Source of the DNA: Dehalococcoidales bacterium | GTDB taxonomy: Bacteria; Chloroflexota; Dehalococcoidia; Dehalococcoidales; UBA5760 | Length of the DNA stretch: 64,000 nucleotides | NCBI GenBank assembly: GCA_034414575.1 | Contig: DAOULZ010000011.1 | Span: forward strand, 14,318 to 78,317 | Direction: 5' to 3' | Part shown: positions 1 through 64,000 of the stretch, piece after piece | Layout of the letters: the number at the start of each line of letters is the position of its first letter | How positions within the stretch are numbered: the first letter of the stretch is position 1 | Program-made: the position numbers and the translations under genes | Notes under the pieces: model-generated | The model's input: the letters and a program-made list of their open reading frames with translations, nothing else | Told to the model about the DNA's origin: nothing | Database searches by the model: none

Positions 1-2583
1 GCCCACAATTTTAGTGGGTGCTGTTAGATAGTAAAAATGGATCCCCTCTTCCTCAGCAGCCTCGATCTCTTCGGCTATAGCGGGCATATCCTTCTTCTCA
101 CGTCTATAGAAGATACTCACTTCCTCGGCGCCCTTTCTCAGAGCCACCCTGGCGGAGTCAATCGCCGAATTGCCACCACCAATAATGGCCACCTTCCTGC
201 CAACCTCTACTTCCCCACCCAAATTGACCTCTCTTAGAAATTCGATAGCGTCATAGACTCCGCCAAGGTCCTCGCCGGGAATGCTTGCCTTTGTCCCCTT
301 GTGGGCACCGGTGGCAATGAACACTGCTTTATAGCCATCCTTCATTAGTGACTCAACATCACCAATATATGTATTTAGCTTTATCTCTACCCCAAGATCC
401 TCAACCTCTTGGATTTCCTTGTTCAGGATATCTTTAGGTAGGCGATACTCAGGGATGGCCACCGCTAGCATGCCTCCAGCTACCGGGAGCGCCTCAAATA
501 TAGTAACTTGGTATCCCTCTAAGGCCAGGTCCCAGGCGGCTGACAGTCCGGCGGGGCCAGCCCCGATGATGGCTACCTTTTCCTCTCTCCTGTTCTTTAT
601 CTTGGGAGTGTATCTAATCCCTGAATTAAAGGCGTAATCAGCAGCGAATCTCCTCAAATTCCTGATGGCTATTGGCTCATCAATCTGGGCTCGATTGCAC
701 TTGAATTCGCAGGGGTGGTTACATACCCGACCGCATATAGCCGGTAGGGGATTACGTTGTTTAATTAAACAGTAAGCCTCAGCAAACTTACCATCTTTAA
801 TCAGACTGACATAACCGGGGATATCCAGTTCTACAGGGCAGGTATGCTGACAGGGAGCCCTAAACAGGTCCTGGCAAACACTAGCCGGGCATTTTTTGTC
901 TATGATGTGAGCCTCATACTCCTCGCGGAAGTGTCGTAACGTGGTTAAGACTGGGTTGGGACTTGTTTGTCCTAGGCCACAGAGAGAAGTGGAGGCGACC
1001 ATCTCAGCCAGTTCTTCCAGCGTATCCAAGTCTTCCATTTCCGCTTCACCCCGGCTGATCTTGCTTAGAATCTGCAGCATCTCGGGAATCCCGGCCCGGC
1101 AGGGGGTGCATTTACCACAGGACTCGTCCCTGGTGAATTGGAGGAAAAACTTGGCTACATCAACCATACAGCTATCCTCATCCATGACAACGAGCCCGCC
1201 GGAGCCCATAATTGCCCCTAGAGCAGTAACAGCTTCATAATCGACGGGAGTATTGAGATGCCCTATAGGGATAACACCACCGGATGGTCCCCCTATCTGG
1301 ACTGCTTTAAATTTCTTTCCGTTGGGTATCCCTCCGCCGATATCGAATACGATCTTCCCCACCGGCGTTCCCAGGGGGATCTCAACTAGCCCGGTATTAT
1401 TCACCTTACCTACTAGGCTGAAGGTTTTTGTCCCCTTACTTTTTTCAGTGCCAACGTTAGCAAACCAGTCAGCTCCCCTCAAAATAATTTGAGAGACATC
1501 TGACCACGTTTCTACGTTGTTGATGGCAGTGGGCTTGCCAAAGAGCCCTCCGCCGACATTTGCCGGGAAGGGGGGTCTCTGCCTAGGATTCCCCCTCTTC
1601 CCCTCAATGGAGCGCAAGAGAGCAGTTTCTTCTCCGCAGACGAAGGCGCCGGCACCGGGGAATATATCAATGGAGAACTCGAAGTTTGTGCCTAGTATAT
1701 TCTTGCCTAGAAGACCATATTCATGAGCTCGAGCAATGGCATGACTTAGAGTCTCAATGGCCAGAGGATATTCGGCTCTAACATAGGCATAACCTTGACG
1801 AACATTACCTATAGCATAGGCGCCGATGGCCATCCCTTCGATTACAGAGTGGGGATTACCTTCAAGAATAGAGCGGTTCATATAGGCACCGGGGTCGCCT
1901 TCGTCACCATTGCAAACTACATATTTTTCATCGGTTTGTGCGCTACGCACAAACCCCCACTTTACCGCGGTAGGGAACCCGGCCCCTCCCCGCCCTCGTA
2001 GCCCCGCCTTCTTAATCTCGTCAATGACTTCCTCAGGCTTCATCTCATGCAAGACCTTGGCCAGGGCTTGATAACCATCTCGGGCAATGTATTCATCAAT
2101 ATTCCAGGGATCGATGAAGCCATTATTACGGAGTACCCTCCTCTCCTGTTCCAAATAGAAACTGATCTCACCATATGTTGGGATTGGTTTTCCGGTTACC
2201 GAATCATGGTAAACAAGCCTTTCCACTATTTCGCCTTTTACTAGGTGCTTCTGTATAATCTCCTCTACATCCTCCTCTTTGACCATGGTATAGAGGATAT
2301 CTCCGGGGTTGATTATAACTATAGGTCCCATCTCGCAGAGACCATGACACCCTGTTAATACGATCTTGACCCTTTTCTCCAGTCCATTTCCCTCAATAGC
2401 CTGTTCGAAGGCCTTGGTTAGCTGCCCTGACCCAGATGCCGCGCAGCCGCTCCCTCGGCAAACTCGGATGTTGATTTCAGGTACAGTTTTGATCTTGGTG
2501 AAGTCTTTATCTTCACGCACAGCAAAGCGCGGTTCTATAGTCACTTTTAACCCTTTCAGATCTTCTACAGAGGAGATTCGCAT
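1..2583 (-). CDS. NuoF-like NADH/FMN flavoprotein fused to a GltD/NfnB-like FAD-NAD(P) oxidoreductase; partial, 3' end runs off the left edge
   Basis: Absent from the ORF track because there is no stop inside the window. My translation from the ATG at 2583 (reverse complement) stays open to position 1. It reads MRISSVEDLKGL..., then GLRGRGGAGFPT, CNGDEGDPGAY and ESCGKCTPCR (NuoF FMN/NADH/4Fe-4S motifs). Cys clusters follow, then VAIIGAGPAGLSAA and VAIIGGGNSAIDSAR (GltD-type dinucleotide folds). The + strand ORFs at 37..2629 are antisense shadows of this gene. Confidence 0.85.
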   Translation of the reverse strand, partial: MRISSVEDLKGLKVTIEPRFAVREDKDFTKIKTVPEINIRVCRGSGCAASGSGQLTKAFEQAIEGNGLEKRVKIVLTGCHGLCEMGPIVIINPGDILYTMVKEEDVEEIIQKHLVKGEIVERLVYHDSVTGKPIPTYGEISFYLEQERRVLRNNGFIDPWNIDEYIARDGYQALAKVLHEMKPEEVIDEIKKAGLRGRGGAGFPTAVKWGFVRSAQTDEKYVVCNGDEGDPGAYMNRSILEGNPHSVIEGMAIGAYAIGNVRQGYAYVRAEYPLAIETLSHAIARAHEYGLLGKNILGTNFEFSIDIFPGAGAFVCGEETALLRSIEGKRGNPRQRPPFPANVGGGLFGKPTAINNVETWSDVSQIILRGADWFANVGTEKSKGTKTFSLVGKVNNTGLVEIPLGTPVGKIVFDIGGGIPNGKKFKAVQIGGPSGGVIPIGHLNTPVDYEAVTALGAIMGSGGLVVMDEDSCMVDVAKFFLQFTRDESCGKCTPCRAGIPEMLQILSKISRGEAEMEDLDTLEELAEMVASTSLCGLGQTSPNPVLTTLRHFREEYEAHIIDKKCPASVCQDLFRAPCQHTCPVELDIPGYVSLIKDGKFAEAYCLIKQRNPLPAICGRVCNHPCEFKCNRAQIDEPIAIRNLRRFAADYAFNSGIRYTPKIKNRREEKVAIIGAGPAGLSAAWDLALEGYQVTIFEALPVAGGMLAVAIPEYRLPKDILNKEIQEVEDLGVEIKLNTYIGDVESLMKDGYKAVFIATGAHKGTKASIPGEDLGGVYDAIEFLREVNLGGEVEVGRKVAIIGGGNSAIDSARVALRKGAEEVSIFYRREKKDMPAIAEEIEAAEEEGIHFYYLTAPTKIVG

Positions 2584-2599
2584 CGTCTTCTACTCCTTC

Positions 2600-3109
2600 C
2601 TAGTGATAAGAATTCAGGACATCATTTAGCTGGCTGGGTTTGACCTTTCTATGCACGTCTTTACCAATTGCTATCACTGGGGATAGACCACAGCAGCCTA
2701 GGCAGCGGACAGTTTCCAGAGAAAATCTACCATCAGGAGTAATTCCCTCGGGCTCTAGCCCCTCCTCTTTCTTCAGCGCATCCAGAATCCTCTGTCCTCC
2801 CTTAACGTAGCAGCTGGTACCCATGCATACTTGGATAATATGCTTACCCTTGGGCACTAAAGAAAAGAAGTGATAGAAACTGATAATTCCATATACCTCA
2901 CTAATAGGGACTCTTAAATCTCTGGATATGGTCTTTATTACCGGTATTGGGAGATAGCCAAATATACTTTGTGCTCGATACAGCACTGGAATAAGAGCGC
3001 CAGCTTGTCCCCTAGCCTTATCAATCACCTCTTGAATTTCTTTGAAGATGCTCCCAGCATCTCTCATCCCTGCTGACTCCTGGTACCTTTCATGCTCAGT
3101 TGCCGCCAT
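2600..3109 (-). CDS. nuoE: NuoE/HoxE-like thioredoxin-fold [2Fe-2S] subunit
   Basis: 169-aa ORF with the Cys pattern CMGTSC ... CLGCCGLSP typical of the 24-kDa/NuoE family. AGGAGG lies 6 nt upstream of the ATG. Its stop is 16 nt before the NuoF-like start on the same strand. Confidence 0.85.
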   Translation of the reverse strand: MAATEHERYQESAGMRDAGSIFKEIQEVIDKARGQAGALIPVLYRAQSIFGYLPIPVIKTISRDLRVPISEVYGIISFYHFFSLVPKGKHIIQVCMGTSCYVKGGQRILDALKKEEGLEPEGITPDGRFSLETVRCLGCCGLSPVIAIGKDVHRKVKPSQLNDVLNSYH

Positions 3110-3204
3110 CTTATACCTCCTGATAGGGTGGTGAGGAATATGTAATAATATTTACTGGCTGGCTTGGGCAGGCTGCAGTTTTGCATTGTGCCTTGACACA
3201 CAGA

Positions 3205-3239
3205 GAGGGTATATATAGCCGCTGGCTTTATATACCCTC
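3205..3239. promoter_or_regulatory. perfect 11-bp inverted repeat GAGGGTATATA-N13-TATATACCCTC
   Basis: Read directly: 3205-3215 is the exact reverse complement of 3229-3239. It lies ~60 nt past the stop at 3302 and ~95 nt upstream of the nuoE ATG on the - strand. No U-tract follows, so terminator versus operator is unresolved. Confidence 0.4.
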
Positions 3240-3301
3240 GAATAGATATCTTTACACATCCCGGCGTAACCCACGGTTGCCTAACCTTTCTGCCTTGCTT
3301 T

Positions 3302-4255
3302 TCAGGTTATCTTCTCTTCTACTCTCAGGGGATGGTTGAATCCCTTACCGCTAAGCTTTATTTCTATTGGTTCGTTGTTACCCCACCTCATATAAACTCG
3401 GCATACCCGGCAGATATCAGTGTTATCGCCTTTTTGCCCACCTTCATGAAGCTTGGTGTAGGTACCCTCAATCTGCCAGCAGGGCAGATCCTGATGTTTA
3501 AACGCGGGACACTCGTTTCTTATCGCTTCAGGGCAACGTAACGTCTCCCAGCAAGGTGTCTTACCCTCCCAAAAGCCTGGAGCTGGCTCCGCGATCACCT
3601 TCCCCTTCACCTCATTAATAGCCTTTTCTATCTCGCTCAGCTCATCAAGAGTATTAATACCCTTTAGGATCTCTTCTAACTGTTCCGCTAAATTGCTCTT
3701 TGGTATCTTCACGGCTTGAACTCTAGGCAACACTTCTACCTCGTCATAGTGGAAGCCGTAGACCTTGCCTTTACGCTCACCAGATGTTATCTTTACCCAC
3801 AGAGGATAGGTGGCATGTCTATCGAACTCCTGAATCTGCATATCGACTATCTCTGCTTCCACGCCCACCACTTCGGGTAATGAATCGCATTTCTTGATCT
3901 TAACAGTCCCACCTAATCTCATAGTCTTTAACATTTCTTCTAGTTGTTCCACTGCCTTTATCTTATCCGTTCCCTCCCCACCAGTTTCTGGTGGTACTTC
4001 TATCTCATCATAGTGGAAGCCGTAAATCTTGCCTTTGCGCTCACCAGTTATCATCTTCACCCACACCGGATAGGTGGCGTATTCGTCGAACTCCTGAATC
4101 TGCATATCGACTATCTCCGCCTGCTCACCTACCACCTCGGGTAGGTGAGGGCATCTGTTAATTTTAACCGTCGCCCCTATCCTTAATGCTCTTTCCTCTC
4201 CAGTAGTTACACCTTTTAGGACCTCCTCTAATTGCTTCTTTACTTTTATCTTCAT
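3302..4255 (-). CDS. tandem-repeat protein with a C-terminal Cys-rich module (two P-C-W motifs plus CxxC)
   Basis: The ORF track gives 3302..4306. I prefer the internal ATG at 4255 (MKIKVKK...) because GGAGGGG sits just upstream. There are two ~88-aa repeats (LPEVVG.EAEIVDMQIQEFD..ATYP.WVK..GERKGK.YGFHYDE.EV). The tail reads GFWEGKTPCWETLRCPEAIRNECPAFKHQDLPCWQIEG...DICRVCRVYMRWG. Confidence 0.7.
   Translation of the reverse strand: MKIKVKKQLEEVLKGVTTGEERALRIGATVKINRCPHLPEVVGEQAEIVDMQIQEFDEYATYPVWVKMITGERKGKIYGFHYDEIEVPPETGGEGTDKIKAVEQLEEMLKTMRLGGTVKIKKCDSLPEVVGVEAEIVDMQIQEFDRHATYPLWVKITSGERKGKVYGFHYDEVEVLPRVQAVKIPKSNLAEQLEEILKGINTLDELSEIEKAINEVKGKVIAEPAPGFWEGKTPCWETLRCPEAIRNECPAFKHQDLPCWQIEGTYTKLHEGGQKGDNTDICRVCRVYMRWGNNEPIEIKLSGKGFNHPLRVEEKIT
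3715..4250 (-). repeat. intragenic tandem duplication, period 264 nt (88 codons)
   Basis: The string catagtggaagccgta occurs at 3745 and 4009. The flanking ~180 nt align by eye at roughly 80 percent identity (e.g. gaactcctgaatctgcatatcgactatctc in both copies). Confidence 0.8.
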
Positions 4256-4831
4256 TGTCTTCCCCTCCTTTCTGGTTATTGCTTGTTCCGTTCTCCTCGT
4301 CTTCATTGTTCTCTCCCCCTTTCTCCAGCGCTACCTAGTTCGCCTCCACTCTTGCTACTACCTCCTTCTCTACTTCCATTTAATAACGTAATGAATCCAC
4401 TGCCATCCGCCTCGGTGCCTATTTTGGGTGTGCGTTGATGCATACAATTTCTCTGTTGGGTAGGTATTTTTGCCTAATCATCTCAACCTGTGTATCTTTC
4501 TGGCTTTAATAAAGAATTGCTCGGCTAGTAAGGCCTAAGCCTCAACCCCGTCCATTGCTTCACTCATCTTGACGGCATAACTCATCTTCTTTCAGCCACA
4601 GAAGAGTATTACCCCTGCGCACTGGGGAGACCACCCTAAAGATCAAAGAGCGGGGTCTCCCTGCTCTCCTACGGTGTCTCTGTTTTGAATTCGAGCGTTC
4701 TAGCCTCCTGCCGTCGTTTTGTCGATATTATCCTCTTCGTTCTGCGCCTGTGGTAGAGTGAGTCTTCAGAAGTTATCTTTTATGCGGGCTTGAGGCTGTG
4801 ATATGCTACTGGGTAGTGAATCTGTGGGGGT

Positions 4832-5266
4832 CTAGCTCTTCCCGTCCTGGCTACTGCTGACGGACAAGCTCTCAGGCTCGGCCACGCTGCCTGGCGGGAT
4901 ACCGCCCTCATCCCACCCCCGTTTTTGGTAGTACAGGGAAAGGAGCCTTTGAAAATCACTCCTATCGATTACCTTACCTGCATTGGGGCCGGTGAGTGGG
5001 GGATTTGCCCAAACCTTGTAGGGAAGGCTATCATCCTTACGGCTGATGCCCAGTCGGGTATTCATAAGACGGGTTAGGTCATAGATGTCGTTGGAAAGCT
5101 CTAGGAGTTGCTCGAGAGTTAACTCCCTACCCGTGACATAATTATAGAACTTTTCGTAGTGGAGCTCATTTAACCCCAGTTCAATCCAGGGGAGTCGGCA
5201 GACACCGAGCATATCAAATAGCAGGTATAATTTCTGATGATAGGTGACGATGCTCTGGAATAACCG
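4832..5266 (-). pseudogene. C-terminal remnant of an aldehyde:ferredoxin oxidoreductase (AOR family)
   Basis: The 126-aa ORF (4832..5212) plus the open frame up to the TAA at 5267-5269 reads ...TYHQKLYLLFDMLGVCRLPW...VTGRELTLEQLLELSNDIYDLTRLMNTRLGISRKDDSLPYKV...LLSLYYQKRGWDEGGIP. This matches the last ~140 residues of ~600-aa AOR enzymes. No N-terminal 450 aa is present upstream. Confidence 0.65.
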
Positions 5267-5317
5267 TTAGCTTCCTCGACACTTAATCCCCCCCCCAAGA
5301 CCGTTCAAAGTATTATA

Positions 5318-6214
5318 TCACGTTCCCTCTATGGTCATTTCGGCTGGTGCTGGGCTTGCCTTATCATAGATTTTCAGATAGCAGGAAAATGGTTTTCTGG
5401 AGAAATCCACCTTCCAGCCCCTCTCTTTCTTGGCTAATAATTCCCCTTTGGAAAAGTCCTTGAGAAAACTGAAGACCGCTCCGTTCATTACTGCCGGAAA
5501 ACGCCACACGAAAAGGCTGGTCATAATAACCGTGGGTAAGCTAAATAAATCATCCAACTCCACCACTTTTGGTGCCAGATGGATAGCGAGTTTGTCTAGC
5601 TGTCTGCCTTCTTCAAGCGTCAAGTGATGCCGCAGTCGAGTGTGATAAACAAGGTCAAAGGAGCCTTCGGCAAGCTCTTTTAGGTCGAAAGCATCGGCTT
5701 TCAAAAACACCAACAGTAATTTCTGAAAAGCCGCCTCGGCCTTAAGCTGGTTCAGGTCATCATTTCCCAAGTGAGAAGCGGCTTTTATCTGGACCAGCCC
5801 CCTAGCGGTGAGATTACTGAACTTCGAGGTGGTAACCTCAAGACTGGCCGGGGAGTAATCAACGCCGATAAAGATTAGCGGAAAGTCGAAGCGCTTTCTG
5901 ATAAGTTTATAGATAATCTGCCTTTCTAGTTCCATACCCCCACAGCCGATACTGGCGACTATGATAGGCTCTTTCTTAACTTTCTTCAGTCTCTCTAATT
6001 CCCGGATAATCTGTTCCCTGATGGGAACTAGAACTCGCATCCATACCTCAAACCAGGAGAGCGTTTCCAGAACCATCTTTTGCCATTTGGGAAAGGGTAG
6101 GTCTATGATCTCAACGATCTTGGTCCGGTTTCTCCTGAGTTTTGGTGCCCTGAAGATTAACCACCACAAATAACCGAAGGGAGACCGAATTGCCCTGAAG
6201 AACTCGATATTCAT
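5318..6214 (-). CDS. hypothetical protein, possible class I SAM-methyltransferase fold
   Basis: 298-aa ORF. VASIGCGGMELE and IFIGVDYS loosely resemble methyltransferase motifs I and II. I recognise no clear family. Confidence 0.45.
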   Translation of the reverse strand: MNIEFFRAIRSPFGYLWWLIFRAPKLRRNRTKIVEIIDLPFPKWQKMVLETLSWFEVWMRVLVPIREQIIRELERLKKVKKEPIIVASIGCGGMELERQIIYKLIRKRFDFPLIFIGVDYSPASLEVTTSKFSNLTARGLVQIKAASHLGNDDLNQLKAEAAFQKLLLVFLKADAFDLKELAEGSFDLVYHTRLRHHLTLEEGRQLDKLAIHLAPKVVELDDLFSLPTVIMTSLFVWRFPAVMNGAVFSFLKDFSKGELLAKKERGWKVDFSRKPFSCYLKIYDKASPAPAEMTIEGT

Positions 6215-6427
6215 TTTGGTCGCCTCACGGTAATTCGGGTGCGACTCTAGTGATTTCAGGTCGGCTAGGATTTCTTTGATTTCGGCCCGTCGCTTGTGGG
6301 TTCTCTTATAGGGAACGAGGTAGGTAAGGGCAGCTAGGGAGCCCAGTATGGCCGCTACGACAATCGCGATTACTATTTTCTTATCCCTCTCCTGTAGAAT
6401 CTCAGTCTCTGCATTTTCCTCGGCACC

Positions 6428-6658
6428 CTATTTTAACTCCTTCATGATTTTGGCAAACTCCTCTGGATTAGCTATTGAGGTCGCGGGTAGGTTCTCCCTG
6501 TTATCTAGTGCGGTGTAGAGCTCATCCATGTTTACCTCTGGCTCTAGGTACTGCTTGCCATCCATAATAATTGGACAGGGAATTACGGTAAAACCGTATT
6601 TCTCTGCTGTTTTGGGTAATACGGTTCCGCCATCACAACTAATGGCAACCCTTTTCAT
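6428..6658 (-). pseudogene. DegV-family N-terminal fragment (76 codons)
   Basis: MKRVAISCDGGTVLPKTAEKYGFTVIPCPIIMDGKQYLEPEVNMDELY...PATS aligns with the first ~75 residues of the two full DegV genes nearby, then stops at TAG. Confidence 0.5.
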
Positions 6659-6805
6659 ATTAAACCTCCTTTTATATAATTTCAGTCCTGAAGATACTCA
6701 AGCTGCTTGGAAAGCAGAAATGGTCTTTGCAGTAATGTTGGTATTGCTTAATACCCCAAATTATACACCAACCATCTATCTATGACGCTGGCTATAAAGA
6801 GTTAG

Positions 6806-7678
6806 TCACTCCTCAGCCCACCAGCAAAAATCGCGGGTTCCCAAACCAACGTGAGTCGTTACCAGTGGTCCTATATCAGTGATAAAGACTTCTTGACACT
6901 GGAAATTGGCCAAGACCTTTTCTTTCAGTTCCTCGGCTTCCGCCAGCGCATCAGCGTGATCTATCGACACGTGCAGTTTCCGGCCACCGCTTCGCTGTTT
7001 CACCTCATCAAACAGGGTCTTTAATAACTCGCCTTTGGTCCGGCACCTGGCTAGAGGCGACATTACTCCGTCAGTCCCCGCGTCCATATGCAAAAGTACC
7101 GAGTTCGTTATTTTGGAAGCTGCCCAGGGGCGAGCCCGATGTATCCGGCCTCCCTTGGCCAGATAGTAAAGGTCGTCCACAAGGGTAATGAAATTAACCT
7201 TTTTCGTCATGTTACGGGCAACCTCAACTACCTCGGGAAAACTCTTGCCGGCGGCGGCAGCCCTGGCAGTCTCCAAAGTGACCAGCATCTGGGCGCCACA
7301 GGCACTCTGAGAATCAACCACTTCTATGGCGGTTTGGGGCAGCTCGTCTTGGACCAGCGCCTTGGCTTGTGAGGCAGCGCTTACGGCCATGCCAAGCTTG
7401 GCGCTGTAGGCAATGTATACAATGCCATCAGTCTGCTGGCTCAGTTTGCGGTAAGCTCCCAGAAAGTCATCTATAGACGGGGACGAAGTCGTCGGAAGTC
7501 TGTCTGCCTCCTTCCATTTAGGCAGTTGCTCATAAAACCAGGCAAGGTCCATCTCATTCTCACGATGCGATTTACCATCTACAATAACATAGGTTGGTAT
7601 GATGGTGATATCGTTTTCCTTAGCGACCTGTTCTGGCATATAACTTACAGTATCAGTCATGACGGCCACTTTTTTCAT
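6806..7678 (-). CDS. DegV family fatty-acid-binding protein
   Basis: 290 aa. MKKVAVMTDTVSYMP..., IIPTYVIVDGKSHRE, PTTSSPS and LAKGGRI match the typical DegV layout. Confidence 0.8.
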   Translation of the reverse strand: MKKVAVMTDTVSYMPEQVAKENDITIIPTYVIVDGKSHRENEMDLAWFYEQLPKWKEADRLPTTSSPSIDDFLGAYRKLSQQTDGIVYIAYSAKLGMAVSAASQAKALVQDELPQTAIEVVDSQSACGAQMLVTLETARAAAAGKSFPEVVEVARNMTKKVNFITLVDDLYYLAKGGRIHRARPWAASKITNSVLLHMDAGTDGVMSPLARCRTKGELLKTLFDEVKQRSGGRKLHVSIDHADALAEAEELKEKVLANFQCQEVFITDIGPLVTTHVGLGTRDFCWWAEE

Positions 7679-7875
7679 CGGCTGGCTCTCCTTTTCGGTA
7701 TGTATACTGTAGATAATACCCGAAGTATACCTATCGGGTCAACACTTTGCTTTTAGCTATCATTGAGGTGCCAGAGTAGGCAATATTGACCGATTGAGCC
7801 TGTTGACAGGGGGGTGTCTACCTAGTATAGTATATCTTGTTGTATTTTTTGTAGACCCTTTCAAAGGATGGGCAA

Positions 7876-8226
7876 GTGGACGATCCGATTGTTTATAGTC
7901 TAAAGGTTAACCGAGAGCAGCTTGAGTGTGCCAAAAGATTTCTTGCCCGGCAGGGTGAGCTACTTCAGGATAGCCTGCGTGACCTTATTGAGGCTGCCGC
8001 TGATTGTGAACAGTGCCTTGAACTGCATGAGGAGGAAGCCTCCATTACCGAACTGCAGAGTGCCCTCGCTACCCTGCTTGCCAAATGTAAGGATGCTTGG
8101 CATCTGAACAGCCTTCTTCAGGAGGCCCTGATGAGGATGGCGAAGAGAAGCAGGGTGCCTCTGGAGTTTGTGGCTAATGTACTGGGGGAGGCACGGCGAA
8201 CCAGACCAGCGACGCGTCGGGTATAG
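7876..8226 (+). CDS. hypothetical protein
   Basis: 116-aa ORF (GTG start) between the two divergent DegV genes. Predicted helical, with no motif I recognise. Confidence 0.4.
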   Translation: MDDPIVYSLKVNREQLECAKRFLARQGELLQDSLRDLIEAAADCEQCLELHEEEASITELQSALATLLAKCKDAWHLNSLLQEALMRMAKRSRVPLEFVANVLGEARRTRPATRRV

Positions 8227-8242
8227 TCGCTAGGGCAACCGG

Positions 8243-9148
8243 GTGGCAACGCTGCCAGTGCCGGTGGAGGTCATATTGAATACAGTTGCTATCATGACTG
8301 ATACCGTCTCGCAGATGACCAAGGAATTGGCTGATGCTTACGATATTAAACTAGTACCGATAACTATAGTTATAGATGGGAAACCGTACCCCGAAACTGA
8401 GATAGAGCTTCAGTGGTATTACCAGCAAATACCGAAGTGGAAGGAGGCAGGCGATATGCCTACCTCTTCATCTGCCTCAATAGGTTATTTCATGCAAGCA
8501 TACAGAGATTTAAGCCAAAGGGCAGAGTCTATTCTATACATATGCTACAGCTCAAAGTTTAGTATGATGTTTAATACGGCAATGCAGGCGAAAGAGGGGG
8601 TTAAAGATGAGCTACCTCAAACTGCTATTGTTGTCATAGATACCCTCACCGTTTGCGGGGCCCAGATGCTCATTGCTATAGAAGCCGCTAGAGCCGCCGC
8701 TGCTGGTAGGAGTCTACCCGAGGTCTCTGAAATGACTAGCAATCTAGTAAATAGAGTTAACATGATTTCTTTGATTGATGACCTCTCTCTTCTGGCTAAG
8801 GGGGGTAGAATACATAAGGCTCTTCCTTGGGCAGGTTCCAAAGTTACCAACACAGCGTTGCTTGAGGTAGACGCATCCACTAAAGGAGAGATGACGCCTC
8901 TAGTTAGGTGCAAAACTCGAGAGCAAGGGCTGAAAAAATTGTTTGAAATAGTAAGTGAGAGAAGTGACGGCAGGAAGTTAAATGTAGCTATAAATCATGC
9001 TGATGCGCTGACTGAAGCCGAGGAGCTTAGGGAATTAACTTTGTCAAGGTTCCACTGCGAAAGCTGCTTTATTACTCCCACCTACCCTCTGGTAACACAC
9101 CATGATGGGCTGGGGGTTATTAAGTTTAGTTGGTGGGCAGTAGACTAA
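8243..9148 (+). CDS. DegV family protein (paralog of 6806..7678)
   Basis: Roughly half of residues are identical to the other DegV by eye (PKWKEA..PT.SS.SI, DELPQTAI.V.D, CGAQML, AARAAAAG.S.PEV, LAKGGRIH, INHADAL.EAEEL). The likely true start is TTG at 8276, which has GGAGG at 8266-8270. Confidence 0.8.
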   Translation: MATLPVPVEVILNTVAIMTDTVSQMTKELADAYDIKLVPITIVIDGKPYPETEIELQWYYQQIPKWKEAGDMPTSSSASIGYFMQAYRDLSQRAESILYICYSSKFSMMFNTAMQAKEGVKDELPQTAIVVIDTLTVCGAQMLIAIEAARAAAAGRSLPEVSEMTSNLVNRVNMISLIDDLSLLAKGGRIHKALPWAGSKVTNTALLEVDASTKGEMTPLVRCKTREQGLKKLFEIVSERSDGRKLNVAINHADALTEAEELRELTLSRFHCESCFITPTYPLVTHHDGLGVIKFSWWAVD

Positions 9149-9261
9149 GATAGATTGTTATTTCGTAAATAGCGATTTATCAGCATATACCACGGTGTTC
9201 AAGATAATGCCGTAAGGACACTTTTAATGAGTAGTCTTGTATAGAAAGGAGGGCATATTAA

Positions 9262-10443
9262 ATGATCAAGAAAGTAATTATTGTTATCATATCAGCGGTT
9301 TTAATCATTGGCGGGCTGGTGTCCTGCAAGAAGACTGAGCCGGTATCGTCTTATAGATTAGGCATCGTTGCCTCACAGACGGGCCAGTATGCCGGGCTGG
9401 GGCTTCAATCTCTGGAGGGCATACAGCTAATGGTCGATAAGCTAAATGAAGGTGGCGGTATAAACGGAGTTCCTCTTGAGCTGGTGATTTACGATGATAA
9501 GAGTCAGGCTACTGAAGCAACCCTGGCGGCTAAGAAGATGATAGATGTGGACGGAGTCCACATTCTGACTTCCGCCACCGCTACTGGTACCTCCATGAGT
9601 CTGGTGCCGATAGCTAATGAGAATAAGGTGCCGACGCTGATACTCAGCGGAACGACAATGTACGATGACCAACTCGGTGCCTGGGTTTTCCGACCCACCG
9701 GAACGGAGGCATCTTACGTTACCCTCAATTTCGAGTATTTACAGGGGCTGGGCATTTCCCGCTGTGCCACGCTGATCGAGAATTCCTCTTATGGTGAGGG
9801 GGGTAAGTTGTTTCTGCCCCAGATGAGCCCGGACTATAATCTGACTATCGTTGCGGAACAGTATTTTGACCCCACTGCCACCGACCTGACTCCCCAGCTA
9901 ACTAACATAAAGAATTCTGGGGCTGAGGCTATCTTCCTGTGGGGTGGCACTCCAGTGGCAACGCTGGCTGTCAAGCAGGCCCGGGAGATGGGTATTAGCC
10001 TGCCGATTATTGGTACGCCACCTAACGTGGCTCCCAACCTGGTGGCTGAATTTGGACAGTACTTTGAGATGGAGCCGTCTTTTGTGGCGAGCACCTCGAA
10101 GTTTGACATATGGAAGTATCTGGATGACACCGACCCTGATAAGGCGAAGTACAAAGATTTTGGGGAAGCGTTTGAGGCTAGATACGGCCACTCGGCATCC
10201 ATGTGGGGCCTTTTGGGTGGGCAGTTCGTCCTGTTTATTGAGGACGGCCTTAAGAGAGCAAATGCTGGACGGCTCGGTTTAGAAGAAGCCAGAAGCCAGA
10301 TCAGAGATGCCTTTGAGCAAGGCGACAGCCTCCAGCTGTACACTGGTATTTATACCATGTCCCCCGAAGACCATTTCGGTCAGACAGAATGGAGGATAGA
10401 GCTGGTTACCTTCAGAGACGGTGAGATGATTCCCCTGCCCTAG
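9262..10443 (+). CDS. ABC transporter substrate-binding lipoprotein, LivJ/LivK-like (branched-chain amino acid/amide family)
   Basis: 393 aa with a signal peptide and lipobox (GGLVSC). The periplasmic-binding-protein type I pattern is present. It is first in an operon with LivHMGF-like genes. Confidence 0.8.
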   Translation: MIKKVIIVIISAVLIIGGLVSCKKTEPVSSYRLGIVASQTGQYAGLGLQSLEGIQLMVDKLNEGGGINGVPLELVIYDDKSQATEATLAAKKMIDVDGVHILTSATATGTSMSLVPIANENKVPTLILSGTTMYDDQLGAWVFRPTGTEASYVTLNFEYLQGLGISRCATLIENSSYGEGGKLFLPQMSPDYNLTIVAEQYFDPTATDLTPQLTNIKNSGAEAIFLWGGTPVATLAVKQAREMGISLPIIGTPPNVAPNLVAEFGQYFEMEPSFVASTSKFDIWKYLDDTDPDKAKYKDFGEAFEARYGHSASMWGLLGGQFVLFIEDGLKRANAGRLGLEEARSQIRDAFEQGDSLQLYTGIYTMSPEDHFGQTEWRIELVTFRDGEMIPLP

Positions 10444-10478
10444 CGGGCGATGCTTACTGATGGCTAGGCGGAGGCAGC

Positions 10479-11351
10479 TTGGACTTTTCGACTGCTCTGC
10501 AGATCTTCTTTAGCGGCTTGAATCTGGGTAGCATCTATACCGCCTTGGGCTTGGGTTTTTTCGTGGTCTACAGTGTCACCCGGGTGCTTAACCTGGCTCA
10601 GGGTGAGTTTGTGATGCTCGGTGGGATGCTCACGGTTAGCTTCTACACCACGGGCATACCGCTCTTTTTCAGCGTACTACTGGCGGTGGTGATTACAGCG
10701 TCAGTCGGGGCCGGGTTCTACCGGTTCATTATCTACCCGGCGCGAAAATCCTCAGGTGCGACCAAGGTCTTTCTTAGCCTCGGTTTTGCCTTTATTATTG
10801 AGGGAGTGGCTCTACATGTCTGGGGGTGGGAATTCAGGAGCCTGCCGGCTTTTCTGAATACCCCAAGTATTCAGCTGGGGGGAGCGACTATCTTCGGCCA
10901 GACCCCTTGGGTTATCGGGGTGACCCTGGTCATGGTGATTGGCCTGTTCTTCTATTTTGGGCGCACTATCCAGGGCAAGGCCCTGCGCGCCTGTGCCAAT
11001 GAACCCCTAGGGGCAAAGCTGATGGGGATAAGCATAGAAAGAATGGCCCTATTCTCTTTCATTCTGGCATCTGGTCTGGGCGCGGTGGTTGGTGCCCTGA
11101 TAACTCCGTTAACGATGACTTCCTATAGTATGGGCTTACCATTAGCTGCCAAGGGACTCCTAGCGGCCTTTGTAGGGGGGATAACTAGAGCTGAAGGGGT
11201 TATACTGGGCGGTTTTATTTTTGGGATGATTGAGGCAATAACAGCCGGAGTAATACCGGGCGGCTACCATAATGCTATTGCCCCGATAATTCTAGTGGTA
11301 ATCTTCCTGGCTCGGCGTCGTGGATTATTGGTTACTGCAGGACAAGGATAA
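10479..11351 (+). CDS. livH: branched-chain amino acid ABC permease, LivH-like
   Basis: 290-aa polytopic membrane protein with the LivH-type N-terminus (LNLGSIYTALGLGFFVVYSV...LNLAQGEF). Confidence 0.8.
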   Translation: MDFSTALQIFFSGLNLGSIYTALGLGFFVVYSVTRVLNLAQGEFVMLGGMLTVSFYTTGIPLFFSVLLAVVITASVGAGFYRFIIYPARKSSGATKVFLSLGFAFIIEGVALHVWGWEFRSLPAFLNTPSIQLGGATIFGQTPWVIGVTLVMVIGLFFYFGRTIQGKALRACANEPLGAKLMGISIERMALFSFILASGLGAVVGALITPLTMTSYSMGLPLAAKGLLAAFVGGITRAEGVILGGFIFGMIEAITAGVIPGGYHNAIAPIILVVIFLARRRGLLVTAGQG

Positions 11352-11353
11352 GG

Positions 11354-12382
11354 ATGTTAACTCAACCCAGAGTCATTGGAGAAGTATCTAAAAAGGTGGC
11401 AGCAAAGCCGCAGAATCTGGTGATCGCCTTATTTGCCATTATATTGCTGACCATACCCTTGGGTGCCAGTCCTTACCCCATTACAGTTATGGTAGACATC
11501 GGGCTTTATTCTATGATAACCATGGGGCTCATTATGTTGATGGGTCTGGCAGGGCAGATATCTCTAGGGCACGCTGCCTTTTTTGGCTGTGGCGCCTATG
11601 TTTCCGGTATCCTTACTACCCAGTATAACTTTGCACCCTGGCCGGCCCTCTTTCTAGCCGCGGTTATCACTGGTGGTATCGCGGGCTTTATTGGCCGATT
11701 TATGTTCAAGTTACACGGGCTTATTCTGGCTGGGGTAACCCTGGCCCTGAACCTGGTATTCTATCACCTGGTTAGTAGCCTGATAGATTTGACCGGTGGT
11801 GCCATGGGTATGATGAACATCCCGCCGCTGTCACTGGGCCCATTTACCTCTCAAAATCTGTTCTTCAATTACTACCTGGTATGGATAATCGCCATGCTGC
11901 TCCTTGTCTTTTCACTGAACTTGGCCGATTCCCGGCCTGGGAGGGCCCTAAGGGCCCTAAATACTCATGCCGGCGGTAGTGAAGATGCCGCCCAGGTTTT
12001 GGGGGTAGATATAACCAAGTACAAGGTATGGGTTTTTGTCCTAAGTGCTGTCTATGCCAGCCTGGCGGGCAGCGTATATGCCCATTATACCCGCATCATA
12101 GAGCCCGGTACCTTTACAGTCCAGCTTTCGGCCATGGTAGCCTTAATGGCCATTATTGGTGGCCGGTCGAGTCCTTGGGGGGCCTTCCTGGGAGCTGGGC
12201 TCATTGTGGGTTTACGTCAGCTGTTACGGGAAGCCATCCCGGCTTTAGTTGGTGGCCTTAGTGGTTCCTATGAGCTTATAGCCTATGGTATTATTCTTGT
12301 GGTAGCCCTGCTCTTTCTGCCTCAGGGTTTGATTTCACTGATTCGCAGGGCAAAGCCCAAAAGGGAGACAGTAGTTAGATGA
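11354..12382 (+). CDS. livM: branched-chain amino acid ABC permease, LivM-like
   Basis: 342-aa polytopic protein containing GQISLGHAAFFGCGAY. Its stop overlaps the next start (ATGA at 12379-12382). Confidence 0.8.
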   Translation: MLTQPRVIGEVSKKVAAKPQNLVIALFAIILLTIPLGASPYPITVMVDIGLYSMITMGLIMLMGLAGQISLGHAAFFGCGAYVSGILTTQYNFAPWPALFLAAVITGGIAGFIGRFMFKLHGLILAGVTLALNLVFYHLVSSLIDLTGGAMGMMNIPPLSLGPFTSQNLFFNYYLVWIIAMLLLVFSLNLADSRPGRALRALNTHAGGSEDAAQVLGVDITKYKVWVFVLSAVYASLAGSVYAHYTRIIEPGTFTVQLSAMVALMAIIGGRSSPWGAFLGAGLIVGLRQLLREAIPALVGGLSGSYELIAYGIILVVALLFLPQGLISLIRRAKPKRETVVR

Positions 12383-13230
12383 AAGCAAGCCTGGCTGGCA
12401 TAAAGACGGCTCTAAGACCTGACAAGAAAGGGGAGAGGGGTATCGCAGATACGCATCTACTTGAGGTAAGTAATGTGTCAATGACTTTTGGCGTTCTTAC
12501 CGTCCTTAAAAAGGTGAGCTTTTCGGTTTCTAAGGGGAGTATTCTGGTCATGATTGGCCCCAATGGAGCCGGGAAATCTACTCTGCTTAAGCTTATCAGC
12601 GGGCTTCTGCCCCTCGCCGAAGGGGAGCTCCGGTTCAAACAGCAAAAGATAAACGGTATGGCCCCACACCAAATCGCCTCACTCGGCGTGAGCCAGCTGT
12701 TTCAGGATATACAGCTCTTCCTGAATATGTCTATCATCGAGAATGTTATGGTTGGGTGTCACCTGCAATCTAAGACTGACTTCATGAGTTCTGGATTGAG
12801 GTTGGCCCGGGCTAGAGTTGATGAGCGGAGTATTTTTGAGGCAGCCATGAAACAATTATCCCTGGTGGGCTTATCGGAGAGAGCCTTTAGCCGTCCTGGC
12901 AGTCTCTCCTGGGGTCAGCAGAAGCTTGTCGGTCTGGCTCGGGCTTTGGCTACCGGTTCTGAGCTACTGCTTCTAGACGAGCCTTACAGCGGTTTGTTAT
13001 CGGATGAAGTGGATAAGCTGAATCAGTTGATTCGCCAGCTTCAGAGTCAAGGGATAACTATCTTGATTGTGGAGCATCTAACCGATATATTAATGGGGAT
13101 TGCTAGTCAGGTAATTGTTCTAGATCACGGGGAGAAGATTGCCGAGGGTACCCCGGCTGAGATACAGAAGAATAAGCGGGTGATAGACGCTTACCTGGGC
13201 GGTGAGCAGTTGGAAAGCGAGGGGAGCTAA
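12379..13230 (+). CDS. livG: ABC ATPase, LivG-like
   Basis: Walker A GPNGAGKST, signature LSWGQQKLV, Walker B LLLLDEP, H-loop IVEH. Confidence 0.85.
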   Translation: MKASLAGIKTALRPDKKGERGIADTHLLEVSNVSMTFGVLTVLKKVSFSVSKGSILVMIGPNGAGKSTLLKLISGLLPLAEGELRFKQQKINGMAPHQIASLGVSQLFQDIQLFLNMSIIENVMVGCHLQSKTDFMSSGLRLARARVDERSIFEAAMKQLSLVGLSERAFSRPGSLSWGQQKLVGLARALATGSELLLLDEPYSGLLSDEVDKLNQLIRQLQSQGITILIVEHLTDILMGIASQVIVLDHGEKIAEGTPAEIQKNKRVIDAYLGGEQLESEGS

Positions 13231-13981
13231 TTCCGTGACTACCGGTAATCACGCAATACTAAAGCTGAATGGCGTCTATGCTAATTATGGGTCGGTGCCG
13301 GCCTTGCGTGGAGTGTCTCTTCATGTCAGGCAGGGGGAAATTGTAGTTCTCATTGGACACCATGGCTCCGGAAAGACGGCAATACTGAAAGTAATTTCTG
13401 GTCTGCTCTCTGTAGTTAGCGGTGAGGTGCTTTTCGGTGAATCCCCAATCCATAGGTTGCCTCCGGAGAAGATAGTGCCGCTGGGAATATCCTATGTAGA
13501 TGAAATGAAGTTGCTCTTTCCGGCGATGAGTGTCATTGACAACCTCATCTTGGGGGCTTATCACCGGCACGGGAAAGAGGGGCGAGACGACATCGACCAG
13601 GATATCCAGACTGTGTATCAGCTCTTCCCGGTGCTTAAGGAGCGGAGGAAGCAATATGCGGGGACTCTATCTGGGGGGGAACAGCAAATGCTGGCCATTG
13701 GCCGGGCCCTTATGTCTCATCCGAGGTTACTCTTGCTGGACTGCCCGACGTTGGGGCTGGCTCCTCAGTTAGTAAAAAAGGTAGTCAGGGCAATCGCTGA
13801 GCTAAGGGACCGAGGGGTTACCATTCTTTTGATTGACCAGAAACTTGAGCAGGTCATCAATATCGTCGACCGAGGATATGCGATAGAAGATGGCCGGGCT
13901 ATCTTTGAGAGCTCTCCCGAAGAATTGCTCTCCTTAGAGGGCAGCAAGGCCTATTTAGCCAGAGAAGTTAATCAGGAGTAA
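13202..13981 (+). CDS. livF: ABC ATPase, LivF-like, with Cys in place of the catalytic Glu after Walker B
   Basis: Walker A GHHGSGKT, signature LSGGEQQML, Walker B LLLLDC (DNA: ctg gac tgc ccg). An alternative start is GTG at 13235. Confidence 0.8.
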   Translation: MSSWKARGANSVTTGNHAILKLNGVYANYGSVPALRGVSLHVRQGEIVVLIGHHGSGKTAILKVISGLLSVVSGEVLFGESPIHRLPPEKIVPLGISYVDEMKLLFPAMSVIDNLILGAYHRHGKEGRDDIDQDIQTVYQLFPVLKERRKQYAGTLSGGEQQMLAIGRALMSHPRLLLLDCPTLGLAPQLVKKVVRAIAELRDRGVTILLIDQKLEQVINIVDRGYAIEDGRAIFESSPEELLSLEGSKAYLAREVNQE

Positions 13982-14019
13982 GGTTATAGAAGCCCTGAGT
14001 TCTAGGGGGTGTAGTTGAA

Positions 14020-14697
14020 ATGACAGAATCAAGAATTCCTCAGACAGACCTGAAAGAGAGGGAAAGGTTTTTTGCCCGGATCTATGATGATATGACATAC
14101 GGCATGTTGGATGACGGCTGGCTCAGACCCCAGTATCTCGAGCCAATTATAAGAGCCGGGATTGCCTCTGGCTTGGTTCTTGAGGTTGGTTCCGGGCCGG
14201 GATACCTCAGCTTGGAGTGGCTTAAGAGCACCGAGGGCACTACCCTCAAGTGCTTGGATATTGACGATAATATGATCGCTACTGCCAGAGAGCACGCTAA
14301 CCAGTACGGATTATCAGACAGGGTTGAGTATGTCAAGGCAGATGCCAGCCAGATGCCGTTCGAAGATGAGCATTTCGACGCTGTCTTTTCTAACTGCTCT
14401 CTACACGAATGGGCACATCCAGAACCGATCCTTAATGAAATCAACCGGGTTTTAAAGCCAAGTGGCCGGTACTGTATTGTTGACCTAAGGCGTGACATGA
14501 AACCACGGGTCAAGCAGTTTCTCTGGGCTAAGACTCAGCCGGAGGAGATGCGTCCCACCTGCCTATCGGCAATCGAGGCTGCTTACACCGCTAGCGAGAT
14601 AGAGGTCATGCTCAGCAGAACAAAACTCCGGAATTGGAATATCGAAGAGAATTTTTGGGGACTTGTTATCTCAGGCCAAAAACCGCCCCGGGGATGA
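14020..14697 (+). CDS. class I SAM-dependent methyltransferase
   Basis: Motif I VLEVGSGPG; FDAVFSNCSLHEW; LKPSGRY. Confidence 0.75.
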   Translation: MTESRIPQTDLKERERFFARIYDDMTYGMLDDGWLRPQYLEPIIRAGIASGLVLEVGSGPGYLSLEWLKSTEGTTLKCLDIDDNMIATAREHANQYGLSDRVEYVKADASQMPFEDEHFDAVFSNCSLHEWAHPEPILNEINRVLKPSGRYCIVDLRRDMKPRVKQFLWAKTQPEEMRPTCLSAIEAAYTASEIEVMLSRTKLRNWNIEENFWGLVISGQKPPRG

Positions 14698-14861
14698 GGC
14701 CTGCCTCCTCAGAGTTACCGCTTACTAGAAAGTTAGTCCCCACCCTTCTTTAAGCATTCTACCAATAAGTCCCCTAGTCTCTCCGTGATGTCAGTCTAGG
14801 GTTAGTTCCCTCTGAAAAAAGGAAAAGATCCCCCGAAGAAAGCCCTAGTGCTAACAGGTTA

Positions 14862-14890
14862 TTGACAAACGACATATAATGTGCCAATAT
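14862..14890 (+). promoter_or_regulatory. candidate sigma70-type promoter (TTGACA-17-CAATAT)
   Basis: TTGACA at 14862-14867, a 17-nt spacer, then CAATAT at 14885-14890, inside a 770-bp gene-free gap. Confidence 0.3.
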
Positions 14891-14977
14891 ATAGACAGGT
14901 GGCATTCATAACATCACCAGGGGAGAAAAGGCTAGTGTTGCTACCTTGGCATAGCCTCCAAGAGAGGCGGTATTACT

Positions 14978-15118
14978 ATGAGTGCGGCGATGGTTAATTA
15001 CATGAGGAAGGTCTGGTTCCGAATAAGGTGGCTTACCATGTCTGATAGGGAGCGGTATGCTTACCTGTGGAATCGGACCAAATGCAGCCACTGGCGCCAT
15101 GCCCATTCCTTCCGCTAG
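14978..15118 (+). CDS. candidate 46-codon small ORF (basic, Trp-rich)
   Basis: It is below the ORF-track length cutoff. ATG at 14978 is preceded by AGAGAGGCGG. Translation: MSAAMVNYMRKVWFRIRWLTMSDRERYAYLWNRTKCSHWRHAHSFR. I recognise no family. Confidence 0.2.
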   Translation: MSAAMVNYMRKVWFRIRWLTMSDRERYAYLWNRTKCSHWRHAHSFR

Positions 15119-15466
15119 GCTCAGCCATCGGGTTATTAAGCAAGCCTAGCTTTGGGTTATGACACTCTAGTTCAGTTTACCTTCCGTTAGCTTCATACCG
15201 CTGGACTCCTTTCGACCCCCCAAACTGATTTAAAAGGCTTGAGTCCCTTTTTCGCATCCCCCCGTCCCATCTTTTAGGCCGCTATTCTGGTTTAATGGTT
15301 CGCCAATACCCAAAAGTAGGAAGCAGGTTTTTTGTGGTAGTCATCCAGTCCGAGTGGCCAATTGGTTATCCTGTCGTTATCAAGCCGGTATCTGGTATAA
15401 TAATTATGGGGTAACCGACGAATACAGATTTCATCTCGGTGAGAATAAACAGACTAGGGAAAGAAG

Positions 15467-16033
15467 ATGAATCTTACTCCGGGAGAAAACCAGAGGTATC
15501 TTGATGAGTTTGCCGCCTCGATTGAACAGGGGCAGCGACTGGTACGGGGCAAGGGACAATTCATAGGCCCCATCTCGATGCGGGCCGAAGGTATCAATGC
15601 TAACCTGTTACTCTTGGAAGACAGGGTCCGCTTACAGCGGAGGGAGGAGAAGACCTTTCTCAATCAGGGGTTTAAAGGTGAAAGAGACATATTGTTTTCC
15701 CAAATCTCATCGGTGCGGATGAAAAAGGCTACTACGCTGGGTAGCGGCTATATCCATTTTTCCCTTTTCGGTAAGGATGAGACCAATGGGATTGATCCGA
15801 CTCGAAGTGAAAATACGGTGATGTTTAGGGGTGCCCGTCAGCCAGAGTTTGATAGGATCAAAGTGGCCATAGAAACGAAGATAGCTGCTTCGAAGAAAGT
15901 TGCCGCCCTCAAGCCCCAGCTGAGTACAATATCGTATATTGAAGAGCTGGAACAGCTCGCCTTGCTCAGGAACAAGGGTGTCATCACTGAAGAGGAATTC
16001 GCGGCCAAGAAGCGCCAGATACTAGGGATATAA
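15467..16033 (+). CDS. SHOCT-domain protein (bPH/DUF4429-like N-terminal region plus C-terminal SHOCT)
   Basis: The C-terminus IEELEQLALLRNKGVITEEEFAAKKRQILGI is a textbook SHOCT motif. Confidence 0.65.
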   Translation: MNLTPGENQRYLDEFAASIEQGQRLVRGKGQFIGPISMRAEGINANLLLLEDRVRLQRREEKTFLNQGFKGERDILFSQISSVRMKKATTLGSGYIHFSLFGKDETNGIDPTRSENTVMFRGARQPEFDRIKVAIETKIAASKKVAALKPQLSTISYIEELEQLALLRNKGVITEEEFAAKKRQILGI

Positions 16034-16101
16034 AATCCTGTAAACTACCGACTCCAGGCTTCTTATTGACTCTACTAAATATGCCCGTTTGTGCTTTACT
16101 C

Positions 16102-17376
16102 TCACAGTGTCCGGTAATAAAACCCCGCTTTTCCGGCTTCAGCAGCATCAAAGATGCCCCGGACATCTATTAGGACTGGGTTAGAATTCTGCATTCCCTT
16201 GAGGTCATTCAGGGTGAGACCGAGGAAGAAGGAATGAGCCACACTAACAATGACACCGTCGGCCTGGAATTGTTTTATCTCAGTCAGATCCCTCAGCAGT
16301 CTTATGCCGAACTCATTTTGAAAGCCGGCTCCGCTTAATAAAGGATCAAAGCCCGCTATTGCTACCCCGTATTCCCTAAGCTGCCTTACTACCCCCTTGA
16401 TCGGGCATTCCCGAGTGTCGGCAACATCTTTCTTATAGGTAAGCCCCATAATCAGCACCCGCGAGCCTTTAATGACCTTCCCCGCTTCGTTGAGGGCTTT
16501 TATGGTCATCTCAGCGACGTGCTTGGGCATGTGGTCATTGATGGCTCTGCCGGCCAGGATAACTTGAGGATGGTAACCAAGCTCTTTGGCCTTGTAAACT
16601 AGGTAATAAGGATCGACAGGAATACAATGCCCCCCGACCAGCCCTGGCGAGTAGCGGTGAAAGTTCCATTTAGTGGCTGCGGTATCGAGGACATCCTTGA
16701 TACTAAGACCCATCTCCGCAAATACTAGTGCTAGCTCGTTGGTGAGGGCTATATTTAGGTCGCGTTGTACATTCTCAACGACCTTAGCTGCTTCAGCCGT
16801 CTTTATATCCTTGGCCACAAAAATCTGCGCGCTTACTTTCCGGTAAAGCTCGGCAGCAAGTTTGGTAGTCTCCCGGTCCATCCCGCTAATTACCTTAGTA
16901 ATCTTATCTAAGGCGTGACGGTTGTCTCCAGGGTCTTCTCTCTCCGGGGAGTAGGCGAGCTTAAAATCTTGGCCGCACTTGAGTCCCGATTCCTGCTCCA
17001 GAATAGGCTTCACTATTTCCTCGGTGACACCGGGATAGACTGTAGACTCTAAAACGACTAAACTTCCTTTCTTCATAGTCTGGCCTACGGTTCTGGCAGC
17101 GCTTGTAACATAAGAGAGGTCAGGCTCTTTAGACCTTGTCACCGGGGTGGGAACACAGATGATAATAAAATCGGCTTTACCCATCTCCTGAGGATTATCG
17201 GTGAAATGCAAATCCTGACTATTATTATCTAGGCTCAGTTTTTTTATCTTGGCGCTGTCGGTGTCAAAACCGATGACTTCAAGGCTTTTGGCGAAGGCCC
17301 TGGCTAGAGGCAAACCGACATAGCCAAGACCGACGACGCCAATAATGGATTCATTGCGTCTCATCTTATTGTTCAT
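16102..17376 (-). CDS. nucleotide-sugar 6-dehydrogenase (WbpA/WbpO/TviB-like, UDP-N-acetylhexosamine dehydrogenase family)
   Basis: GVVGLGYVGLPLA NAD fold and catalytic GGHCIPVDP; 424 aa. It overlaps the upstream epimerase gene by 11 nt. Confidence 0.8.
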   Translation of the reverse strand: MNNKMRRNESIIGVVGLGYVGLPLARAFAKSLEVIGFDTDSAKIKKLSLDNNSQDLHFTDNPQEMGKADFIIICVPTPVTRSKEPDLSYVTSAARTVGQTMKKGSLVVLESTVYPGVTEEIVKPILEQESGLKCGQDFKLAYSPEREDPGDNRHALDKITKVISGMDRETTKLAAELYRKVSAQIFVAKDIKTAEAAKVVENVQRDLNIALTNELALVFAEMGLSIKDVLDTAATKWNFHRYSPGLVGGHCIPVDPYYLVYKAKELGYHPQVILAGRAINDHMPKHVAEMTIKALNEAGKVIKGSRVLIMGLTYKKDVADTRECPIKGVVRQLREYGVAIAGFDPLLSGAGFQNEFGIRLLRDLTEIKQFQADGVIVSVAHSFFLGLTLNDLKGMQNSNPVLIDVRGIFDAAEAGKAGFYYRTL

Positions 17377-18310
17377 TAGAAAACCAGTCTATGGTTTGTA
17401 CTAGTCCTTCTTCCAAGCTGTACCTAGGTTTATATCTAAATGCCCTAGCCTTGGAGATATCTGCCAAGCTGCGTCTGGTATCACCTGGCCGCGGCGCTTG
17501 GTAAATCGGGTCTACCGTGCTGCCCATAAGTTTAATGGTAAGGTTGGCTAGCTCGCTTATGGTGATACTCACGCTGGCTCCAACATTAAAAGCCCCGGTA
17601 GCATTGCTCTCGCAAGCCAGGATGTTGGCGGCTATGGCATCGGCGATAAAGGTAAAGTCCCTGGTTTGATGACCATCGCCGAAGATAATGGGGGGATTCC
17701 CTTCCAAGAGTCTCTTGATAAACCTGGGTATGACGGCGGCGTAATCAGAGTTGGGGTCCTGCCTCGGACCGTAGACATTGAAATATCTCAGGCGTGCCGT
17801 GGGCAGGCCGTATATCTCCTGAAACACCCGGCAATAGTGCTCTCCGGCGACCTTGGTTATGGCATAAGGAGACCTGGGTCCTAAGGGCATATCCTCCTTT
17901 CGGGGCAGAACTGGTGAGTCACGGTAAACGGACGAAGATGAGGCGTAGATAACCTTTTTGATGTTGTTATCCCTTGCCGCTAGGAGCACGTTTAGGGTTC
18001 CCGTGATGTTTACTTCGTGGGAAGCGGCCGGGTTCTTTACACTCCGGGGAATGCTGGAGAGGGCCGCTTGGTGGAATATGTAGTCGGCGTCCCGAAATAA
18101 CTTATGTAGCAGAGGAAGGTCGGTAATGCTGCCCTGAATGAACTCTACCTTAGGCTTATCAAGTAACGGCTTTAGGTTTTTTATCTTACCGGTGGAGAGG
18201 TCATCAAGAATGATGACATGGTAACCTCGCCTTACCAGCTCTTGAGCAAGATGGGAACCGATAAATCCAGCACCACCGGTGACAACTGACCGTTTCATCT
18301 GCCCTTTCAT
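17366..18310 (-). CDS. NAD-dependent sugar epimerase (WbpP/TviC-like extended SDR)
   Basis: VTGGAGFIGSH and YAITKVAGE (YxxxK); 314 aa. Pairing with the dehydrogenase mirrors the TviB/TviC and WbpO/WbpP gene pairs. Confidence 0.8.
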   Translation of the reverse strand: MKGQMKRSVVTGGAGFIGSHLAQELVRRGYHVIILDDLSTGKIKNLKPLLDKPKVEFIQGSITDLPLLHKLFRDADYIFHQAALSSIPRSVKNPAASHEVNITGTLNVLLAARDNNIKKVIYASSSSVYRDSPVLPRKEDMPLGPRSPYAITKVAGEHYCRVFQEIYGLPTARLRYFNVYGPRQDPNSDYAAVIPRFIKRLLEGNPPIIFGDGHQTRDFTFIADAIAANILACESNATGAFNVGASVSITISELANLTIKLMGSTVDPIYQAPRPGDTRRSLADISKARAFRYKPRYSLEEGLVQTIDWFSNEQ

Positions 18311-18432
18311 TTCCAGCTTTGTAAATGCGCTTTAGTTTTCTCCGCGCTAAATTCCCTCGAACTAATCTACCTTTCTCTCAGGATAGGGCATAAGTTACAT
18401 CAAGTGAAGTTTAGTTTTAGGCTGCACCTGAG

Positions 18433-18461
18433 ATTATAAACCAAAATAAGACAGATGTCAA
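18433..18461 (-). promoter_or_regulatory. consensus promoter for the epimerase/dehydrogenase operon (TTGACA-17-TATAAT on the - strand)
   Basis: The reverse complement of 18456-18461 is TTGACA and of 18433-18438 is TATAAT. The spacer is exactly 17 nt. Confidence 0.6.
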
Positions 18462-18478
18462 TATATATGGCTTTTATA

Positions 18479-18507
18479 TTGACAAAAGTCCAATTCTAGT
18501 GTATAAT
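18479..18507 (+). promoter_or_regulatory. consensus promoter (TTGACA-17-TATAAT) heading the + strand glycan genes
   Basis: TTGACA at 18479-18484, a 17-nt spacer, TATAAT at 18502-18507. It sits back-to-back with the - strand promoter. Confidence 0.6.
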
Positions 18508-18561
18508 CGCTTCAGATGCCGTGGATAACGGCACGGCATTTGAGGCAGTCTTCGAGGCAAA

Positions 18562-18759
18562 ATGGCAGGATTAAAGGAAAAGATTAGGGCGCTGCGTGAG
18601 AAGAGAGGCTGGTCGCAAGAGGATTTGGCACGGGAGATAGGGGTTAGCCTGTCAACGATTCAGCGATGGGAGACAAGAGACTATAAGCCCTCTCGCTTGG
18701 CTCACCGAGAGCTGTCAAAACTGCTCAAAAAGGCAGGGATTGAGGAGAAAGAGGGGTAG
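18562..18759 (+). CDS. XRE-family HTH transcriptional regulator (65 aa)
   Basis: LREKRGWSQEDLAREIGVSLSTIQRWE is a canonical Cro/C1-type HTH. Confidence 0.8.
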   Translation: MAGLKEKIRALREKRGWSQEDLAREIGVSLSTIQRWETRDYKPSRLAHRELSKLLKKAGIEEKEG

Positions 18760-18891
18760 CCGGAAGGCCAGGGTGCTAAATCGGGTAGTAGGTAGGCGGC
18801 GCGTCTTAAAGAAGCATTATGGGGCACAGAAATAGACTGAGGTGGTGAGAGATAACACTATCGTGCTCTCAGGCCCCTCGGGAGGCGTAAG

Positions 18892-19593
18892 GTGAAGGTC
18901 ATAGCTGGTATCCCGGCCTACAATGAGGCGGAAATCATTGGTGATATTGTTTGCCGGACCTCAAATCATGTCGATGAGGTCGTTGTCGTCGATGACGGCT
19001 CTAGTGATAATACTGCTCAAGTAGCCAGGAGTGCTGGGGCCACTGTGATCAGGAGCGAGAATAACAGAGGTGCTGGCGGGGCAACCAAGCTATGTTTTCA
19101 GCAGGCCAGAGAGAGGGATGCCGATGTCCTAGTTACCATAGACGGCGATGGGCAACACAATGCGGAAGAAATTCCAATCGTTATCGCCCCAATTCTTCAG
19201 GGACAAGCTGACCTGGTAATCGGCTCGAGATTTCTCGATACGGGGTGTCAGATTCCTCGCTACAGAAGGTTTGGTATCACTGTCATCTCAACTTTACTAA
19301 ACTTCGCCTCCAAGGTAAGTGTGTCGGATTCTCAGAGTTGCTATCGGGCCTACAGCAAAAAGGCGCTGAGGTCACTCGATATTACCGAGCCGGGGTTTGC
19401 TTTCAGTGTTGAATTGATAATAAAGGCAAGGCGCAAAGGGTTGGTTATTGACGAAGTACCGATATCTTGCATCTATCATTCCCAAAGCCACAGCCTAAAT
19501 CCGGTTGTCCATGGCGTGGGGGTAGCCCTTTCTGTAATCAGACTGCGTGCTGGCCGGCTTTTACCTAACTCAGCCGGAGTAAGTAATGGTTGA
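18892..19593 (+). CDS. GT2 glycosyltransferase, polyprenyl-phosphate sugar synthase-like (DPM1/GtrB/ArnC type)
   Basis: GIPAYNEAEII...VVVVDDGSSDNT...DGDGQH; 233 aa; GTG start with GGAGG upstream. Confidence 0.75.
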   Translation: MKVIAGIPAYNEAEIIGDIVCRTSNHVDEVVVVDDGSSDNTAQVARSAGATVIRSENNRGAGGATKLCFQQARERDADVLVTIDGDGQHNAEEIPIVIAPILQGQADLVIGSRFLDTGCQIPRYRRFGITVISTLLNFASKVSVSDSQSCYRAYSKKALRSLDITEPGFAFSVELIIKARRKGLVIDEVPISCIYHSQSHSLNPVVHGVGVALSVIRLRAGRLLPNSAGVSNG

Positions 19594-19686
19594 GATAAAA
19601 GACTAGAGCGCACGCCTATATGCAGTGCCTAGATCCGGGGCAACCTTACACCGAAGGTGGCACCGTGATTTTCAGGTGCCGACGAA

Positions 19687-20787
19687 TTGAAAAGGAGTCT
19701 CAAGCTGAAAGTAGCCGTAATTCTGGGAACTCGGCCCGAAATAATTAAAATGGCTCCGGTCATCAGGGAGCTGAAGAGCCAAAAGAAGGAGTATTTCATC
19801 CTCCATACCGGTCAGCATTATGCCTATAATTTGGACAGGCTGTTCTTCGATCAGTTAGGGCTCCCGGAGGCAAAGTACAACCTGGAAGTTGGCTCAGGTT
19901 CACATGCCGAGCAAACGGCGGGAATACTTATTGGTGTGGAGAAGGTCTTGGAGCAGGAATGTCCTGATATTGTGCTGGTTGAAGGTGATACTAATTCGGT
20001 TTTGGCCGCTGCCCTGGCCGCCACCAAGCTCCAAATGAGAGTGGGGCATGTCGAGGCCGGGTTGAGAAGCTATGACAGAAATATGCCCGAGGAAATAAAC
20101 CGTGTTCTGGCTGACCATATCTCTGACTTCCTCTTTGCCCCTACCGAGAAGTCGAGGGGGATTTTGATTGGTGAAGGTATTCCAGAAGGCAGGATATCGG
20201 TCACGGGTAACACTATCGTGGATGCCGTCTATGAAAACCTAGAAATTGCCAAAAGGAGGGCTAACGCTATCGGTACTGCTCGTGTCCTCGAGCCAGGAGA
20301 GTATTTTCTAGTCACACTTCACCGACCGGAGAATGTCGATAACCGTGCCCGCTTCGCCTCTATATTGGAGGGTCTTGATGAGGTAGCCCGCGAATTTGGG
20401 GTGCTGATGGTCTATCCTGCCCACCCCCGTTCCATAAATATGATGGGCCGCTTCGGTCTCCAGCCCAAAGAGGTCAGGCTCACTGAGCCGGTGGATTTCC
20501 TTGACTTCTTACGACTTGAGAGCGGTGCCAGGCTGGTACTGACCGACTCCGGTGGTGTTCAGGAGGAGGCCTGTATCCTCAGTGTACCCTGTGTCACCCT
20601 GAGGGATAACACCGAGCGGCCGGAAACGCTTGAGGTGGGCGCCAACATTCTGGCTGGCGTTTTACCGGAGCGGATACTTGAGTGCTCCGGGGTGATGCTC
20701 AGCCGCAGGAACGGTTGGCAGAATCCTTTCGGTGATGGCGAGGCGGGGAAGAGAATTGTCCGCGTACTGGAGGAGGCAATTCAGTGA
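19687..20787 (+). CDS. wecB: UDP-N-acetylglucosamine 2-epimerase (non-hydrolysing), WecB/WbpI-like
   Basis: GTRPEIIKMAPV, HVEAGLRS and DSGGVQEEA. The exact start is uncertain. Confidence 0.85.
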   Translation: MKRSLKLKVAVILGTRPEIIKMAPVIRELKSQKKEYFILHTGQHYAYNLDRLFFDQLGLPEAKYNLEVGSGSHAEQTAGILIGVEKVLEQECPDIVLVEGDTNSVLAAALAATKLQMRVGHVEAGLRSYDRNMPEEINRVLADHISDFLFAPTEKSRGILIGEGIPEGRISVTGNTIVDAVYENLEIAKRRANAIGTARVLEPGEYFLVTLHRPENVDNRARFASILEGLDEVAREFGVLMVYPAHPRSINMMGRFGLQPKEVRLTEPVDFLDFLRLESGARLVLTDSGGVQEEACILSVPCVTLRDNTERPETLEVGANILAGVLPERILECSGVMLSRRNGWQNPFGDGEAGKRIVRVLEEAIQ

Positions 20788-20803
20788 GCAAACGGAGGCG
20801 GAT

Positions 20804-21724
20804 ATGAAGGTACTGGTAACTGGGGGGACGGGCTTTATCGGCTCCAACCTCGTCCCCGAACTGGAAAGTCGCGGTCACGAGGTCTGGGTCTGTGACCTAG
20901 GGCAGTCAGAGGGACCGAATTACATCCGTGGTGACGTCTCCCAATACCGTCAGCTTGAGAGAATATTTCAAGAACACGGCTTTGACTATGTCTACCACCT
21001 GGCGGCGGAATACGGGCGCTGGAATGGCGAAGACTATTATGAAAACCTGTGGCTGACCAACGTGGTGGGCACCAAGAATATGCTGCGGCTTCAGGAGAAG
21101 GAGGGCTTCCGGATGGTCTTCTTTTCCAGTGCCGAGGTCTATGGCGACTATGATGGGATTATGAGTGAGGACGTCATGGATAGGGTGCCGATAAAGCAGA
21201 TGAACGATTATGCCATGACCAAGTGGGTGGGTGAGCTTGCGGTGCTGAACTCGGCAGCCATGTTTGGTACCGAGACGGTGAGGGTGAGGCCGGTTAATGC
21301 CTATGGTCCTCATGAGCACTATAGCCCCTATCGTGGCGTGGTACCGAACTTTATCTATAAGGCGCTAAAGGACGAGCCCTATACGGTTTATCTCGGGCAC
21401 AGGCGTATTTTTGATTATGTCGAAGATACCTGCCGCACCTTTGCCAATATCATCGAGAATTTCAAGGCCGGAGAGGTCTACAACGTAGGTGGCAAGGAGG
21501 AGTGGGAGCATGAGATAAAGTACGTCTCTGACCTCATTCTGGAGCACCTGTCTAAGGATGACTCCGGGGTCACCTATAAAGAGGCGGAGCCATTCACCAC
21601 CAGAGTCAAGCACATGGACTTCTCCAAGGCGAGGCAGGACTTGGGGCATGAGCCTAAGACTCCTCTGGAAGCCGGGATACCAAGAACAATTGAATGGATG
21701 AGGAGGGTCTATGGCTTTAGTTGA
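20804..21724 (+). CDS. NAD-dependent epimerase/dehydratase (extended SDR)
   Basis: The ORF track starts at 20732. I prefer ATG at 20804 (MKVLVTGGTGFIGS) with GGAGG at 20795-20799. YAMTKWVGE provides the YxxxK motif. Confidence 0.8.
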   Translation: MKVLVTGGTGFIGSNLVPELESRGHEVWVCDLGQSEGPNYIRGDVSQYRQLERIFQEHGFDYVYHLAAEYGRWNGEDYYENLWLTNVVGTKNMLRLQEKEGFRMVFFSSAEVYGDYDGIMSEDVMDRVPIKQMNDYAMTKWVGELAVLNSAAMFGTETVRVRPVNAYGPHEHYSPYRGVVPNFIYKALKDEPYTVYLGHRRIFDYVEDTCRTFANIIENFKAGEVYNVGGKEEWEHEIKYVSDLILEHLSKDDSGVTYKEAEPFTTRVKHMDFSKARQDLGHEPKTPLEAGIPRTIEWMRRVYGFS

Positions 21725-22934
21725 AGAGTTACTGGGCTGCGAAGACATTAACCAGAATAGGGTGGAAGCGATGCGTAGGTGTACTAGGTGCATATTGCCG
21801 GAGACATTCCCGGGCATAGAGTTCGATGCCGGGGGAGTTTGTAACTATTGCCATAACTACCAGCCGATAGAGGTCCTGGGGGAGGGGGAGCTGGAAAAGG
21901 TACTGGCTCAGTACAGAAACAAAGGGGAACAATATGATTGCCTCGCCCCCATAAGCGGCGGGCGGGACAGTGCCTTTGTTCTCCATCAAATGGTTAAGAA
22001 ATATGAGATGAGGACGCTGGCCCTGACGGTTGATAGCGGTTTCATTTTGCCGGAGGGCTACCGAAACATTAAAAGAATAACGGAAGCCTTAAACGTGAAG
22101 CATGTTTTCCTGCGGGATGAAAAGCAGATTGAGACGGCGCGGCGTAATACTGAGATAAAGTTTCGGGGGTGGCTCAGGAAGCCTTCGATCCATACCATTG
22201 TCCCGGTGTTAAACAGCGGCGACAAAACGATGAACCTCCGTATGGCCAGATACGCCAAACAGAACAACATCCCGCTTATCATGGGGGGGAACGTGATTGG
22301 GAACTGCACCATTGAACAGGAGCATTGGAAGACAGGATTCCTGGGGGTTTTCCCTGATGAGCACGGCGTATACAGGCTGCCCGATAGGGGCAGGTTGCTG
22401 CTCTTATTCCTGCTCGAATATCTGAAAAACACCTCCAGCTTTAAGCTGCCCATTCTTAAGGAGTATATTACCGGGACGCTGGTTTACTTCTACGAGTCGC
22501 AGCTTAGACCGAAAGGGGTGAAACTCGTTGGCTTCTGGGACTATATCTACTGGAACGAGAGTGAGATTCTAGCCACGGTATGTAACCGGTTGGGCTGGTG
22601 GGGGGCAGCCGACCACACTACCACCTGGCGTATTGATGATAGTGCCTATCCGTTGATTAACTACCTTTACTACCGGTTAGTGGGCTTTACCGAGCACGAT
22701 GAAATGTACAGCAAGATGATTCGCGAGGGCCAGATTACCAGAGACGAAGCCCTGAAAAGGGTCTCGGCCGACCACCAGTCCCAGTGGATACACGGCCCCA
22801 GGCTGCTTACCAGTCTGGAAGAGTTGGGGGTTACCAAGGAGCATTTAGATGAGGCCCTGGAGGGATATCGGGGAAAACTCTGGAGGAAGTATTTTAAGAG
22901 AACTTCGGCAGCAGTCTTAGGGGAGGCGTTTTAA
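21711..22934 (+). CDS. N-acetyl sugar amidotransferase (WbpG/PseA-like PP-loop enzyme)
   Basis: N-terminal CTRCILPETFPGIEFDAGGVCNYC zinc-ribbon-like motif and the PP-loop PISGGRDSAF; 407 aa. Confidence 0.7.
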   Translation: MALVEELLGCEDINQNRVEAMRRCTRCILPETFPGIEFDAGGVCNYCHNYQPIEVLGEGELEKVLAQYRNKGEQYDCLAPISGGRDSAFVLHQMVKKYEMRTLALTVDSGFILPEGYRNIKRITEALNVKHVFLRDEKQIETARRNTEIKFRGWLRKPSIHTIVPVLNSGDKTMNLRMARYAKQNNIPLIMGGNVIGNCTIEQEHWKTGFLGVFPDEHGVYRLPDRGRLLLLFLLEYLKNTSSFKLPILKEYITGTLVYFYESQLRPKGVKLVGFWDYIYWNESEILATVCNRLGWWGAADHTTTWRIDDSAYPLINYLYYRLVGFTEHDEMYSKMIREGQITRDEALKRVSADHQSQWIHGPRLLTSLEELGVTKEHLDEALEGYRGKLWRKYFKRTSAAVLGEAF

Positions 22935-23019
22935 AAGAACCTCGGCAGCACTTCTAGGAGAAGTCTCACAAGAGCTGTCGGAGGGAAATTATAAATGAAG
23001 TGTTTATAAGGGTTACAGG

Positions 23020-24234
23020 ATGAAAATGCTGATCGTGCAGGACACAGACTGGATCAGGCGAAACCCGATTCAGCATACCCACCTCGCTGAGAGACTGGTA
23101 CTGAGGGGGCATAAGGTCAGGGTGATCGACTATGAAATCCTGTGGCGGACGGAGGGCAAGAAGGAACTGTTTTCGTCAAGGCAGGTTTTCCATATATCCA
23201 GAATTCTCAAAGATGCCCTCGTCACCGTAATCCGCCCCGGCATACTTAAGATACCGGTGCTCGATTACATCTCCATGCTGGTTACATATCGGCGGGAAAT
23301 ACGGCGGCAGATACGAGAATTTAAGCCCGACGTGATTATCAGTAATGATATCCTCTCCACTTACCTGTCTTACCAGGCAGCCAGGAAGGAGAACATCCCT
23401 ACTGTCTACTACATCATAGACGTTGAGTACGGTTTGGTGCCCTTCCGGTTTCTGCAGCCCATAGGTAAGGTAATCGAGGGCAAAAACATTAAGAATGCCG
23501 ACCTGGTGGTCGCCATTAATGAGGGACTTAGAGAATACGCTGTGCGGATGGGAGCACGGCCGGAGCGAACCCTGGTACTTAAAGCCGGTATCGACCCTGA
23601 GCAGTATAACCCGGGGATGGATGGCGGTCAGGTGAGGGAAGAATATGGAATCGGGCGGGAGGATACGGTGCTTCTCTTTATGGGCTGGCTGTACCACTTC
23701 TCCGGGTTGAAAGAGGTGGCTACCGAGCTATCTAGGATGGAGAATGGGCATATTAAGCTCCTTATCGTCGGTGACGGTGATGCCTTTAGCAACCTGCAAA
23801 TGATGGTGACTGAACTTGGCGTGTACGACCGGGTGATACTAACCGGCCGGCAGCCCTACCCCAGAATGCCCGAGTTTATAGCCTCAGCCGACGTCTGTTT
23901 GCTTCCTTCCCATACCAATGATGTTATGAGATCTAATGTGCCCATAAAGATGTATGAATATATGGCTATGGAGAAACCGGTGATTTCTACCAGGCTTCCC
24001 GGCGTGGCGCAGGAATTCGGCAAAAATAACGGCGTGGTCTATGTGGATGACCCGGAGGGAGTGATTACCAAGGCCATGGAGCTCATTGATAAGGGAAGGT
24101 TAAAGGAGACGGGCAGAAAAGCGAGAGCATTCGTTGCCCGATATAGCTGGGATAACATTACAGATCAGTTTGAGAAAATTCTAGAGGAGGCTGTCAGGAA
24201 GAAGCAGAATGAACAAGTATCGAAACGGGTATAA
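23020..24234 (+). CDS. GT4 (GT-B) glycosyltransferase
   Basis: 404 aa with the C-terminal GT4 signature region (GRQPYPRMPEFIASADVCLLPS...PIKMYEYMAMEKPVIST). Confidence 0.75.
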   Translation: MKMLIVQDTDWIRRNPIQHTHLAERLVLRGHKVRVIDYEILWRTEGKKELFSSRQVFHISRILKDALVTVIRPGILKIPVLDYISMLVTYRREIRRQIREFKPDVIISNDILSTYLSYQAARKENIPTVYYIIDVEYGLVPFRFLQPIGKVIEGKNIKNADLVVAINEGLREYAVRMGARPERTLVLKAGIDPEQYNPGMDGGQVREEYGIGREDTVLLFMGWLYHFSGLKEVATELSRMENGHIKLLIVGDGDAFSNLQMMVTELGVYDRVILTGRQPYPRMPEFIASADVCLLPSHTNDVMRSNVPIKMYEYMAMEKPVISTRLPGVAQEFGKNNGVVYVDDPEGVITKAMELIDKGRLKETGRKARAFVARYSWDNITDQFEKILEEAVRKKQNEQVSKRV

Positions 24235-25207
24235 AGGCAAGAATATCCTGATCACTGGCGGAGCGGGGTGCATTGGCAGTAACCTCACCCAGGCTCTCGT
24301 TGAGGCGCAGGCAGCTAAGATCATCGTCCTCGACGACCTGTCGGCTGCTGAAAGGTGGAATGTACCTGAGGCACCTAGCGTGGTCTTTATCCAGGGGAGT
24401 GTCCTGGACGATGAGGTTTTGAAAAGAGCTTTCTCTCAAAATCTTGATTTCGTTTTCCACCTGGCTGCCCACTTCGCCAATCAGAATTCGGTTGATAATC
24501 CAGACACGGATATGATGGTGAATGGACTGGGCACGCTCAAGGTGCTGCAGTACTCCCACCTCACCAAGGTAAAAAGGTTCGTCTTTGCTTCCTCCGGTTG
24601 CTCGGTTTATGGTAGCCAGGCGCCGCTGCCCCTTAAAGAGGACTTCGTTTCTATACACCTTGATACTCCTTATCAGATAACAAAGCTCCTGGGAGAACTC
24701 TACTGCAACTTCTTCTATAACTATTATGGCCTCCCCATAGCTATAGCCCGATATTTCAATGTCTACGGGCCGGGAGAAATCCCCGGCACCTACCGGAACG
24801 TCATCCCCAACTTTATCTGGTGGGCGTTGCATGAGAAAGCACTCTGCATAACCGGTTCCGGTGATGAGACTCGAGACTTTACCTTCGTGGAGGATATAGT
24901 TGACGGCACATTATTGCTCGGCATAGTTCCTGAGGCTGTCGGTGACGCCTTTAATCTGGCTTCGGAAAAGGAAACCAAGGTTATTGATATAGCCACGATG
25001 ATAAACGGAGTCACCGGCAACCAGAGCGGGGTAGAGTTTGTCTCGAGGAGGGAGTGGGATCGGATTACTCGTCGTCGGGCCTCTATCGGGAAGGCAAGAA
25101 GAGTCTTGGGTTATGAACCAAAGGTCAAGATAAGTGAGGGAATAGAGAGAACCTATCACTGGGTTACGGAAAAGCGGGATAGGATTGAGGGGAGGGCAAG
25201 ATTCTAG
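24209..25207 (+). CDS. NAD-dependent epimerase/dehydratase (UDP-glucuronate decarboxylase/4-epimerase-like SDR)
   Basis: ITGGAGCIGSN and YQITKLLGE; 332 aa. Confidence 0.75.
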   Translation: MNKYRNGYKGKNILITGGAGCIGSNLTQALVEAQAAKIIVLDDLSAAERWNVPEAPSVVFIQGSVLDDEVLKRAFSQNLDFVFHLAAHFANQNSVDNPDTDMMVNGLGTLKVLQYSHLTKVKRFVFASSGCSVYGSQAPLPLKEDFVSIHLDTPYQITKLLGELYCNFFYNYYGLPIAIARYFNVYGPGEIPGTYRNVIPNFIWWALHEKALCITGSGDETRDFTFVEDIVDGTLLLGIVPEAVGDAFNLASEKETKVIDIATMINGVTGNQSGVEFVSRREWDRITRRRASIGKARRVLGYEPKVKISEGIERTYHWVTEKRDRIEGRARF

Positions 25208-25220
25208 ATACGGGTAAGCC

Positions 25221-26162
25221 ATGGTGAAGAACGAAACTAGCGACCAGGATTATATTGTTGTCGATCCGCCAGAGGACACTTTTGGAGGTAACCTCATAAA
25301 CCTGGATAACCCGCCCAAGGTTTCCTTCTGTATTCCGACTAAGAATAACGCTAAAAAGCTTAAGGACTGCCTGGAGAGCATAATGCTTCAGGCGTATCCG
25401 CGTATTGAAATCGTGGTCGTTGACAACGGTTCCGCTGATAGTTCGCCGCAGGTAGCCAGAGAGTTTACCGACCATGTCCATTCCTGTGGGGGTCTCCTGG
25501 GAGAGGTGCGTCAGGTTTCTATCGAGAAGAGTAGCGGTGATATTGTCGCCCTGATGGACGATGATATCGTCTTCCCACACCCAAACTGGCTGGCTAGCGC
25601 CGTTAAATACTTCAACTACAGTAACCGGGTGAGTACGGTCTGGCCTCTTAATGTACCCCCACCCGGGGCTCCCTTGAGTACCAGATTATACTTTAACCTC
25701 TGGAAACTCGCTATGGAGGACCAGATTAAGAGGCATCGGGGTCTGTTTGGCGGTGGCAATGCTCTTTTCAGGCGAGAGTGTCTTGAAGAAATCGGTGGGG
25801 TTAATACCGCTATCCACTGGGGGGAGGATTACGACTGGGCAAAGAAGTTGAAGAGGCGGGGGTATCAGGTAGTCTACAGCAAAGACCCCATCTACCACAA
25901 TACTATGGACTCAATGCGGCAGTTTATACGAAAGCAGTTTGTGGGGGCGAGGACATTTGCCACCACCGGATTTCAACTAATGGATCTCTCGTTGGGGGAT
26001 GTGATTTACCAGCAGGTCATATTGGGTGCGAAAGCGATGGCACACGGGCTGGTCAGGGATAAAGACCTATCCTGGTCCCTTTTCCCGGTGTTCGTTGGGG
26101 CGCGGATTCTCGCTTATGGATACACTTACCTTCGTAACGGCGTCGGTGAGGTATTTAGATAG
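25221..26162 (+). CDS. GT2 glycosyltransferase
   Basis: VSFCIPTKNNAKKLKDCLESIMLQAYPRIEIVVVDNGSADSS and MDDD. Confidence 0.75.
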   Translation: MVKNETSDQDYIVVDPPEDTFGGNLINLDNPPKVSFCIPTKNNAKKLKDCLESIMLQAYPRIEIVVVDNGSADSSPQVAREFTDHVHSCGGLLGEVRQVSIEKSSGDIVALMDDDIVFPHPNWLASAVKYFNYSNRVSTVWPLNVPPPGAPLSTRLYFNLWKLAMEDQIKRHRGLFGGGNALFRRECLEEIGGVNTAIHWGEDYDWAKKLKRRGYQVVYSKDPIYHNTMDSMRQFIRKQFVGARTFATTGFQLMDLSLGDVIYQQVILGAKAMAHGLVRDKDLSWSLFPVFVGARILAYGYTYLRNGVGEVFR

Positions 26163-26196
26163 AGGCATCTAATCCAAAGGCAGTACCAAGGGGAGA

Positions 26197-27375
26197 GTGT
26201 GTAGATTGAAGATTCTTCAGGTAATATCTTCTTTCCCCCCGGCATGGGCGTATGGCGGACCTCTTAGGGCTGCTTATGGAATTTCAAAGGAGCTGGTAAG
26301 AAGGGGGCATAAAGTAGCGGTCTACACCACGGACGTATGTGACGCTCGTTCTCGCCTTAGGTGTGCTGAGAACCCGACCTATATGGACGGTATCGAAGTA
26401 TATCATTTCAGGAACGTAAGCAATAGACTCGCTTACCAGAACCTGCCTCTGGCGCCAGCAATGCTCACGGGTCTAAAAAGAGAAATCAAGAATTTCGACG
26501 TCGTTCATATCCACGAGTACATCTCCGCTCAGGCCTTGTTGACTCGCCACTTTAGCCGAAGGTACGGCATCCCCTATGTATTGCAGCCGCGAGGCTCGCT
26601 TCCAGTAATAATTGAAAAGCAGGGACTGAAGAAGATCTATGACAGAATTTGGGGCCATAGCTTGCTGAGGGATGCCTCGAAAATAATCGCGCTGAACCAG
26701 ATGGAAGCCGAACAATTCCAGAGCCGGGGGGTAAGCGGGGCTAAAATTGAGATTGTGCCTAACGGGATTGACCCCTCTGAATTTGAGGATTTACCCCGGA
26801 GGGGGGAATTTAGGAGGAAACATAACCTCAATAACGGCCAGAAGATAATCCTGTACGTGGGTAGGCTACACAAAATCAAGGGGCTCGGCCCTCTGGTGCG
26901 GGCCTTTGCCAAGCTTCTTGGGGATTTTTACGATGTTAAGCTTGTGATTATCGGTCCCGATAATGGATACCTGCCAACACTGAAGGGGCTTCTGGAAGAA
27001 TTGAAGCTCAAGGAGAAGGTTCTTCTCATCGGAGCGCTTTACGGGAGAGATAAACTGGAAGCCTATGTTGATGCCGAGGTATATGTACTGCCCTCATTCT
27101 ATGAAACGTTTCCCAACACGGTACTTGAAGCGCTCGCCTGTAGCCTGCCCGTAATCGTGACTGACCGCTGCGGTATCGCGGACGTTGTTGCTAAAGCTGG
27201 CTTCGTAGCAGAGTGCGATGAAGATCAGTTGCGGGAAGCCCTCCTTAAGGTTCTGAGTGATGGAAGGTTAAGGAGGAGGTTGGGGGGTAAGGCAAGAAGA
27301 TTGGTGGCAGAAGAATTTAGGTGGGACGTGATTGTGGGGAAGCTGGAAAGTATCTACCAGCGCTTGTCGAGATAG
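26197..27375 (+). CDS. GT4 glycosyltransferase
   Basis: KILQVISSFPP...GGP N-terminus and the E-x7-E region (SFYETFPNTVLEALACSLPVIVTD). The likely true start is TTG at 26206. Confidence 0.8.
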   Translation: MCRLKILQVISSFPPAWAYGGPLRAAYGISKELVRRGHKVAVYTTDVCDARSRLRCAENPTYMDGIEVYHFRNVSNRLAYQNLPLAPAMLTGLKREIKNFDVVHIHEYISAQALLTRHFSRRYGIPYVLQPRGSLPVIIEKQGLKKIYDRIWGHSLLRDASKIIALNQMEAEQFQSRGVSGAKIEIVPNGIDPSEFEDLPRRGEFRRKHNLNNGQKIILYVGRLHKIKGLGPLVRAFAKLLGDFYDVKLVIIGPDNGYLPTLKGLLEELKLKEKVLLIGALYGRDKLEAYVDAEVYVLPSFYETFPNTVLEALACSLPVIVTDRCGIADVVAKAGFVAECDEDQLREALLKVLSDGRLRRRLGGKARRLVAEEFRWDVIVGKLESIYQRLSR

Positions 27376-27412
27376 GGGCTAAGGAATGCCAAGATAAGGT
27401 TAGGTAGCAAGA

Positions 27413-29293
27413 ATGTGTGGTATATGTGGCATAGGGCACAGGGGGCATGATGTTTCGCCCCAGAGTCTGGGGGCTATGGTTAAGGCTATGGGGCACCGCG
27501 GGCCGGATAAAGCTGGTACCTGGTATTCTCAGGGGGTGGGATTGGGCAATGCCCGGTTGGCGGTTATCGACCTTAGCTCGGCCGGCAACCAGCCGATGAC
27601 CAACGAAGACGGCACGGTTTGCATCACTTATAACGGTGAGATTTATAACCTGGCTGAGCTTCGAGAAAGGCTAATCCGCAAAGGACATCGCTTCAGTTCC
27701 TTAACCGATACTGAGGCTATCATCCACCTTTATGAGGAGTACGGTAAGGGTTGTCTTGGCTATCTTCGAGGAATGTTTGCTTTCGCTATCTGGGATGAAA
27801 GGCGTAAGAGCCTGCTGCTAGCGAGGGATAGAATAGGGATCAAACCTCTATACTATACTTATGACGGAAGCAGGCTCATCTTTGCCTCAGAGATTAAAGC
27901 TCTCCTTTCTAGCGGGCTTATCCCTAGAGAATTGAATAATCAGGCGATAGCGGCCTTTTTCTCCCTGGGCTCGGTGCCGCCGCCACTCACTATCTTAAAG
28001 GGGGTAAATGCCCTGCCCCCGGGGCACTGTCTGGAGGTGAAGGATGGTCGGTTGCATACCCGAAGTTACTGGGAGCTCTCCTTCCAACCGAAAGAGGAGA
28101 TTGGGGAAAACGAGGCTGCTGCTGAACTCAGGCGGCTGCTGGAGCAAGTCATGAGTTCTCACGCCGTAAGTGATGCCCCATTAGGTGCCTTTCTGAGCGG
28201 CGGGGTTGACTCCTCGGTTATAGCCGCTATGCTGAGCGGGTTGGTTAGCAGACCGCTGAAGACCTTCAATGTTAGCTTCCCCGAGGTAGCCTACAATGAG
28301 TCCTACTTCGCTGGGCTGGTGGCAGAAAGGTTCGCCACCGACCATACTGACTACAAGGTTACCTGTGGTGATCTTAAAAACCAGCTGCCGGCCATAATCC
28401 AGGCTATAGATCAGCCGACCGTAGATGGGATTAATACCTACTTTGTCTCTAAAGCTGCTAAAGAAGCCGGGCTTACGGTGGCCCTCTCCGGGAATGGGGG
28501 TGACGAGCTCTTCTGTGGTTACCCGAGCTTTCGGGGAATCCCCAGAATTCACCGGCGGTTGGCTCCGCTAGGATATATCCCGGTCGGTATAAGGAGATTA
28601 CTCGGTAGATATCTCATCAAGGGCATACCTGGGGGCCGTACTCAGAAGCTGGCCAATCTGATGCCCACTACCCTCACCATAGAAGACATCTACTTCGTGT
28701 GGAACTCTTACTTTGCTAATGGTAACTTGTCTTCCCTGATTCATCCCGATCTCTGGTACCAGCCAGACCTCTCCCTGGGATTGGAATATGTCAGAGGGGT
28801 AGGCAGCAGGTGTAGCGGTATTAACACGGTGGACAGAATATCCTTCCTGGAACTGATGATTTATCTAAGCAACCAGCTACTGCGTGATACCGATGTCATG
28901 AGTATGGCTCATTCCCTAGAGGTAAGAGTCCCTTACCTGGACCATATTCTGGTGGAGTTCGTTTCCCGATTGCCCTCTGATCTCAGAGAGGGTAACGGAC
29001 AGCCAAAGAAGTTGTTGCTTAAGGCGGTTAGCGACCTACTGCCCCAGGAAGTTATTGACAGAAAGAAAATGGGATTTGGGTTTCCCTTTCGTCCCTGGCT
29101 TAAGGGGGACTTGAGGCCTTTGGTTGCCGAGGTTCTGTCCGCAGAGAACGTGGGCCGGCTCGGCATCCTTCAACCTCAGGTAGTTGACTCCTTGTGGCAG
29201 GGTTTTCTCCAGGAGAAGAGAGGCATTAACTGGTCCATCGTTTGGCTATTATTTATCTTTCAATTCTGGTGTAAGGAGGTATTGAAGCCATGA
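27413..29293 (+). CDS. asnB: asparagine synthase (glutamine-hydrolysing) family amidotransferase, WbpS-like
   Basis: N-terminal MCGI nucleophile and the PP-loop FLSGGVDSS; 626 aa. Its stop overlaps the next start (ATGA). Confidence 0.85.
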   Translation: MCGICGIGHRGHDVSPQSLGAMVKAMGHRGPDKAGTWYSQGVGLGNARLAVIDLSSAGNQPMTNEDGTVCITYNGEIYNLAELRERLIRKGHRFSSLTDTEAIIHLYEEYGKGCLGYLRGMFAFAIWDERRKSLLLARDRIGIKPLYYTYDGSRLIFASEIKALLSSGLIPRELNNQAIAAFFSLGSVPPPLTILKGVNALPPGHCLEVKDGRLHTRSYWELSFQPKEEIGENEAAAELRRLLEQVMSSHAVSDAPLGAFLSGGVDSSVIAAMLSGLVSRPLKTFNVSFPEVAYNESYFAGLVAERFATDHTDYKVTCGDLKNQLPAIIQAIDQPTVDGINTYFVSKAAKEAGLTVALSGNGGDELFCGYPSFRGIPRIHRRLAPLGYIPVGIRRLLGRYLIKGIPGGRTQKLANLMPTTLTIEDIYFVWNSYFANGNLSSLIHPDLWYQPDLSLGLEYVRGVGSRCSGINTVDRISFLELMIYLSNQLLRDTDVMSMAHSLEVRVPYLDHILVEFVSRLPSDLREGNGQPKKLLLKAVSDLLPQEVIDRKKMGFGFPFRPWLKGDLRPLVAEVLSAENVGRLGILQPQVVDSLWQGFLQEKRGINWSIVWLLFIFQFWCKEVLKP

Positions 29294-30288
29294 CAATTAA
29301 TTGGGGTGAGAAGAAGGTACTGGTTTGCGGTGGTGCTGGGATGATAGGTTCGCACTTGGCGAGGGAGCTGGCAAAGAGGGGGGCCGAGGTGACGATAGCC
29401 GACAACCTGTCCAGTGGGTCGAAGAAGAACATCGAGGACATAGTGAACCAGGTGGAGTTCCACGCCATAGACCTGAGGGAATTCCCCACTTGTCTGGAAA
29501 TGGCAAGGGGCAAAGATTGCGTCTTCCAGCTGGCGGCCAACATGGGAGGGATAGGCTACATCACTGCGGTTGGCGCTGACATCATGAGGGACAGCGCGCT
29601 GATTAATCTCAATATGCTAGAGGCGGCGAACAGGCAACAAGTGGCCAACTATTTCTACAGTTCTTCGGCTTGCATCTATCCGGAATACCGGCAGGAGGAG
29701 ACTCGTGTCGTCCCGTTGAGAGAGGACCATGCCTACCCCGCCGACCCTGACCAATTCTACGGATGGGAGAAACTTTTCACCGAGAAGGTATGCGAGACCT
29801 ACCAGCGGGATTACCAGATGAACATCAGGATAGCTAGGTTCCACAATGTCTATGGTGCCGGCTACACCGCCTTTGATAAGAAGAAGGGTAAAGCCCCTTG
29901 CCACCTGATATTAAAGGCCATCAGGCACCCCAAGCCGCCGTTTGAGTTGTGGGGAGACGGCAAGGCAACGAGGTCGTTTCTCTATATAGACGATTGTCTT
30001 AATGGCATTTTGAAGCTGATGGAGAGCGAATATGCTGAGCCCGTGAACATTGGCTCCGACAGGCTAATCTCGGTTGATGGGTTGGCAGAGATAATCATCG
30101 GGATTTCAGGCAAGGATATTACTCCCAAGTACGATTTGAGCAAGCCGCAGGGGGTACGTGGCCGGAATGCCGACCTGACTTTGGTGAGAGAAGTGCTAAA
30201 TTGGGAACCCAGGGTGAGTCTCGAGGAGGGGTTGGCGGAGGTTTACCACTGGGCAGAGGAACACTATGCCGAACTGGAGAATATCTAA
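29290..30288 (+). CDS. GDP-mannose 3,5-epimerase-like SDR
   Basis: CGGAGMIGSH, LAANMGGIGYI, YSSSACIYPEY, YGWEKL and RFHNVYG parallel plant/bacterial GME motifs (ADMGGMGFI, SSACIYPE, YGLEKL, RFHNIYG) as I remember them. Confidence 0.6.
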   Translation: MTINWGEKKVLVCGGAGMIGSHLARELAKRGAEVTIADNLSSGSKKNIEDIVNQVEFHAIDLREFPTCLEMARGKDCVFQLAANMGGIGYITAVGADIMRDSALINLNMLEAANRQQVANYFYSSSACIYPEYRQEETRVVPLREDHAYPADPDQFYGWEKLFTEKVCETYQRDYQMNIRIARFHNVYGAGYTAFDKKKGKAPCHLILKAIRHPKPPFELWGDGKATRSFLYIDDCLNGILKLMESEYAEPVNIGSDRLISVDGLAEIIIGISGKDITPKYDLSKPQGVRGRNADLTLVREVLNWEPRVSLEEGLAEVYHWAEEHYAELENI

Positions 30289-30321
30289 AGGACTAAAAAT
30301 TTAGCCAGGAAGGGGTAGAGA

Positions 30322-31224
30322 ATGGTAAAGAGCAAAAGAAATAGCAGACCTCTGGTCTCAGTGGTGACACCATCTTACAACCAGGGGGAGTTTATAGAGG
30401 ACACCCTGCGTAGCGTTATGAAACAGGACTATCCTCACATTGAGCACCTAGTTTTGGATGGTGGCTCGACTGATAGCACCGTTAAGATTCTAAAGAAATA
30501 TGAGAATAAATATGGTTTAAGGTGGGTCTCTGAAGCTGATGAAGGGCAGTCTGATGCCATAAATAAGGGATTTAAGATGGCCAAAGGGGAAATTGTGTAT
30601 TGGCTTAATTCTGACGACGTGTGTTTTGATACCAAGATGATTTCATACGTAGTAGAGCGCTTCCGAGAGTTTAAGCACGCTGACGTGATATATGGTGACG
30701 GTGTCTTCATTGACCGGAGTGGCTCCATTCTAAAGGTAGTCAGAGTCCCCGATTGGGACTATAATCGGCTTCTCCGTAGCTGCTTTATTATTCAACCAGC
30801 CGTGTTCTTCCGGAAAAAGGTAGCTCTGGAAAATGCGCTTGATAAAAAGCTCCATTTCTCAATGGATTATGAATTCTGGCTGCGATTGGGGAGGAAATAC
30901 AACTTCGTAAAAGTAGACCGCATAATGACTGGTTTCCGCATCTATGAGCAGGCCAAGAGCTCAGCCAATATAGACAAGCTCTGGCTAGAAACCAAGGGAA
31001 TACTGACGGAGTACGGGCAGGACTTTGGCCGTGCTTACCGCATAAACAATTTTCGAGACAAATTATTGTTCGGGTATCTTAGACTCAGGGGTATCAGGGA
31101 TATATTGAGGTTAACCGATGGGCAGGACTTTGCCTTTAGGGCAAAGGTTTCAGGCAGACTTAACAGAATCAAGACGCAGGTTGCTTTGCCAGAAGTGCTG
31201 TGGCAGCTGGCACACGGACATTAG
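30322..31224 (+). CDS. GT2 glycosyltransferase
   Basis: VSVVTPSYNQGEFIEDTLRSVMKQDYPHIEHLVLDGGSTDST. Confidence 0.8.
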   Translation: MVKSKRNSRPLVSVVTPSYNQGEFIEDTLRSVMKQDYPHIEHLVLDGGSTDSTVKILKKYENKYGLRWVSEADEGQSDAINKGFKMAKGEIVYWLNSDDVCFDTKMISYVVERFREFKHADVIYGDGVFIDRSGSILKVVRVPDWDYNRLLRSCFIIQPAVFFRKKVALENALDKKLHFSMDYEFWLRLGRKYNFVKVDRIMTGFRIYEQAKSSANIDKLWLETKGILTEYGQDFGRAYRINNFRDKLLFGYLRLRGIRDILRLTDGQDFAFRAKVSGRLNRIKTQVALPEVLWQLAHGH

Positions 31225-31306
31225 GCAGTAGGCTTATCAAGGTGCAGAGGCAATCCCTTCGGAGGATAGCTGCCCTCTTGGGCTTTGTTAGGCGGGAAGG
31301 TACTGA

Positions 31307-32500
31307 ATGAGAATTTGCCATATAACCTATGTCTTTCCACCACCAGAAGGGGGAGGAGCGGAAACACATAATCTTTCGCTGGTTAATCACCTCGCCCAGA
31401 GGGGCCATAGTGTAGATGTCATCGTTGTTAGACCACCCCATTTATATAAAACAGGTGTTACCGAGGTGACAAATAGCCTTCATAAGGGGGTTAGGGTTCA
31501 TCATATCTGTTACCAGAGGTTTCCGTGGTGGGTACTTAAGGTGAGAAGAAAGATTAGGGAGATTGAAAGGGAAGGTAAAATAGATATCTTTGACATCCAC
31601 TCAGCCAGCGATGTTTTCGCCTTTCTCTTTCAGAGGAGAACGTTACTATTCTCCCTCCACTTCTTAGAACTCAACTGCCCCGGCCGGCGGCTGGATCATC
31701 GCATCTTGCCTTGCGTCGCTTCCTTTAGCAAGTGCTGGCGCTGCTCTGGGCTGGCAAATTATGCCAGGTGGAAACTAGTTAGATGGCTCGTTCTCAGAAA
31801 GGTAACAAAATTCGTGGTCAAATACGATTATATGAAGAAATTAGCCGTTGAAAGCGGAATTGGAGAAGATAAGGTTGAAGTCGTTCCGTTCTGGATAGAT
31901 ATAGAAAGGGTCGGGGAGATAGCAAATAGTCCCGGGTTTAGGATCGCCGGGGTAAGTCGGCAGGACAGGGTCTTCGTGCATGTGGGGAGGATAGTTCTGG
32001 GAAAAGGCACCTTGAGATCACTGAAGGCACTTAGCATGCTAACCGAGAGAATCAGAAAGGCCAAGCTGATTCTGGTCGGGGACGGTATCCTCAGGAAGGA
32101 TATGGAGAATTTCTGCGTCGATAACCACCTTGAGGGTAAAGTCATTTTTGCCGGAAACGTTAGTCATGAAGACGTTTTTAGATACCTGTCGCTGGCCGAT
32201 TGTGTCATCTCTGGCCAGGTCAGTGATAACTATAGCTGGACCCTGCTGGAATATATGGGTGCGGGCAAGCCGATCATTGCCACCAACGTCGGCTCAACCT
32301 CAGAAATCTTGAGACATGGGTATAACGCGTTGCTCTGTGAGCCAACCCCCGAATCGTTAAGCTCGAGGATGCAACAGCTATTAGAAAACCCTCGGTTAGC
32401 CGAAAGGCTAGCCCGAAATGCCCTAGCCACGGTGCGAATAAAGCACGGGGTCGAAAATTTAAGGAAATATGAGGAGCTTATTCATAGGCTAAAGCCATGA
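31307..32500 (+). CDS. GT4 glycosyltransferase
   Basis: MRICHITYVFPPPEGGGAETH and C-terminal EYMGAGKPIIATNVGSTSEIL. ATGA overlap with the next gene. Confidence 0.8.
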   Translation: MRICHITYVFPPPEGGGAETHNLSLVNHLAQRGHSVDVIVVRPPHLYKTGVTEVTNSLHKGVRVHHICYQRFPWWVLKVRRKIREIEREGKIDIFDIHSASDVFAFLFQRRTLLFSLHFLELNCPGRRLDHRILPCVASFSKCWRCSGLANYARWKLVRWLVLRKVTKFVVKYDYMKKLAVESGIGEDKVEVVPFWIDIERVGEIANSPGFRIAGVSRQDRVFVHVGRIVLGKGTLRSLKALSMLTERIRKAKLILVGDGILRKDMENFCVDNHLEGKVIFAGNVSHEDVFRYLSLADCVISGQVSDNYSWTLLEYMGAGKPIIATNVGSTSEILRHGYNALLCEPTPESLSSRMQQLLENPRLAERLARNALATVRIKHGVENLRKYEELIHRLKP

Positions 32501-33678
32501 ACGTTTGTATGATTGCTTCCGGATATCCATCTCAGTCCAAGCCGCTTCGCGATATATTTATCCACGAACAGGCGAAGGAGATGGTAAAACAGGGGTTGAA
32601 GGTTCATGTAATTGCTCCTGAGATTCCAGGTGATGACGTCAGCCCGAGAGAGGGAATCTTTGAGGGGGTGTGCGTTCACCGGGTGATAAATCTCAGCTTC
32701 AAACCGGCCCGGCTTTTCCCCCTTGCTTTTGCGGTGAAGGCAGCTAGGAAAGCGGTTCAGTTGAACAAAGGAGAAAAATTCGATGTTATCCATGCCCAGT
32801 TTGCTGACCACGCCGGCTTTGCCGGGGCGATAACAGCCAAGATTTTAAGGCGACCCCTCCTCATCACCGTTCATGGTTATGACATATATTACAGCAAGGA
32901 ATTAGGCTATGGTTTGGGGACAACCTGGCTACAGCGAATTTACGTATTCCTCGTACTCAAGAGTGCCAACAGGATTCTTCCGGTGAGCACTGCCGCAGAA
33001 AGGCAGTGTATCACGAGGTGGCATGTTAACCCTAGGAAATTGGAGGTAATCCACAACGGAATCAACATTCAAAAGCTGCCGTCGCCAGCTAAGCTGGACA
33101 GGTTTAAGTCAGACCTGAATATAGATGGCAAGAAGGTAATCCTCAGTATTTCATCACTGCTAAAAAGAAAGGGGCAGCAGCATATTATCAGGGCTCTGCC
33201 CGCCGTTATTAAGAGAGTCCCAGAGGCTATCTTTATCTTGGTGGGACAGGGGTCGTATCTGCCGGAGTTAGAGCGGCTGATACAGGAATTAGGGTTAGAG
33301 GATCATGTAAGAATGACCAGGAGCTTTGTCGCTAGCAGTGAAATACAGATGTTCCTCAATATCTGCCATGTTTTCGTATTAGTGAGTGTGCTGGAGAGCT
33401 TTGGCATAGTGTATCTCGAGGCTCTATCCCAGGGTAGACCGGTAATAGGTACTCGTGGGGAAGGAGATGGGGACTTTATTGTCGATGGTGAAAATGGTTT
33501 CTTGGTCGACCCGGACAATACAGAGGAGTTGGCCCAGAGAATAGTCGCTGTCCTAGAGAATTACAGCTTGAGGGAGAGCATGGGGCGGCAGGGTAAAAAA
33601 ATGGTGGTGGAAGAGTATCTTTGGAAACACAATGTGGGAAAGGTCGTCGGAGCCTATAGAGAGCTTATCAGGCGGTAA
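32497..33678 (+). CDS. GT4 glycosyltransferase
   Basis: ESFGIVYLEALSQGRPVIGTRGEGDGDFIVDGENGFLV. Confidence 0.8.
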   Translation: MNVCMIASGYPSQSKPLRDIFIHEQAKEMVKQGLKVHVIAPEIPGDDVSPREGIFEGVCVHRVINLSFKPARLFPLAFAVKAARKAVQLNKGEKFDVIHAQFADHAGFAGAITAKILRRPLLITVHGYDIYYSKELGYGLGTTWLQRIYVFLVLKSANRILPVSTAAERQCITRWHVNPRKLEVIHNGINIQKLPSPAKLDRFKSDLNIDGKKVILSISSLLKRKGQQHIIRALPAVIKRVPEAIFILVGQGSYLPELERLIQELGLEDHVRMTRSFVASSEIQMFLNICHVFVLVSVLESFGIVYLEALSQGRPVIGTRGEGDGDFIVDGENGFLVDPDNTEELAQRIVAVLENYSLRESMGRQGKKMVVEEYLWKHNVGKVVGAYRELIRR

Positions 33679-33721
33679 ATAGAGTGAGTTAGCTTGGATT
33701 ATAAGATGAGAGGCGGCATAA

Positions 33722-34225
33722 ATGCTTAGTAATCTTTCGATACAGACCCTAACCAAGCAGGTAGCAACCGCGAATATTGATGATTTAGTCAGGATTGTGA
33801 AACAGCATCCACTTCAATATTGGGAACAACCGCATTTTCTAGTGGATCTGCCGGAGAAGTGGTTCTTTAGCCAGGTCGCCTTTGTTGATGACGAAGTCGT
33901 TGGCTATATAATCGCATCTCAAAAAACAGCCGATAGTGTTCACATCCATAAATATATGGTAGATGAGAAGTATACCGGTCACAGAATCGGAAAGTACATG
34001 TTATCGGGGTTAAACGCAAAGTGCTATCAGAGGGATATCGAAACCGTAACCTTGAGGATTTACGAAGACAATGTTAGGGGGATAAGATTTCATTCTCGAA
34101 ACGGTTTTCAGGTAGTCTCCCAGAGGGATACCGCCTCGGGGGTCAATATTATGATGGCGGCTACAACTGAAACCATTGAAAAATGCCTGTCATCATCTCT
34201 AGCAGGATGCGCTCAAAGAAAATGA
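33722..34225 (+). CDS. GNAT family N-acetyltransferase
   Basis: 167 aa. VVGYIIAS...IHKYMVDEKYTGHRIGKYML...NVRGIRFHSRNGFQVV covers GNAT motifs A and B. Confidence 0.7.
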   Translation: MLSNLSIQTLTKQVATANIDDLVRIVKQHPLQYWEQPHFLVDLPEKWFFSQVAFVDDEVVGYIIASQKTADSVHIHKYMVDEKYTGHRIGKYMLSGLNAKCYQRDIETVTLRIYEDNVRGIRFHSRNGFQVVSQRDTASGVNIMMAATTETIEKCLSSSLAGCAQRK

Positions 34226-35286
34226 GTGAAAAGATAAATCTCTTATTAACCGCGGTGGGGTGCCCGGGGGGGCGCTCCATAATCAATAGCCTAGGAGAGG
34301 ATAACAACCTCCGCATCGTGGGCACTGATATGAGGGGGGAGGTGGCGGCAAGGTATCTGGTGGATAGGTTTTATCAGGTTCCGCCGGGGGAAAGCGAGCA
34401 CTATATTGATAAGATGCTCAGGATTGTGGCCAAGGAGGGTATTGATGTCATGCTACCCCTGGCGACCTTTGAACTCGGGCCTATTTCTAAAAACAAGGGC
34501 CTATTTCTACAGGAAGGCTGTAGAATCTGCATTTCTGACCATGAGGCAATAACAATCGCCAATGACCGTTCAAAGCTGTATGCCACCTTTGCCAGCGAGG
34601 ATTTTATCCCCAGCTTCAGGATACCAGCTGATTGGGACGACCTGGAGACTAAAATGAAAGAGCTCGGCTTCCCGCAGAAGAGGGTGGTCATAAAACCCTT
34701 TGTCAGTCACGGTAGTATTGGTCTCAGGGTGATCGGTGGTGATCTAAATCTGTTTGAGCTGTACAGAAACACCAAGCCCAATTCGGTATTTACTAACCAG
34801 AACATTTTGAAGGAGACCCTCCGGGATAGAAAGATAGATAGCCTGGTGCTTACGGAATACCTGCCCGGGAAGGAGTATGGAGTTGACCTGCTTTTGAACC
34901 CTGGAACACACCGGGTAATCGCCGGTATCGTCCGGGATAATGGTGAGGTTGAGCTAAGCGGCGTGAGCAGAGGGGAATTGGTTGAGGATGACAGGCTATT
35001 TGCCATTGCCAAATATGTGGCTGAGACACTGAAGCTAAGTTACGCGGTGAACATAGATTTTAAGCTGGATGGGAACCAAGCTCCCAAAATAATCGAAGTG
35101 AATCCGAGGTTACCAGCTACTCTCTACCTGGCCACTGCTGCCGGCTTAAATCTTCCCTTGTTGTCAGTATATCTAGCCCTGGGCAGGGAAATCAGAGTTC
35201 CCCGGGTGGCCACGGGGTTAAGAATATATTCGTACCGTGGTTTTATCGTGGTCGGGGCTAACAACGAGGTGCTCGGTAATGTTTAG
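34222..35286 (+). CDS. ATP-grasp ligase (CarB-like fold)
   Basis: The ORF track starts at 34183. I prefer ATG at 34222, which forms an ATGA overlap with the GNAT stop. VIKPFVSHGSIGLRVI, LTEYLPGKEYGVDLL and IIEVNPRLP are ATP-grasp hallmarks. Confidence 0.75.
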   Translation: MSEKINLLLTAVGCPGGRSIINSLGEDNNLRIVGTDMRGEVAARYLVDRFYQVPPGESEHYIDKMLRIVAKEGIDVMLPLATFELGPISKNKGLFLQEGCRICISDHEAITIANDRSKLYATFASEDFIPSFRIPADWDDLETKMKELGFPQKRVVIKPFVSHGSIGLRVIGGDLNLFELYRNTKPNSVFTNQNILKETLRDRKIDSLVLTEYLPGKEYGVDLLLNPGTHRVIAGIVRDNGEVELSGVSRGELVEDDRLFAIAKYVAETLKLSYAVNIDFKLDGNQAPKIIEVNPRLPATLYLATAAGLNLPLLSVYLALGREIRVPRVATGLRIYSYRGFIVVGANNEVLGNV

Positions 35287-35363
35287 CTTCCGGTATGCTA
35301 CCGATCGCCTGTTTATCTCAGGGGTAACCAAATTACAGGAGTAAAGGAAATAGCCGAGGAGAT

Positions 35364-36368
35364 ATGACTAAGAATATTGCTGTTATCGGCGGTGGCTACT
35401 GGGGGAAAAACTTGGTGCGTAATTTTGCCACCCTCGGTGCCCTCTGTACTATCTGCGATGCGGATGCCGGAGTCTTGGAGTCGCTTATCTCTCAATACCC
35501 TGGGGTAAATAGCAGCCCCGATTATCATGAGGTGCTGGCTGATGAAGATGTACGGGGGATTGTAATCGCGACTCCAGCGGCGTGCCACTACTCTATGGCC
35601 AAAGAAGCACTGCTGGCTGGTAAAGATGTCTTCGTGGAAAAGCCGCTTGCCGAGAGCAGTAAGGATGCCCAAGAGTTGACCGAGCTGGCTACGGGACGGG
35701 GAAGGTTCCTAATGGTTGGGCACCTGCTTGTTTATCACCCGGCGGTTCAATTACTGAAACAGTATATTAAGTCCGGTGAGCTGGGTGAAATCTACTACCT
35801 CTATTCCACCAGGGTCAATCTGGGCCAGATACGACGGGACGAAAGTGCCTTATGGCGGCTGTTGCCTCACGATATTGCATTGTTTATTTATCTGCTCGAT
35901 CAGGTTCCAAGCGTTATTTCAGCTCAGGGTTCTTCTTATGTCCAGGATGGTTTAGTGGATGTAGTCTTTATCGCCCTGAGATTTGGAACCGTATTAGCTC
36001 ACGTTCATGCCAGTTGGCTTGATCCGCACAAAATACGGCAGCTCACCGTAGTTGGCAGCAAGAAGATGGCCATCTTTGATGATATGGAGGTAAGCACTAA
36101 ATTAAGAATACATGATAAGTATGTCGTGGCCAATCGTAAAGCTGCTTCTCCAGCAGGAGCCTTGACTTTCAGGTCGGGAGAAGTAACACTCCCTCAAATA
36201 GACCTTACCGAGCCGCTACACCTAGAGTGCCAGCATTTCATCCACTGCCTTGAGCGCAGATGCCAGCCGTTGTCTGATGGCAAGCAGGGTTTAGAAGTGG
36301 TGCGAATTCTGGAGGCAATTCAGAAGGCAATGGAGAAAAAGAAGGAATTTGAGATTGGGGTTCTGTGA
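35364..36368 (+). CDS. Gfo/Idh/MocA-family sugar oxidoreductase (WbpB-like)
   Basis: IAVIGGGYWGKN Rossmann fold and EKPLA motif; 334 aa. Confidence 0.75.
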   Translation: MTKNIAVIGGGYWGKNLVRNFATLGALCTICDADAGVLESLISQYPGVNSSPDYHEVLADEDVRGIVIATPAACHYSMAKEALLAGKDVFVEKPLAESSKDAQELTELATGRGRFLMVGHLLVYHPAVQLLKQYIKSGELGEIYYLYSTRVNLGQIRRDESALWRLLPHDIALFIYLLDQVPSVISAQGSSYVQDGLVDVVFIALRFGTVLAHVHASWLDPHKIRQLTVVGSKKMAIFDDMEVSTKLRIHDKYVVANRKAASPAGALTFRSGEVTLPQIDLTEPLHLECQHFIHCLERRCQPLSDGKQGLEVVRILEAIQKAMEKKKEFEIGVL

Positions 36369-36724
36369 AGGCAAGGGATTTTCTTAAGATTGTTATCGAT
36401 TTGGACGGGACGATTCTTGAAGAGAAACCAATAAAAGAGAAGGCCAGGGCAGTCCCGCTTCCAGAGGCGGTAGAGGCAGTTAATCGGCTGTATGAGATGG
36501 GTCATGTGATCATAATCTACAGCGCTAGAGGAGACCATGATTTAGAACTTACCTTGGGGCAACTCAGCAGGTTTGGGGTTAAGTACCACCATTTAGTACT
36601 GGGTAAGCCCAGGGGTGACATTTTTATTGATGATCGGGCTTTAACCTTTACAGGTTGGGATAAGGATTGGCGTAAACTGCTCAGCTTAATAGACCAAAAG
36701 ATGAAGCAACCTTTCGGGGTGTGA
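36365..36724 (+). CDS. small capless HAD-superfamily phosphatase
   Basis: GTGA overlap with the upstream gene. Motif I is VIDLDGTI, motif II YSAR, and motifs III/IV are GKPRGDIFIDD; 119 aa. Confidence 0.65.
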   Translation: MKARDFLKIVIDLDGTILEEKPIKEKARAVPLPEAVEAVNRLYEMGHVIIIYSARGDHDLELTLGQLSRFGVKYHHLVLGKPRGDIFIDDRALTFTGWDKDWRKLLSLIDQKMKQPFGV

Positions 36725-36728
36725 ATCG

Positions 36729-37673
36729 GTGAAAGAAGTAACGGTTCTAGTATCGGCGGCAGGTTCTACTAACGGCGTAAATGTTATCCAGGGTCTGCGA
36801 GCCCAGAATGATTATGACGTGGGGATTGTCGCTATTGATTCCGACAGCAACGCCGCTGGCTTGTACCTCGCTGACAGGTACGAAATAGCACCCCCAGTTT
36901 CAGCGCCAGCCTTTAAGGATTTTGTTTTGACTGTCTGCAAGGCTTGCGGTGTTGATATGATAATCCCCACCCATTCGGTTGAGCTACCCTTTTTCAGCTC
37001 TAACCAGAAGTTATTTAGCGATTGGGGAGTAAGAACCGTCATATCTCCGCTGGAGAAGATTAAGATATGCGATGACAAGCTGCAAATAGCGGAATTCATT
37101 CGTAGGCTCGGGGTGAGGCATCCTAAGATCTATGAGTTGAACAATATCCCTGATAATGAATTCCCTCTGTTCGTTAAGTCGCGCTTTGGGTCAGGATCGG
37201 CATACGCCCGCAGGGTGGAAACTGGCGAGGAGCTAGGTTTTTACATCGGTAGAACCCCCAACCCGATTGTCCAGGAATATATCAGCGGAACCGAGTACAC
37301 AGTTAATGTTATCTCAGATTATAACGGCAGGGTGGTTGGTCTAGTACCTTTGCGGCGAGTAAAAGTGAGGGGTGGTCTGGCGGTAGTGGCTCAGGTAGAA
37401 GTAAATCCAACGATAGCTGGAGAGACCAGGAGAATAGTAGAGGCCCTGGGACTGGTTGGTCCGTCCAACGTGCAGGTAATAAAAGATGGTGAGGAGTTGG
37501 TATACCTGGAGGTAAACCCGAGGTTTGCCTCCGGGGGGATGCCACTAGCAGCCGGGGCTGGCTTTAATATTCCGCTACTGCTGATGAAGCTGGGGCTGGG
37601 TGAGCCGATCGGTGAACTGGATATTGAGGATGGAAAGAAGATGATCAGGTTTTGGGATGCCATCGTAGTCTAA
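36729..37673 (+). CDS. ATP-grasp ligase (second copy, divergent)
   Basis: FVKSRFGSGSAYARRV, VQEYISGTEYTVNVI and YLEVNPRFASGG. Confidence 0.75.
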   Translation: MKEVTVLVSAAGSTNGVNVIQGLRAQNDYDVGIVAIDSDSNAAGLYLADRYEIAPPVSAPAFKDFVLTVCKACGVDMIIPTHSVELPFFSSNQKLFSDWGVRTVISPLEKIKICDDKLQIAEFIRRLGVRHPKIYELNNIPDNEFPLFVKSRFGSGSAYARRVETGEELGFYIGRTPNPIVQEYISGTEYTVNVISDYNGRVVGLVPLRRVKVRGGLAVVAQVEVNPTIAGETRRIVEALGLVGPSNVQVIKDGEELVYLEVNPRFASGGMPLAAGAGFNIPLLLMKLGLGEPIGELDIEDGKKMIRFWDAIVV

Positions 37674-37730
37674 ATAGTCCCCAATACTAAGCAGAGCTTC
37701 TGAAGGGAAGCCGGGGAAGCACGACAGGAG

Positions 37731-38870
37731 ATGAGAGTGATGAGGACTGTCTTGGTTGACCTCAAGGCTCAATACAGGTCAATAAAAGAAGAAGTTGACG
37801 CTGCTATCCGCCGGGTGCTGCAGCGGGGAGAATTTATCCTCGGTCCCGAGGTTAAGACTCTTGAATCGGAGATAGCTGCTTACTGCGACACGAAGTACGC
37901 CGTCGGGGTTGCCTCGGGTACTGATGCCCTGCAGTTAGCGCTCCTTGCCTGCGGTATCAAGCCTGGTGACGAGGTTGTCACTACCCCCTTTACCTTCATC
38001 GCTACTGCTGAGGCCATAGCTAAGTGTGGTGCTGTCCCGGTATTCGTTGACATAGACCCCAGAACATATAATCTCGATCCAATAAAGGTTAGGTCTGGGA
38101 TGACTGGAAGGACAAAGGCCATCCTTCCGGTTCATCTCTATGGTCAGCCGGCAGAAATGTCATCGATTCTGGCGCTGGCTAAAGAGCATGGACTAAAGGT
38201 CATTGAAGACTGTGCGCAAGCTTTGGGAGCGGGGTATAAAGGAAAGAAGATCGGTTCTTTAGGGGAGGCTGGCTGTCTCAGCTTTTTCCCCAGCAAGGTG
38301 CTCGGGGCTTATGGGGATGGGGGGATGGTAGTCACCAGTAGCCCGGAAATTGCGGAAAAGGTAGCGATACTTCGAAATCATGGCAGCCGGGAAAAATATC
38401 ATCACCTCACCCCCGGATTTAACAGCCGTCTTGATTCTCTTCAGGCGGCTATCCTCAGGGTCAAGCTAAGATATCTTGAGCGATGGAACTCCGAGCGGCG
38501 ACGAAAGGCGGAGCTTTATTCACAGCTTCTCGGGGGGGTAAACGGTGTTGAACCACCCTATGTGGCACCTTACAGTTACCACATCTTCAATTACTACACT
38601 ATCCGCATCATGAGTTCTCGGGGAGAACGGGATAAGCTCCGAGAACATCTTGGTGCTGAGGGTATTGCCAGCGCCATTTACTATCCGCGCTCTCTTCATC
38701 TACAAAAAGTCTATAAATTCTTGAGCTACCAACCAGGGGACTTGCCGGAGAGCGAACGGGCTCAGGAACAGGTTCTCTCCCTACCTATATATCCAGAAAT
38801 GAGTCAGGAGCAGGTAGCAGGAATAGCAGATGCCATCAAGTCGATAACCTCTAATTTGTTTACTCTTTAG
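37731..38870 (+). CDS. DegT/DnrJ/EryC1/StrS-family PLP sugar aminotransferase (WbpE-like)
   Basis: [16 protein letters not shown] and [15 protein letters not shown] (PLP lysine region); 379 aa. Confidence 0.85.
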
Positions 38871-38885
38871 TGAGGAGGAAACTGA

Positions 38886-39644
38886 ATGACAGAAAACGGA
38901 AGGGACCTTTTCACTCTTGGCTATTATGAGGAATTTGTGCGCCGGCTATGTGAAGGGTATCACTTTTCCTCTTTCCATGAGGCTAAGAAAGTCATCGGGC
39001 AGGTAGATGAACCCCTGGTGGTTATGAGACACGACATTGATTCGGATTTGGGGGCGGCTCAGAGAATGTCTTCGCTTGAAAAAGAGCTCGGAATTCAGGC
39101 TACCTATTTCTTCATGGTTCGCTGCCCTTTATATAATCTCTTTAGCGGTGATGGTTCGGAAAAAACGAGGCGGATATTGGCAGACGGACATCACTTTGGA
39201 CTTCACTTCGATTGTGCCCTTTATCCAGATATCGGCACCAATAATCTTAGCGATTACATTTCAAGGGAGTGCGCCCTGTTAGAGGGATTCTTTGGGCAGC
39301 CGGTTGAGTCCGTTAGCTTCCACAGACCGGGGGATCTGGAGCTGGGGGGCGTGGAGTTAGAGAGATGGCCCAATACTTATGAAAGGGTGTTCCTGGAGAG
39401 GTTCGAGTATTTCTCTGATTCGCGAGGCAACTGGGTTAGGGGTAACCCCCTGGAATCTGAGGCATTCGCGGAGAGGAAGAATCTGCATATACTAGTGCAC
39501 CCTTTGTGGTGGACTGAGTCGCCGATGACTCCCTATGAGCATCTTGTTAGCCTCGTTCAGTCTATTAAAGGTCAGTCTGAACAATATATATCTGCAAACT
39601 GTCAGGTATGGAATGAGGCTAGAGAAGGAAGGAAATCTGGTTGA
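38886..39644 (+). CDS. polysaccharide deacetylase-like protein (NodB-fold, WbmS-like?)
   Basis: VVMRHDIDSDLGAAQRMSSLEKELGIQATYFFMV and HFGLHFD resemble divergent deacetylase-like proteins of O-antigen loci. This is a weak call. Confidence 0.4.
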   Translation: MTENGRDLFTLGYYEEFVRRLCEGYHFSSFHEAKKVIGQVDEPLVVMRHDIDSDLGAAQRMSSLEKELGIQATYFFMVRCPLYNLFSGDGSEKTRRILADGHHFGLHFDCALYPDIGTNNLSDYISRECALLEGFFGQPVESVSFHRPGDLELGGVELERWPNTYERVFLERFEYFSDSRGNWVRGNPLESEAFAERKNLHILVHPLWWTESPMTPYEHLVSLVQSIKGQSEQYISANCQVWNEAREGRKSG

Positions 39645-39691
39645 ATAAAGGGAGAAAAAGCAGGTAGGGGAATGGCACCAAAATTAAGCCG

Positions 39692-40855
39692 ATGATTTCC
39701 CGGGTGAAGTTAGTGAAGAAGGTTAAGATTTTTGCTCTAGTCGAGGGGAAGGTCGTTGATAGGCTCAGCGATAGGGTTAGCGGAACCTGGATACGTATTC
39801 ACTACATCCTGAAATACCTGAAGCAGAGAAGGGATATCAAGTTGATCTATATCCCCTACCAGTATAAGCAGCGATATTCAGAGGGCTATTCCAGAATCAA
39901 TTGGTGTATTGATACTTTCTATCATTTTACTATTCCCCTCATATCGTGTTTGATGATACTTTTGCGGCGTCCAGATTTCGTTTATTTTTCATACCCAAAT
40001 GTCATTTATAATGATACCTTTAATATCTCAGTGTTAAGATTTGCCAGGAAGATCGGGGTAAAGCTTCTGATGTACTCTCACGACTGGGTGGAGCAGAAAA
40101 AGATATTAGGAAAAAGCGAAGTTGAAATCCTGCCTCTGGAGAAATTGGAGAAGGAACTGGTCAAGACATCTGATATTCTGGTGGTGGTAGGTAGTAAGTA
40201 TCCCGAATATGAGGCCGCGGTGCTTCCCGGAGGATTTGAGGAGGAGGAATTTGCTAACCTGAGCTATAAAACCCATGAGGATAGGTTCAATATTGGCTAT
40301 GCTGGCGCGATCAAGCCGGATTATGGAGTCGGGCCGCTGGTTGATGCGGCCATTATGCTTCACGAAAAGTATCCGTACATCAAGTTGCTCCTCTTTGGGA
40401 AGATAGCCTTATTGGATGAAGAGACGACGAAAAAGATTATGGAATCAGATTTTATCATCCACCAGACTATCCCCAGAACAAAGCTGATTTCTCATTTTTC
40501 ACAGGTGGATGTATTTGCCTACCCCTTTAATCCCGACATACCCTACTTTTACAACACTAGGTCAACAAAGTTCTTTGAATATCTCGGCTCGGAGATCCCC
40601 TTTATCGCTACCAAATGCGAGGGGCTGAAACTTGTCAGTGACGGCAGGGGGTTCTTGTGGGTTGATTATTCTGCCCGGGATTTCTATAAGAAGCTGGAAT
40701 ACCTGTTAAAGAACCCTGAGGAAAGAATGAGACTGAGCCGAGAACTGCACGGGCTAAAGAAGGATAACACCTGGGAGAAAAGGGCAGATACGTTACACGA
40801 CATAATAGTTGAGCAAATGGACAAACAAAGGGGGGCTAAAGAAGTTAAGCGTTGA
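39692..40855 (+). CDS. divergent GT-B-like glycosyltransferase (AT-rich gene)
   Basis: The C-terminal half has a GT4-like pattern (GYAGAIKPDYG...VDVFAYPFNP...STKFFEYLGSEIPFIATKCEG). One 60-nt line (39901-39960) counts 19 G+C. Confidence 0.5.
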   Translation: MISRVKLVKKVKIFALVEGKVVDRLSDRVSGTWIRIHYILKYLKQRRDIKLIYIPYQYKQRYSEGYSRINWCIDTFYHFTIPLISCLMILLRRPDFVYFSYPNVIYNDTFNISVLRFARKIGVKLLMYSHDWVEQKKILGKSEVEILPLEKLEKELVKTSDILVVVGSKYPEYEAAVLPGGFEEEEFANLSYKTHEDRFNIGYAGAIKPDYGVGPLVDAAIMLHEKYPYIKLLLFGKIALLDEETTKKIMESDFIIHQTIPRTKLISHFSQVDVFAYPFNPDIPYFYNTRSTKFFEYLGSEIPFIATKCEGLKLVSDGRGFLWVDYSARDFYKKLEYLLKNPEERMRLSRELHGLKKDNTWEKRADTLHDIIVEQMDKQRGAKEVKR

Positions 40856-40938
40856 CTTGGTGTGCCCCAACTTTCGGGCATTCGGGAACTGGGCGGCTGA
40901 TATTTTGATAGTCGCCGGAAAATATAGAGCGACCTAAG

Positions 40939-42099
40939 ATGATGAAGATATGTTATGTGGGCAATCCGCAATCTGTCCATCTACGGAGATGGATGAATTA
41001 CTTCATAGAGCAGGGGCACGAAGTTCATGTCATCACTCCGCAGCCCGCTGAAGTTCGGGGCGCTTATGTTCATGAGACTCCAATTTCAGCCTTCTATGAT
41101 ATCCCCACCTGTTTTCTGTATAAAATCAGGGGCATCGGCTGGGTTCTCAACCGGCTCCGTCAGAGGCTCCTCGTGAACCGGATGAAGAGGCTGATTCAGA
41201 AGATTGGTCCGGATATACTGGAGGCGCACTATCTCACATTTTACGGATGTTATGCGTCACGGCTGGGATTCTATCCCTTCGTAATAACAATCTGGGGAAG
41301 CGATATCTTAATTGACCTGGAGAAGTATGGAGAAAAACGAGCTGGTTTGATGAGAAAGGCCCTGATAAAAGCCGATTTAATCCTTTGCTTTGGTGAGAAG
41401 CCGAGACAAAAACTGATGGAACTGGGTATAGAGCCTGAGAAGGTGAAGGCAGCTCCTTTGGGTGTGGATGCACAAAAATTCCATCCCCAACAAAGGGATG
41501 AAGAGCTTATCGTGAAGTTGGGGCTAACCGGCTCACTAACTGTGTTCAGCATGCGGAATTTCGAGCCGGTATATAACGTGGAAACGCTTATCAGGGCTAT
41601 CCCCTCGGTTTTATCCCAGGTTCCTGACACAAGGTTTGTAATCGCCGGGGATGGGTCGCAGCGAAAATACCTTGAGGATCTGGCAGAATCGCTTGGCATA
41701 TGGGAGAAGGTAAGCTTTGTCGGGCGGGTACCTCATGCCAAACTCCCTAAATATCTGGCATCGGCGGATATTTATGTTTCTACGTCTCTCTCCGATGGTG
41801 CCTCGGTCGGTTTGATAGAAGCCATGGCTTGTGGACTTGCCGTTGTTACCACCGATGCCGGTGATGCAGGAAAATGGATAAGAGATGGTGTGAATGGTTT
41901 CGTAGTTCCGGTGAAAAATCCTCGGCTGCTGGCGGAAAGGACGATCCACCTTTTGAAAAGCGAAAGTCTAAGGAAGAAGGCTGGGAAAATTAACAGAAGA
42001 TCAGTCGAAGAAAAGGCAGTTTATCAGAGGGAGATGGAGAGGGTGGGGAGACTTTACCAGGAGCTTAGGAGGGGGATTGATTGTGGCCAATACAAATAG
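40939..42099 (+). CDS. GT4 glycosyltransferase
   Basis: DGASVGLIEAMACGLAVVTTDAGDAGKWIRDGVNGFVV. Confidence 0.8.
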   Translation: MMKICYVGNPQSVHLRRWMNYFIEQGHEVHVITPQPAEVRGAYVHETPISAFYDIPTCFLYKIRGIGWVLNRLRQRLLVNRMKRLIQKIGPDILEAHYLTFYGCYASRLGFYPFVITIWGSDILIDLEKYGEKRAGLMRKALIKADLILCFGEKPRQKLMELGIEPEKVKAAPLGVDAQKFHPQQRDEELIVKLGLTGSLTVFSMRNFEPVYNVETLIRAIPSVLSQVPDTRFVIAGDGSQRKYLEDLAESLGIWEKVSFVGRVPHAKLPKYLASADIYVSTSLSDGASVGLIEAMACGLAVVTTDAGDAGKWIRDGVNGFVVPVKNPRLLAERTIHLLKSESLRKKAGKINRRSVEEKAVYQREMERVGRLYQELRRGIDCGQYK

Positions 42100-42775
42100 G
42101 CTTGCCAAGGAATTTTACAACGCATTCTGGAGAGAAGAGTTAAGTAAGGGGCTAGAGATAGAGGCCCGCTGTCGTCATAATACGGTAGTTGCGGCCATTC
42201 CCCCAAAAGTAAGACTCAGAGAGAGAGCCAGGATTTTAGATCTTGGGTGTGGTAAAGGCGACCTAGCGGTTCGCTTGGCAGAGTATGGTGAAGTAACCGC
42301 AATAGATTTTTCCACCGAAGCTATCGCCATAGCTCAAAAGAGGTATCCACACATTAATTTTGTCTGTGCCCACTTTTTTGACATCTCCATAGAAGAGGCT
42401 TGCTATGATCTAATCGTTTCGTCCGAAGTAATAGAGCATCTTAGTAAGGAGGAACAGGGTAGCTACCTAGAATTAATATATCGGTCCTTAGCTGAGGGTG
42501 GCTACCTGATACTGACTACTCCAAATAAGAGAGTTGCCAGAGCATTGGGTAGAAGGGGTAATCAACCAATCGAGAACTGGCTAGCAATTGACGAACTAAA
42601 GAGTCTCCTCGCCGAGCATTTCAAAATCCTGAGGGTTTATACCACCTATTTCGAACCAATAAGATATCGGATTCGTAACAATTACCGACTGTATTTCCAG
42701 CTTGTTGAGCCAGTTTTTAGAAGGACTAAATCAGGCTTGTACACTGTGATCCTTGCCCAAGGACACGGAATCTAA
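42077..42775 (+). CDS. class I SAM-dependent methyltransferase
   Basis: Motif I ILDLGCGKGD; DLIVSSEVIEHL; GGYLILTTPN. Confidence 0.75.
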   Translation: MIVANTNRLAKEFYNAFWREELSKGLEIEARCRHNTVVAAIPPKVRLRERARILDLGCGKGDLAVRLAEYGEVTAIDFSTEAIAIAQKRYPHINFVCAHFFDISIEEACYDLIVSSEVIEHLSKEEQGSYLELIYRSLAEGGYLILTTPNKRVARALGRRGNQPIENWLAIDELKSLLAEHFKILRVYTTYFEPIRYRIRNNYRLYFQLVEPVFRRTKSGLYTVILAQGHGI

Positions 42776-42778
42776 CTG

Positions 42779-44110
42779 CTATAGCTTGCTAAACTTAGCT
42801 TGAAATGAACCCCACAGATTTCTAGCCGTCCTTGGGTAAAACCTTATGTCTTCAGGCTTGACTAACAGGACGTCTTTTGGCTTGAGTCCTGATAACCTCG
42901 AGAAAAAGAAAAACACGATGAAAAAGCTCAATGAGTATGATATGGTGGTAGCTAGCGCTGCTCCGGCGGTTCCCCATTTGGGAATCAATATCAGATTCAG
43001 CCCGATGTTTACCCCCAGGGATGCCAGTGAGGCATACATAGCAAATGCGGGCTTACCGATACCGGCTAGGTAGGCTGCGCTAACTGAGGTGAGACTAACT
43101 GCGATAACGCCGGGCAGAAGAATCAGTAGTGGCGTGAAGCTGGGGAGGAAAGCCGGGCCGTATAAAATTCCAATTGCCCACCTGCCAATAACCGCTAATC
43201 CGAGACAGGCTAAGAGAGTGACCAGCAAGGTATGCCTGAGCAGTGTTCCCGTCATTTCCCTAGATTCATCTGGATCAGAAGAGGCGACTGCAGGGAATAG
43301 GATTGTTTTTACCGGCCCCGAAAGCATCCAGACCATTTCGGCTATTCCTACGGCGATGGAGTAGAATCCGACCTGGGTGGCGCCCATGAAATAGTTTACT
43401 AAGAACATATCTGACCGGTAGTGTAGGAAGGTAAAAATATTAGCCATGTGTATTTTAATCCCATAATGTAGCGACTCTTTTAGTAGGCCTCTTTTCAAGC
43501 GAAACCTGACCTCGGTCAGCCTATTTACTAAGCAGAAGGAAGAAGCAAACATGGCTATCGAGATGAAGATAGAGACTAGAATAAGCGAGGATAGTCCTTT
43601 GTTCAGGATAAGTAGGACCAGTGCCGAACCGCCCAGCAGCAGCGCGGGTTGGAGGATGTTAAGGAAATTAAATTGCTTTACTTTAAATTTCACCAGCAGG
43701 ATATGTCGGAAGTAGACGGGGGTGATAGAAAAGGGTATGGCCAGAAGAACCAGGTGAATCAATGAAGGATCCACATCTTGAAAAACCGGGGCAAGGAAAG
43801 ACTTATAGGCGAGCAAAAATAGGATGGCGAGAGAAGCCCCGGCGGTAAATCCAAATGCGAGCGAGTTAGAGGCGATATCGGTAAGACTAAACCTCTTGCC
43901 CCCAATAAAGTAGGTATTGGCCCCAGCAAGTCCCAGGTTTCCCAATTGAAATAATAAGCCGGGCACTAGCAGCACCAGGGCATATACACCTTTATCATGC
44001 GGCCCCAGCGCTCTGGCGACGATAATGGAGGTGGGTATGCCTAAAGCAGCAATGAGGATGTTGGAAAAGAATACTGTAGAAATGTCTTTCGTTAGATGAA
44101 ACCTATTCAC
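42779..44110 (-). CDS. wzx: Wzx-like polysaccharide/oligosaccharide flippase (MOP superfamily)
   Basis: 443-aa polytopic protein with a typical polysaccharide-biosynthesis-protein profile. It overlaps the upstream gene by 8 nt. Confidence 0.7.
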   Translation of the reverse strand: MNRFHLTKDISTVFFSNILIAALGIPTSIIVARALGPHDKGVYALVLLVPGLLFQLGNLGLAGANTYFIGGKRFSLTDIASNSLAFGFTAGASLAILFLLAYKSFLAPVFQDVDPSLIHLVLLAIPFSITPVYFRHILLVKFKVKQFNFLNILQPALLLGGSALVLLILNKGLSSLILVSIFISIAMFASSFCLVNRLTEVRFRLKRGLLKESLHYGIKIHMANIFTFLHYRSDMFLVNYFMGATQVGFYSIAVGIAEMVWMLSGPVKTILFPAVASSDPDESREMTGTLLRHTLLVTLLACLGLAVIGRWAIGILYGPAFLPSFTPLLILLPGVIAVSLTSVSAAYLAGIGKPAFAMYASLASLGVNIGLNLILIPKWGTAGAALATTISYSLSFFIVFFFFSRLSGLKPKDVLLVKPEDIRFYPRTARNLWGSFQAKFSKL

Positions 44111-46034
44111 CGCTATTCATTACCTGAGGAAGGTAAGTAGTTACTTCGCCGTTACTATATATCTTGTTATACCCTGTTTCTTCTTCTAAGCTCCTTATCT
44201 TATACTTTTGGATTTCGTCGAGCTTAGTGCCATAGGTTGAATACCCCATTTTCCCTTTGGGGGATTGAACCCTGAATGGATAATTGAGAATATTCTCTCT
44301 TATGACGAGGGCGTTTTCGACCTCTAGTCCGGCATCGATAAATGGATATATATCTTCGGCATTCCTATTAAGGGCCAGCTCAATATAGCTACCGTAGGAT
44401 GAGTCAGAGACTATTTCTCCATCGTAGAATTCAGTAATTCTACCTGCGGCCGCAATCTCAGATTCGAACCAGTAACCTCTATATGATGCCTCTTTGTTAA
44501 TGATGGGGTTGCTATGCCCAGTTAGGGAGGTAGATATCATAGTGAAGGCAAGAACCAGAGCGATTACGGTGACGCCGAATAGCTGTGCCGGTTTGCCCTT
44601 AGCAACACTATGGATCAGAAAGATTCCCTGGGCAGCCGAAATGGCCATGATTACATAAATGGATGCTGACCATCTGCCAGGGAGTAGGATATCAGGGTTA
44701 CCCAATAGACCGCTGGCAAACAAAACTAGATTCAATCCAATAAAAGCACCGACTAGTGAGAGAGCATATCGGTAGTTCTTCCGGTGTTCCCAGAAATATA
44801 AAGCGGCCAGAACCGATAGGCTTAAGAGACAGGTAAAGCCTACGTTTTCAAGCAAAACCGAGGTAACATCGCTTGACAGCGCCGTGATTTCAAAGGCGGG
44901 AATATTAAAAGCGTTGGCAATTATTTTCCCCAATTCCGAAAACCAGTACCGCGATATGTATACCCAATAGCCCAGTAGAATGAAGATGAACCAAAGGGGG
45001 GTCGAGAATGATATATTGCCTGTTAGACTTCTTTTAGACCGGGAGAGGAATTGGTTTACAAAGTAGATTGACAAAATTACGACTAGGAATATAGTGGCGG
45101 AGATAGTATGCGTATACACCATGAGCAGTGACAAACATAGCCACAGCAGTACGAAGGTGATGTTGGCACTGGAGGTGCGCGATTTTATTAGCACGAGGAG
45201 TAGAACGAGGAGGAGACCGATACCAAGCGTCATGGGTATGATGTAATACCCCCAGAAAAGGAAGGGAGCACTGAACCCGGCAAACAAGGCTCCGAGTAAG
45301 GCTACTTTATTACCACCCAGGACAATCCTTCCGATGCAGAATAGGCTTAACAGGCTTGTGACTTGATATACCCCTATCAGCATCATTGAGGTATTGATAT
45401 TGAGGTTGGTTGTTGATTTCACGGCGGCCACGACAAAGTGCATGGCCAGGAAATCTCGATAGTAATCATAGCTGGTTGAGGGGATGTGGGATTCAGCTAG
45501 CATATCGCTCACCAAGCGTGAATGTTCAAAAAAGTCCTGTCCGATATTGGGGAAGAAATAGTGTGGAATCGCTATCAAAAGTAAAGAGGTGATTATTATC
45601 TTGGCTAAGGTAAGGTAGGGATACTGGCCCCTTCCCTCTGGCATCAGGAATATCTCTATTACCAGGATGAGACACATGGCAGTAGCGCAGTAAAAATAGC
45701 TTACCGGGATAGTATAGGCATCCGCGTTAACGGCGGTGAACAGGATATAGGAGAATAGTGAGAAGAAAAGCACGTTTAAAGCCACGGTGGGCTTGGGGAT
45801 ACTCGATAGTGGTTTGGCGGTAAGCACGGCGTTCGGGTTGGGTGAGATACGCTTACGCAGCAGCAAATAGGCAGCACTGCCCGCAATCAGGGCGATACTT
45901 TTGGGTGTCGGCCGGCCCCCGCTAACAAAAACGTCGAAGGCGAGGAAGACAAGACCGGCACCTAGAATAAGCATAGGAACGATCCGGGGACAGGAGTCTG
46001 CTTTGGCAGAAGGGCTTACAATGTTATCTTGCAT
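44103..46034 (-). CDS. large polytopic membrane protein with a C-terminal soluble domain (polymerase / GT-C-like; resembles archaeal DUF2206-type proteins)
   Basis: 643 aa. About 450 aa of TM helices precede a ~130-aa soluble tail. No WWDYG oligosaccharyltransferase motif is seen. Confidence 0.5.
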   Translation of the reverse strand: MQDNIVSPSAKADSCPRIVPMLILGAGLVFLAFDVFVSGGRPTPKSIALIAGSAAYLLLRKRISPNPNAVLTAKPLSSIPKPTVALNVLFFSLFSYILFTAVNADAYTIPVSYFYCATAMCLILVIEIFLMPEGRGQYPYLTLAKIIITSLLLIAIPHYFFPNIGQDFFEHSRLVSDMLAESHIPSTSYDYYRDFLAMHFVVAAVKSTTNLNINTSMMLIGVYQVTSLLSLFCIGRIVLGGNKVALLGALFAGFSAPFLFWGYYIIPMTLGIGLLLVLLLVLIKSRTSSANITFVLLWLCLSLLMVYTHTISATIFLVVILSIYFVNQFLSRSKRSLTGNISFSTPLWFIFILLGYWVYISRYWFSELGKIIANAFNIPAFEITALSSDVTSVLLENVGFTCLLSLSVLAALYFWEHRKNYRYALSLVGAFIGLNLVLFASGLLGNPDILLPGRWSASIYVIMAISAAQGIFLIHSVAKGKPAQLFGVTVIALVLAFTMISTSLTGHSNPIINKEASYRGYWFESEIAAAGRITEFYDGEIVSDSSYGSYIELALNRNAEDIYPFIDAGLEVENALVIRENILNYPFRVQSPKGKMGYSTYGTKLDEIQKYKIRSLEEETGYNKIYSNGEVTTYLPQVMNSGE

Positions 46035-46195
46035 TTTCTAATCGCTATCGCTGGTATACTCCTGAGCGAAAGGCTCGTAGTGTCAATTGTGCCCTGTCAA
46101 CTTTTCGGGTACGGCATCCTTATCTCTTCTTGAGCTGGTTCCCTCATCAGGCAAAAGCTGTGTTGAATGAGGCTTCACCTTACCCAGCATTTAAG

Positions 46196-46240
46196 ATTAT
46201 AAACCAATATAGTGACAAAAGTCAATATTAGTGGTATAAT
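46196..46240. promoter_or_regulatory. compact bidirectional promoter with overlapping -35 boxes in the palindrome TGACAAAAGTCA
   Basis: On the + strand: GTGACA (46212-46217), 17-nt spacer, TATAAT (46235-46240), preceded by an extended -10 TG. On the - strand: TTGACT (reverse complement of 46220-46225), 18-nt spacer, TATAAT (reverse complement of 46196-46201). Confidence 0.55.
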
Positions 46241-46375
46241 AGTGCCAGTAGGCATATCAGGATATCGGGGATGTTCTAACTTTAGACCGGGTGCTTAATT
46301 CTAGTAGGTGAAGCGAGATAGAATATGTTGCTGAGGTTATTGCGCAAATTACTTTAACGAATCGGTCCCAAGTCG

Positions 46376-46648
46376 ATGGAGGAGGTAGGGGACAGCGCCG
46401 TGGACCTGGTTTCGGTACTTTCGGATTTGGGCTATAAGTTCTATTGGTATTCCCCTTCGACAAGGAAAATCAAAGTGTATCCCAGTACAGAGATCTTGAT
46501 AAACTCAATAGCCGATGGAGAAGATGCTAACTACGTTCTGAGTGTAGGGGATTTAAGGTCGGTGTCATCGCCGGCCTCATCGGCTTGGCAGAGTATGCCA
46601 GCCCAGAAGAAACGAACCAAAACTGATAAGGAGATGGCCCTGCTATGA
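46376..46648 (+). CDS. hypothetical 90-aa protein (possibly a methyltransferase C-terminal remnant)
   Basis: VDLVSVLSDLGYKFYWY recalls FkbM-type C-termini, which is a weak resemblance. ATGA overlap with the next gene. Confidence 0.35.
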   Translation: MEEVGDSAVDLVSVLSDLGYKFYWYSPSTRKIKVYPSTEILINSIADGEDANYVLSVGDLRSVSSPASSAWQSMPAQKKRTKTDKEMALL

Positions 46649-47469
46649 GGATAACGCTTCAAAAGAGACTTGTAATTGTAAATGTCCTAGCAGCTACGCT
46701 CATTGTTATCATAACCTTCGTGCCCCATGATCTTCCGCGAATAATCCTGGGGTTGCCTTTTGTAATGTTCTTTCCCGGCTATACATTGATGGCGGCGCTC
46801 TTTCCCAAGAGAGATAGCGTGGATAGCGTTGAAAGAGTGGCCTTAAGCTTTGGGATCTCGGTGGCGGTGGTGGCATTTGACTTACTCATACTTAACTACA
46901 CTATTTGGGGCATTAAGTTATATCCTATTCTTATTTCTATTATAGTTTTCATTTGGGTCACCTCACTGGTTGCTTGGCAACGGCAGAGAAGATTATCGGC
47001 GGAGGATAGACCTACCGTCTCTCTCAGTTTCGGTTTCACTCTTCAAAGAGGAAGACCTTTCTTGGTCTTTATTATAGTGGCCATAGTCGGTGCGGTGGGC
47101 ATTCTGGGCTATCTTATGGCTAACCCTAAGATGGGGGATAGGTTTACCGAGTTTTACGTGGTGGGACCAGGGGGCAAGGCTGAAGGCTATCCCCGGGAGT
47201 TGGTGATGGGAGAGGAGAGCAGGGTGACGGTGGGCATTGTCAATCGTGAGTACCAGCCGGTGACCTACAGTTTGGCGGTAGCAATAAACGGCACCGGAGA
47301 TGGTGAGATGGAACCTATAACCCTGGAACACGAGGGTCAGTGGGAGGGGGTGGTTAATTTCACTCCTAGTATAGCGGGTGATGACCAGAAGGTGGAGTTC
47401 TTGCTCTACCGGGCTGACCAGAGTGAGGTTTATCGGCAGCTACACATCTGGATTGACGTAGGGGAATAA
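46645..47469 (+). CDS. DUF1616-like membrane protein (archaeal-type)
   Basis: ILGLPFVMFFPGYTLMAALFP...ERVALSFGISVAVV...LNYTIWGIKLYPILISI, then FTEFYVVGPGGKAEGYPRELVMGEESRVTVGIVNREYQPVTYSLAV. This matches the DUF1616 pattern as I remember it. Confidence 0.6.
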   Translation: MRITLQKRLVIVNVLAATLIVIITFVPHDLPRIILGLPFVMFFPGYTLMAALFPKRDSVDSVERVALSFGISVAVVAFDLLILNYTIWGIKLYPILISIIVFIWVTSLVAWQRQRRLSAEDRPTVSLSFGFTLQRGRPFLVFIIVAIVGAVGILGYLMANPKMGDRFTEFYVVGPGGKAEGYPRELVMGEESRVTVGIVNREYQPVTYSLAVAINGTGDGEMEPITLEHEGQWEGVVNFTPSIAGDDQKVEFLLYRADQSEVYRQLHIWIDVGE

Positions 47470-47829
47470 ATCAGCATCTATAATAGAATTGCCCAAGGCC
47501 TCTGTCATCGGCAGGTTTAAAAAGTGCCGTTTCCTATAACGACGTACACCCTGATTGGGCACTACACCTGATCCAACAGCTCTTCTATGTAGGAAACCCA
47601 CCCTTCTACCGCATTATAACTGTGGTAGTCTGCTTAAGAAGGTTACGGGTCGTGCCCAGCAAGATAGGTCAATAGGGATTACCAAAAGTTTTTACAGTAA
47701 TCGTGGGTGAGGGGTTTGACCATAGCCTTTAGTAAATGTATTCTGTTAGGTGTACCCTTTGCATTTAGGGTATTGACCTAGTTATCAAACATGATTAAAC
47801 TTAAACTCCCAAAATGACGGGATAAACAT

Positions 47830-48387
47830 ATGGGTTTCTTTGATAAAGCAAAGGATACATTTCGAGAAAAGACAAGAGATAAGGTATGCGCCACTCTAAA
47901 AAGCATAGGAGTGGATGCTAAACTGGCTGAAAATGGACGCCCTGAGGAAAATATAAAATGTGGTTTTGGTATTCACTCGCTTGGAATCATTGACATAGCT
48001 GAAGGTCCCATACGTTGGGTCAACATACGTATTGACGTCAATGGAACTAATTGGATTGACTTTGGAGTCCCAGACCCAAGGCTGGGCCAAAGTGAACACA
48101 AAGTTCTAATTCAAGCACACTTTCAAAAGACTTTGTTTGGTCTCGGCAGGCTCGTCGATTTGATATGGCGGGGTGAAGACTCAAGTTTGGGTATTATCCA
48201 GCGTCTTAATGATGATATACCACTAAAGAATACATTAATGAGGGCGAATGCATATGATTTTACAGTCAGTGCTTATAATAGTCCCAGCTGTTGGATAATA
48301 TCAGTAGCTTATCTGATTCCTCCTACTGAAGAGTTGTGGGATTGCTACCAATCGATAGCTAAGCACCTGCTTGCTGATTGGGCGTAG
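47830..48387 (+). CDS. hypothetical protein in an AT-rich patch
   Basis: 185-aa ORF with no recognisable motif. Two 60-nt lines (47941-48000 and 48241-48300) count 22 and 23 G+C, versus 33 in a control line at 52201-52260. Confidence 0.45.
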   Translation: MGFFDKAKDTFREKTRDKVCATLKSIGVDAKLAENGRPEENIKCGFGIHSLGIIDIAEGPIRWVNIRIDVNGTNWIDFGVPDPRLGQSEHKVLIQAHFQKTLFGLGRLVDLIWRGEDSSLGIIQRLNDDIPLKNTLMRANAYDFTVSAYNSPSCWIISVAYLIPPTEELWDCYQSIAKHLLADWA

Positions 48388-48686
48388 CTACTAAATATTT
48401 GAAAATATTGGTTTGCAGGCTGCAGGGATGACTGACCATCACTGGAACTGTGTTCTAGAATAAGATACCTTCTCACACGGGACAATTCGTGCGATGCTAT
48501 TGAGGGTAGCCGTCTTTGCTTTTGATTACTGTCGGCGGCTAGTAATATGCTTAATCGAGCTCTGCGGCAGCAGTGTATACCGGCGGTTTTGGTACAGGTG
48601 AGATTTAGGATAGTTCGGCTCGTTAGCAAAGACTTTATACAGTATTAATGTTATAACCGGTGTAACAGACGGGACAAGCTATAGCT

Positions 48687-50159
48687 ATGTTTAGAATACG
48701 GGAGTTCATTGCAACGATGCTGGTTTTGGCAGTCGTCCTGACGCTGAACACGGTAGTATTCATGGCGCAACCAGCATCAGCCGCCGTTGGTGTTTTGTTT
48801 GATACCGGACATCAAATGGATGCGTCCGATATTTCTGGGTACAGTAACATGATTACCGACCTCACTTCACGAGGCTTCCAATTCACTGAGGATAGCGACG
48901 GTGATATTACAGAAGCGGATTTAAGTGGCAATCATATTCTGGTAATAGTGGAGCCAGACAATGCGCTATCTACTTCGGAGATAAACATTATTCAGAGTTT
49001 TATCGCCACTGGACACAGCTTATTACTTATGTCGGATGAACTGGACGAAAGTGGCAGAGTAGCGGTTAATACTCTCCTCAGTCCTTATAGTATCCAGCAA
49101 TCAACTAGACTGGAAGGAAAGGGCGTCTATACAGACATCTCCAGCCATACTGTCACCAATGGGGTGTCACAATATAACCATGAGTCAGAGGGCGTCAAAT
49201 TTGATATAGTAGATTCTCCAGCATTGTCTTTAATAAGGAATGGGGATGGGGATACGTTAGTTGCCGCGTGGCATGCAGGCGCTCGAGTTGTAGTTGTATC
49301 TGACGAGAACTCTTTTCGACGGAACCGGTACCACAATCCTGATAACAACATACTTATTCGGAACGTTTTCGATTGGTTAGCCGGTGTTGAACCTCCGGTA
49401 GCTGATTTCTCTGCTCAGCCAAGAACCGGGCAAGATTTGTTAAATGTCTACTTTGTCGATAAGTCTATAGGTGACATTACTGACTGGCGTTGGGACTTTG
49501 GTGATGGTACCAGTAGTAGTGAACAGAACCCTACCCATGAATATGATAATACTGGAAAATATACGGTCAGGCTTTCTGTTACTGGTGCCGGGGGCTCGGA
49601 CATTAAAATAAAACAGGGCTATATCAATGTGGTTGACGCGTCAGGAATGGTAGCTGAAGCTGAAGTGGCTGAGTTTGTGACATCTAACATTGACATAGAA
49701 CCCTCCCAAGTTCTGCCCGACCAGGTGGTAAGTATCTCCGTAAATGTGGCTAATAGTGGAGGTGCCGGGGAAAATTATCAGGTGGTTCTTAATATAGATG
49801 GGAACCTAGAGGATAGCCAGTTAATAAGCTTATCTTCAGGGTCTTCTCGCAGAGTTGTATTTAACGTAACCAGGACAATTCCAGGTGCATATGAGGTATC
49901 GATTGAGGGACATAAAGGTCAGTTTATTGTAATCGGGAATGCACCTAATGCATCGGCTACAAATGCAGCGAGTAACCCACCAGCCAGCAGTGGCCTGGGG
50001 ACCCCAGTGATTGTTGGCATTGTTCTTGGTAGTGTGGGCGCAGCCATAGCTGTGATTATGGTCACTAGACGTCGGCGTCGCCCGGATTATCTACAGGACC
50101 TGGAAGAAAAGTATCAAAAGGTTTTAGATGACTTGGATAAGATAAAGAAATCATTATAA
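48687..50159 (+). CDS. secreted surface protein: N-terminal domain + PKD domain + CARDB-like domain + C-terminal TM anchor
   Basis: Signal peptide ...AQPASAAVG. PKD motif WRWDFGDGTSSSEQNPTHEYDNTGKYTVRLSV. C-terminal PVIVGIVLGSVGAAIAVIMVTRRRRR. Confidence 0.75.
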   Translation: MFRIREFIATMLVLAVVLTLNTVVFMAQPASAAVGVLFDTGHQMDASDISGYSNMITDLTSRGFQFTEDSDGDITEADLSGNHILVIVEPDNALSTSEINIIQSFIATGHSLLLMSDELDESGRVAVNTLLSPYSIQQSTRLEGKGVYTDISSHTVTNGVSQYNHESEGVKFDIVDSPALSLIRNGDGDTLVAAWHAGARVVVVSDENSFRRNRYHNPDNNILIRNVFDWLAGVEPPVADFSAQPRTGQDLLNVYFVDKSIGDITDWRWDFGDGTSSSEQNPTHEYDNTGKYTVRLSVTGAGGSDIKIKQGYINVVDASGMVAEAEVAEFVTSNIDIEPSQVLPDQVVSISVNVANSGGAGENYQVVLNIDGNLEDSQLISLSSGSSRRVVFNVTRTIPGAYEVSIEGHKGQFIVIGNAPNASATNAASNPPASSGLGTPVIVGIVLGSVGAAIAVIMVTRRRRRPDYLQDLEEKYQKVLDDLDKIKKSL

Positions 50160-50410
50160 GATAAGCGATAGATTTACTTATCTGAGAGGGTAACTACAGT
50201 CCCCCGTATTGTACACGATGGTGGGCCTTTCGGGACAGTTCCCGAACTCCTGTTTGGGAAGAAACAGCTTATCCCAGCATTGCAGCAGTTCTTGATATCA
50301 TATCACACTTAAAGATGATTTGTTAGGGGGTAGAACGTACAATATTACAAGCGTCTGAATAGTTTACTACTCTGGCGTAAATTCAGAGAAGCCAGCCATG
50401 ATTGAATAGC

Positions 50411-51322
50411 CTACGCTACGATCGGGGCCCGGCAAATCAGCACCGAGTACTCGGCATGCCTGGCCACTGTCTCCGCCACATTCCCTAACAGGAATGACTC
50501 GATGCCGGTTAGTCCCCTGGCTCCGAGCGTAATCAGGTCAGGTTGGTATTCTTTAGCAACCGCCAGGACAGACTCGGCGGCTCCTCCCCGCATGACTAAA
50601 GATAACGTTTTGTACCGTACCCTGGAAAACTGCCGTTCGCTTTCGGTCAATATTTTTCGAGCCTCTTCTTCTTCGGCTGCCTGAAGTTGGGCAACCAGCT
50701 CTTGATTAGCTTTAAGGTCAAGCGTCGGCGTTCTGATCACCGCTTCAATATGCGATTGAACCGCCGTCATCAGGATAACCTGACTGCGCGGTAGGGGAAG
50801 ACTCAGCAAAAACTGGGTTGCTATCTCTGAATAGCTGGAGCCGTCGGTAGCAAGCAGGACACGGCTGACGGAAGAAGTCTCCTTCTTAACCAGTAGAACA
50901 CTGGCATCGGTATGTCTCATAACCTTCTGGGCGACACCGCCGAGAAAGAACTGCGGAGAGTCGGTCAGCCCCTTGGCCCCCATCAAGATGAGGGAAGCAT
51001 CGTTTTCTTTAGCCGCCCTCAGAATTGATTCAGCCGGATTCCCCCAACGCACCAGGCTTTCCAGTCTCAGCCTGGTGGTACCAAGTTCCTGAATTGCCAT
51101 TTCCACCAAATTGGCAGCCTGTTCTCGCTGTCTTTCCTGCCTAGCGCTCCTTGCTGAAGCCTTACCTCTAAACAGGTCAAGACTCAACCCACCCAGGAAG
51201 CTGTGGTCAGGCACGACCGTCATAACCGTAGCCTGAGTCCCGCGAGGCAATTTGAGTGCCTTAAGCATACTTATAGCCATCTGAGAATATGGTGAACCGT
51301 CAATTACCATAAGAACCTTCAT
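50411..51322 (-). CDS. tandem universal stress protein (two USP domains)
   Basis: 303 aa. Two copies of the MKVLMVIDGS.../...LILMGAKGLT...GGVAQKV pattern are present. Confidence 0.8.
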   Translation of the reverse strand: MKVLMVIDGSPYSQMAISMLKALKLPRGTQATVMTVVPDHSFLGGLSLDLFRGKASARSARQERQREQAANLVEMAIQELGTTRLRLESLVRWGNPAESILRAAKENDASLILMGAKGLTDSPQFFLGGVAQKVMRHTDASVLLVKKETSSVSRVLLATDGSSYSEIATQFLLSLPLPRSQVILMTAVQSHIEAVIRTPTLDLKANQELVAQLQAAEEEEARKILTESERQFSRVRYKTLSLVMRGGAAESVLAVAKEYQPDLITLGARGLTGIESFLLGNVAETVARHAEYSVLICRAPIVA

Positions 51323-51394
51323 CGCTAACTCCTTTCCCCCTTAATAGTTTAAAACTAGGAGAAGAACAATCCTCCAGCCCTACCCAACGTTATC

Positions 51395-53437
51395 TCACCT
51401 CTCTAACTCTAAGGATGGTATAGCCTCCTTTACTGTGGCAACTGCCTCCGAACTAATTGCCTCCGCCGCCTTTAAGATACCCTCAGCCGCTTCAGCCGCT
51501 GCTGATTCCTCCGATACCCCGGTCTGTTCGGCTATTTCTTTAGCCGTCTCTATTGTCTTGGCGGTGGCGGCCGCCAGGTCGCCATGCGCCTCGGCAGTCC
51601 CCTGAATGATACCCTGGCTTGCCCCCAGTATGGCATCATACGGGTCCGCCCCCGCCCGGGTGGAGGCTTGCACCACACCTGTCACCACGGCAGAGGCCAC
51701 CTGCCCAACATCTACGGGTTTATCATCGGCAACATGGACAGCACCGCGCGCCATCTGCCGTGAAATTTCTGCTCCGTGCACCCTTACCTCTGCTTCCTTA
51801 CCCTTCCATATACCGTTCAGACCATTCTCCAAGGACTTGGCGATTCTCTTAGTTACCCGACGACCACGCATGGCGGCCATGGTAGCCACCCGGCCAATCT
51901 CCGCAATCTGGTAGGCGGTAACACCCAGGGCAGCATCCAGTCCTACTGGCACTTTCCTTAAATTGCCGAAGGGGAAATTGGCAGCCAGGTTAAAAGCCGG
52001 TACTGAGCTCATAGGTCGAGAGAGCTCCCGCGTCGGAAACATTAGTGATTCTAGCATTACTTCGCGACTTACTTCGCCTTCCTCACGCAGTCTCGCCAGC
52101 ATTGTCAGGGTAATAAGCCCGATAACAAAGGCAATGCCAAACAAAAAATCAAAACCAATCATACTGACGACTGGCAGCTGAGTAGAACCGGACGGAGCAA
52201 GCCAAGTGAGGGTCAGGTCAAATTGACGCGTGCTGAAGAAGGTGGCTAGTAAGCCCCCTACCAAAGGCCCCAAACCAGCTCCCAGGTTGGTGGCTAGGGA
52301 TGAAGTTGCTAGATAAGAGGTTGCCTCTCCTTTAGGGGCCATCTTCAAACCGATAGTGCCGATGGTGAGGGTTACCCCGGCGTTGGCAATACCGGCGAAT
52401 ATATGCAATATAAATAATAGGGGCATGGTAAGGAAGTATCTTTCCGGCATGGTGGTAAATATCCAGCCCATAATGACGAGCAGATAGAGCGAGGCGCATA
52501 TGGAGAGGACTACCTTATTGCCAAAACGGTCGACAAAATTGCCCCACACCCGCAGAAACAGTATGTTGAAGGCTTGCCCGATGATGCTGAGGACGATGAC
52601 CCAGGTTAGGGATAGCCCAAGCCGCTGGAGCATGTAGACAGCAAAGAATGGCACCGCCAGATTCAGGGCAAAGTTCCAAGAGAACAGAAACTGTATCAGC
52701 TGCCTGAAGTTTACGTCTTTAAGGGGTGCCGTAACTTTCTGCCAGAGGGAAGGTTGAGATCCGGTTACCGGCTGCATTAACGGCTCGGGCATACGCGACA
52801 TGAAGATGGGACTTAAAAGCCCGAGGCTCAAAGCGCCGAAGAGAAGCACGTAGGTATAGCCGAAGATAGCACTTCCTGCGGCGGCATGATTAAGCCAGTA
52901 ATCCACAAACAGGGCGGCTGATAGGCTGAAGGCGACACCGGTAGCCGTGGCAAAGGCCAGTCGTCTTGAAAAAAACCTGCCCAGTATTGCCTGTGGGACC
53001 AGGTCGCGAATCCAGCCATTCCAGGCAGCGTTGGTAGAGGCGTGAAAAAGGCCGCGGATGGCCATCAGTGCCAGCAGCAGTGATATCGCTCTCGCTCCAG
53101 GAATGGCCATAAATGTCGGGATGAGGGCGATTGGTACCCAGAACGACTGGGCGATAAACCAGCTAATTACCGCCATCGCCTTACGCTGCCGGAATTTTTC
53201 CACTAGGGAGATAGCGGGTAGCTGCAGGATTTGCATCAGAAATGGGAGCGCTGCCAGAACACCGATGTGCAGACTATCGGCGCCCAGCGCTAGGGCATAG
53301 GCTGCTAGGAAGCCGCTGGTGGTAATACTGTTAAAACCCAGGGACGCAGTCCCCTCAAGGGTTAACCAGCGCAGGCCGGAGGTTAACTCCGGCTCGGAGA
53401 TAGTGGGTTTAGGCTTAAAAATCTGGAGCAACTTCAC
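51395..53437 (-). CDS. MFS transporter with a ~200-aa C-terminal soluble Ala-rich extension
   Basis: About 12 TM helices span the first ~470 aa. A non-membrane tail follows, ending ...AAATAKTIETAKEIAEQTGVSEESAAAEAAEGILKAAEAISSEAVATVKEAIPSLELER. Confidence 0.7.
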   Translation of the reverse strand: MKLLQIFKPKPTISEPELTSGLRWLTLEGTASLGFNSITTSGFLAAYALALGADSLHIGVLAALPFLMQILQLPAISLVEKFRQRKAMAVISWFIAQSFWVPIALIPTFMAIPGARAISLLLALMAIRGLFHASTNAAWNGWIRDLVPQAILGRFFSRRLAFATATGVAFSLSAALFVDYWLNHAAAGSAIFGYTYVLLFGALSLGLLSPIFMSRMPEPLMQPVTGSQPSLWQKVTAPLKDVNFRQLIQFLFSWNFALNLAVPFFAVYMLQRLGLSLTWVIVLSIIGQAFNILFLRVWGNFVDRFGNKVVLSICASLYLLVIMGWIFTTMPERYFLTMPLLFILHIFAGIANAGVTLTIGTIGLKMAPKGEATSYLATSSLATNLGAGLGPLVGGLLATFFSTRQFDLTLTWLAPSGSTQLPVVSMIGFDFLFGIAFVIGLITLTMLARLREEGEVSREVMLESLMFPTRELSRPMSSVPAFNLAANFPFGNLRKVPVGLDAALGVTAYQIAEIGRVATMAAMRGRRVTKRIAKSLENGLNGIWKGKEAEVRVHGAEISRQMARGAVHVADDKPVDVGQVASAVVTGVVQASTRAGADPYDAILGASQGIIQGTAEAHGDLAAATAKTIETAKEIAEQTGVSEESAAAEAAEGILKAAEAISSEAVATVKEAIPSLELER

Positions 53438-53507
53438 GAAGACCAGACCTCAGGTTTAAATTACGGCCCTCTCTGCCTCGTCGAAATAGCTATGATAGCT
53501 AACGGCG

Positions 53508-53813
53508 CTACGGCTTTTCAGTTTTTGGCTGTTGCTTTCTACGCTTCCAACCCAGCATCACTAGCAGCTCGCCTACTTCAGCATCACTTATTTCGTCCTT
53601 AAGGGGCATATCGGGGTGAATCTTATACTTATTCTGCCGACCGACTTTCGTTTTTGATATATACCCCGCTTCCTCAAGGTCCATAATTATGCGGTGGGCC
53701 GTCCTCTCTGTTACCCCAATAGTGTCCCCAATCTCCCGGGCGGTAAGATTCGTGTGTTTAGCAATAGTCGCTAAAACCAGTCCATGATTCGTAATGAAAG
53801 CCCACTCACTCAT
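53508..53813 (-). CDS. small winged-HTH transcriptional regulator, copy A
   Basis: The ORF track starts at 53858. I prefer ATG at 53813 (MSEWAFITNHG...), which has AGGAGG 5 nt upstream and matches the start of copy B. HTH region: LTAREIGDTIGVTERTAHRIIMDLEEAGYISK. Confidence 0.8.
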   Translation of the reverse strand: MSEWAFITNHGLVLATIAKHTNLTAREIGDTIGVTERTAHRIIMDLEEAGYISKTKVGRQNKYKIHPDMPLKDEISDAEVGELLVMLGWKRRKQQPKTEKP

Positions 53814-53960
53814 GCTAACCTCCTTCAAAAAATAGTTATAAAAAGCCCTAAAAACCACTTGACAAATTGCGGAATTTAGTTATAATAATATTCTAGAAAT
53901 GTATTTCTAGTAATAGTTATGTTGTTATATGATACCAGACATTTAACGAAAAATCAAGCC
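53536..53960. repeat. direct repeat copy A (regulator gene + promoter/operator block)
   Basis: Aligns by eye with 61096-61510. 85 of 100 positions match in the hand-aligned stretch 53541-53640 versus 61101-61200. There is one ~11-nt indel just upstream of the start codon. Confidence 0.85.
53859..53957. promoter_or_regulatory. face-to-face promoter pair flanking the palindromic operator CTAGAAAT-GT-ATTTCTAG
   Basis: P(+): TTGACA at 53859-53864, 16-nt spacer, TATAAT at 53881-53886. Palindrome at 53893-53910 (8+2+8, perfect). P(-): TTGATT (reverse complement of 53952-53957), 17-nt spacer, TATCAT (reverse complement of 53929-53934). Confidence 0.6.
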
Positions 53961-54161
53961 CCATAACAGTAGTTTGCGACAGGAAGTGAAACAAGAAATA
54001 ACATGAAAAGACCTGACCAGAGTAAGGCTAAAACAAAGAAAATCGAGGTTAAAGCTAAAAAGAAGGTAAGCTAACTATCGGGCATAGGATCCCTGCTTTC
54101 CCAGCCTCCCAGACAAGAAAACCGACATAAAGGGCTTCAGTCAGAAAAGAGAAATGTAAAA

Positions 54162-54626
54162 ATGGCTAAGACTTACAAGAAAATACTGGTACCATTGGAT
54201 GGTTCACAATTAGCCGAATGGGCACTTGAAGATGCTAAGGCAGTAATATCAGGCAAGAAAGACTGCTTGATGACGCTGCTCAGAGTAGTTGAGCCGCTAT
54301 TAGTAGCTCATCTGGTCGATTATGTAAACGTTGAAGAGTATCGAACTGCCGAGGAGAGGAACGAGGCTGAGGCGAAAGACTACCTCCTCAGCATTGCGAA
54401 GGAGCTAACCAGGGCTGGTCTGAGGGTTAAGATTGAACTAGTGGTTGGTGGTGCGGCAGATAGTGCGATACTGAACTATGCCAAGGAAAATAAAATAGAT
54501 CTCATCGTCATGAGCACACATGGAAGGTCAGCGGTCCATCGCTGGATCTTTGGTAGTGTCGCACAGAGAGTACTACGTCATTCTCCCATACCTGTATTAA
54601 TAGTGCCGCTCTCTGGCTTTCGATAA
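54162..54626 (+). CDS. uspA: universal stress protein (single domain)
   Basis: KILVPLDGSQLAE...DLIVMSTHGRSAVHRWIFGSVAQRVLRHSPIPVLIV. Confidence 0.85.
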   Translation: MAKTYKKILVPLDGSQLAEWALEDAKAVISGKKDCLMTLLRVVEPLLVAHLVDYVNVEEYRTAEERNEAEAKDYLLSIAKELTRAGLRVKIELVVGGAADSAILNYAKENKIDLIVMSTHGRSAVHRWIFGSVAQRVLRHSPIPVLIVPLSGFR

Positions 54627-54763
54627 ACTAAATGATTTCTTGTCTAGAAGGCTCCTCGCCACTGCCATTTAAAAATACTATACATCGAATCAAGGATTAC
54701 AGCATAAACTCGAAAATAAACATAAAGATGACTTAATAACAAAATAACTAGAGGAGGATGACA

Positions 54764-56745
54764 ATGAATAAAAGAAAATTTATTTCTACGGCGCTATTAC
54801 TAACTTCGCTCTCACTTGCTTTTATCTTCATGACCGCCAAGCCAGTTTTTGCCGCTTCGGTAACCTTATCGCCGGACCAGGGCAAAACAGGGACAACAAC
54901 ACATGTCAGCGGAGCCGTTTTACAGCCTCTGCCTCCTACACAATCTATTTCGCCTATAATACTTCCCATGAATCGAGGACGAGCGCTACGGTTGCCAGCG
55001 ATGGCAGTATATCTCGCTCTATTACCGTTCCGGAAGTACCAGCCGGCTCATATACCGTTAGAGTAGCCACTTCTTCCGAATCTGCCAGCGATACTTTCAC
55101 GGTAACACCACAGCTCGATCTCAGTAAAACTTCGGTCGTTGTAGGCGAACAGGTTACGATTAATGGCACCGGCTTTAGAGCCAGCCGTAGTGTTACCATC
55201 AGGTTTGATAATCGAACCGCCGTGACCACGTCTACCAATTCTAAGGGTAGCTTTAGCGTAAAGTTCAGCATACCGGAGAGTAGTTACGGCAGTCACGAGA
55301 TTACCGCTGATGACGGTACTAATCGGCTATCGATCAGCGTATCTGTTAAGCAGTCGGTTACCATTTCCCCTAAGTCCAGGTCGGTCGATACTAAGCTGAC
55401 CGTTACGGGAACAGGGTTCAGGGATGAGCGGCCAATAACCATTACCTTTGACGGTGACGAAGTTGATACCAGTCCTGCCTCGGTCGACACCGATGAGGAT
55501 GGAAGCTTCACCGCTTCATTCCAGGTACCCACCTGCGTTAATGGCACGGTAGAAATAGTGGCTGGTGATGGCAAATACACCGCCACCGCTGAATTTACCA
55601 TTCGTGCCAGCATTACTCTTGACCCGGGCTCGGCCAATGTTGGGGATACGGTTAGTATTATCGGGAATGGGTTTCGCGCTAACCGGCTGATAATACTAAC
55701 CTTTGACGATGAGGAGGTCGACAGTATACCAGCAACCATTCGCTCAGACAGTAAGGGCTGCTTTGAAGTCGACTTTACCGTTCCCCCCAGCACCGATGGT
55801 ACTCACGAAATAAGGGCGGATGATGATGCTGAGGTTGCTAAGGTTAACTTCACTACTTTGTCGGCGATCAGTCTCAGTCCGACCGGCGGACCAATCAATG
55901 CCGAGGTCACGATAGAAGGTACCGGATTCGGTAGCGGCAGGATCGTGACCATCGAATTTGATGATGACCACGTTAGGACCAGCGCCACTGATGCCGAAGG
56001 GAGTTTCGTGACTGAATTTGTGGTTCCACAGACCAATAGCGGTAAATATAACGTCGTTGCCAGCGACGGCGTAACTACTGCCGGTGCCGTTTTTACCGTT
56101 ACTACCAGCATCGAGGTTACACCGGTAACCGGTCATGTCGGCACCGCCATCACGGTAACTGGGACCGGTTTTACTGGTGCCGTAACTGTTAGGTACGATG
56201 GCTCAGTCGTTGCCACTACTACCGCCGATGCTAACGGAGCCTTTTCTATATCTTTTAGTGCTCCCCAGAGCATCCACGGTCATCACACGATCACCGTAAG
56301 TGGCGTGATTAACACTATTGAAGCTACCTTTACCATGGAATCAGACGCTCCTTCGACACCGACACTCCTGTTGCCGGAAAGCGGTGTCAGACAGAATTCA
56401 CGACCGTCGTTTAGCTGGGGAGTAGTAAACGATCCCAGTGGTATCACCTATACACTGCAGATAGCTATCGATGACAGTTTCAATACTTTGCTGCTGGAAA
56501 AACCAGGGCTAACCCAGTCTCCATACAGGCTTGCCCGCGAAGAAGGACTCAGCTCAACCGATAGCGATGCCCCGTATTACTGGCGGGTTAAGGCGGTTGA
56601 CGGCGCCTCAAACGAAAGTGCCTGGTCAACGCCACGTTCCTTCTATGTCAGATTTCTTCCGCAGTGGGCAATATACGTCATTATAGCGGGAGTTGCAGTT
56701 GCAATAAGTGTAGCCGCTACCCGAAGAGTTTACCGACGCAGGTAA
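54764..56745 (+). pseudogene. cell-surface protein with six IPT/TIG-like Ig domains + FN3-like domain + C-terminal TM anchor, interrupted by a 1-nt frameshift near 54917
   Basis: ORFs 54758..55066 and 55222..56745 are one gene. The downstream frame is already open from ~54775. Inserting one G at ggagccG^gtttt gives ...HVSGAGFTASASYTIYF, matching the G.GF motif of the other five repeats (INGTGFRAS, VTGTGFRDE, IGNGFRAN, EGTGFGSG, VTGTGFTGA). Signal peptide ...AKPVFAAS. C-terminal IYVIIAGVAVAISVAATRRVYRRR. Confidence 0.75.
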
Positions 56746-56820
56746 GAGAGATGGTAAGTAACCATAAGGACCGGGAAGCGGGACCTTAGGTTGAGATAGT
56801 TTACACAGGAGGTATTTACA

Positions 56821-57312
56821 ATGGCAATGGAGAGACGGAGAAGAGATAGAAGCTTGGTTCCCTGGAGACCATTCCAGGACTTACAAGAGATGGAACGGCG
56901 CTTTGACGACATCTTCGGCCGGCCGTTCTGGCCCATGATGTGGAGGCGTATCCCTACAATTGAACCAGGCTGGCTGCCGGCTATAGAGGTGTTTGAGAAG
57001 GAGGACAGGTTTGTGGTGAAGGCTGACCTCCCTGGTATGAAACAAGAGGATATAAGCGTCTCAGTTGTAGGTGATACACTGACTATCAAGGGGGAGAGAA
57101 AGTCTGAGACTGAGGTCAAGGAAGAAGACTATCATTGCTGTGAGCGTTCGTATGGTAGCTTCTCCCGTTTGATATCTCTTCCCTCCAACGTGGATGCGAA
57201 AAAGATCGAGGCTAGTTATGCGGAGGGAGTGCTAGAGATTATTATTCCCAAAACCCCAGAGATTAAACCGAAGAAGGTCACAATAACAACCAAGAAGAAA
57301 GAAGCAAAGTAA
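56821..57312 (+). CDS. hsp20: Hsp20/alpha-crystallin small heat-shock protein
   Basis: PAIEVFEKEDRFVVKADLPGMKQEDISVSVVGDTLTIKGERK...GVLEIIIPK. AGGAGG upstream. Confidence 0.9.
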   Translation: MAMERRRRDRSLVPWRPFQDLQEMERRFDDIFGRPFWPMMWRRIPTIEPGWLPAIEVFEKEDRFVVKADLPGMKQEDISVSVVGDTLTIKGERKSETEVKEEDYHCCERSYGSFSRLISLPSNVDAKKIEASYAEGVLEIIIPKTPEIKPKKVTITTKKKEAK

Positions 57313-57533
57313 ATTGGATGGAGACTATTGTCCCGCTTCCCATGTCCCCTTCTGAAACTAGTCATGGATGTGGAAGATATGTGTGGTGAGACAGCGATGG
57401 ACGGATAGTATTTACGGAACCAACATTGTATGAAATCATCGAACGAGATCTCGACCTATGATTCATGAATATGATAGATACGCTACGATTTCTTCAACAA
57501 CAAGTAATTTGCCGCGTTTAGAAAGGTAGTGAA

Positions 57534-58007
57534 ATGGATAAAGATAGAGTCAGTGAACCTGGTGCGGCTGAGGCTAAAAAGAACGACAGAATACACATGA
57601 AACCCCTTCCGGATATTCTGGATGAGATGGATGCTAATATTCGAGCCGCAGCTGAGGCGGCCAGAAGGGCAGAGGAGGCAGCCAAGGTCGCGAAAGGGGC
57701 TGCTGCTGCCGCCACTGCGGCTTCGAAGGAGGCGCAAGGTGCTGCGGAGAAAGCAGCGGAGGAGGCTACCAGACAGGCTCGTGAAGCCTTGGGGGAAGCA
57801 GCGAAAAAAGCTAGCGAGGCAGCCGAGGATGCAAAGAGCGCAGCCAATGAAGCTGCCAGGGAAGCAACCAAGAAGGCAAGAGAGATAGCCGAAGAGGTGA
57901 AGGATCTGGCTCTAGAGCTGGCCTTGGTGATCAGAAACGCTAACATACATAGCTCTGAAGCCTTTGTAAAAGAGATTGATGCTTTTAGGAACAAATGGTC
58001 AAAGTAA
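57534..58007 (+). CDS. Ala/Glu/Lys/Arg-rich helical protein, short paralog (157 aa)
   Basis: It shares the N-terminal block RIH.KPLPDILDEMDANIRAAAEAARRAEEAAK with the 59175 gene (1 difference in 33 aa). No TM segment. The - strand ORF 57518..58159 is its compositional shadow. Confidence 0.65.
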   Translation: MDKDRVSEPGAAEAKKNDRIHMKPLPDILDEMDANIRAAAEAARRAEEAAKVAKGAAAAATAASKEAQGAAEKAAEEATRQAREALGEAAKKASEAAEDAKSAANEAAREATKKAREIAEEVKDLALELALVIRNANIHSSEAFVKEIDAFRNKWSK

Positions 58008-58199
58008 ACTGTAGATTCTTTTTGTTCTGGAAATACGGTATCGAAAATGTATATATGTTTCACGGCACGACTAGAGGTAATCCCGCAGGCTAATTTGTGT
58101 CTAGATTGCAAGGCTAGTCGAGCAAAGAATGACCTGCCCTCGATATTTGAAACAGGCAATCTTAGGTCAAACGCTTAAAAGAAAGGAGTCGATATTGAG

Positions 58200-58667
58200 A
58201 TGAAACTTCGATTAGGGTTGGCACTATTACTGATATCCGTACTGGTATTGAGTGTCGTAGGATGTAATAGTGGGGCGTCTGGCGTAAATCTGGTTGCTAC
58301 CATGCATGGCTGCGGTGGTAGCGGCAGTGGTGCCGGTGAGATCCCCACGCATTACGAGTTAAGTTGTGAAACCACTATCTGTAACCAGGGGAGTGGGACA
58401 GCTAAGGATGTAAGGGTATTCGTTGAACCATCATCGACCAATCAGGTCTTACAGACGATGGAAGTGGAGCCGAGCCAAAAGCAAAAGCCCGTCACCCTGG
58501 AAGCAGGTGAATGTGAAACCTTCGTGGTTAATTGGGAATACGATTACACTGGTACTTCCAGCGAGGAAGTTTACCAATTAATCAATCAATATGTACTTCA
58601 TGCCACCTGGACAGACAAAAACGGTAAACAAGTCACAAAGGTTCTCGGTGAAGGAGGTTCTCATTGA
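58200..58667 (+). CDS. lipoprotein, beta-sandwich-like
   Basis: Signal peptide plus lipobox LSVVGC; 155 aa. AAAGGAG upstream. Confidence 0.65.
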   Translation: MKLRLGLALLLISVLVLSVVGCNSGASGVNLVATMHGCGGSGSGAGEIPTHYELSCETTICNQGSGTAKDVRVFVEPSSTNQVLQTMEVEPSQKQKPVTLEAGECETFVVNWEYDYTGTSSEEVYQLINQYVLHATWTDKNGKQVTKVLGEGGSH

Positions 58668-58680
58668 AAGGAGGTAAAAC

Positions 58681-58923
58681 ATGACTAAATCAACACCCTA
58701 CGAAATTATTGAAACAAGGAATAGGCCGAAAGCGCAGAAAAGGAGACTAGGGTTCTCAGGGACATTTGAAGAAGCAAAAATTAGGGCTCAGGAAGAGGCG
58801 AAGAAAAACATAGGTGTTCGATATTCCGTATTCCGTGAGGGTTCTTCTGTAGCCGAATTTCAAGCTTACTATAGAAAAACCGTGAAATGTCCCAAGTGTG
58901 GCGAAATAATCCCCATAGAGTGA
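58681..58923 (+). CDS. small basic protein with a C-terminal CxxC knuckle
   Basis: 80 aa. AAGGAGG lies 6 nt upstream. Ends KCPKCGEIIPIE. Confidence 0.5.
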   Translation: MTKSTPYEIIETRNRPKAQKRRLGFSGTFEEAKIRAQEEAKKNIGVRYSVFREGSSVAEFQAYYRKTVKCPKCGEIIPIE

Positions 58924-58975
58924 GCGGTCAGCTCGTTTTCTTATACCACGGACACAAAAAACGTAAACCAGACTA

Positions 58976-59004
58976 TTGACAATCTGCAAATTGTCTATTA
59001 AAAT
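58976..59004 (+). promoter_or_regulatory. promoter TTGACA-17-TAAAAT containing the inverted repeat GACAAT-N6-ATTGTC
   Basis: TTGACA at 58976-58981, a 17-nt spacer, TAAAAT at 58999-59004. The inverted repeat spans the -35 box and the spacer. It lies ~170 nt upstream of the long Ala-rich gene. Confidence 0.5.
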
Positions 59005-59174
59005 CAACTCCTCCAAGTCGGAGCTTGTAGTAATCAATAGCTCAGCCGACCCTTCTAGTAAATGGGTGCAAAGGAGGGTGTGCCTATTGAAGCATTCGCA
59101 AGTTACAAAGGCTGCAACTTTTCTATTTGATACTCTCTCTACTTCCTCTACTATCTCTTGTAAGGAGGGCTGAA

Positions 59175-60989
59175 GTGGCTAAGAACACAGGCGAAACGCC
59201 CGGTGAAAAGGGGCCAGGATATGTTGATAGAATACATGCCAAACCCCTTCCAGACATCCTCGATGAGATGGACGCCAACATCAGAGCCGCCGCTGAGGCA
59301 GCTAGAAGGGCTGAGGAAGCAGCTAAGGCAGCCAAAGGGGCCGCTGGCGCTGCCACCAAGGCGTCTGATGAAGCTGCCAAACGGGCTGAAGAGGCGCGCT
59401 TAGCTGGAGAGAAGGCGGCAGCAGATGCTACCAAAGCCGCCAGCGAAGCAGCTGCCAGAGCTGAGGAGACAGCGCGGGCAGCCAGGGAAGCAGCCGAGGA
59501 AGCTGCTAGGAAAGCCGATGAGGCAGACAAGGGCACTAGAGAAGCGGCTGAGGCATTCAGGCGTGCGGCGGAGGAGGCTGCCACTAGAGCCGATGAGGCA
59601 AGCAAAGCGGCCGTAGCGGCAGCCAAAGCAGCCGTAAAGCAGGCTGAAGAGGCAGCCGCTGAGGCAGCCAGAAGGGCTGAAGAAGCCGCCACTAGAGCCG
59701 ATGAGGCAGCTGAGGCAGCCACCCGAGCTTTAGAGGAGGCGGCCAGAAGAGCCGAAGAAGCCGCTGCTAAAGCTAGTGGCAGAGCTGACGAGGCAATCAT
59801 AGCTGCTGAAGCAGCCACCAAGGCATCGGAGGCAGCTAGCCAGGCTGCCGCGGCGGCAACCAGAGAGGCACAAGAATCTGCCAGAAGAGCCGAAGAAGCT
59901 AGCTTAGCAGCACAACAGGCTGCTGAAGGTGCTAGTGAAGCCGCTGAAGGAGCCGCCCAACGGGCTGAAGAGGCTGCCTTGAAAGCTGAGGAAACAGCTA
60001 GTGCCGCGAAGTATGCTGCCGAAGAGGCTACCAAAAAGGCGGAGGATGCAGACCTAGCAGCTAGAGAATCGGCACTGGCGGCAACTAAACTTGCTGAAGA
60101 GGCCGCTAGGAGAGCTGAGGAGGCAGCTTTGTCGGCAAAAGCAGCGGTTGAAGCAGCTATCGAAGCTGCTAATGCTGCCATTAAGATGGCTGAGGAGAGC
60201 ACTAAAGCCGCCAAGGATGCTACCGAAGAGGTCGCACTTAACCTTACCCCGGAAACCGCTCGACGGGCTGACGAGGCTGGTAGAAAAGCCAAAAGAGCAG
60301 CGGCATCCGCCTTCAGGGCCGCGGAGAAAACTACCAGGGAAGCTGAGCTTGCTGACACAGCCGGGGACATCGCTATCGCCGCTGCCGAAAAGGTATCAGG
60401 GCCGCTCGCTGAGCGAGTTGATGAGGCGGGTAGAGATGCCAAAGCGGCCGCTGAAGCTGGATTTGAGGTAGCTGACAAGACTATTGGAGCAGCCGAGCAG
60501 GCAGATATCGCCGGGGACGATGCCGTTGGCGCTGCGGTTAGGGGTATCGAGCAACTGATAGGTAAGGCAGAGAGTGCCGCCAGACAGGCTAGCGAAGCAG
60601 GCGTAATTGCCGTTGGTGAAGCCACCAGAAGGGCCGATGAAGCAACCAAAGCGGCACTGGCAGCAACAAAGGCATCGGAGGCTGCTGAAGCCGGTGTTAG
60701 AGCAGTTCGAGAGGAAGCCACCGCAGCTCAGAAAACCGGCCTGAGGGCTGAGGAAGCAGCCGCTAAAGCAGCTAAAGCAGCCGAGAGTGCCGTAAAGGCA
60801 TCTGAAGAGTTAGCGGCTGAAGCTGCCGAGAAGGCTGAAGAAGCAGCCGCAAAGTTTGACCTCGTGCCGAAACTGGTGAAGGAAGTACTTGGTTCCCGAC
60901 AGTTCCTGCTCATTATCATACTAGCTGTCGTCGGGGCAATCTTTGCTGCCGTGGCCATTAGCGTGGGCATAAGCTCTCTCGGCCCGTAA
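59175..60989 (+). CDS. Ala/Glu/Arg/Lys-rich helical protein, long paralog, C-terminal tail anchor (~604 aa)
   Basis: The ORF track starts at 59127. I prefer the in-frame GTG at 59175 with AAGGAGGG 5 nt upstream, which gives an N-terminus parallel to the short paralog. There is no signal peptide. The C-terminus QFLLIIILAVVGAIFAAVAISVGISSLGP is a single TM helix. Confidence 0.7.
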   Translation: MAKNTGETPGEKGPGYVDRIHAKPLPDILDEMDANIRAAAEAARRAEEAAKAAKGAAGAATKASDEAAKRAEEARLAGEKAAADATKAASEAAARAEETARAAREAAEEAARKADEADKGTREAAEAFRRAAEEAATRADEASKAAVAAAKAAVKQAEEAAAEAARRAEEAATRADEAAEAATRALEEAARRAEEAAAKASGRADEAIIAAEAATKASEAASQAAAAATREAQESARRAEEASLAAQQAAEGASEAAEGAAQRAEEAALKAEETASAAKYAAEEATKKAEDADLAARESALAATKLAEEAARRAEEAALSAKAAVEAAIEAANAAIKMAEESTKAAKDATEEVALNLTPETARRADEAGRKAKRAAASAFRAAEKTTREAELADTAGDIAIAAAEKVSGPLAERVDEAGRDAKAAAEAGFEVADKTIGAAEQADIAGDDAVGAAVRGIEQLIGKAESAARQASEAGVIAVGEATRRADEATKAALAATKASEAAEAGVRAVREEATAAQKTGLRAEEAAAKAAKAAESAVKASEELAAEAAEKAEEAAAKFDLVPKLVKEVLGSRQFLLIIILAVVGAIFAAVAISVGISSLGP

Positions 60990-61058
60990 TATAGTAGCGG
61001 CCCATACGCGGGATGTTCAAAGGAGGAGGGGAAAGAGCCAACGTAACCCTGGAGCAGG

Positions 61059-61373
61059 TTAAATCACACTACTGCTTCTCGGTTTTAGGTGTCTTTTTCT
61101 GCGCTTCCAGCCTAGCATCACCAGCAGCTCACCTACTTCGGCGTCGCTTATTTCGTCCTTGAGCGGCATGCCGGGGTGGATTTTATACTTATTCTGCCGG
61201 CCGATTTTAGTTTTTGATATATACCCCGCTTCCTCGAGGTCTATTATTATACGATGGGCCGTCCTCTCGGTTACCCCAATATTGTCTCCAATTTCCCTGG
61301 CGGTAAGGTTCGGGTGTTTAGCAATAGTTGCTAAGACCAGTCCATGGTTCGTAATGAACGTCCACTCACTCAT
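61059..61373 (-). CDS. small winged-HTH transcriptional regulator, copy B
   Basis: ATG at 61373 (MSEWTFITNHG...) with GGAGGA upstream. There are 6 differences from copy A in the first 93 aa, and the C-terminal tails diverge. Confidence 0.8.
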   Translation of the reverse strand: MSEWTFITNHGLVLATIAKHPNLTAREIGDNIGVTERTAHRIIIDLEEAGYISKTKIGRQNKYKIHPGMPLKDEISDAEVGELLVMLGWKRRKRHLKPRSSSVI

Positions 61374-61510
61374 TTTGATCCTCCGGCGAAACATTTTCCA
61401 AAAACCACTTGACAAACTCTGAAATTTATTTATAATAATTTTCTAGACATATATTTCTAGTAACATATTTGTTGTAATATGATACCAGAAACTTATTAAA
61501 AAATCAAGCC
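61096..61510. repeat. direct repeat copy B
   Basis: See copy A. The offset is 7560 nt in the CDS part and 7550 nt in the promoter part. Confidence 0.85.
61409..61507. promoter_or_regulatory. second face-to-face promoter/operator block
   Basis: P(+): TTGACA at 61409-61414, 16-nt spacer, TATAAT at 61431-61436. Imperfect palindrome CTAGACATATATTTCTAG at 61443-61460 (2 mismatched positions). P(-): TTGATT (reverse complement of 61502-61507), 17-nt spacer, TATCAT (reverse complement of 61479-61484). Confidence 0.6.
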
Positions 61511-61611
61511 TCGGCAAATGGTTCTAATTGGTAGGCAAACGTGATGGAGGGAAGGTAGCCTGGGCAGTAAGGCCTGGATTATACAGCTCTCAAAATGGAA
61601 GAGGTGATGAA

Positions 61612-61920
61612 ATGATTAGAGTGACGAGTTCGTTAGCGGAGAAAATGCTGGGTAATGTCCCTGAGGATAAGCGCTTTTGGTGCTGCGACGGGAAGGTAAT
61701 CAAAAACCTGAGGGAATTAGTGACGTTCCTCCACAGTATGAGTGAAGAGACCTTTCGCTACCATTCGACCGAGACCGGCAGTGACTTTGTTAATTGGATC
61801 AGAGACGTAATTGGTGATGAAAAGCTCGCCAGGGATATACAAAGTAGCCATAACCGGTTTCAGGCAGCGAAGAGGCTGACTGACAGGATCGCCTGGCTGG
61901 AGAGTAAGATCGTAGCTTAA
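61612..61920 (+). CDS. hypothetical 102-aa protein
   Basis: The ORF track starts at 61528. ATG at 61612 has GGAAGAGGTGA upstream. Sequence: MIRVTSSLAEKMLGNVPEDKRFWCCDGKVIKNLRELVTFLHSMSEETFRYH...DFVNWIRDVIGDEKLA. It is the first gene downstream of the copy-B P(+). Confidence 0.5.
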   Translation: MIRVTSSLAEKMLGNVPEDKRFWCCDGKVIKNLRELVTFLHSMSEETFRYHSTETGSDFVNWIRDVIGDEKLARDIQSSHNRFQAAKRLTDRIAWLESKIVA

Positions 61921-62034
61921 GCAGGCCAGCCGGCTCCGGCAGTGACTGATAGGCCCGGGCCACACTGAAGGTAAACTAAACGATGACAGAGGTTTCACAT
62001 ATCAGCAGCAACTGAATCATAGAGGGAGGAACAT

Positions 62035-62364
62035 GTGATAAACCTGTGCTTAAGGAAAAAGAGTGAAGCCAAGAGACTATCTGAGTCGGTGCAGAATTAT
62101 CTGAGGCGACAGTTTATGCTTCAGCGAGAATACATCGAAAAGCTCAGGTGTTTTGAAATAGATGGCCTCTTCCGTGAACAGCCAGTAAGACGAATTCGCA
62201 TCTTCAATCCGGATCTAGCGAAAAAGGATAGCCTGGCTATTCGTACTAATTCGGACCTGGAGCTCCACCCGGAGATACTGGTCTTCGAGGGGCATATTGA
62301 CGCCGAGGGTAAAATCTACTTTGCTGACCGGAGGTCAACGTCAGGAAAGGCAGGCTGTAAATAG
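62035..62364 (+). CDS. hypothetical protein
   Basis: 109-aa ORF with a GTG start and no recognisable motif. Confidence 0.35.
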   Translation: MINLCLRKKSEAKRLSESVQNYLRRQFMLQREYIEKLRCFEIDGLFREQPVRRIRIFNPDLAKKDSLAIRTNSDLELHPEILVFEGHIDAEGKIYFADRRSTSGKAGCK

Positions 62365-62442
62365 CTTGGGAGCCGGAGGGTTACCGGGATCAGGCGTAAT
62401 CCATCGTGACAACACAGAGAGAAAAGGAGAAACGAAAATAAA

Positions 62443-63789
62443 GTGAACACATCACCGAGGGCCACAAAAAGCCGGTCAGCATATGGTAGTCAAGCAAAAA
62501 CAGCCAGTGAAACACACGGCGAGGGTGTCGCCGAAGAGGAACCTCCTGGCAAAACTGACACCTTCAGTAGTTTTGACGAAGAACCCCCGGGTAGAAGCGC
62601 CGCCAAACGATATAGGCTTTTCGGTCACGTACCGGATAACGCCTGGAACGATTGGAGGTGGCATTTTCGTAACCGCATCACCACGATTGATGAACTGGCA
62701 AACTTTATCCCGCTATCAAGCGAAGAGCGGGCGCAGCTCAAGCTGGTAACCGTGAAGTATCCCCTTTCCATTACTCCCTATTACCTTTCGCTGATAGACC
62801 TGAACGACCCCGACGACCCGATTAGAAAACAGGCGATTCCCTCCATCCTGGAGATAACGATGGGTATGATGGGCCGGGAAGACCCCCTCGATGAAAAGGG
62901 AGACACGGTCGTTCCCGGACTGGTTCACCGCTATCCTGACCGGGTCTTAATGGTACTTACCGATATCTGCCCCATGTTCTGTCGTCACTGCACTCGCAAG
63001 CGGGAATGGCAAAGTGGCGGTTGGGTGCGGACTCCAGCCGAGATTAGAGCCATGCTTGATTATATTCGGCAGCACAAAGCCATCAGGGATGTCATCATCT
63101 CCGGCGGCGACCCGCTGACGCTCTCTACGCCCCGGCTGGAGGGGGTCATCTCCCGAATTAGGGCTATAAAGCATGTTGAAATCATCCGTATCGGTACCAG
63201 GTTTCCGGTGGTATTGCCACAGCGTATTGACCACGAACTGTGCCGCATGCTGTCGCGATACAGCCCGATATGGCTTAACACGCACTTTAACCACCACCAC
63301 GAGATTACCCCGGAAACCGCCGCCGCCTGCGACCGTTTGCTCCGCAGCGGGGTTCCGGTTAACAACCAGTCGGTGCTCCTGCGTGGGGTGAACGACAGCG
63401 TTACCGAGCAGATGAGGTTGTGCCATGGGCTGCTCAGGATTAAGGTGCGCCCCTACTACCTGTTCCAGTGTGATGAGGTACAGGGCACCGAGCACCTGCG
63501 TACTACGGTGGAGGTTGGGCTCAACATCATCGAGGGGATGCGCGGACACACCTCGGGGCTGGCGGTGCCCACCTTCGTTGTTGACCTGCCTCAAGGGGGC
63601 GGTAAGGTGTCCCTGCAACCGGACTACGTTGTCGCCAAGAAGAGGGGAGAACTTATGCTCCGGAACTACGAGGGCCGACTCTTTCGCTGTCGGAATCCGA
63701 AGGTGTCGGCAGACCTAGAGCCGATACCGGAACCACTGAGGAACCTGGATAATTCCGACGCCGGGTTACTGGTAGAAACAGGAGTCTAA
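62443..63789 (+). CDS. kamA: lysine 2,3-aminomutase family radical SAM enzyme (KamA/AblA-like) with a ~60-aa low-complexity N-terminal extension
   Basis: Radical SAM CPMFCRHCTRK, WNDWRWHFRNRI, ISGGDPL and HFNHHHEIT; 448 aa; GTG start. Confidence 0.85.
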   Translation: MNTSPRATKSRSAYGSQAKTASETHGEGVAEEEPPGKTDTFSSFDEEPPGRSAAKRYRLFGHVPDNAWNDWRWHFRNRITTIDELANFIPLSSEERAQLKLVTVKYPLSITPYYLSLIDLNDPDDPIRKQAIPSILEITMGMMGREDPLDEKGDTVVPGLVHRYPDRVLMVLTDICPMFCRHCTRKREWQSGGWVRTPAEIRAMLDYIRQHKAIRDVIISGGDPLTLSTPRLEGVISRIRAIKHVEIIRIGTRFPVVLPQRIDHELCRMLSRYSPIWLNTHFNHHHEITPETAAACDRLLRSGVPVNNQSVLLRGVNDSVTEQMRLCHGLLRIKVRPYYLFQCDEVQGTEHLRTTVEVGLNIIEGMRGHTSGLAVPTFVVDLPQGGGKVSLQPDYVVAKKRGELMLRNYEGRLFRCRNPKVSADLEPIPEPLRNLDNSDAGLLVETGV

Positions 63790-63804
63790 TATAAGGAGTA
63801 AGCG

Positions 63805-64000
63805 ATGCACATCGGTCTAACCTATGACCTTAAAGAGGCGATTAGTCCGGAAATAAACAGCCCTGAGGATGCCCTGGAAGAGTACGACTCCAGCGAAACA
63901 GTCGAGCTTATTGCTACAGCGCTTGAGTCGGCCGGGCATTCGGTGGTCAGGCTGGGTGGGGGAGCAGAGTTTCTGGTTAACATCCTGCGGGAAAGGGTTG
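63805..64000 (+). CDS. D-alanine--D-alanine ligase-like ATP-grasp protein; partial, runs off the right edge
   Basis: AAGGAG lies 8 nt upstream of ATG at 63805. MHIGLTYDLKEAI...EEYDSSETVELIATALESAGHSVVRLGG resembles the N-terminal domain of Ddl-family ATP-grasp enzymes. Confidence 0.55.
   Translation, partial: MHIGLTYDLKEAISPEINSPEDALEEYDSSETVELIATALESAGHSVVRLGGGAEFLVNILRERV

Follow-up and report, generated by a model that had tools for sequence, protein, structure and literature searches.

The region upstream of a small winged-helix regulator gene, found twice in the 64,000-nucleotide window (the whole stretch of DNA analyzed here), is probably the control region of a regulator-plus-cargo cassette in which the regulator's own operator lies between two promoters that face each other. 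The predicted outward promoter, P_out, points away from the regulator gene toward divergent cargo genes, and the predicted inward promoter, P_reg, points back from beyond the operator, O1. The cassette recurs beside different cargo genes across uncultured Dehalococcoidia. The regulator most likely represses the strong P_out at its start site. The coordinates of all elements and genes are collected in Table 1.

Table 1. Elements and genes of the two cassette copies in the window; column identities refer to 18 clade members.
Feature	Position	Strand	Remarks
Tandem Usp	50411-51322	-	after MFS transporter; NCBIfam Usp matches
MFS transporter, 680 aa	51395-53437	-	downstream of regulator copy 1; Pfam MFS_1
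Regulator gene copy 1, 101-aa winged-helix protein	53508-53813	-	RBS GGAGG 53819-53823; start fixed by homologue alignment (MSEW...)
UP-like A-rich tract AAAAACCAC, copy 1	53850-53858	+	immediately upstream of P_out -35; identical in both copies
P_out -35 hexamer TTGACA, copy 1	53859-53864	+	invariant (column identity 1.00); 60/82 family loci, 16-nt spacer always
P_out -10 hexamer TATAAT, copy 1	53881-53886	+	column identity 0.99
Predicted operator O1 copy 1, 22-mer TTCTAGAAATGTATTTCTAGTA	53891-53912	.	core palindrome 53893-53910; PWM 28.5 bits; column identity 0.92
Possible vestigial second operator, copy 1	53905-53926	.	shares O1 CTAG half-site, ends 2 nt before inward -10
P_reg extended -10 TGgTATCAT, copy 1	53929-53937	-	column identity 0.94
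P_reg -35 hexamer TTGATT, copy 1	53952-53957	-	column identity 0.97; sequence beyond 0.52
Universal stress protein gene	54162-54626	+	first recognisable gene downstream of P_out copy 1; Pfam Usp E 6e-32
Regulator gene copy 2, 104 aa	61059-61373	-	
P_out copy 2, TTGACA-16-TATAAT	61409-61436	+	UP-like tract 61400-61408; predicted start ~61443
Predicted operator O1 copy 2 TTCTAGACATATATTTCTAGTA	61441-61462	.	PWM 24.8 bits
Overlapping weaker operator site, copy 2	61455-61476	.	PWM 10.8 bits
P_reg copy 2, TTGATT-17-TGgTATCAT	61479-61507	-	predicted start ~61472
DUF5752-like gene, outward, copy 2	61612-61920	+	
Conserved 109-aa protein (p109), outward, copy 2	62035-62364	+	
KamA-family radical SAM aminomutase, outward, copy 2	62443-63789	+	

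In both copies P_out is directed away from the regulator gene. An earlier note on this DNA had read the + strand hexamers TTGACA and TATAAT of copy 1 as a near-consensus promoter firing in this direction, and they are indeed present, with a 16-nt spacer and a 12/12 match to the consensus. Exact promoters of this kind, TTGACA-N16-18-TATAAT, occur four times in the window against 0.02 expected. The A-rich tract in front of the -35 hexamer has a mean column identity of 0.83 among the 18 clade members versus 0.65 for the adjoining stretch toward the RBS, and it may act as an UP-like element. With this tract and both hexamers at consensus, P_out appears to be built as a strong promoter; setting +1 at 7 nt past the -10 hexamer places its predicted start in copy 1 near 53893. 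A scan for + strand promoter-like sites upstream of the outward genes (53400-54300 for copy 1) found none besides P_out in either copy.

The - strand hexamers TTGATT (53957-53952) and TATCAT (53934-53929) had been proposed to form a leftward promoter aimed at the regulator gene. Both were found there, 17 nt apart, and the -10 hexamer of P_reg proved in addition to be preceded by TGn, making it an extended -10. For the inward pattern with its TG extension, the window has two occurrences where 0.02 would be expected. The P_reg spacer is variable in sequence but constant in length, with one exception among the 18 clade members, and in most other lineages an exact TTGACA takes the equivalent -35 position. 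Nonetheless, in the window's own clade P_reg reaches only 9/12, plus the TG, and this is a point against the facing-promoter model. Judged by consensus match alone (12/12 and an A-tract versus 9/12 and TG), P_reg with its TTGATT and TG-extended TATCAT would be the weaker promoter of the two, and it is this weaker one that would drive the regulator gene. Its copy 1 start, set by the same rule, falls near 53922, giving the two transcripts a 30-nt overlap; the claim that the predicted starts make the transcripts overlap across the palindrome at 53893-53910 thus holds as a sequence prediction.

A candidate for a proximal regulator promoter within 53814-53858, TTGTCA-17/18/19-TTTATA/TTATAA/TATAAC, fails the -10 criteria and is absent in copy 2; among 60 loci, no more than about 5 have a candidate of this type with 9/12 or better. 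No terminator-like site was found in 53400-54300.

The repeat unit consists of the regulator gene (87% nucleotide identity between the copies) and a 111-bp block (53850-53960 and 61400-61510; 84%), with an unalignable stretch carrying a 10-bp indel between the regulator ATG and the block. Beyond the inward -35 the copies are no longer alignable. The flanking sequence had been described as drifted, and this is true of one flank, whereas the other is the conserved regulator gene. Within the block, the hexamers and both spacer lengths recur identically at 61409-61507, as the earlier note had it: the four hexamers differ at 0 of 24 positions, the A-tract at 0 of 9 and O1 at 2 of 22, versus 16 of 53 in the spacers. 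It might be argued that nothing here is under selection, the duplication being recent and promoter-like strings arising easily in AT-rich intergenic DNA. The window does offer only two copies, and our scan gives 3-5 promoter-like sites per 900 bp versus 1.4-1.8 in shuffles, weak matches being common. However, the duplicated gene differs between the copies at 31-44% of its silent sites (16 of 36 fourfold sites, or 44%, and 29 of 93 third codon positions), yet the hexamers and the operator are nearly unchanged, which argues that they are not a duplication relic. Since 18 close and about 55 distant loci moreover retain the same elements, we find the absence of selection hardly credible. Among the 18 close relatives, column identities are 0.72-0.82 in the spacers and 0.52-0.65 in the flanks, to be compared with those of the hexamers and O1 in Table 1. 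Conservation falls on hexamers and operator and not on spacers, and the layout recurs in most homologous Dehalococcoidia loci; both observations bear out the proposed selection on the architecture.

The perfect palindrome that had been reported in the promoter overlap, CTAGAAAT-GT-ATTTCTAG, was confirmed at 53893-53910, within the predicted 30 nt. Its recurrence in copy 2 (61443-61460) stands as regards position but not as regards perfect symmetry, since CTAGACAT-AT-ATTTCTAG has one mismatch. With up to three mismatches allowed, the pattern is found only at these two places in the window. The predicted operator is a 22-bp palindrome with the consensus TACTAGAAATATATTTCTAGTA and the core GAA-N6-TTC, and a PWM scan of the 64 kb yields only two strong sites, each adjoining a regulator gene copy. 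Scanned for further operators upstream of HSP20, LEA-like and other Usp genes, the window gave only two shuffle-level matches and hence no evidence of a wider regulon in these 64 kb. Across the family, recognition-helix variants accompany operator-core variants; as this covariation tracks the two main clades and is confounded by phylogeny, we do not count it as independent evidence. Sites present only beside the gene copies, together with co-occurring helix and core variants, suggest that O1 is the operator of the adjoining regulator.

In copy 1, O1 spans approximately -3 to +19 of P_out, with its center at about +9.5, and approximately +11 to +32 of P_reg, where its center at about +21.5 is a weak position for direct repression. 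It had been suggested that one bound dimer could repress both promoters. Geometrically this is possible, but many relatives have a separate operator at the inward promoter. The number of operators in family members ranges from one to four, and their spacing follows a strict 14-bp lattice; one relative, for instance, has two of them 42 bp apart. In many relatives the inward -10 region doubles as an operator. The site at 53905-53926 lies on this lattice, with copy 1 half-sites at 53893, 53907 and 53921, and may be a vestigial second operator, although the evidence is weak: it scores below 9 bits, versus 10.8 bits for its counterpart in copy 2. The second operator, which in many relatives lies over or beside the inward -10, thus seems to be largely decayed in the window's clade.

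The layout can be followed far beyond the window. Of 82 homologous loci, 60 have an outward promoter abutting the regulator gene, with a consensus match of at least 9/12 (11-12/12 in most) and an invariable 16-nt spacer, although these counts, like that of the 59 loci considered below, are inflated by relatedness. It lies 22-113 nt before the regulator start and points away from the gene, and its -10 is followed by the operator after 2-4 or 12 nt. Only 22-25 nt separate the end of the outward -35 from the regulator start codon in many lineages, which leaves no space for a proximal promoter, and the regulator mRNA must there begin beyond P_out. Beyond the operator, an inward promoter-like site scoring at least 10 is present in 53 of 59 loci versus 4 of 59 on the opposite strand, and an exact TTGACA points inward in 49 of 59 loci but outward in none of the 59; the best inward score averages 10.3 versus 5.7 in shuffles. 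When the regulators are clustered at 80% identity, 9 of 11 clusters show the facing layout; at 90% the figure is 23 of 28. Twenty-two of the 82 loci are without it, and one subgroup of these has a single conventional promoter and a hairpin leader. All the source organisms are uncultured MAGs. Facing promoters with 5'-overlapping transcripts are thus indicated, by prediction from sequence and by conservation, in both copies and in about 53 of 59 related loci, the predicted 5' overlaps of the relatives being 26-123 nt. Facing promoters around the adjacent regulator's operator, maintained by selection, are therefore supported well beyond the two copies. An exact-sequence look-up of the regulator returned one 2-kb Logan contig, which has the same layout including Usp.

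Could the regulator gene instead be served by an ordinary divergent (bidirectional) promoter? On this reading, a - strand -10, TATTAT (53887-53882), would overlap the P_out -10 and its -35, TAGAAA (53909-53904), would lie inside the operator. The regulator transcript would start near 53875, the two transcripts would not overlap, and the TTGATT...TGGTATCAT block would be what is left of a second operator, a binding site of some other factor or just an auxiliary upstream promoter. TAGAAA-16-TATTAT does score 9/12 in both copies, nominally equal to P_reg, and bacteria often have near-symmetric -10 regions that fire in both directions (PMC12825309, PMC10268837). In this arrangement the operator would cover one -35 and the other +1, a textbook single-dimer shut-off of both, and the double use of the inward -10 region as operator in many relatives would also fit. 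However, the two hexamers are by-products of O1 and of the P_out -10, so that their conservation does not discriminate between the two readings and says nothing in favor of this promoter; it has neither a TTG core in the -35 nor a TG extension, and where a lineage carries 12 inserted nt between O1 and the outward -10, the supposed -35 has disappeared. Nor does a bidirectional promoter explain why the distal -35 remains at 0.97 beside a 0.52 flank, why a variable spacer keeps its length, or why an exact TTGACA, at variable distance, is directed inward in so many loci and outward in none. We consider it less likely than the facing promoters, although it is still a candidate for the start of the regulator mRNA.

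The regulator itself resembles known families only in part. Copy 1 passes the Pfam cut-offs of MarR_2 (29.0 bits, cut-off 27), MarR (26.0, 24.6) and HTH_24 (27.6, 21.9) over about 46 residues each; the MarR cut-offs are passed marginally, and copy 2 is similar. Full-length MarR proteins have about 140-150 aa with N- and C-terminal dimerization helices, whereas the regulators have 101-104 aa. The structure model, of medium confidence (pLDDT 72.7), comprises helices H1-H3, a wing, one C-terminal helix and a basic tail; the protein is presumably a dimer. Searching PDB sequences with the regulator gave weak winged-helix matches only, with MarR proteins at E 0.003 or weaker, and Foldseek with the model gave generic winged-helix families with AspA on top (E 4e-4, TM 0.59-0.66). 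Solved structures thus yielded no family assignment. AspA, the centromere-binding protein of the Sulfolobus plasmid pNOB8, is of similar size and likewise combines a winged helix with one C-terminal helix, but identity is about 20%, scores are modest, and AspA acts in plasmid partition and not in promoter control. AspA spreads along DNA, and a possible link to the 14-bp site lattice of the regulator rests on this. As for phage origin, PHROGs returned weak generic winged-helix matches only (best 31.6 bits, unknown function) and one Usp match.

The neighbors of both regulator copies in the window are stress and transport genes. The MFS transporter is probably on the same transcript as regulator copy 1, and the order regulator-MFS-Usp is kept in many loci. 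Divergent genes, identified by tblastn with the window's proteins and by Pfam on selected ORFs, vary across loci: they include a KamA-type aminomutase, a TreT-like glycosyltransferase, a Kef-type antiporter, an EamA transporter and Usp, and more than 20 loci have the pair of p109 and the KamA-like gene on the divergent side of the regulator. This outward cargo suggests osmoadaptation. Pfam and PHROGs found no DNA-binding family among the outward proteins, whose first genes differ between the copies (Usp versus DUF5752-like), and no antagonist of the 186/P2 type (Apl, Cox) was seen among them; the 109-aa protein, which is without family assignment, could just conceivably be a cryptic regulator. 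Our literature search on DUF5752 and on regulators of Dehalococcoidia osmoadaptation found nothing relevant.

Based on these features, the switch might work as follows. The regulator gene and the divergent cargo would each be transcribed from the promoter nearer the other gene, as the predicted position of P_reg within the outward leader implies. P_out would read into stress and osmolyte genes (Usp in copy 1; the DUF5752-like gene, p109 and the KamA-type aminomutase in copy 2), and P_reg would read through the operator and P_out into the regulator gene, in copy 1 onward to the MFS transporter and the tandem Usp. Regulator bound to O1 would cover the P_out start and shut this promoter off, and the same complex might damp P_reg as a roadblock or by partial occlusion, resulting in negative autoregulation. 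Once the regulator is off the DNA, in response to a signal that the cargo hints to be osmotic or ionic stress, P_out would fire. An RNA polymerase occupying the strong P_out would then keep others off the weak P_reg, which would also be swept by those departing from P_out, so that regulator synthesis would fall while P_out is on; this would sharpen induction and could make it hysteretic. The earlier note had envisaged head-on collision of the two polymerases. The facing geometry stands, but with starts 30 bp apart two open complexes could not coexist, and mutual exclusion is therefore more likely, as in Ecl18kI (PMC2760811). Collision of elongating polymerases would fit better in relatives with 107-123-nt overlaps.

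An antisense layer is also conceivable, since the two mRNAs would be complementary over 30 nt at their 5' ends. One could go further and suppose that both promoters are real but coupled mainly through RNA, the 5' ends pairing to cause decay or a translation block, with polymerase interference secondary. Models would be IS10 RNA-IN/RNA-OUT, in which the overlap is similar in length to the 30 nt here, and pCF10 Qs/Anti-Q; in relatives of our cassette the overlap extends to about 120 nt. Overlaps of 26-123 nt are predicted in nearly all loci with the layout, and truncated antisense RNAs contribute in pCF10 (PMC4519249). On the other hand, the overlap is far from both ribosome binding sites, the regulator RBS being about 70 nt away and the outward start codons 170-270 nt, its length varies among lineages whereas the operator register and the hexamers are conserved, and the leaders have no significant or shared fold. 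RNA as the principal coupling thus seems improbable to us. It is more improbable still that the outward leader holds an RNA element (a riboswitch, an attenuator or a protective 5' hairpin) and that the - strand hexamers are coincidental. The palindrome would admittedly give a 7-bp hairpin at the extreme 5' end of the outward RNA, and that leader is long, at 170-270 nt. However, an Rfam scan of 53300-62000 with E up to 1 gave no family match, and both leaders of both copies fold with energies like those of shuffles (z-scores -1.9 to +0.6) into structures that differ between the copies. Hexamer blocks separated by fixed-length spacers of free sequence are a promoter signature and not that of paired stems, and the excess of exact TTGACA is strand-specific.

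Several characterized systems resemble the predicted switch of two facing promoters. In phage P2, Pe and Pc follow the same facing-promoter lysis-lysogeny logic as pR and pL of 186. In 186, the strong promoter suppresses a weaker one, from which the repressor is expressed; by repressing the strong promoter, the repressor frees the weak one from interference (PMC3675496, PMC4519249). The likeness lies in the predicted facing, unequal promoters, the weaker of which drives the regulator, and in the operator at the strong promoter. Where 186 has a CI wheel and an antagonist (Apl/Cox), the cassette has one small winged-helix regulator; the operator of the cassette is downstream of both predicted starts, and these starts are 30 bp apart, which favors mutual exclusion over collision. 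The context also differs from that of 186 and P2, being chromosomal with stress and osmolyte genes, and PHROGs and the neighboring genes gave no phage context.

The Ecl18kI restriction-modification system has facing promoters between divergent genes, one autoregulatory protein and one inverted-repeat operator. There the promoter complexes compete directly; the bound operator keeps polymerase off the M promoter, which serves the regulator itself, and the R promoter is activated indirectly as a result. The same study is a caution for predictions such as ours: in intergenic regions of this type, sequence-based promoter assignments proved wrong and were put right only by start-site mapping (PMC2760811). 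Divergent genes, facing predicted promoters and a putative autoregulator operator between them link our cassette to Ecl18kI and SsoII. However, the operator here sits on the start of the cargo promoter, so that repression of the cargo is expected and the polarity is reversed, and the DNA-binding part is an N-terminal domain of a methyltransferase there but an unrelated 101-aa winged helix here. In prgQ/prgX (PQ/PX) of the Enterococcus faecalis plasmid pCF10, the 5' regions of the convergently transcribed units overlap, repression is exerted at the target promoter, and interference combined with antisense RNA, including documented truncated antisense RNAs, leads to switch-like, bistable behavior (PMC4519249). 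Our regulator gene and its targets are likewise on convergent predicted promoters with overlapping 5' regions; pCF10 differs in serving plasmid conjugation, in its peptide-sensing RRNPP regulator and in an overlap much longer than 30 nt. Divergent MarR/TetR units share with the cassette a small winged-helix regulator divergent from its targets and a palindromic operator overlapping the target promoter, but in those units the promoters point apart and the transcripts are separate, whereas here each promoter lies beyond the other; in addition, the 101-aa regulator has no MarR-type N- and C-terminal dimerization helices.

It is tempting to speculate, although we hold it to be rather doubtful, that the cassette is a portable, self-contained switch repeatedly joined to osmoadaptation genes, which combines salt-sensitive DNA binding, a half-site lattice of 14 bp and hysteretic exclusion. 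A 101-aa protein without room for a ligand-binding domain and with a basic tail might sense cytoplasmic ionic strength directly, binding side by side to the 14-bp half-site lattice that extends from one -10 element to the other. With the promoters excluding each other, the response to this graded physical signal would become a hysteretic choice between on and off.

Interference-coupled facing promoters have been well analyzed in a few switches of mobile elements, namely 186, P2, pCF10, IS10 and some restriction-modification systems. With 186/P2, Ecl18kI and pCF10 as known instances of this rare layout, the cassette would be a new, family-wide chromosomal example: here the facing layout seems to be an inherited, selected design of a chromosomal regulator family in a poorly understood, mostly uncultured class. 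Its natural variants, with 26-123 nt between starts and one to four operators in a 14-bp register, could provide a test series for promoter distance and operator number, and since all elements are near the E. coli consensus, testing in E. coli is feasible. For Dehalococcoidia, the candidate regulator and its candidate binding motif may offer a first handle on the control of compatible-solute and stress genes.

The earlier note had described, beside each copy of a small regulator gene, two promoters facing each other across a palindrome in their predicted overlap. This sequence observation is accurate: all of the elements were found, the copy 2 palindrome carrying one mismatch. In copy 1, the -10 elements of P_out (the predicted + strand promoter firing away from the regulator gene) and P_reg (the predicted - strand promoter firing into it) are separated by exactly 42 bp. 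With +1 set 7 nt past each -10, the predicted starts are ~53893 (+) and ~53922 (-), giving a predicted 30-nt transcript overlap. In copy 2 (61409-61507) the four hexamers and the spacer lengths are identical. Exact TTGACA-N16-18-TATAAT occurs four times in the 64-kb window versus 0.02 expected, and the TG-extended inward pattern (inward being towards the regulator gene) twice, again versus 0.02. It is worth pointing out that the same genome also has an ordinary divergent layout, in contrast to the facing promoters: at 18433-18507, two further perfect 12/12 consensus promoters (- strand 18461-18433; + strand 18479-18507) point away from each other, flanked by a 314-aa - strand ORF and by a small XRE-type HTH ORF that begins at ~18564. 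The outward leader of copy 1 includes a 23-codon Lys-rich ORF (MKRPDQSKAKTKKIEVKAKKKVS, 54004-54075), which is probably not a gene, since none of the fetched loci yielded a counterpart.

Features of the control region and of the segment between the regulator copies, with differences between copies and mean column identity among 18 aligned sequences
Feature	Position	Strand	Remarks	Copy 1 vs copy 2 differences	Mean column identity
A-tract AAAAACCAC	directly before P_out -35, copy 1	+		0/9	
P_out, copy 1	TTGACA 53859-53864, 16-nt spacer, TATAAT 53881-53886	+	12/12 match; directed away from - strand regulator gene		-35, 1.00; -10, 0.99
P_reg, copy 1	TTGATT 53957-53952, 17-nt spacer, TATCAT 53934-53929	-	TGn before -10; directed into regulator gene		-35, 0.97; TGn and -10, 0.94
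Perfect palindrome CTAGAAAT-GT-ATTTCTAG	53893-53910		inside the 42 bp separating the two -10 elements		
Candidate 22-bp operator O1	53891-53912; 61441-61462			2/22	0.92
Four hexamers				0/24	
Spacers and gaps				16/53	spacers, 0.72-0.82
Stretch from P_out to RBS					0.65
Sequence past inward -35					0.52
Ala/Glu/Lys-rich repeat proteins	57534-58007; 59127-60989		many internal direct repeats		

The repeated unit comprises the regulator gene (87% nucleotide identity) and a 111-bp block (53850-53960 / 61400-61510; 84%). Between the ATG and the block the copies do not align and differ by a 10-bp indel, and past the inward -35 there is no alignable sequence. The duplication is old, as 16/36 four-fold degenerate sites and 29/93 third codon positions differ between the gene copies. 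Judged by the differences in the table, spacers change at about the silent rate, whereas hexamers and operator are held. The same elements are kept in close relatives, for which we aligned the two window copies with sixteen other sequences (fourteen from a metagenome scan that returned 48 loci, and loci L001 and L002 from a genome scan). The P_reg spacer varies in sequence, its length being constant in all but one of the 18. At the level of sequence, such a pattern is expected where two promoters and an operator are conserved, but not for an RNA stem; an RNA element is unsupported by either Rfam (no match in 53300-62000 up to E 1) or folding. The earlier claim of selection on the layout is supported. 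A neutral duplication relic is contradicted by the divergence pattern of the copies, the column identities and the strand asymmetry within the family. In two relatives (L113, ~-110 to -50; L097, ~-110 to -40) part of the outward promoter block is tandemly duplicated, ATTATAA...TTTGTCAAG appearing twice, which suggests that local duplications arise readily in the control region.

The regulator family has 638 matches, and all named ones come from Dehalococcoidia or Dehalococcoidales MAGs. Together with the two window copies, the genome scan (80 loci) gave 82 loci, 60 of which have an outward promoter 22-113 nt ahead of the regulator start and facing away from it (score at least 9/12, mostly 11-12/12; 16-nt spacer in every case). 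A palindrome of the same type follows 2-4 nt past the outward -10, or 12 nt in one group. Several lineages have no space for a gene-proximal promoter, as merely 22-25 nt separate the end of the outward -35 from the regulator start codon. Beyond the palindrome, an inward promoter-like site (score at least 10) is present in 53/59 loci versus 4/59 on the opposite strand, exact TTGACA is inward in 49/59 and outward in none, and the mean best inward score is 10.3 versus 5.7 in shuffled sequences. Since the facing layout occurs in 9/11 regulator clusters at 80% identity and 23/28 at 90%, it does not reflect one lineage counted repeatedly. It is absent from 22 loci. In one subgroup (L004-L013, L019) there is instead a same-strand gene upstream and one conventional promoter of the TTGACA-17-(TG)CAAACT type, about 100 nt ahead of the regulator start. 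After it comes a conserved hairpin leader, GAAAGgcAATACTGGAAAcaatgTTCgcCTTTC, with an operator-like CTGGAA-N6-TTC. Many of the Dehalococcoidia promoters (L014, L042, L005 and others) combine an exact TTGACA -35 with a -10 of the form TGnCAnAcT (e.g. TGCCAGAAT, TGCAAAACT), perhaps an extended -10 variant typical of the lineage.

The main alternative is a symmetric bidirectional promoter, with the regulator read from the - strand TAGAAA-16-TATTAT (53909-53882) in ordinary divergent transcription. This element scores 9/12 and has its -10 region in common with P_out, an arrangement widespread in bacteria (PMC12825309, PMC10268837). Because its parts fall on O1 and the outward -10, conservation cannot serve as a test of it. 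A symmetric promoter leaves the conserved distal promoter unexplained. Antisense coupling through the complementary 5' ends of the two transcripts may also occur, but the predicted overlap is remote from the ribosome binding site of either gene and varies in length (~30, 35-54, 107 and 118-123 nt classes) instead of being conserved. Taken as sequence evidence, the comparisons support the interpretation of facing promoters with the operator of the adjacent regulator between them.

The regulator itself is not a canonical MarR but a winged-helix protein of minimal size that is uncharacterised. Alignment with homologues places the copy 1 start at ATG 53813, with the RBS GGAGG at 53819-53823, and rules out the GTG start of a mechanical ORF list. 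Pfam matches are marginal (MarR_2, 29.0 bits, cut-off 27; HTH_24, 27.6 bits, cut-off 21.9), PDB sequence matches are weak, and PHROGs gave no phage repressor family. The AlphaFold model (pLDDT 72.7, core ~88) combines three helices and a wing with a single C-terminal helix plus a basic tail. Its best structural match is AspA, a small centromere-binding winged-helix protein (E 4e-4, TM ~0.6), followed by MarR, ArsR/SmtB and RbkR.

The 22-bp operator consensus is TACTAGAAATATATTTCTAGTA, with information mostly in C3, G6, A7, A8 and their mirror positions. In the window, a PWM scan scored highly only at the two sites beside the regulator genes (28.5 and 24.8 bits), the next matches being at shuffle level. 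Many relatives have a second operator-like site over or directly past the inward -10 (e.g. TTCTAGTAATATATTTCCTGTA); in the window clade it is largely decayed (10.8 bits at 61455-61476; <9 in copy 1) and has one half-site in common with O1. Within single intergenic regions upstream of L001-L080, all 24 operator-like pairs lie at exact multiples of 14 bp (14, 28, 42 or 56), and this register recurs across nine or more distinct lineages. The two CTAG cores of an operator likewise lie 14 bp apart, and the window half-sites at 53893, 53907 and 53921 (weak) exactly fill the 42 bp between the -10 hexamers. This register was unexpected. Among L001-L079, regulators with the recognition helix (residues ~35-40) TER-T-AH adjoin CTAG-core operators (34/56 half-sites) and those with TER-A-AH adjoin CATG/CTGG-core operators (18/26). 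The split follows the main clades; the pairing may be specificity covariation but is confounded by phylogeny and taken as consistent only.

Bound to O1, the regulator would span ~-3 to +19 of the strong P_out and switch it off, while the same complex, at ~+11 to +32 of P_reg, would damp that promoter in negative autoregulation. Once the regulator leaves the DNA, P_out would fire. Since an RNA polymerase open complex spans roughly -55 to +20 and the starts are 30 bp apart, the two promoters would not be occupied simultaneously. The strong P_out would exclude the weak P_reg, and polymerases departing from it would run across P_reg. As a consequence, regulator synthesis would fall while the cargo (the outward genes) is expressed, making induction sharper and maybe hysteretic. 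The head-on polymerase collision proposed earlier fits relatives with 107-123-nt overlaps and fits the window, with starts 30 bp apart, less well. The working proposed for the window follows a logic known from promoter competition between the facing promoters of Ecl18kI (PMC2760811) and from 186, where a strong promoter suppresses the weak promoter of the repressor (PMC3675496, PMC4519249). Ecl18kI also serves as a caution for promoters predicted from sequence in such regions, since there it took start-site mapping to correct them (PMC2760811).

The commonest gene order, KamA-family aminomutase <- 109-aa protein <- / -> regulator -> 680-aa MFS transporter -> tandem Usp, is likely ancestral, and the unit is intact in several MAGs (L001, L002, L034, L047, L050). 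In the window it is split across the two regulator copies (50411-53813, 61059-63789): copy 1 retains the regulator-MFS-Usp arm, with a Usp gene outward, and copy 2 has outward a DUF5752-like gene, then the 109-aa protein and the aminomutase, whose best score is against lysine 2,3-aminomutase AblA (467 bits, under the 525 cut-off). As each copy has one arm, it seems that regulator and control region were duplicated together as a module. In other lineages, the long divergent outward ORF closest to the regulator encodes a TreT-like trehalose synthase, GT4 glycosyltransferase, Kef-type cation/proton antiporter with TrkA domain, EamA transporter or Usp. The region between the copies (56821-60989) is a stress island of HSP20 (56821-57312) and two Ala/Glu/Lys-rich repeat proteins, possibly LEA-like, that have no Pfam or NCBIfam assignment. 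Judged by these annotations together, the cassette would serve osmotic or general stress adaptation. We found no prior description of this unit in the literature searched. The type of switch is already known; the Dehalococcoidia example is new in that it is chromosomal and family-wide, is linked to an uncharacterised mini winged-helix regulator and has its operators on a 14-bp lattice.

Follow-up and report, generated by a model that had tools for sequence, protein, structure and literature searches.

A conserved Dehalococcoidia operon combines a lysine 2,3-aminomutase gene with two Ddl-like ATP-grasp ligase genes and a GNAT gene

RESULTS

Gene content of the locus

The window, by which we mean the whole stretch of DNA analysed here, comprises 64,000 nt from a Dehalococcoidales bacterium (assembly GCA_034414575.1, contig DAOULZ010000011.1, positions 14,318-78,317, forward strand). 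It ends within an operon that begins with a lysine 2,3-aminomutase-type gene, kamA, and the first and second D-Ala-D-Ala-ligase-like ATP-grasp ligases of this operon are termed AG1 and AG2. For comparison we used 80 related loci; the KamA relatives reported number 287, from Dehalococcoidia. The features of the window are as follows.

50411-51322, - strand: tandem Usp, stress cassette
54162-54626: Usp, stress cassette
56821-57312: Hsp20, stress cassette
57534-58007 and 59127-60989: Ala-rich (LEA-like) proteins, stress cassette
61059-61415, - strand: MarR/winged-helix transcription regulator, divergent from the kamA operon (PF13412, PF01047, PF12802)
61409-61436, + strand: putative promoter between MarR gene and operon, a perfect sigma-70 consensus (TTGACA-16-TATAAT, 12/12) by consensus match only
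61528-61920, + strand: 130-aa ORF, the first after the putative promoter, with a weakly DUF5752-like C-terminus
62035-62364, + strand: conserved 109-aa ORF directly upstream of kamA, no family match
62443-63789, + strand: KamA-family lysine 2,3-aminomutase, 448 aa, GTG start, stop TAA at 63787-63789
62443-62604, + strand: N-terminal extension of KamA (aa 1-54), absent from 2A5H, with EEEPPG[KR] twice (62533-62553 and 62575-62595)
63793-63798, + strand: AAGGAG ribosome-binding site, 6 nt ahead of the ligase ATG, read directly from the sequence
63805-64000, + strand: first 65 codons of AG1, cut at the window end; full length 335 aa, as P0143, by sequence identity

The first-pass annotation had placed kamA immediately after a stress cassette. 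The cassette is real, but it is separated from kamA by the MarR-type gene and two small ORFs. Moreover, the stress-gene neighbourhood is limited to the window and its closest relatives, and operon carriers come from groundwater, peat and lake sediment and also from marine sites, so that fresh-water as well as marine carriers give no pointer to salt adaptation. With the stress link confined to one lineage and the carriers found in both settings, a compatible-solute role of the product is thus conjectural.

Of the 61 loci with enough upstream DNA, 43 have a divergent MarR homologue no more than 1.5 kb ahead of kamA. From the putative promoter to the end of the window, the + strand showed no terminator-like site; for want of a credible Rfam match, we discard a riboswitch ahead of kamA. 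The 130-aa ORF scored 19.8 bits with PF19027, under the cut-off of 23, and 11 of 80 loci carry homologues of it close to the cluster. Orthologues of the 109-aa ORF lie directly upstream of kamA in L001-L005 and L081-L085, with more distant orthologues in L019, L033, L035, L052 and L053.

KamA keeps the catalytic residues of lysine 2,3-aminomutase but not its zinc-ligand domain

Profile searches identified PF04055 (Radical_SAM) and PF12544 (LAM_C) domains in the window KamA, which shares 54.6% identity over 357 aa with 2A5H, the crystallised lysine 2,3-aminomutase of Clostridium subterminale. Its CPMFCRHC segment aligns to C125, C129 and C132 of 2A5H, the CxxxCxxC motif, and these cysteines together with R134, D293, D330 and K337 show no variation among the KamA sequences compared (80 of 80) and are present in the window protein. 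From the 2A5H literature, we take K337 to be the PLP lysine and R134, D293 and D330 to be lysine-binding residues. The identity to the crystallised enzyme and the conservation of every catalytic and lysine-binding residue suggest that KamA makes beta-lysine, and the earlier call of an aminomutase-type gene at 62443 is borne out.

KamA passed only the generic subfamily model TIGR00238 (331.9 bits versus a cut-off of 199.2). The best equivalog model was AblA (TIGR03820), with a score of 466.8 bits, under the cut-off of 525.4, and a match spanning positions 5-362 of the 417 in the profile; KamA may fall short of the cut-off because the C-terminal part is missing. Models for two other substrates scored under their cut-offs: glutamate 2,3-aminomutase (TIGR04368, 432.9 bits versus 650), which reportedly carries a Lys/Asn signature at positions 293/330 where KamA has Asp at both, and arginine 2,3-aminomutase (TIGR04468, 411.8 bits versus 600). 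Judged on the residues alone, a basic substrate other than lysine could, strictly speaking, still be accommodated. A role in lysine fermentation was also dismissed, as clustering of the neighbouring ORFs and annotation of seven recurrent families revealed no recurrent neighbour resembling kamDE, kdd, kce or kal.

An inter-subunit zinc is reportedly bound by C268 and a C-terminal CxCxxC. The zinc ligand C268 is Ser in the window KamA and Ser, Thr, Asn or Asp in its relatives, LAM_C is matched at positions 1-58 of 127 only, and the C-terminal tails measure 22-50 aa and are free of cysteine in 56 of the 80 sequences; the zinc-ligand domain made up of C268 and CxCxxC is thus not kept in KamA. Since C268 is replaced and the tails are mostly without cysteines, the oligomeric state may differ from that of 2A5H.

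The N-terminal extension noticed in the first-pass annotation is real, although it amounts to about 51-54 aa relative to 2A5H rather than the ~60 aa given there, and the GTG start is supported by the conservation of KamA from residue 1 in close relatives. Among 79 KamA orthologues, 72 have two PP motifs, 4 have three and 3 have one; 60 of 80 motif pairs are spaced by 14 residues, and the consensus is E-E-E-P-P-[GS]-[KR]. PPG motifs are typical EF-P-dependent stall sites, and their presence in the KamA N-terminus would fit an explanation in which beta-lysine is attached to protein, as an EF-P-type modification or a RimK-type tail, and no free metabolite is made. There is precedent for it: the beta-lysine put onto EF-P is supplied by EpmB, a paralogue of KamA, and proteins are the targets of RimK-type ATP-grasp enzymes. 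However, the EpmB model (TIGR03821) was the worst-scoring KamA-family model, at 234.9 bits versus a cut-off of 369.3, which speaks against the grouping with EpmB that would have refuted the first-pass idea, and no efp homologue was found in the 64-kb window or in the 80 loci, which removes a link to EF-P through gene neighbourhood. Nor was an EpmA-like gene seen, the ligases described below have a small-molecule Ddl fold, and the associated deacetylase is closest to enzymes acting on small molecules. Protein beta-lysylation is therefore, in our estimate, highly improbable.

AG1 and AG2 have the fold of D-Ala-D-Ala ligases but a changed substrate site

The ATG of AG1 (63805) follows the kamA stop after a 15-nt spacer. 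The 65 AG1 codons visible in the window gave no family match in profile searches on their own; they are identical to residues 1-65 of P0143, which carries PF07478 (Dala_Dala_lig_C). An AlphaFold model of P0143 (pLDDT 86) retrieved only Ddl/Van ligases among its top 50 Foldseek matches in the PDB, with a TM of about 0.8, and the nearest solved ligases are Ddl enzymes at 24-30% identity. The earlier description of a Ddl-like ATP-grasp gene 15 nt downstream of kamA, with its own AAGGAG, thus proved correct in coordinates and in fold.

Several public sources label these proteins 'D-alanine-D-alanine ligase', and this annotation, like the fold and the best matches, would agree with a genuine cell-wall enzyme that merely adjoins kamA. 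The subfamily scores and the residues speak against it. With the Ddl subfamily model NF002378 (cut-off 243), AG1 reached 172.9 bits and AG2 150.5 bits, and with other Ddl and Van models the scores of both were far lower still. The residues for ATP and Mg binding and for the acyl-phosphate (K97, K144, E180, E187, R255, D257, E270 and N272) are kept in both proteins, whereas the D-Ala site, comprising the Glu15 loop, H63, K215/Y216 and S281/L282, is not: H63 is invariantly replaced by E in AG1 and AG2, L282 by D in AG1 (invariant) and by Gly in AG2, G276 by D in AG2 (invariant), K215/Y216 by S/L in AG1, and the Glu15 loop of Ddl by an invariant D-x-L-E-E-Y-D-S in AG1. Moreover, there are no mur genes nearby, and the two paralogues are locked in an operon with kamA and a GNAT gene, one of them being fused to KamA in places. 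Thus, the first-pass view that the ligase is not a cell-wall Ddl extends to both ligases, and the contrary can scarcely be credited. The new acidic residues of the substrate site would be compatible with a cationic substrate.

Elsewhere, tandem ligases resembling AG1 are paired with peptidases of the S58 family, to which beta-peptidyl aminopeptidases belong. The more distant single-domain AG1 relatives lie, L090 excepted, on short contigs with little gene context.

The ligases might also act iteratively and yield a beta-lysine oligomer or polymer, cyanophycin-like or poly-beta-lysine-like, with a cap added by the GNAT. Iterative ATP-grasp polymerases do exist, such as RimK and the G domain of cyanophycin synthetase, two distinct ligases could form backbone and branch bonds, and the pairing of tandem ligases with S58 peptidases could be read in the same sense. 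Nevertheless, AG1 and AG2 have no primer-binding or Mur-ligase-type domain and known Ddl-type enzymes carry out single ligations, which leaves little credence for a polymer.

Two ligase genes and a GNAT gene follow kamA in nearly all Dehalococcoidia loci compared

The genes of this genome that lie beyond the window were reached indirectly, through NCBI records of 96,401 bp, which on their common length we take to be one contig, and through a short contig. The former encode P0001 (100% identity with the KamA of the window), P0143 (AG1, 335 aa) and the GNAT P0417 (152 aa); the latter (L091) encodes a GNAT identical to P0417 and has the order AG2, GNAT, GNAT-HDAC (GNAT-deacetylase). Exact-match searches of a metagenome collection for 35-mers of the kamA/AG1 junction found nothing.

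A ligase gene orthologous to AG1 directly follows kamA in 78 of the 80 related loci, an adjacency far beyond chance, and KamA, AG1, AG2 and GNAT are all present in 56 of 57 Dehalococcoidia loci with at least 3.6 kb downstream, their genes being tightly packed or overlapping. The sole locus without ligases, L035, is not a clean exception, because a run of N directly follows its kamA. The enzymes also occur physically joined: in other lineages KamA and AG1 are fused, as in P0311, P0337, P0351 and P0364; a KamA-AG1 fusion is followed by AG2 and GNAT in L087, and AG2 is fused to the GNAT in L042 and L071.

The first-pass annotation had supposed that a ligase stands here instead of the acetyltransferase AblB. 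This does not hold, as AG1 is followed in the operon by another Ddl-like ligase and then a GNAT. One may then ask whether KamA and the GNAT simply constitute the ordinary N-epsilon-acetyl-beta-lysine pathway, in the manner of AblA/AblB, with the ATP-grasp genes as unrelated passengers, a reading in keeping with the constant presence of the GNAT in the operon and with AblA being the best-scoring equivalog model of KamA. Yet the operon GNATs are only 152-159 aa long, and neither three cluster GNATs nor the GNAT-HDAC fusion matched the AblB model TIGR03827 at E<=10, so that an acetyltransferase does lie downstream but not one recognisable as AblB-type. Moreover, both ligase genes always stand between kamA and the GNAT gene, and through the fusions the ligases are linked with KamA as well as with the GNAT. 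We therefore regard the ordinary pathway as very unlikely.

In the closest relatives and in L091, the next gene encodes a GNAT-acetylpolyamine-amidohydrolase fusion, whose HDAC domain has its closest relatives among the acetylpolyamine amidohydrolases that act on small molecules (E=4e-72). Transporter genes recur as well and could mean that the product is exported, not accumulated. MarC directly follows the GNAT in 24 loci. In L088, the KamA-AG1 fusion is separated from AG2 by an MFS gene, and a 680-aa MFS, which adjoins MarR in relatives, is encoded 8 kb upstream in the window; a MarR-MFS pair is a typical feature of efflux systems. These findings would suit a beta-lysine peptide that is secreted or bioactive, resembles an antibiotic, a metallophore or a signal, and is made by two ATP-grasp enzymes of the L-amino-acid-ligase type, exported by MFS/MarC and controlled by MarR. 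On the other hand, MFS and MarR may form a unit of their own, genes for self-resistance or tailoring are not apparent, and the module is near-universal and syntenic in hundreds of species-level Dehalococcoidia genomes (the 287 relatives and 56 of 57 loci given above), a distribution more in line with core physiology than with a secondary metabolite of patchy occurrence. On this balance a secreted peptide appears rather unlikely.

A proposed route to an N-acetylated beta-lysine amide

The explanation that we prefer, and hold to be probable though well short of certain, is a four-gene biosynthetic operon, KamA-AG1-AG2-GNAT, which would convert lysine to beta-lysine, carry out two ATP-dependent amide ligations and N-acetylate the result, the product probably being an N-acetylated beta-lysine peptide or amide. 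Gene identities, conservation, fusions and residue patterns were observed directly, whereas we infer what AG1, AG2 and the GNAT act on, in which order the steps occur and what the product does for the cell. KamA would turn L-lysine into beta-lysine, as its identity to 2A5H and its conserved residues suggest; AG1, fused to KamA in some lineages, would spend ATP on an amide bond in which beta-lysine takes part; a second amide bond would come from AG2, which two loci have as a fusion with the GNAT; and the GNAT would acetylate a free amine that remains, giving a small N-acetylated di- or tri-amide containing beta-lysine. In this lineage, the amidohydrolase fusion may remove the acetyl group for turnover or regulation, and the divergent MarR-type gene is the candidate regulator of the operon. 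A non-canonical beta-lysine amide or peptide had already been proposed in the first-pass annotation; it stays the best reading and is strongly reinforced by the KamA-ligase fusions of other lineages. Against it stand the absence of a characterised homologue and the score of KamA under the curated AblA cut-off. By analogy with N-epsilon-acetyl-beta-lysine and N-acetylglutaminylglutamine amide, the product would most likely be a cytoplasmic protective solute; this is the weakest step, and the step order and ligation partners are guesses.

A bolder version of this proposal, which we put forward as speculative and distinctly doubtful, is that Dehalococcoidia make a new family of beta-lysine molecules, an N-acetylated beta-lysyl tri-amide or short oligomer, with the aminomutase handing its product directly to two neofunctionalised Ddl enzymes and the tandem EEEPPG[KR] acting as a docking element or as an element of EF-P-dependent translational control.

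DISCUSSION

To our knowledge, few roles of beta-lysine are established, namely in the methanogen osmolyte N-epsilon-acetyl-beta-lysine, in EF-P modification, in lysine fermentation and in a few antibiotics, and the present operon represents a fourth type of gene context for it. No account of a KamA-AG1-AG2-GNAT operon was found in the searchable literature, in which the full enzyme name could not be used as a query. Dehalococcoidia are a globally abundant subsurface lineage of sediments and aquifers that is hard to culture, and the conservation of the operon over hundreds of their species, together with the fusions, points to an uncharacterised metabolite. It would also mean that descendants of D-Ala-D-Ala ligase were recruited for chemistry outside the cell wall, and that the annotations 'D-alanine-D-alanine ligase' and 'lysine 2,3-aminomutase' mask a distinct pathway.

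Among known systems, AblA/AblB of methanogens and some bacteria likewise place an aminomutase and a GNAT in one operon, AblA is the best equivalog model, and in this lineage the kamA operon sits among stress genes. Unlike there, two ATP-grasp genes intervene here, the GNAT of about 155 aa has no AblB model match, and KamA is without the C-terminal part of the AblA profile and carries an N-terminus with EEEPPGK repeats. Compared with the 2A5H enzyme, KamA keeps CxxxCxxC, R134, D293, D330 and K337, whereas C268 is replaced, the 22-50-aa tail is mostly cysteine-free and the N-terminus is about 51 aa longer. With Ddl/Van ligases, AG1 and AG2 share the fold (TM about 0.8) and the ATP, Mg and acyl-phosphate residues; they differ in scoring under the curated cut-offs, in the changed Glu15 loop, H63, K215/Y216, G276 and L282, and in being locked in the kamA operon, with AG1 fused to KamA in some lineages.

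In pyrrolysine synthesis, the radical SAM enzyme PylB rearranges lysine, and PylC, an ATP-grasp enzyme of the Ddl superfamily, then ligates through an amide bond. The logic of lysine rearrangement followed by ATP-grasp amide ligation is the same, but PylB is outside the KamA family, no PylC chain occurs among the 42 PDB sequence matches of AG1 at E<=1e-3, and the operon has no PylD while having a second ligase and a GNAT. Ngg resembles the operon in that a GNAT and an ATP-grasp domain yield an N-acetylated dipeptide osmolyte, a domain pairing mirrored by the AG2-GNAT fusions, and PhtQ/PhtU and RizA/RizB in that two ATP-grasp ligases build a tripeptide (phaseolotoxin and rhizocticin). In contrast to these three systems, to which there is no NCBIfam match among the matches listed, the operon has ATP-grasp domains of the Ddl branch and would use a beta-amino acid as building block. 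We conclude that the operon is a new variant within known beta-lysine and ATP-grasp chemistry.

KamA resembles lysine 2,3-aminomutases but scores below the curated AblA cut-off

The aminomutase gene of the window comprises the following elements.
62443–63789, + strand: KamA open reading frame, GTG start, 448 amino acids, with Radical_SAM and the first half of LAM_C
62533–62553 and 62575–62595, + strand: tandem E-E-E-P-P-[GS]-[KR] motif, KamA residues 31–37 and 45–51
about 63685–63786, + strand: short C-terminal tail, with an AGLLVETG-like C-terminal motif retained in the clade

Among the NCBIfam models KamA passed only the generic KamA subfamily model, and every equivalog stayed below its curated cut-off: AblA lysine 2,3-aminomutase scored 466.8 bits against 525.4, glutamate 2,3-aminomutase 432.9 against 650, arginine 2,3-aminomutase 411.8 against 600, and EpmB 234.9 against 369.3. 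The last value speaks against an EpmB assignment, an alternative raised in the first-pass annotation, and protein beta-lysylation is a less likely reading of the system. The AblA match ends at profile position 362 of 417, and absence of the remaining C-terminal part probably explains much of the gap to that cut-off. KamA is 54.6% identical over 357 residues to the Clostridium subterminale lysine 2,3-aminomutase (2A5H), the sole solved family member. We sought relatives in one genome per GTDB species, which gave 287 stretches, and retained the best 80 for locus comparison; C125, C129, C132, R134, D293, D330 and the PLP lysine K337 (2A5H numbering) are kept in KamA and invariant in all 80. From the 2A5H literature we take these residues to serve as cluster ligands and in carboxylate binding, epsilon-ammonium binding and the PLP aldimine. 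Glutamate 2,3-aminomutase carries Lys and Asn where the lysine enzyme has two Asp, and since KamA keeps both Asp, glutamate is an unlikely substrate. By residues and identity KamA is of the lysine-aminomutase type, yet its AblA score stays under the curated threshold.

KamA differs from the Clostridium enzyme in two clear respects. In the alignment of the best 80 of 287 relatives, the residue aligned with C268 is substituted and the tail is short and mostly without cysteine, whereas in the Clostridium enzyme C268 and the C-terminal cysteines bind the inter-subunit zinc; the quaternary structure of KamA may differ from the canonical tetramer. Its N-terminus is about 51–54 residues longer than that of 2A5H, and the tandem motif stands out in this otherwise variable extension, being present in two copies in 72 of 79 orthologues, in three copies in four and in one copy in three, and 60 of 80 pairs are spaced by 14 residues. 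Two distant proteins in which KamA is fused to AG1 (P0364 and P0311) bear degenerate copies too. PPG is a classic EF-P-dependent stalling motif, and the N-terminal motif could serve in docking or translational control.

Two Ddl-like ligases follow KamA

The first-pass annotation had placed a Ddl-like ATP-grasp gene 15 nt beyond kamA, and this was borne out: the spacer contains AAGGAG and the ligase ATG lies at 63805. Searched alone, the 65 ligase codons visible before the window end gave no family match; they are, however, identical to residues 1–65 of P0143, a 335-amino-acid Dala_Dala_lig_C protein on a 96,401-bp NCBI contig. Since P0001, a 100% match to KamA, lies on a contig that is also 96,401 bp long, we infer that P0143 is the complete first ligase (AG1) of this genome. 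AG1 is about 334 amino acids long in the relatives, and a second ligase (AG2, about 335–360 amino acids) is ~30% identical to it.

Both are Ddl-like ATP-grasp ligases. The nearest solved proteins to AG1 are Ddl enzymes (E about 1e-31), and the top 50 Foldseek matches of the P0143 AlphaFold model (pLDDT 86.4) are exclusively Ddl/Van ligases, at TM about 0.8 and 24–27% identity. Against the best-scoring Ddl subfamily model (cut-off 243), AG1 and AG2 reached 172.9 and 150.5 bits, and they fell far below every other Ddl and Van model. Alignment to E. coli DdlB revealed that the nucleotide, magnesium and acyl-phosphate residues K97, K144, E180, E187, R255, D257, E270 and N272 are retained in both, so that AG1 and AG2 are probably active. 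The positions lining the two D-alanine sites of DdlB (H63, K215/Y216, L282 and G276) are altered. At H63 both ligases carry an invariant Glu. AG1 further has Ser/Leu for K215/Y216 and an invariant Asp for L282; AG2 has Lys/Trp for K215/Y216, Gly for L282 and Asp for G276. In AG1 an invariant D-x-L-E-E-Y-D-S motif takes the place of the Ddl Glu15 loop, in a stretch of low confidence in the AlphaFold model. The scores and the altered D-alanine positions argue against a true cell-wall Ddl, a less likely reading, and the additional acidic residues would fit a cationic substrate such as beta-lysine.

An acetyltransferase completes a conserved gene order

Nearly all of the best 80 of 287 relatives bear the label Dehalococcoidia, Dehalococcoidales or Chloroflexota. 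In their loci kamA is followed by AG1, AG2 and a small acetyltransferase (GNAT) of about 155 amino acids, with short spacers or overlapping genes, and all three occur in 56 of the 57 loci whose downstream DNA extends for 3.6 kb or more; the sole exception, L035, has a run of N straight after kamA. The four closest loci (L081–L084, 84–85% KamA identity) keep this order and continue with a 580-amino-acid protein joining a GNAT to a histone-deacetylase-fold domain, sometimes preceded by a MarC-family membrane protein. A GNAT query recovered P0417 (152 amino acids) on the same 96,401-bp contig, and a 1.4-kb Logan contig (L091) encoding a protein identical to P0417 carries the AG2 C-terminus, the GNAT and the N-terminus of the GNAT-deacetylase fusion. 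From this related DNA, the order in the window's genome is almost certainly KamA-AG1-AG2-GNAT-(GNAT-deacetylase). The initial interpretation is thus partly supported: the Ddl-like ligase beside KamA and a non-canonical beta-lysine product as the best reading hold up, but the ligase does not replace an acetyltransferase.

The GNAT bears only a weak resemblance to RimI-like and aminoglycoside 6'-N-acetyltransferases, and neither it nor the GNAT half of the fusion matched the AblB model at E<=10; a plain AblA/AblB pathway, for which an AblB-type acetyltransferase downstream of kamA would be expected, is accordingly less likely. The fusion (580–592 amino acids) lies at the following positions.
L081 10073–11815: GNAT-deacetylase fusion
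L003 13947–15725: GNAT-deacetylase fusion
L091 997–1437: GNAT-deacetylase fusion, N-terminus

It lies close to the cluster in 15 of the best 80 of 287 loci, and the acetyl-CoA motif of its GNAT part is seemingly intact. Bacterial acetylpolyamine amidohydrolases are the nearest matches of its deacetylase half (9gkz at E=4e-72; also 6phr, 3men and 3q9b). Such enzymes act on small N-acetylated alkylamines, and the domain would suit deacetylation of an epsilon-type amine on a small molecule. The joining of an acetyl writer and an eraser in one protein is an unusual pairing.

Gene fusions and reach of the module

Searching 1.84 billion cluster representatives with P0143 gave 965 relatives at E<=1e-30. 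KamA and AG1 are fused in P0311, P0337, P0351 and P0364 (739–784 amino acids, Radical_SAM + LAM_C + Dala_Dala_lig_C), which retain the QCD and (V/I)D...GGGK signatures, and AG2 is fused to GNAT in L042 (511 amino acids) and L071 (491 amino acids). These fusions link AG1 to what the aminomutase makes, and AG2 to the acetyltransferase. A KamA-AG1 fusion precedes AG2 and GNAT in L087, at only 35–46% identity to the Dehalococcoidia proteins, and an MFS transporter and then AG2 in L088; in L090 kamA lies immediately before AG1 (52% and 44% identity, respectively). The module is accordingly older than the Dehalococcoidales clade and reaches beyond it.

The P0143 relatives also include tandem AG1-like ligases of about 650–720 amino acids. 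Two contigs were examined.
L086 2505–5310: tandem double ATP-grasp AG1-like protein
L089 322–3509: tandem double ATP-grasp AG1-like protein

These proteins span 682–697 amino acids, and in both contigs a Peptidase_S58 gene follows directly. Peptidase_S58 is the DmpA/BapA family, which includes beta-peptidyl aminopeptidases, and such pairs may be a separate system making and cleaving beta-peptides.

Surroundings and regulation

The region upstream of kamA contains the following features.
51395–53437, − strand: MFS transporter, 680 amino acids, long C-terminal extension (also L081 217–2262 and L003 6949–8966)
57534–58007, + strand: short Ala/Glu/Lys-rich protein, 157 amino acids
59127–60989, + strand: long Ala/Glu/Lys-rich protein, 620 amino acids, hydrophobic C-terminal anchor
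61059–61415, − strand: MarR-type regulator, divergent from kamA, conserved divergently in 43 of 61 loci
61409–61436, + strand: candidate sigma-70 promoter TTGACA-16-TATAAT, 12/12 consensus, overlapping the start of the MarR gene
62035–62364, + strand: conserved small open reading frame, immediately 5' of kamA in close relatives (also L081 5113–5520)

Downstream of the promoter candidate lie a 130-amino-acid open reading frame, the conserved 109-amino-acid one and kamA; neither a + strand terminator-like site nor an Rfam match intervenes, and 61409–61436 is plausibly the operator and promoter of the kamA operon. The small upstream protein (109–135 amino acids) gave no family match and has the core YLRRQFML.REYIEKLR.FE...HPEILVFEGHIDAE.KIYFADRR with a variable C-terminus. 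The two Ala-rich proteins share the N-terminal sequence KPLPDILDEMDANIRAAAEAARRAEEAAK, gave no Pfam match and look LEA- or apolipoprotein-like; a 592-amino-acid Ala-rich orthologue (L081 3301–5079) adjoins kamA in L081–L084. A long antisense open reading frame (59123–60721, − strand) probably only mirrors the Ala-rich coding strand opposite.

Further upstream the Ala-rich genes are accompanied by Hsp20, two Usp genes and the MFS gene, which adjoins the MarR gene in several relatives and in the window lies 8 kb upstream, past the Usp, Hsp20 and Ala-rich genes. Among the best 80 of 287 loci, linkage of the cluster to stress genes ends with the closest relatives; what recurs beside the cluster is MarR, MarC in 24 loci, the deacetylase fusion in 15 and a Liv-type ABC amino-acid transporter in 10–14. 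Base composition is unremarkable.

Proposed pathway and comparison with known systems

We propose that KamA converts lysine to beta-lysine, a step that is strongly inferred, and that AG1 and AG2 would each form one ATP-dependent amide bond, AG1 at least acting on beta-lysine because of the KamA-AG1 fusion and adjacency. GNAT would then acetylate a residual amine, as the AG2-GNAT fusion suggests, and the amidohydrolase fusion would undo this. This would yield a small di- or tri-amide of beta-lysine bearing an N-acetyl group; a polymer is less likely. The local stress genes, together with the analogy to N-epsilon-acetyl-beta-lysine and to N-acetylglutaminylglutamine amide, make a protective cytoplasmic solute our first choice for the role of the product. 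Carriers come from groundwater, peat, and lake and marine sediment, salt not being singled out. An exported product is a serious rival, since transporters recur beside the cluster.

Searches of open-access full text gave no paper that ties a 2,3-aminomutase to ATP-grasp ligases in this way, and connected aminomutases with Dehalococcoidia for B12 enzymes only; a conserved beta-lysine ligase operon is apparently undescribed so far. By the tests run, the system falls outside AblB, EpmB, Ddl and PylC. The proposed pathway resembles AblA/AblB with a peptide-ligase stage inserted. With PylB/PylC it would share the logic in which a radical-SAM enzyme first rearranges lysine and a member of the Ddl superfamily then ligates the result, and with Ngg and with paired L-amino-acid ligases the building of small N-capped peptides.
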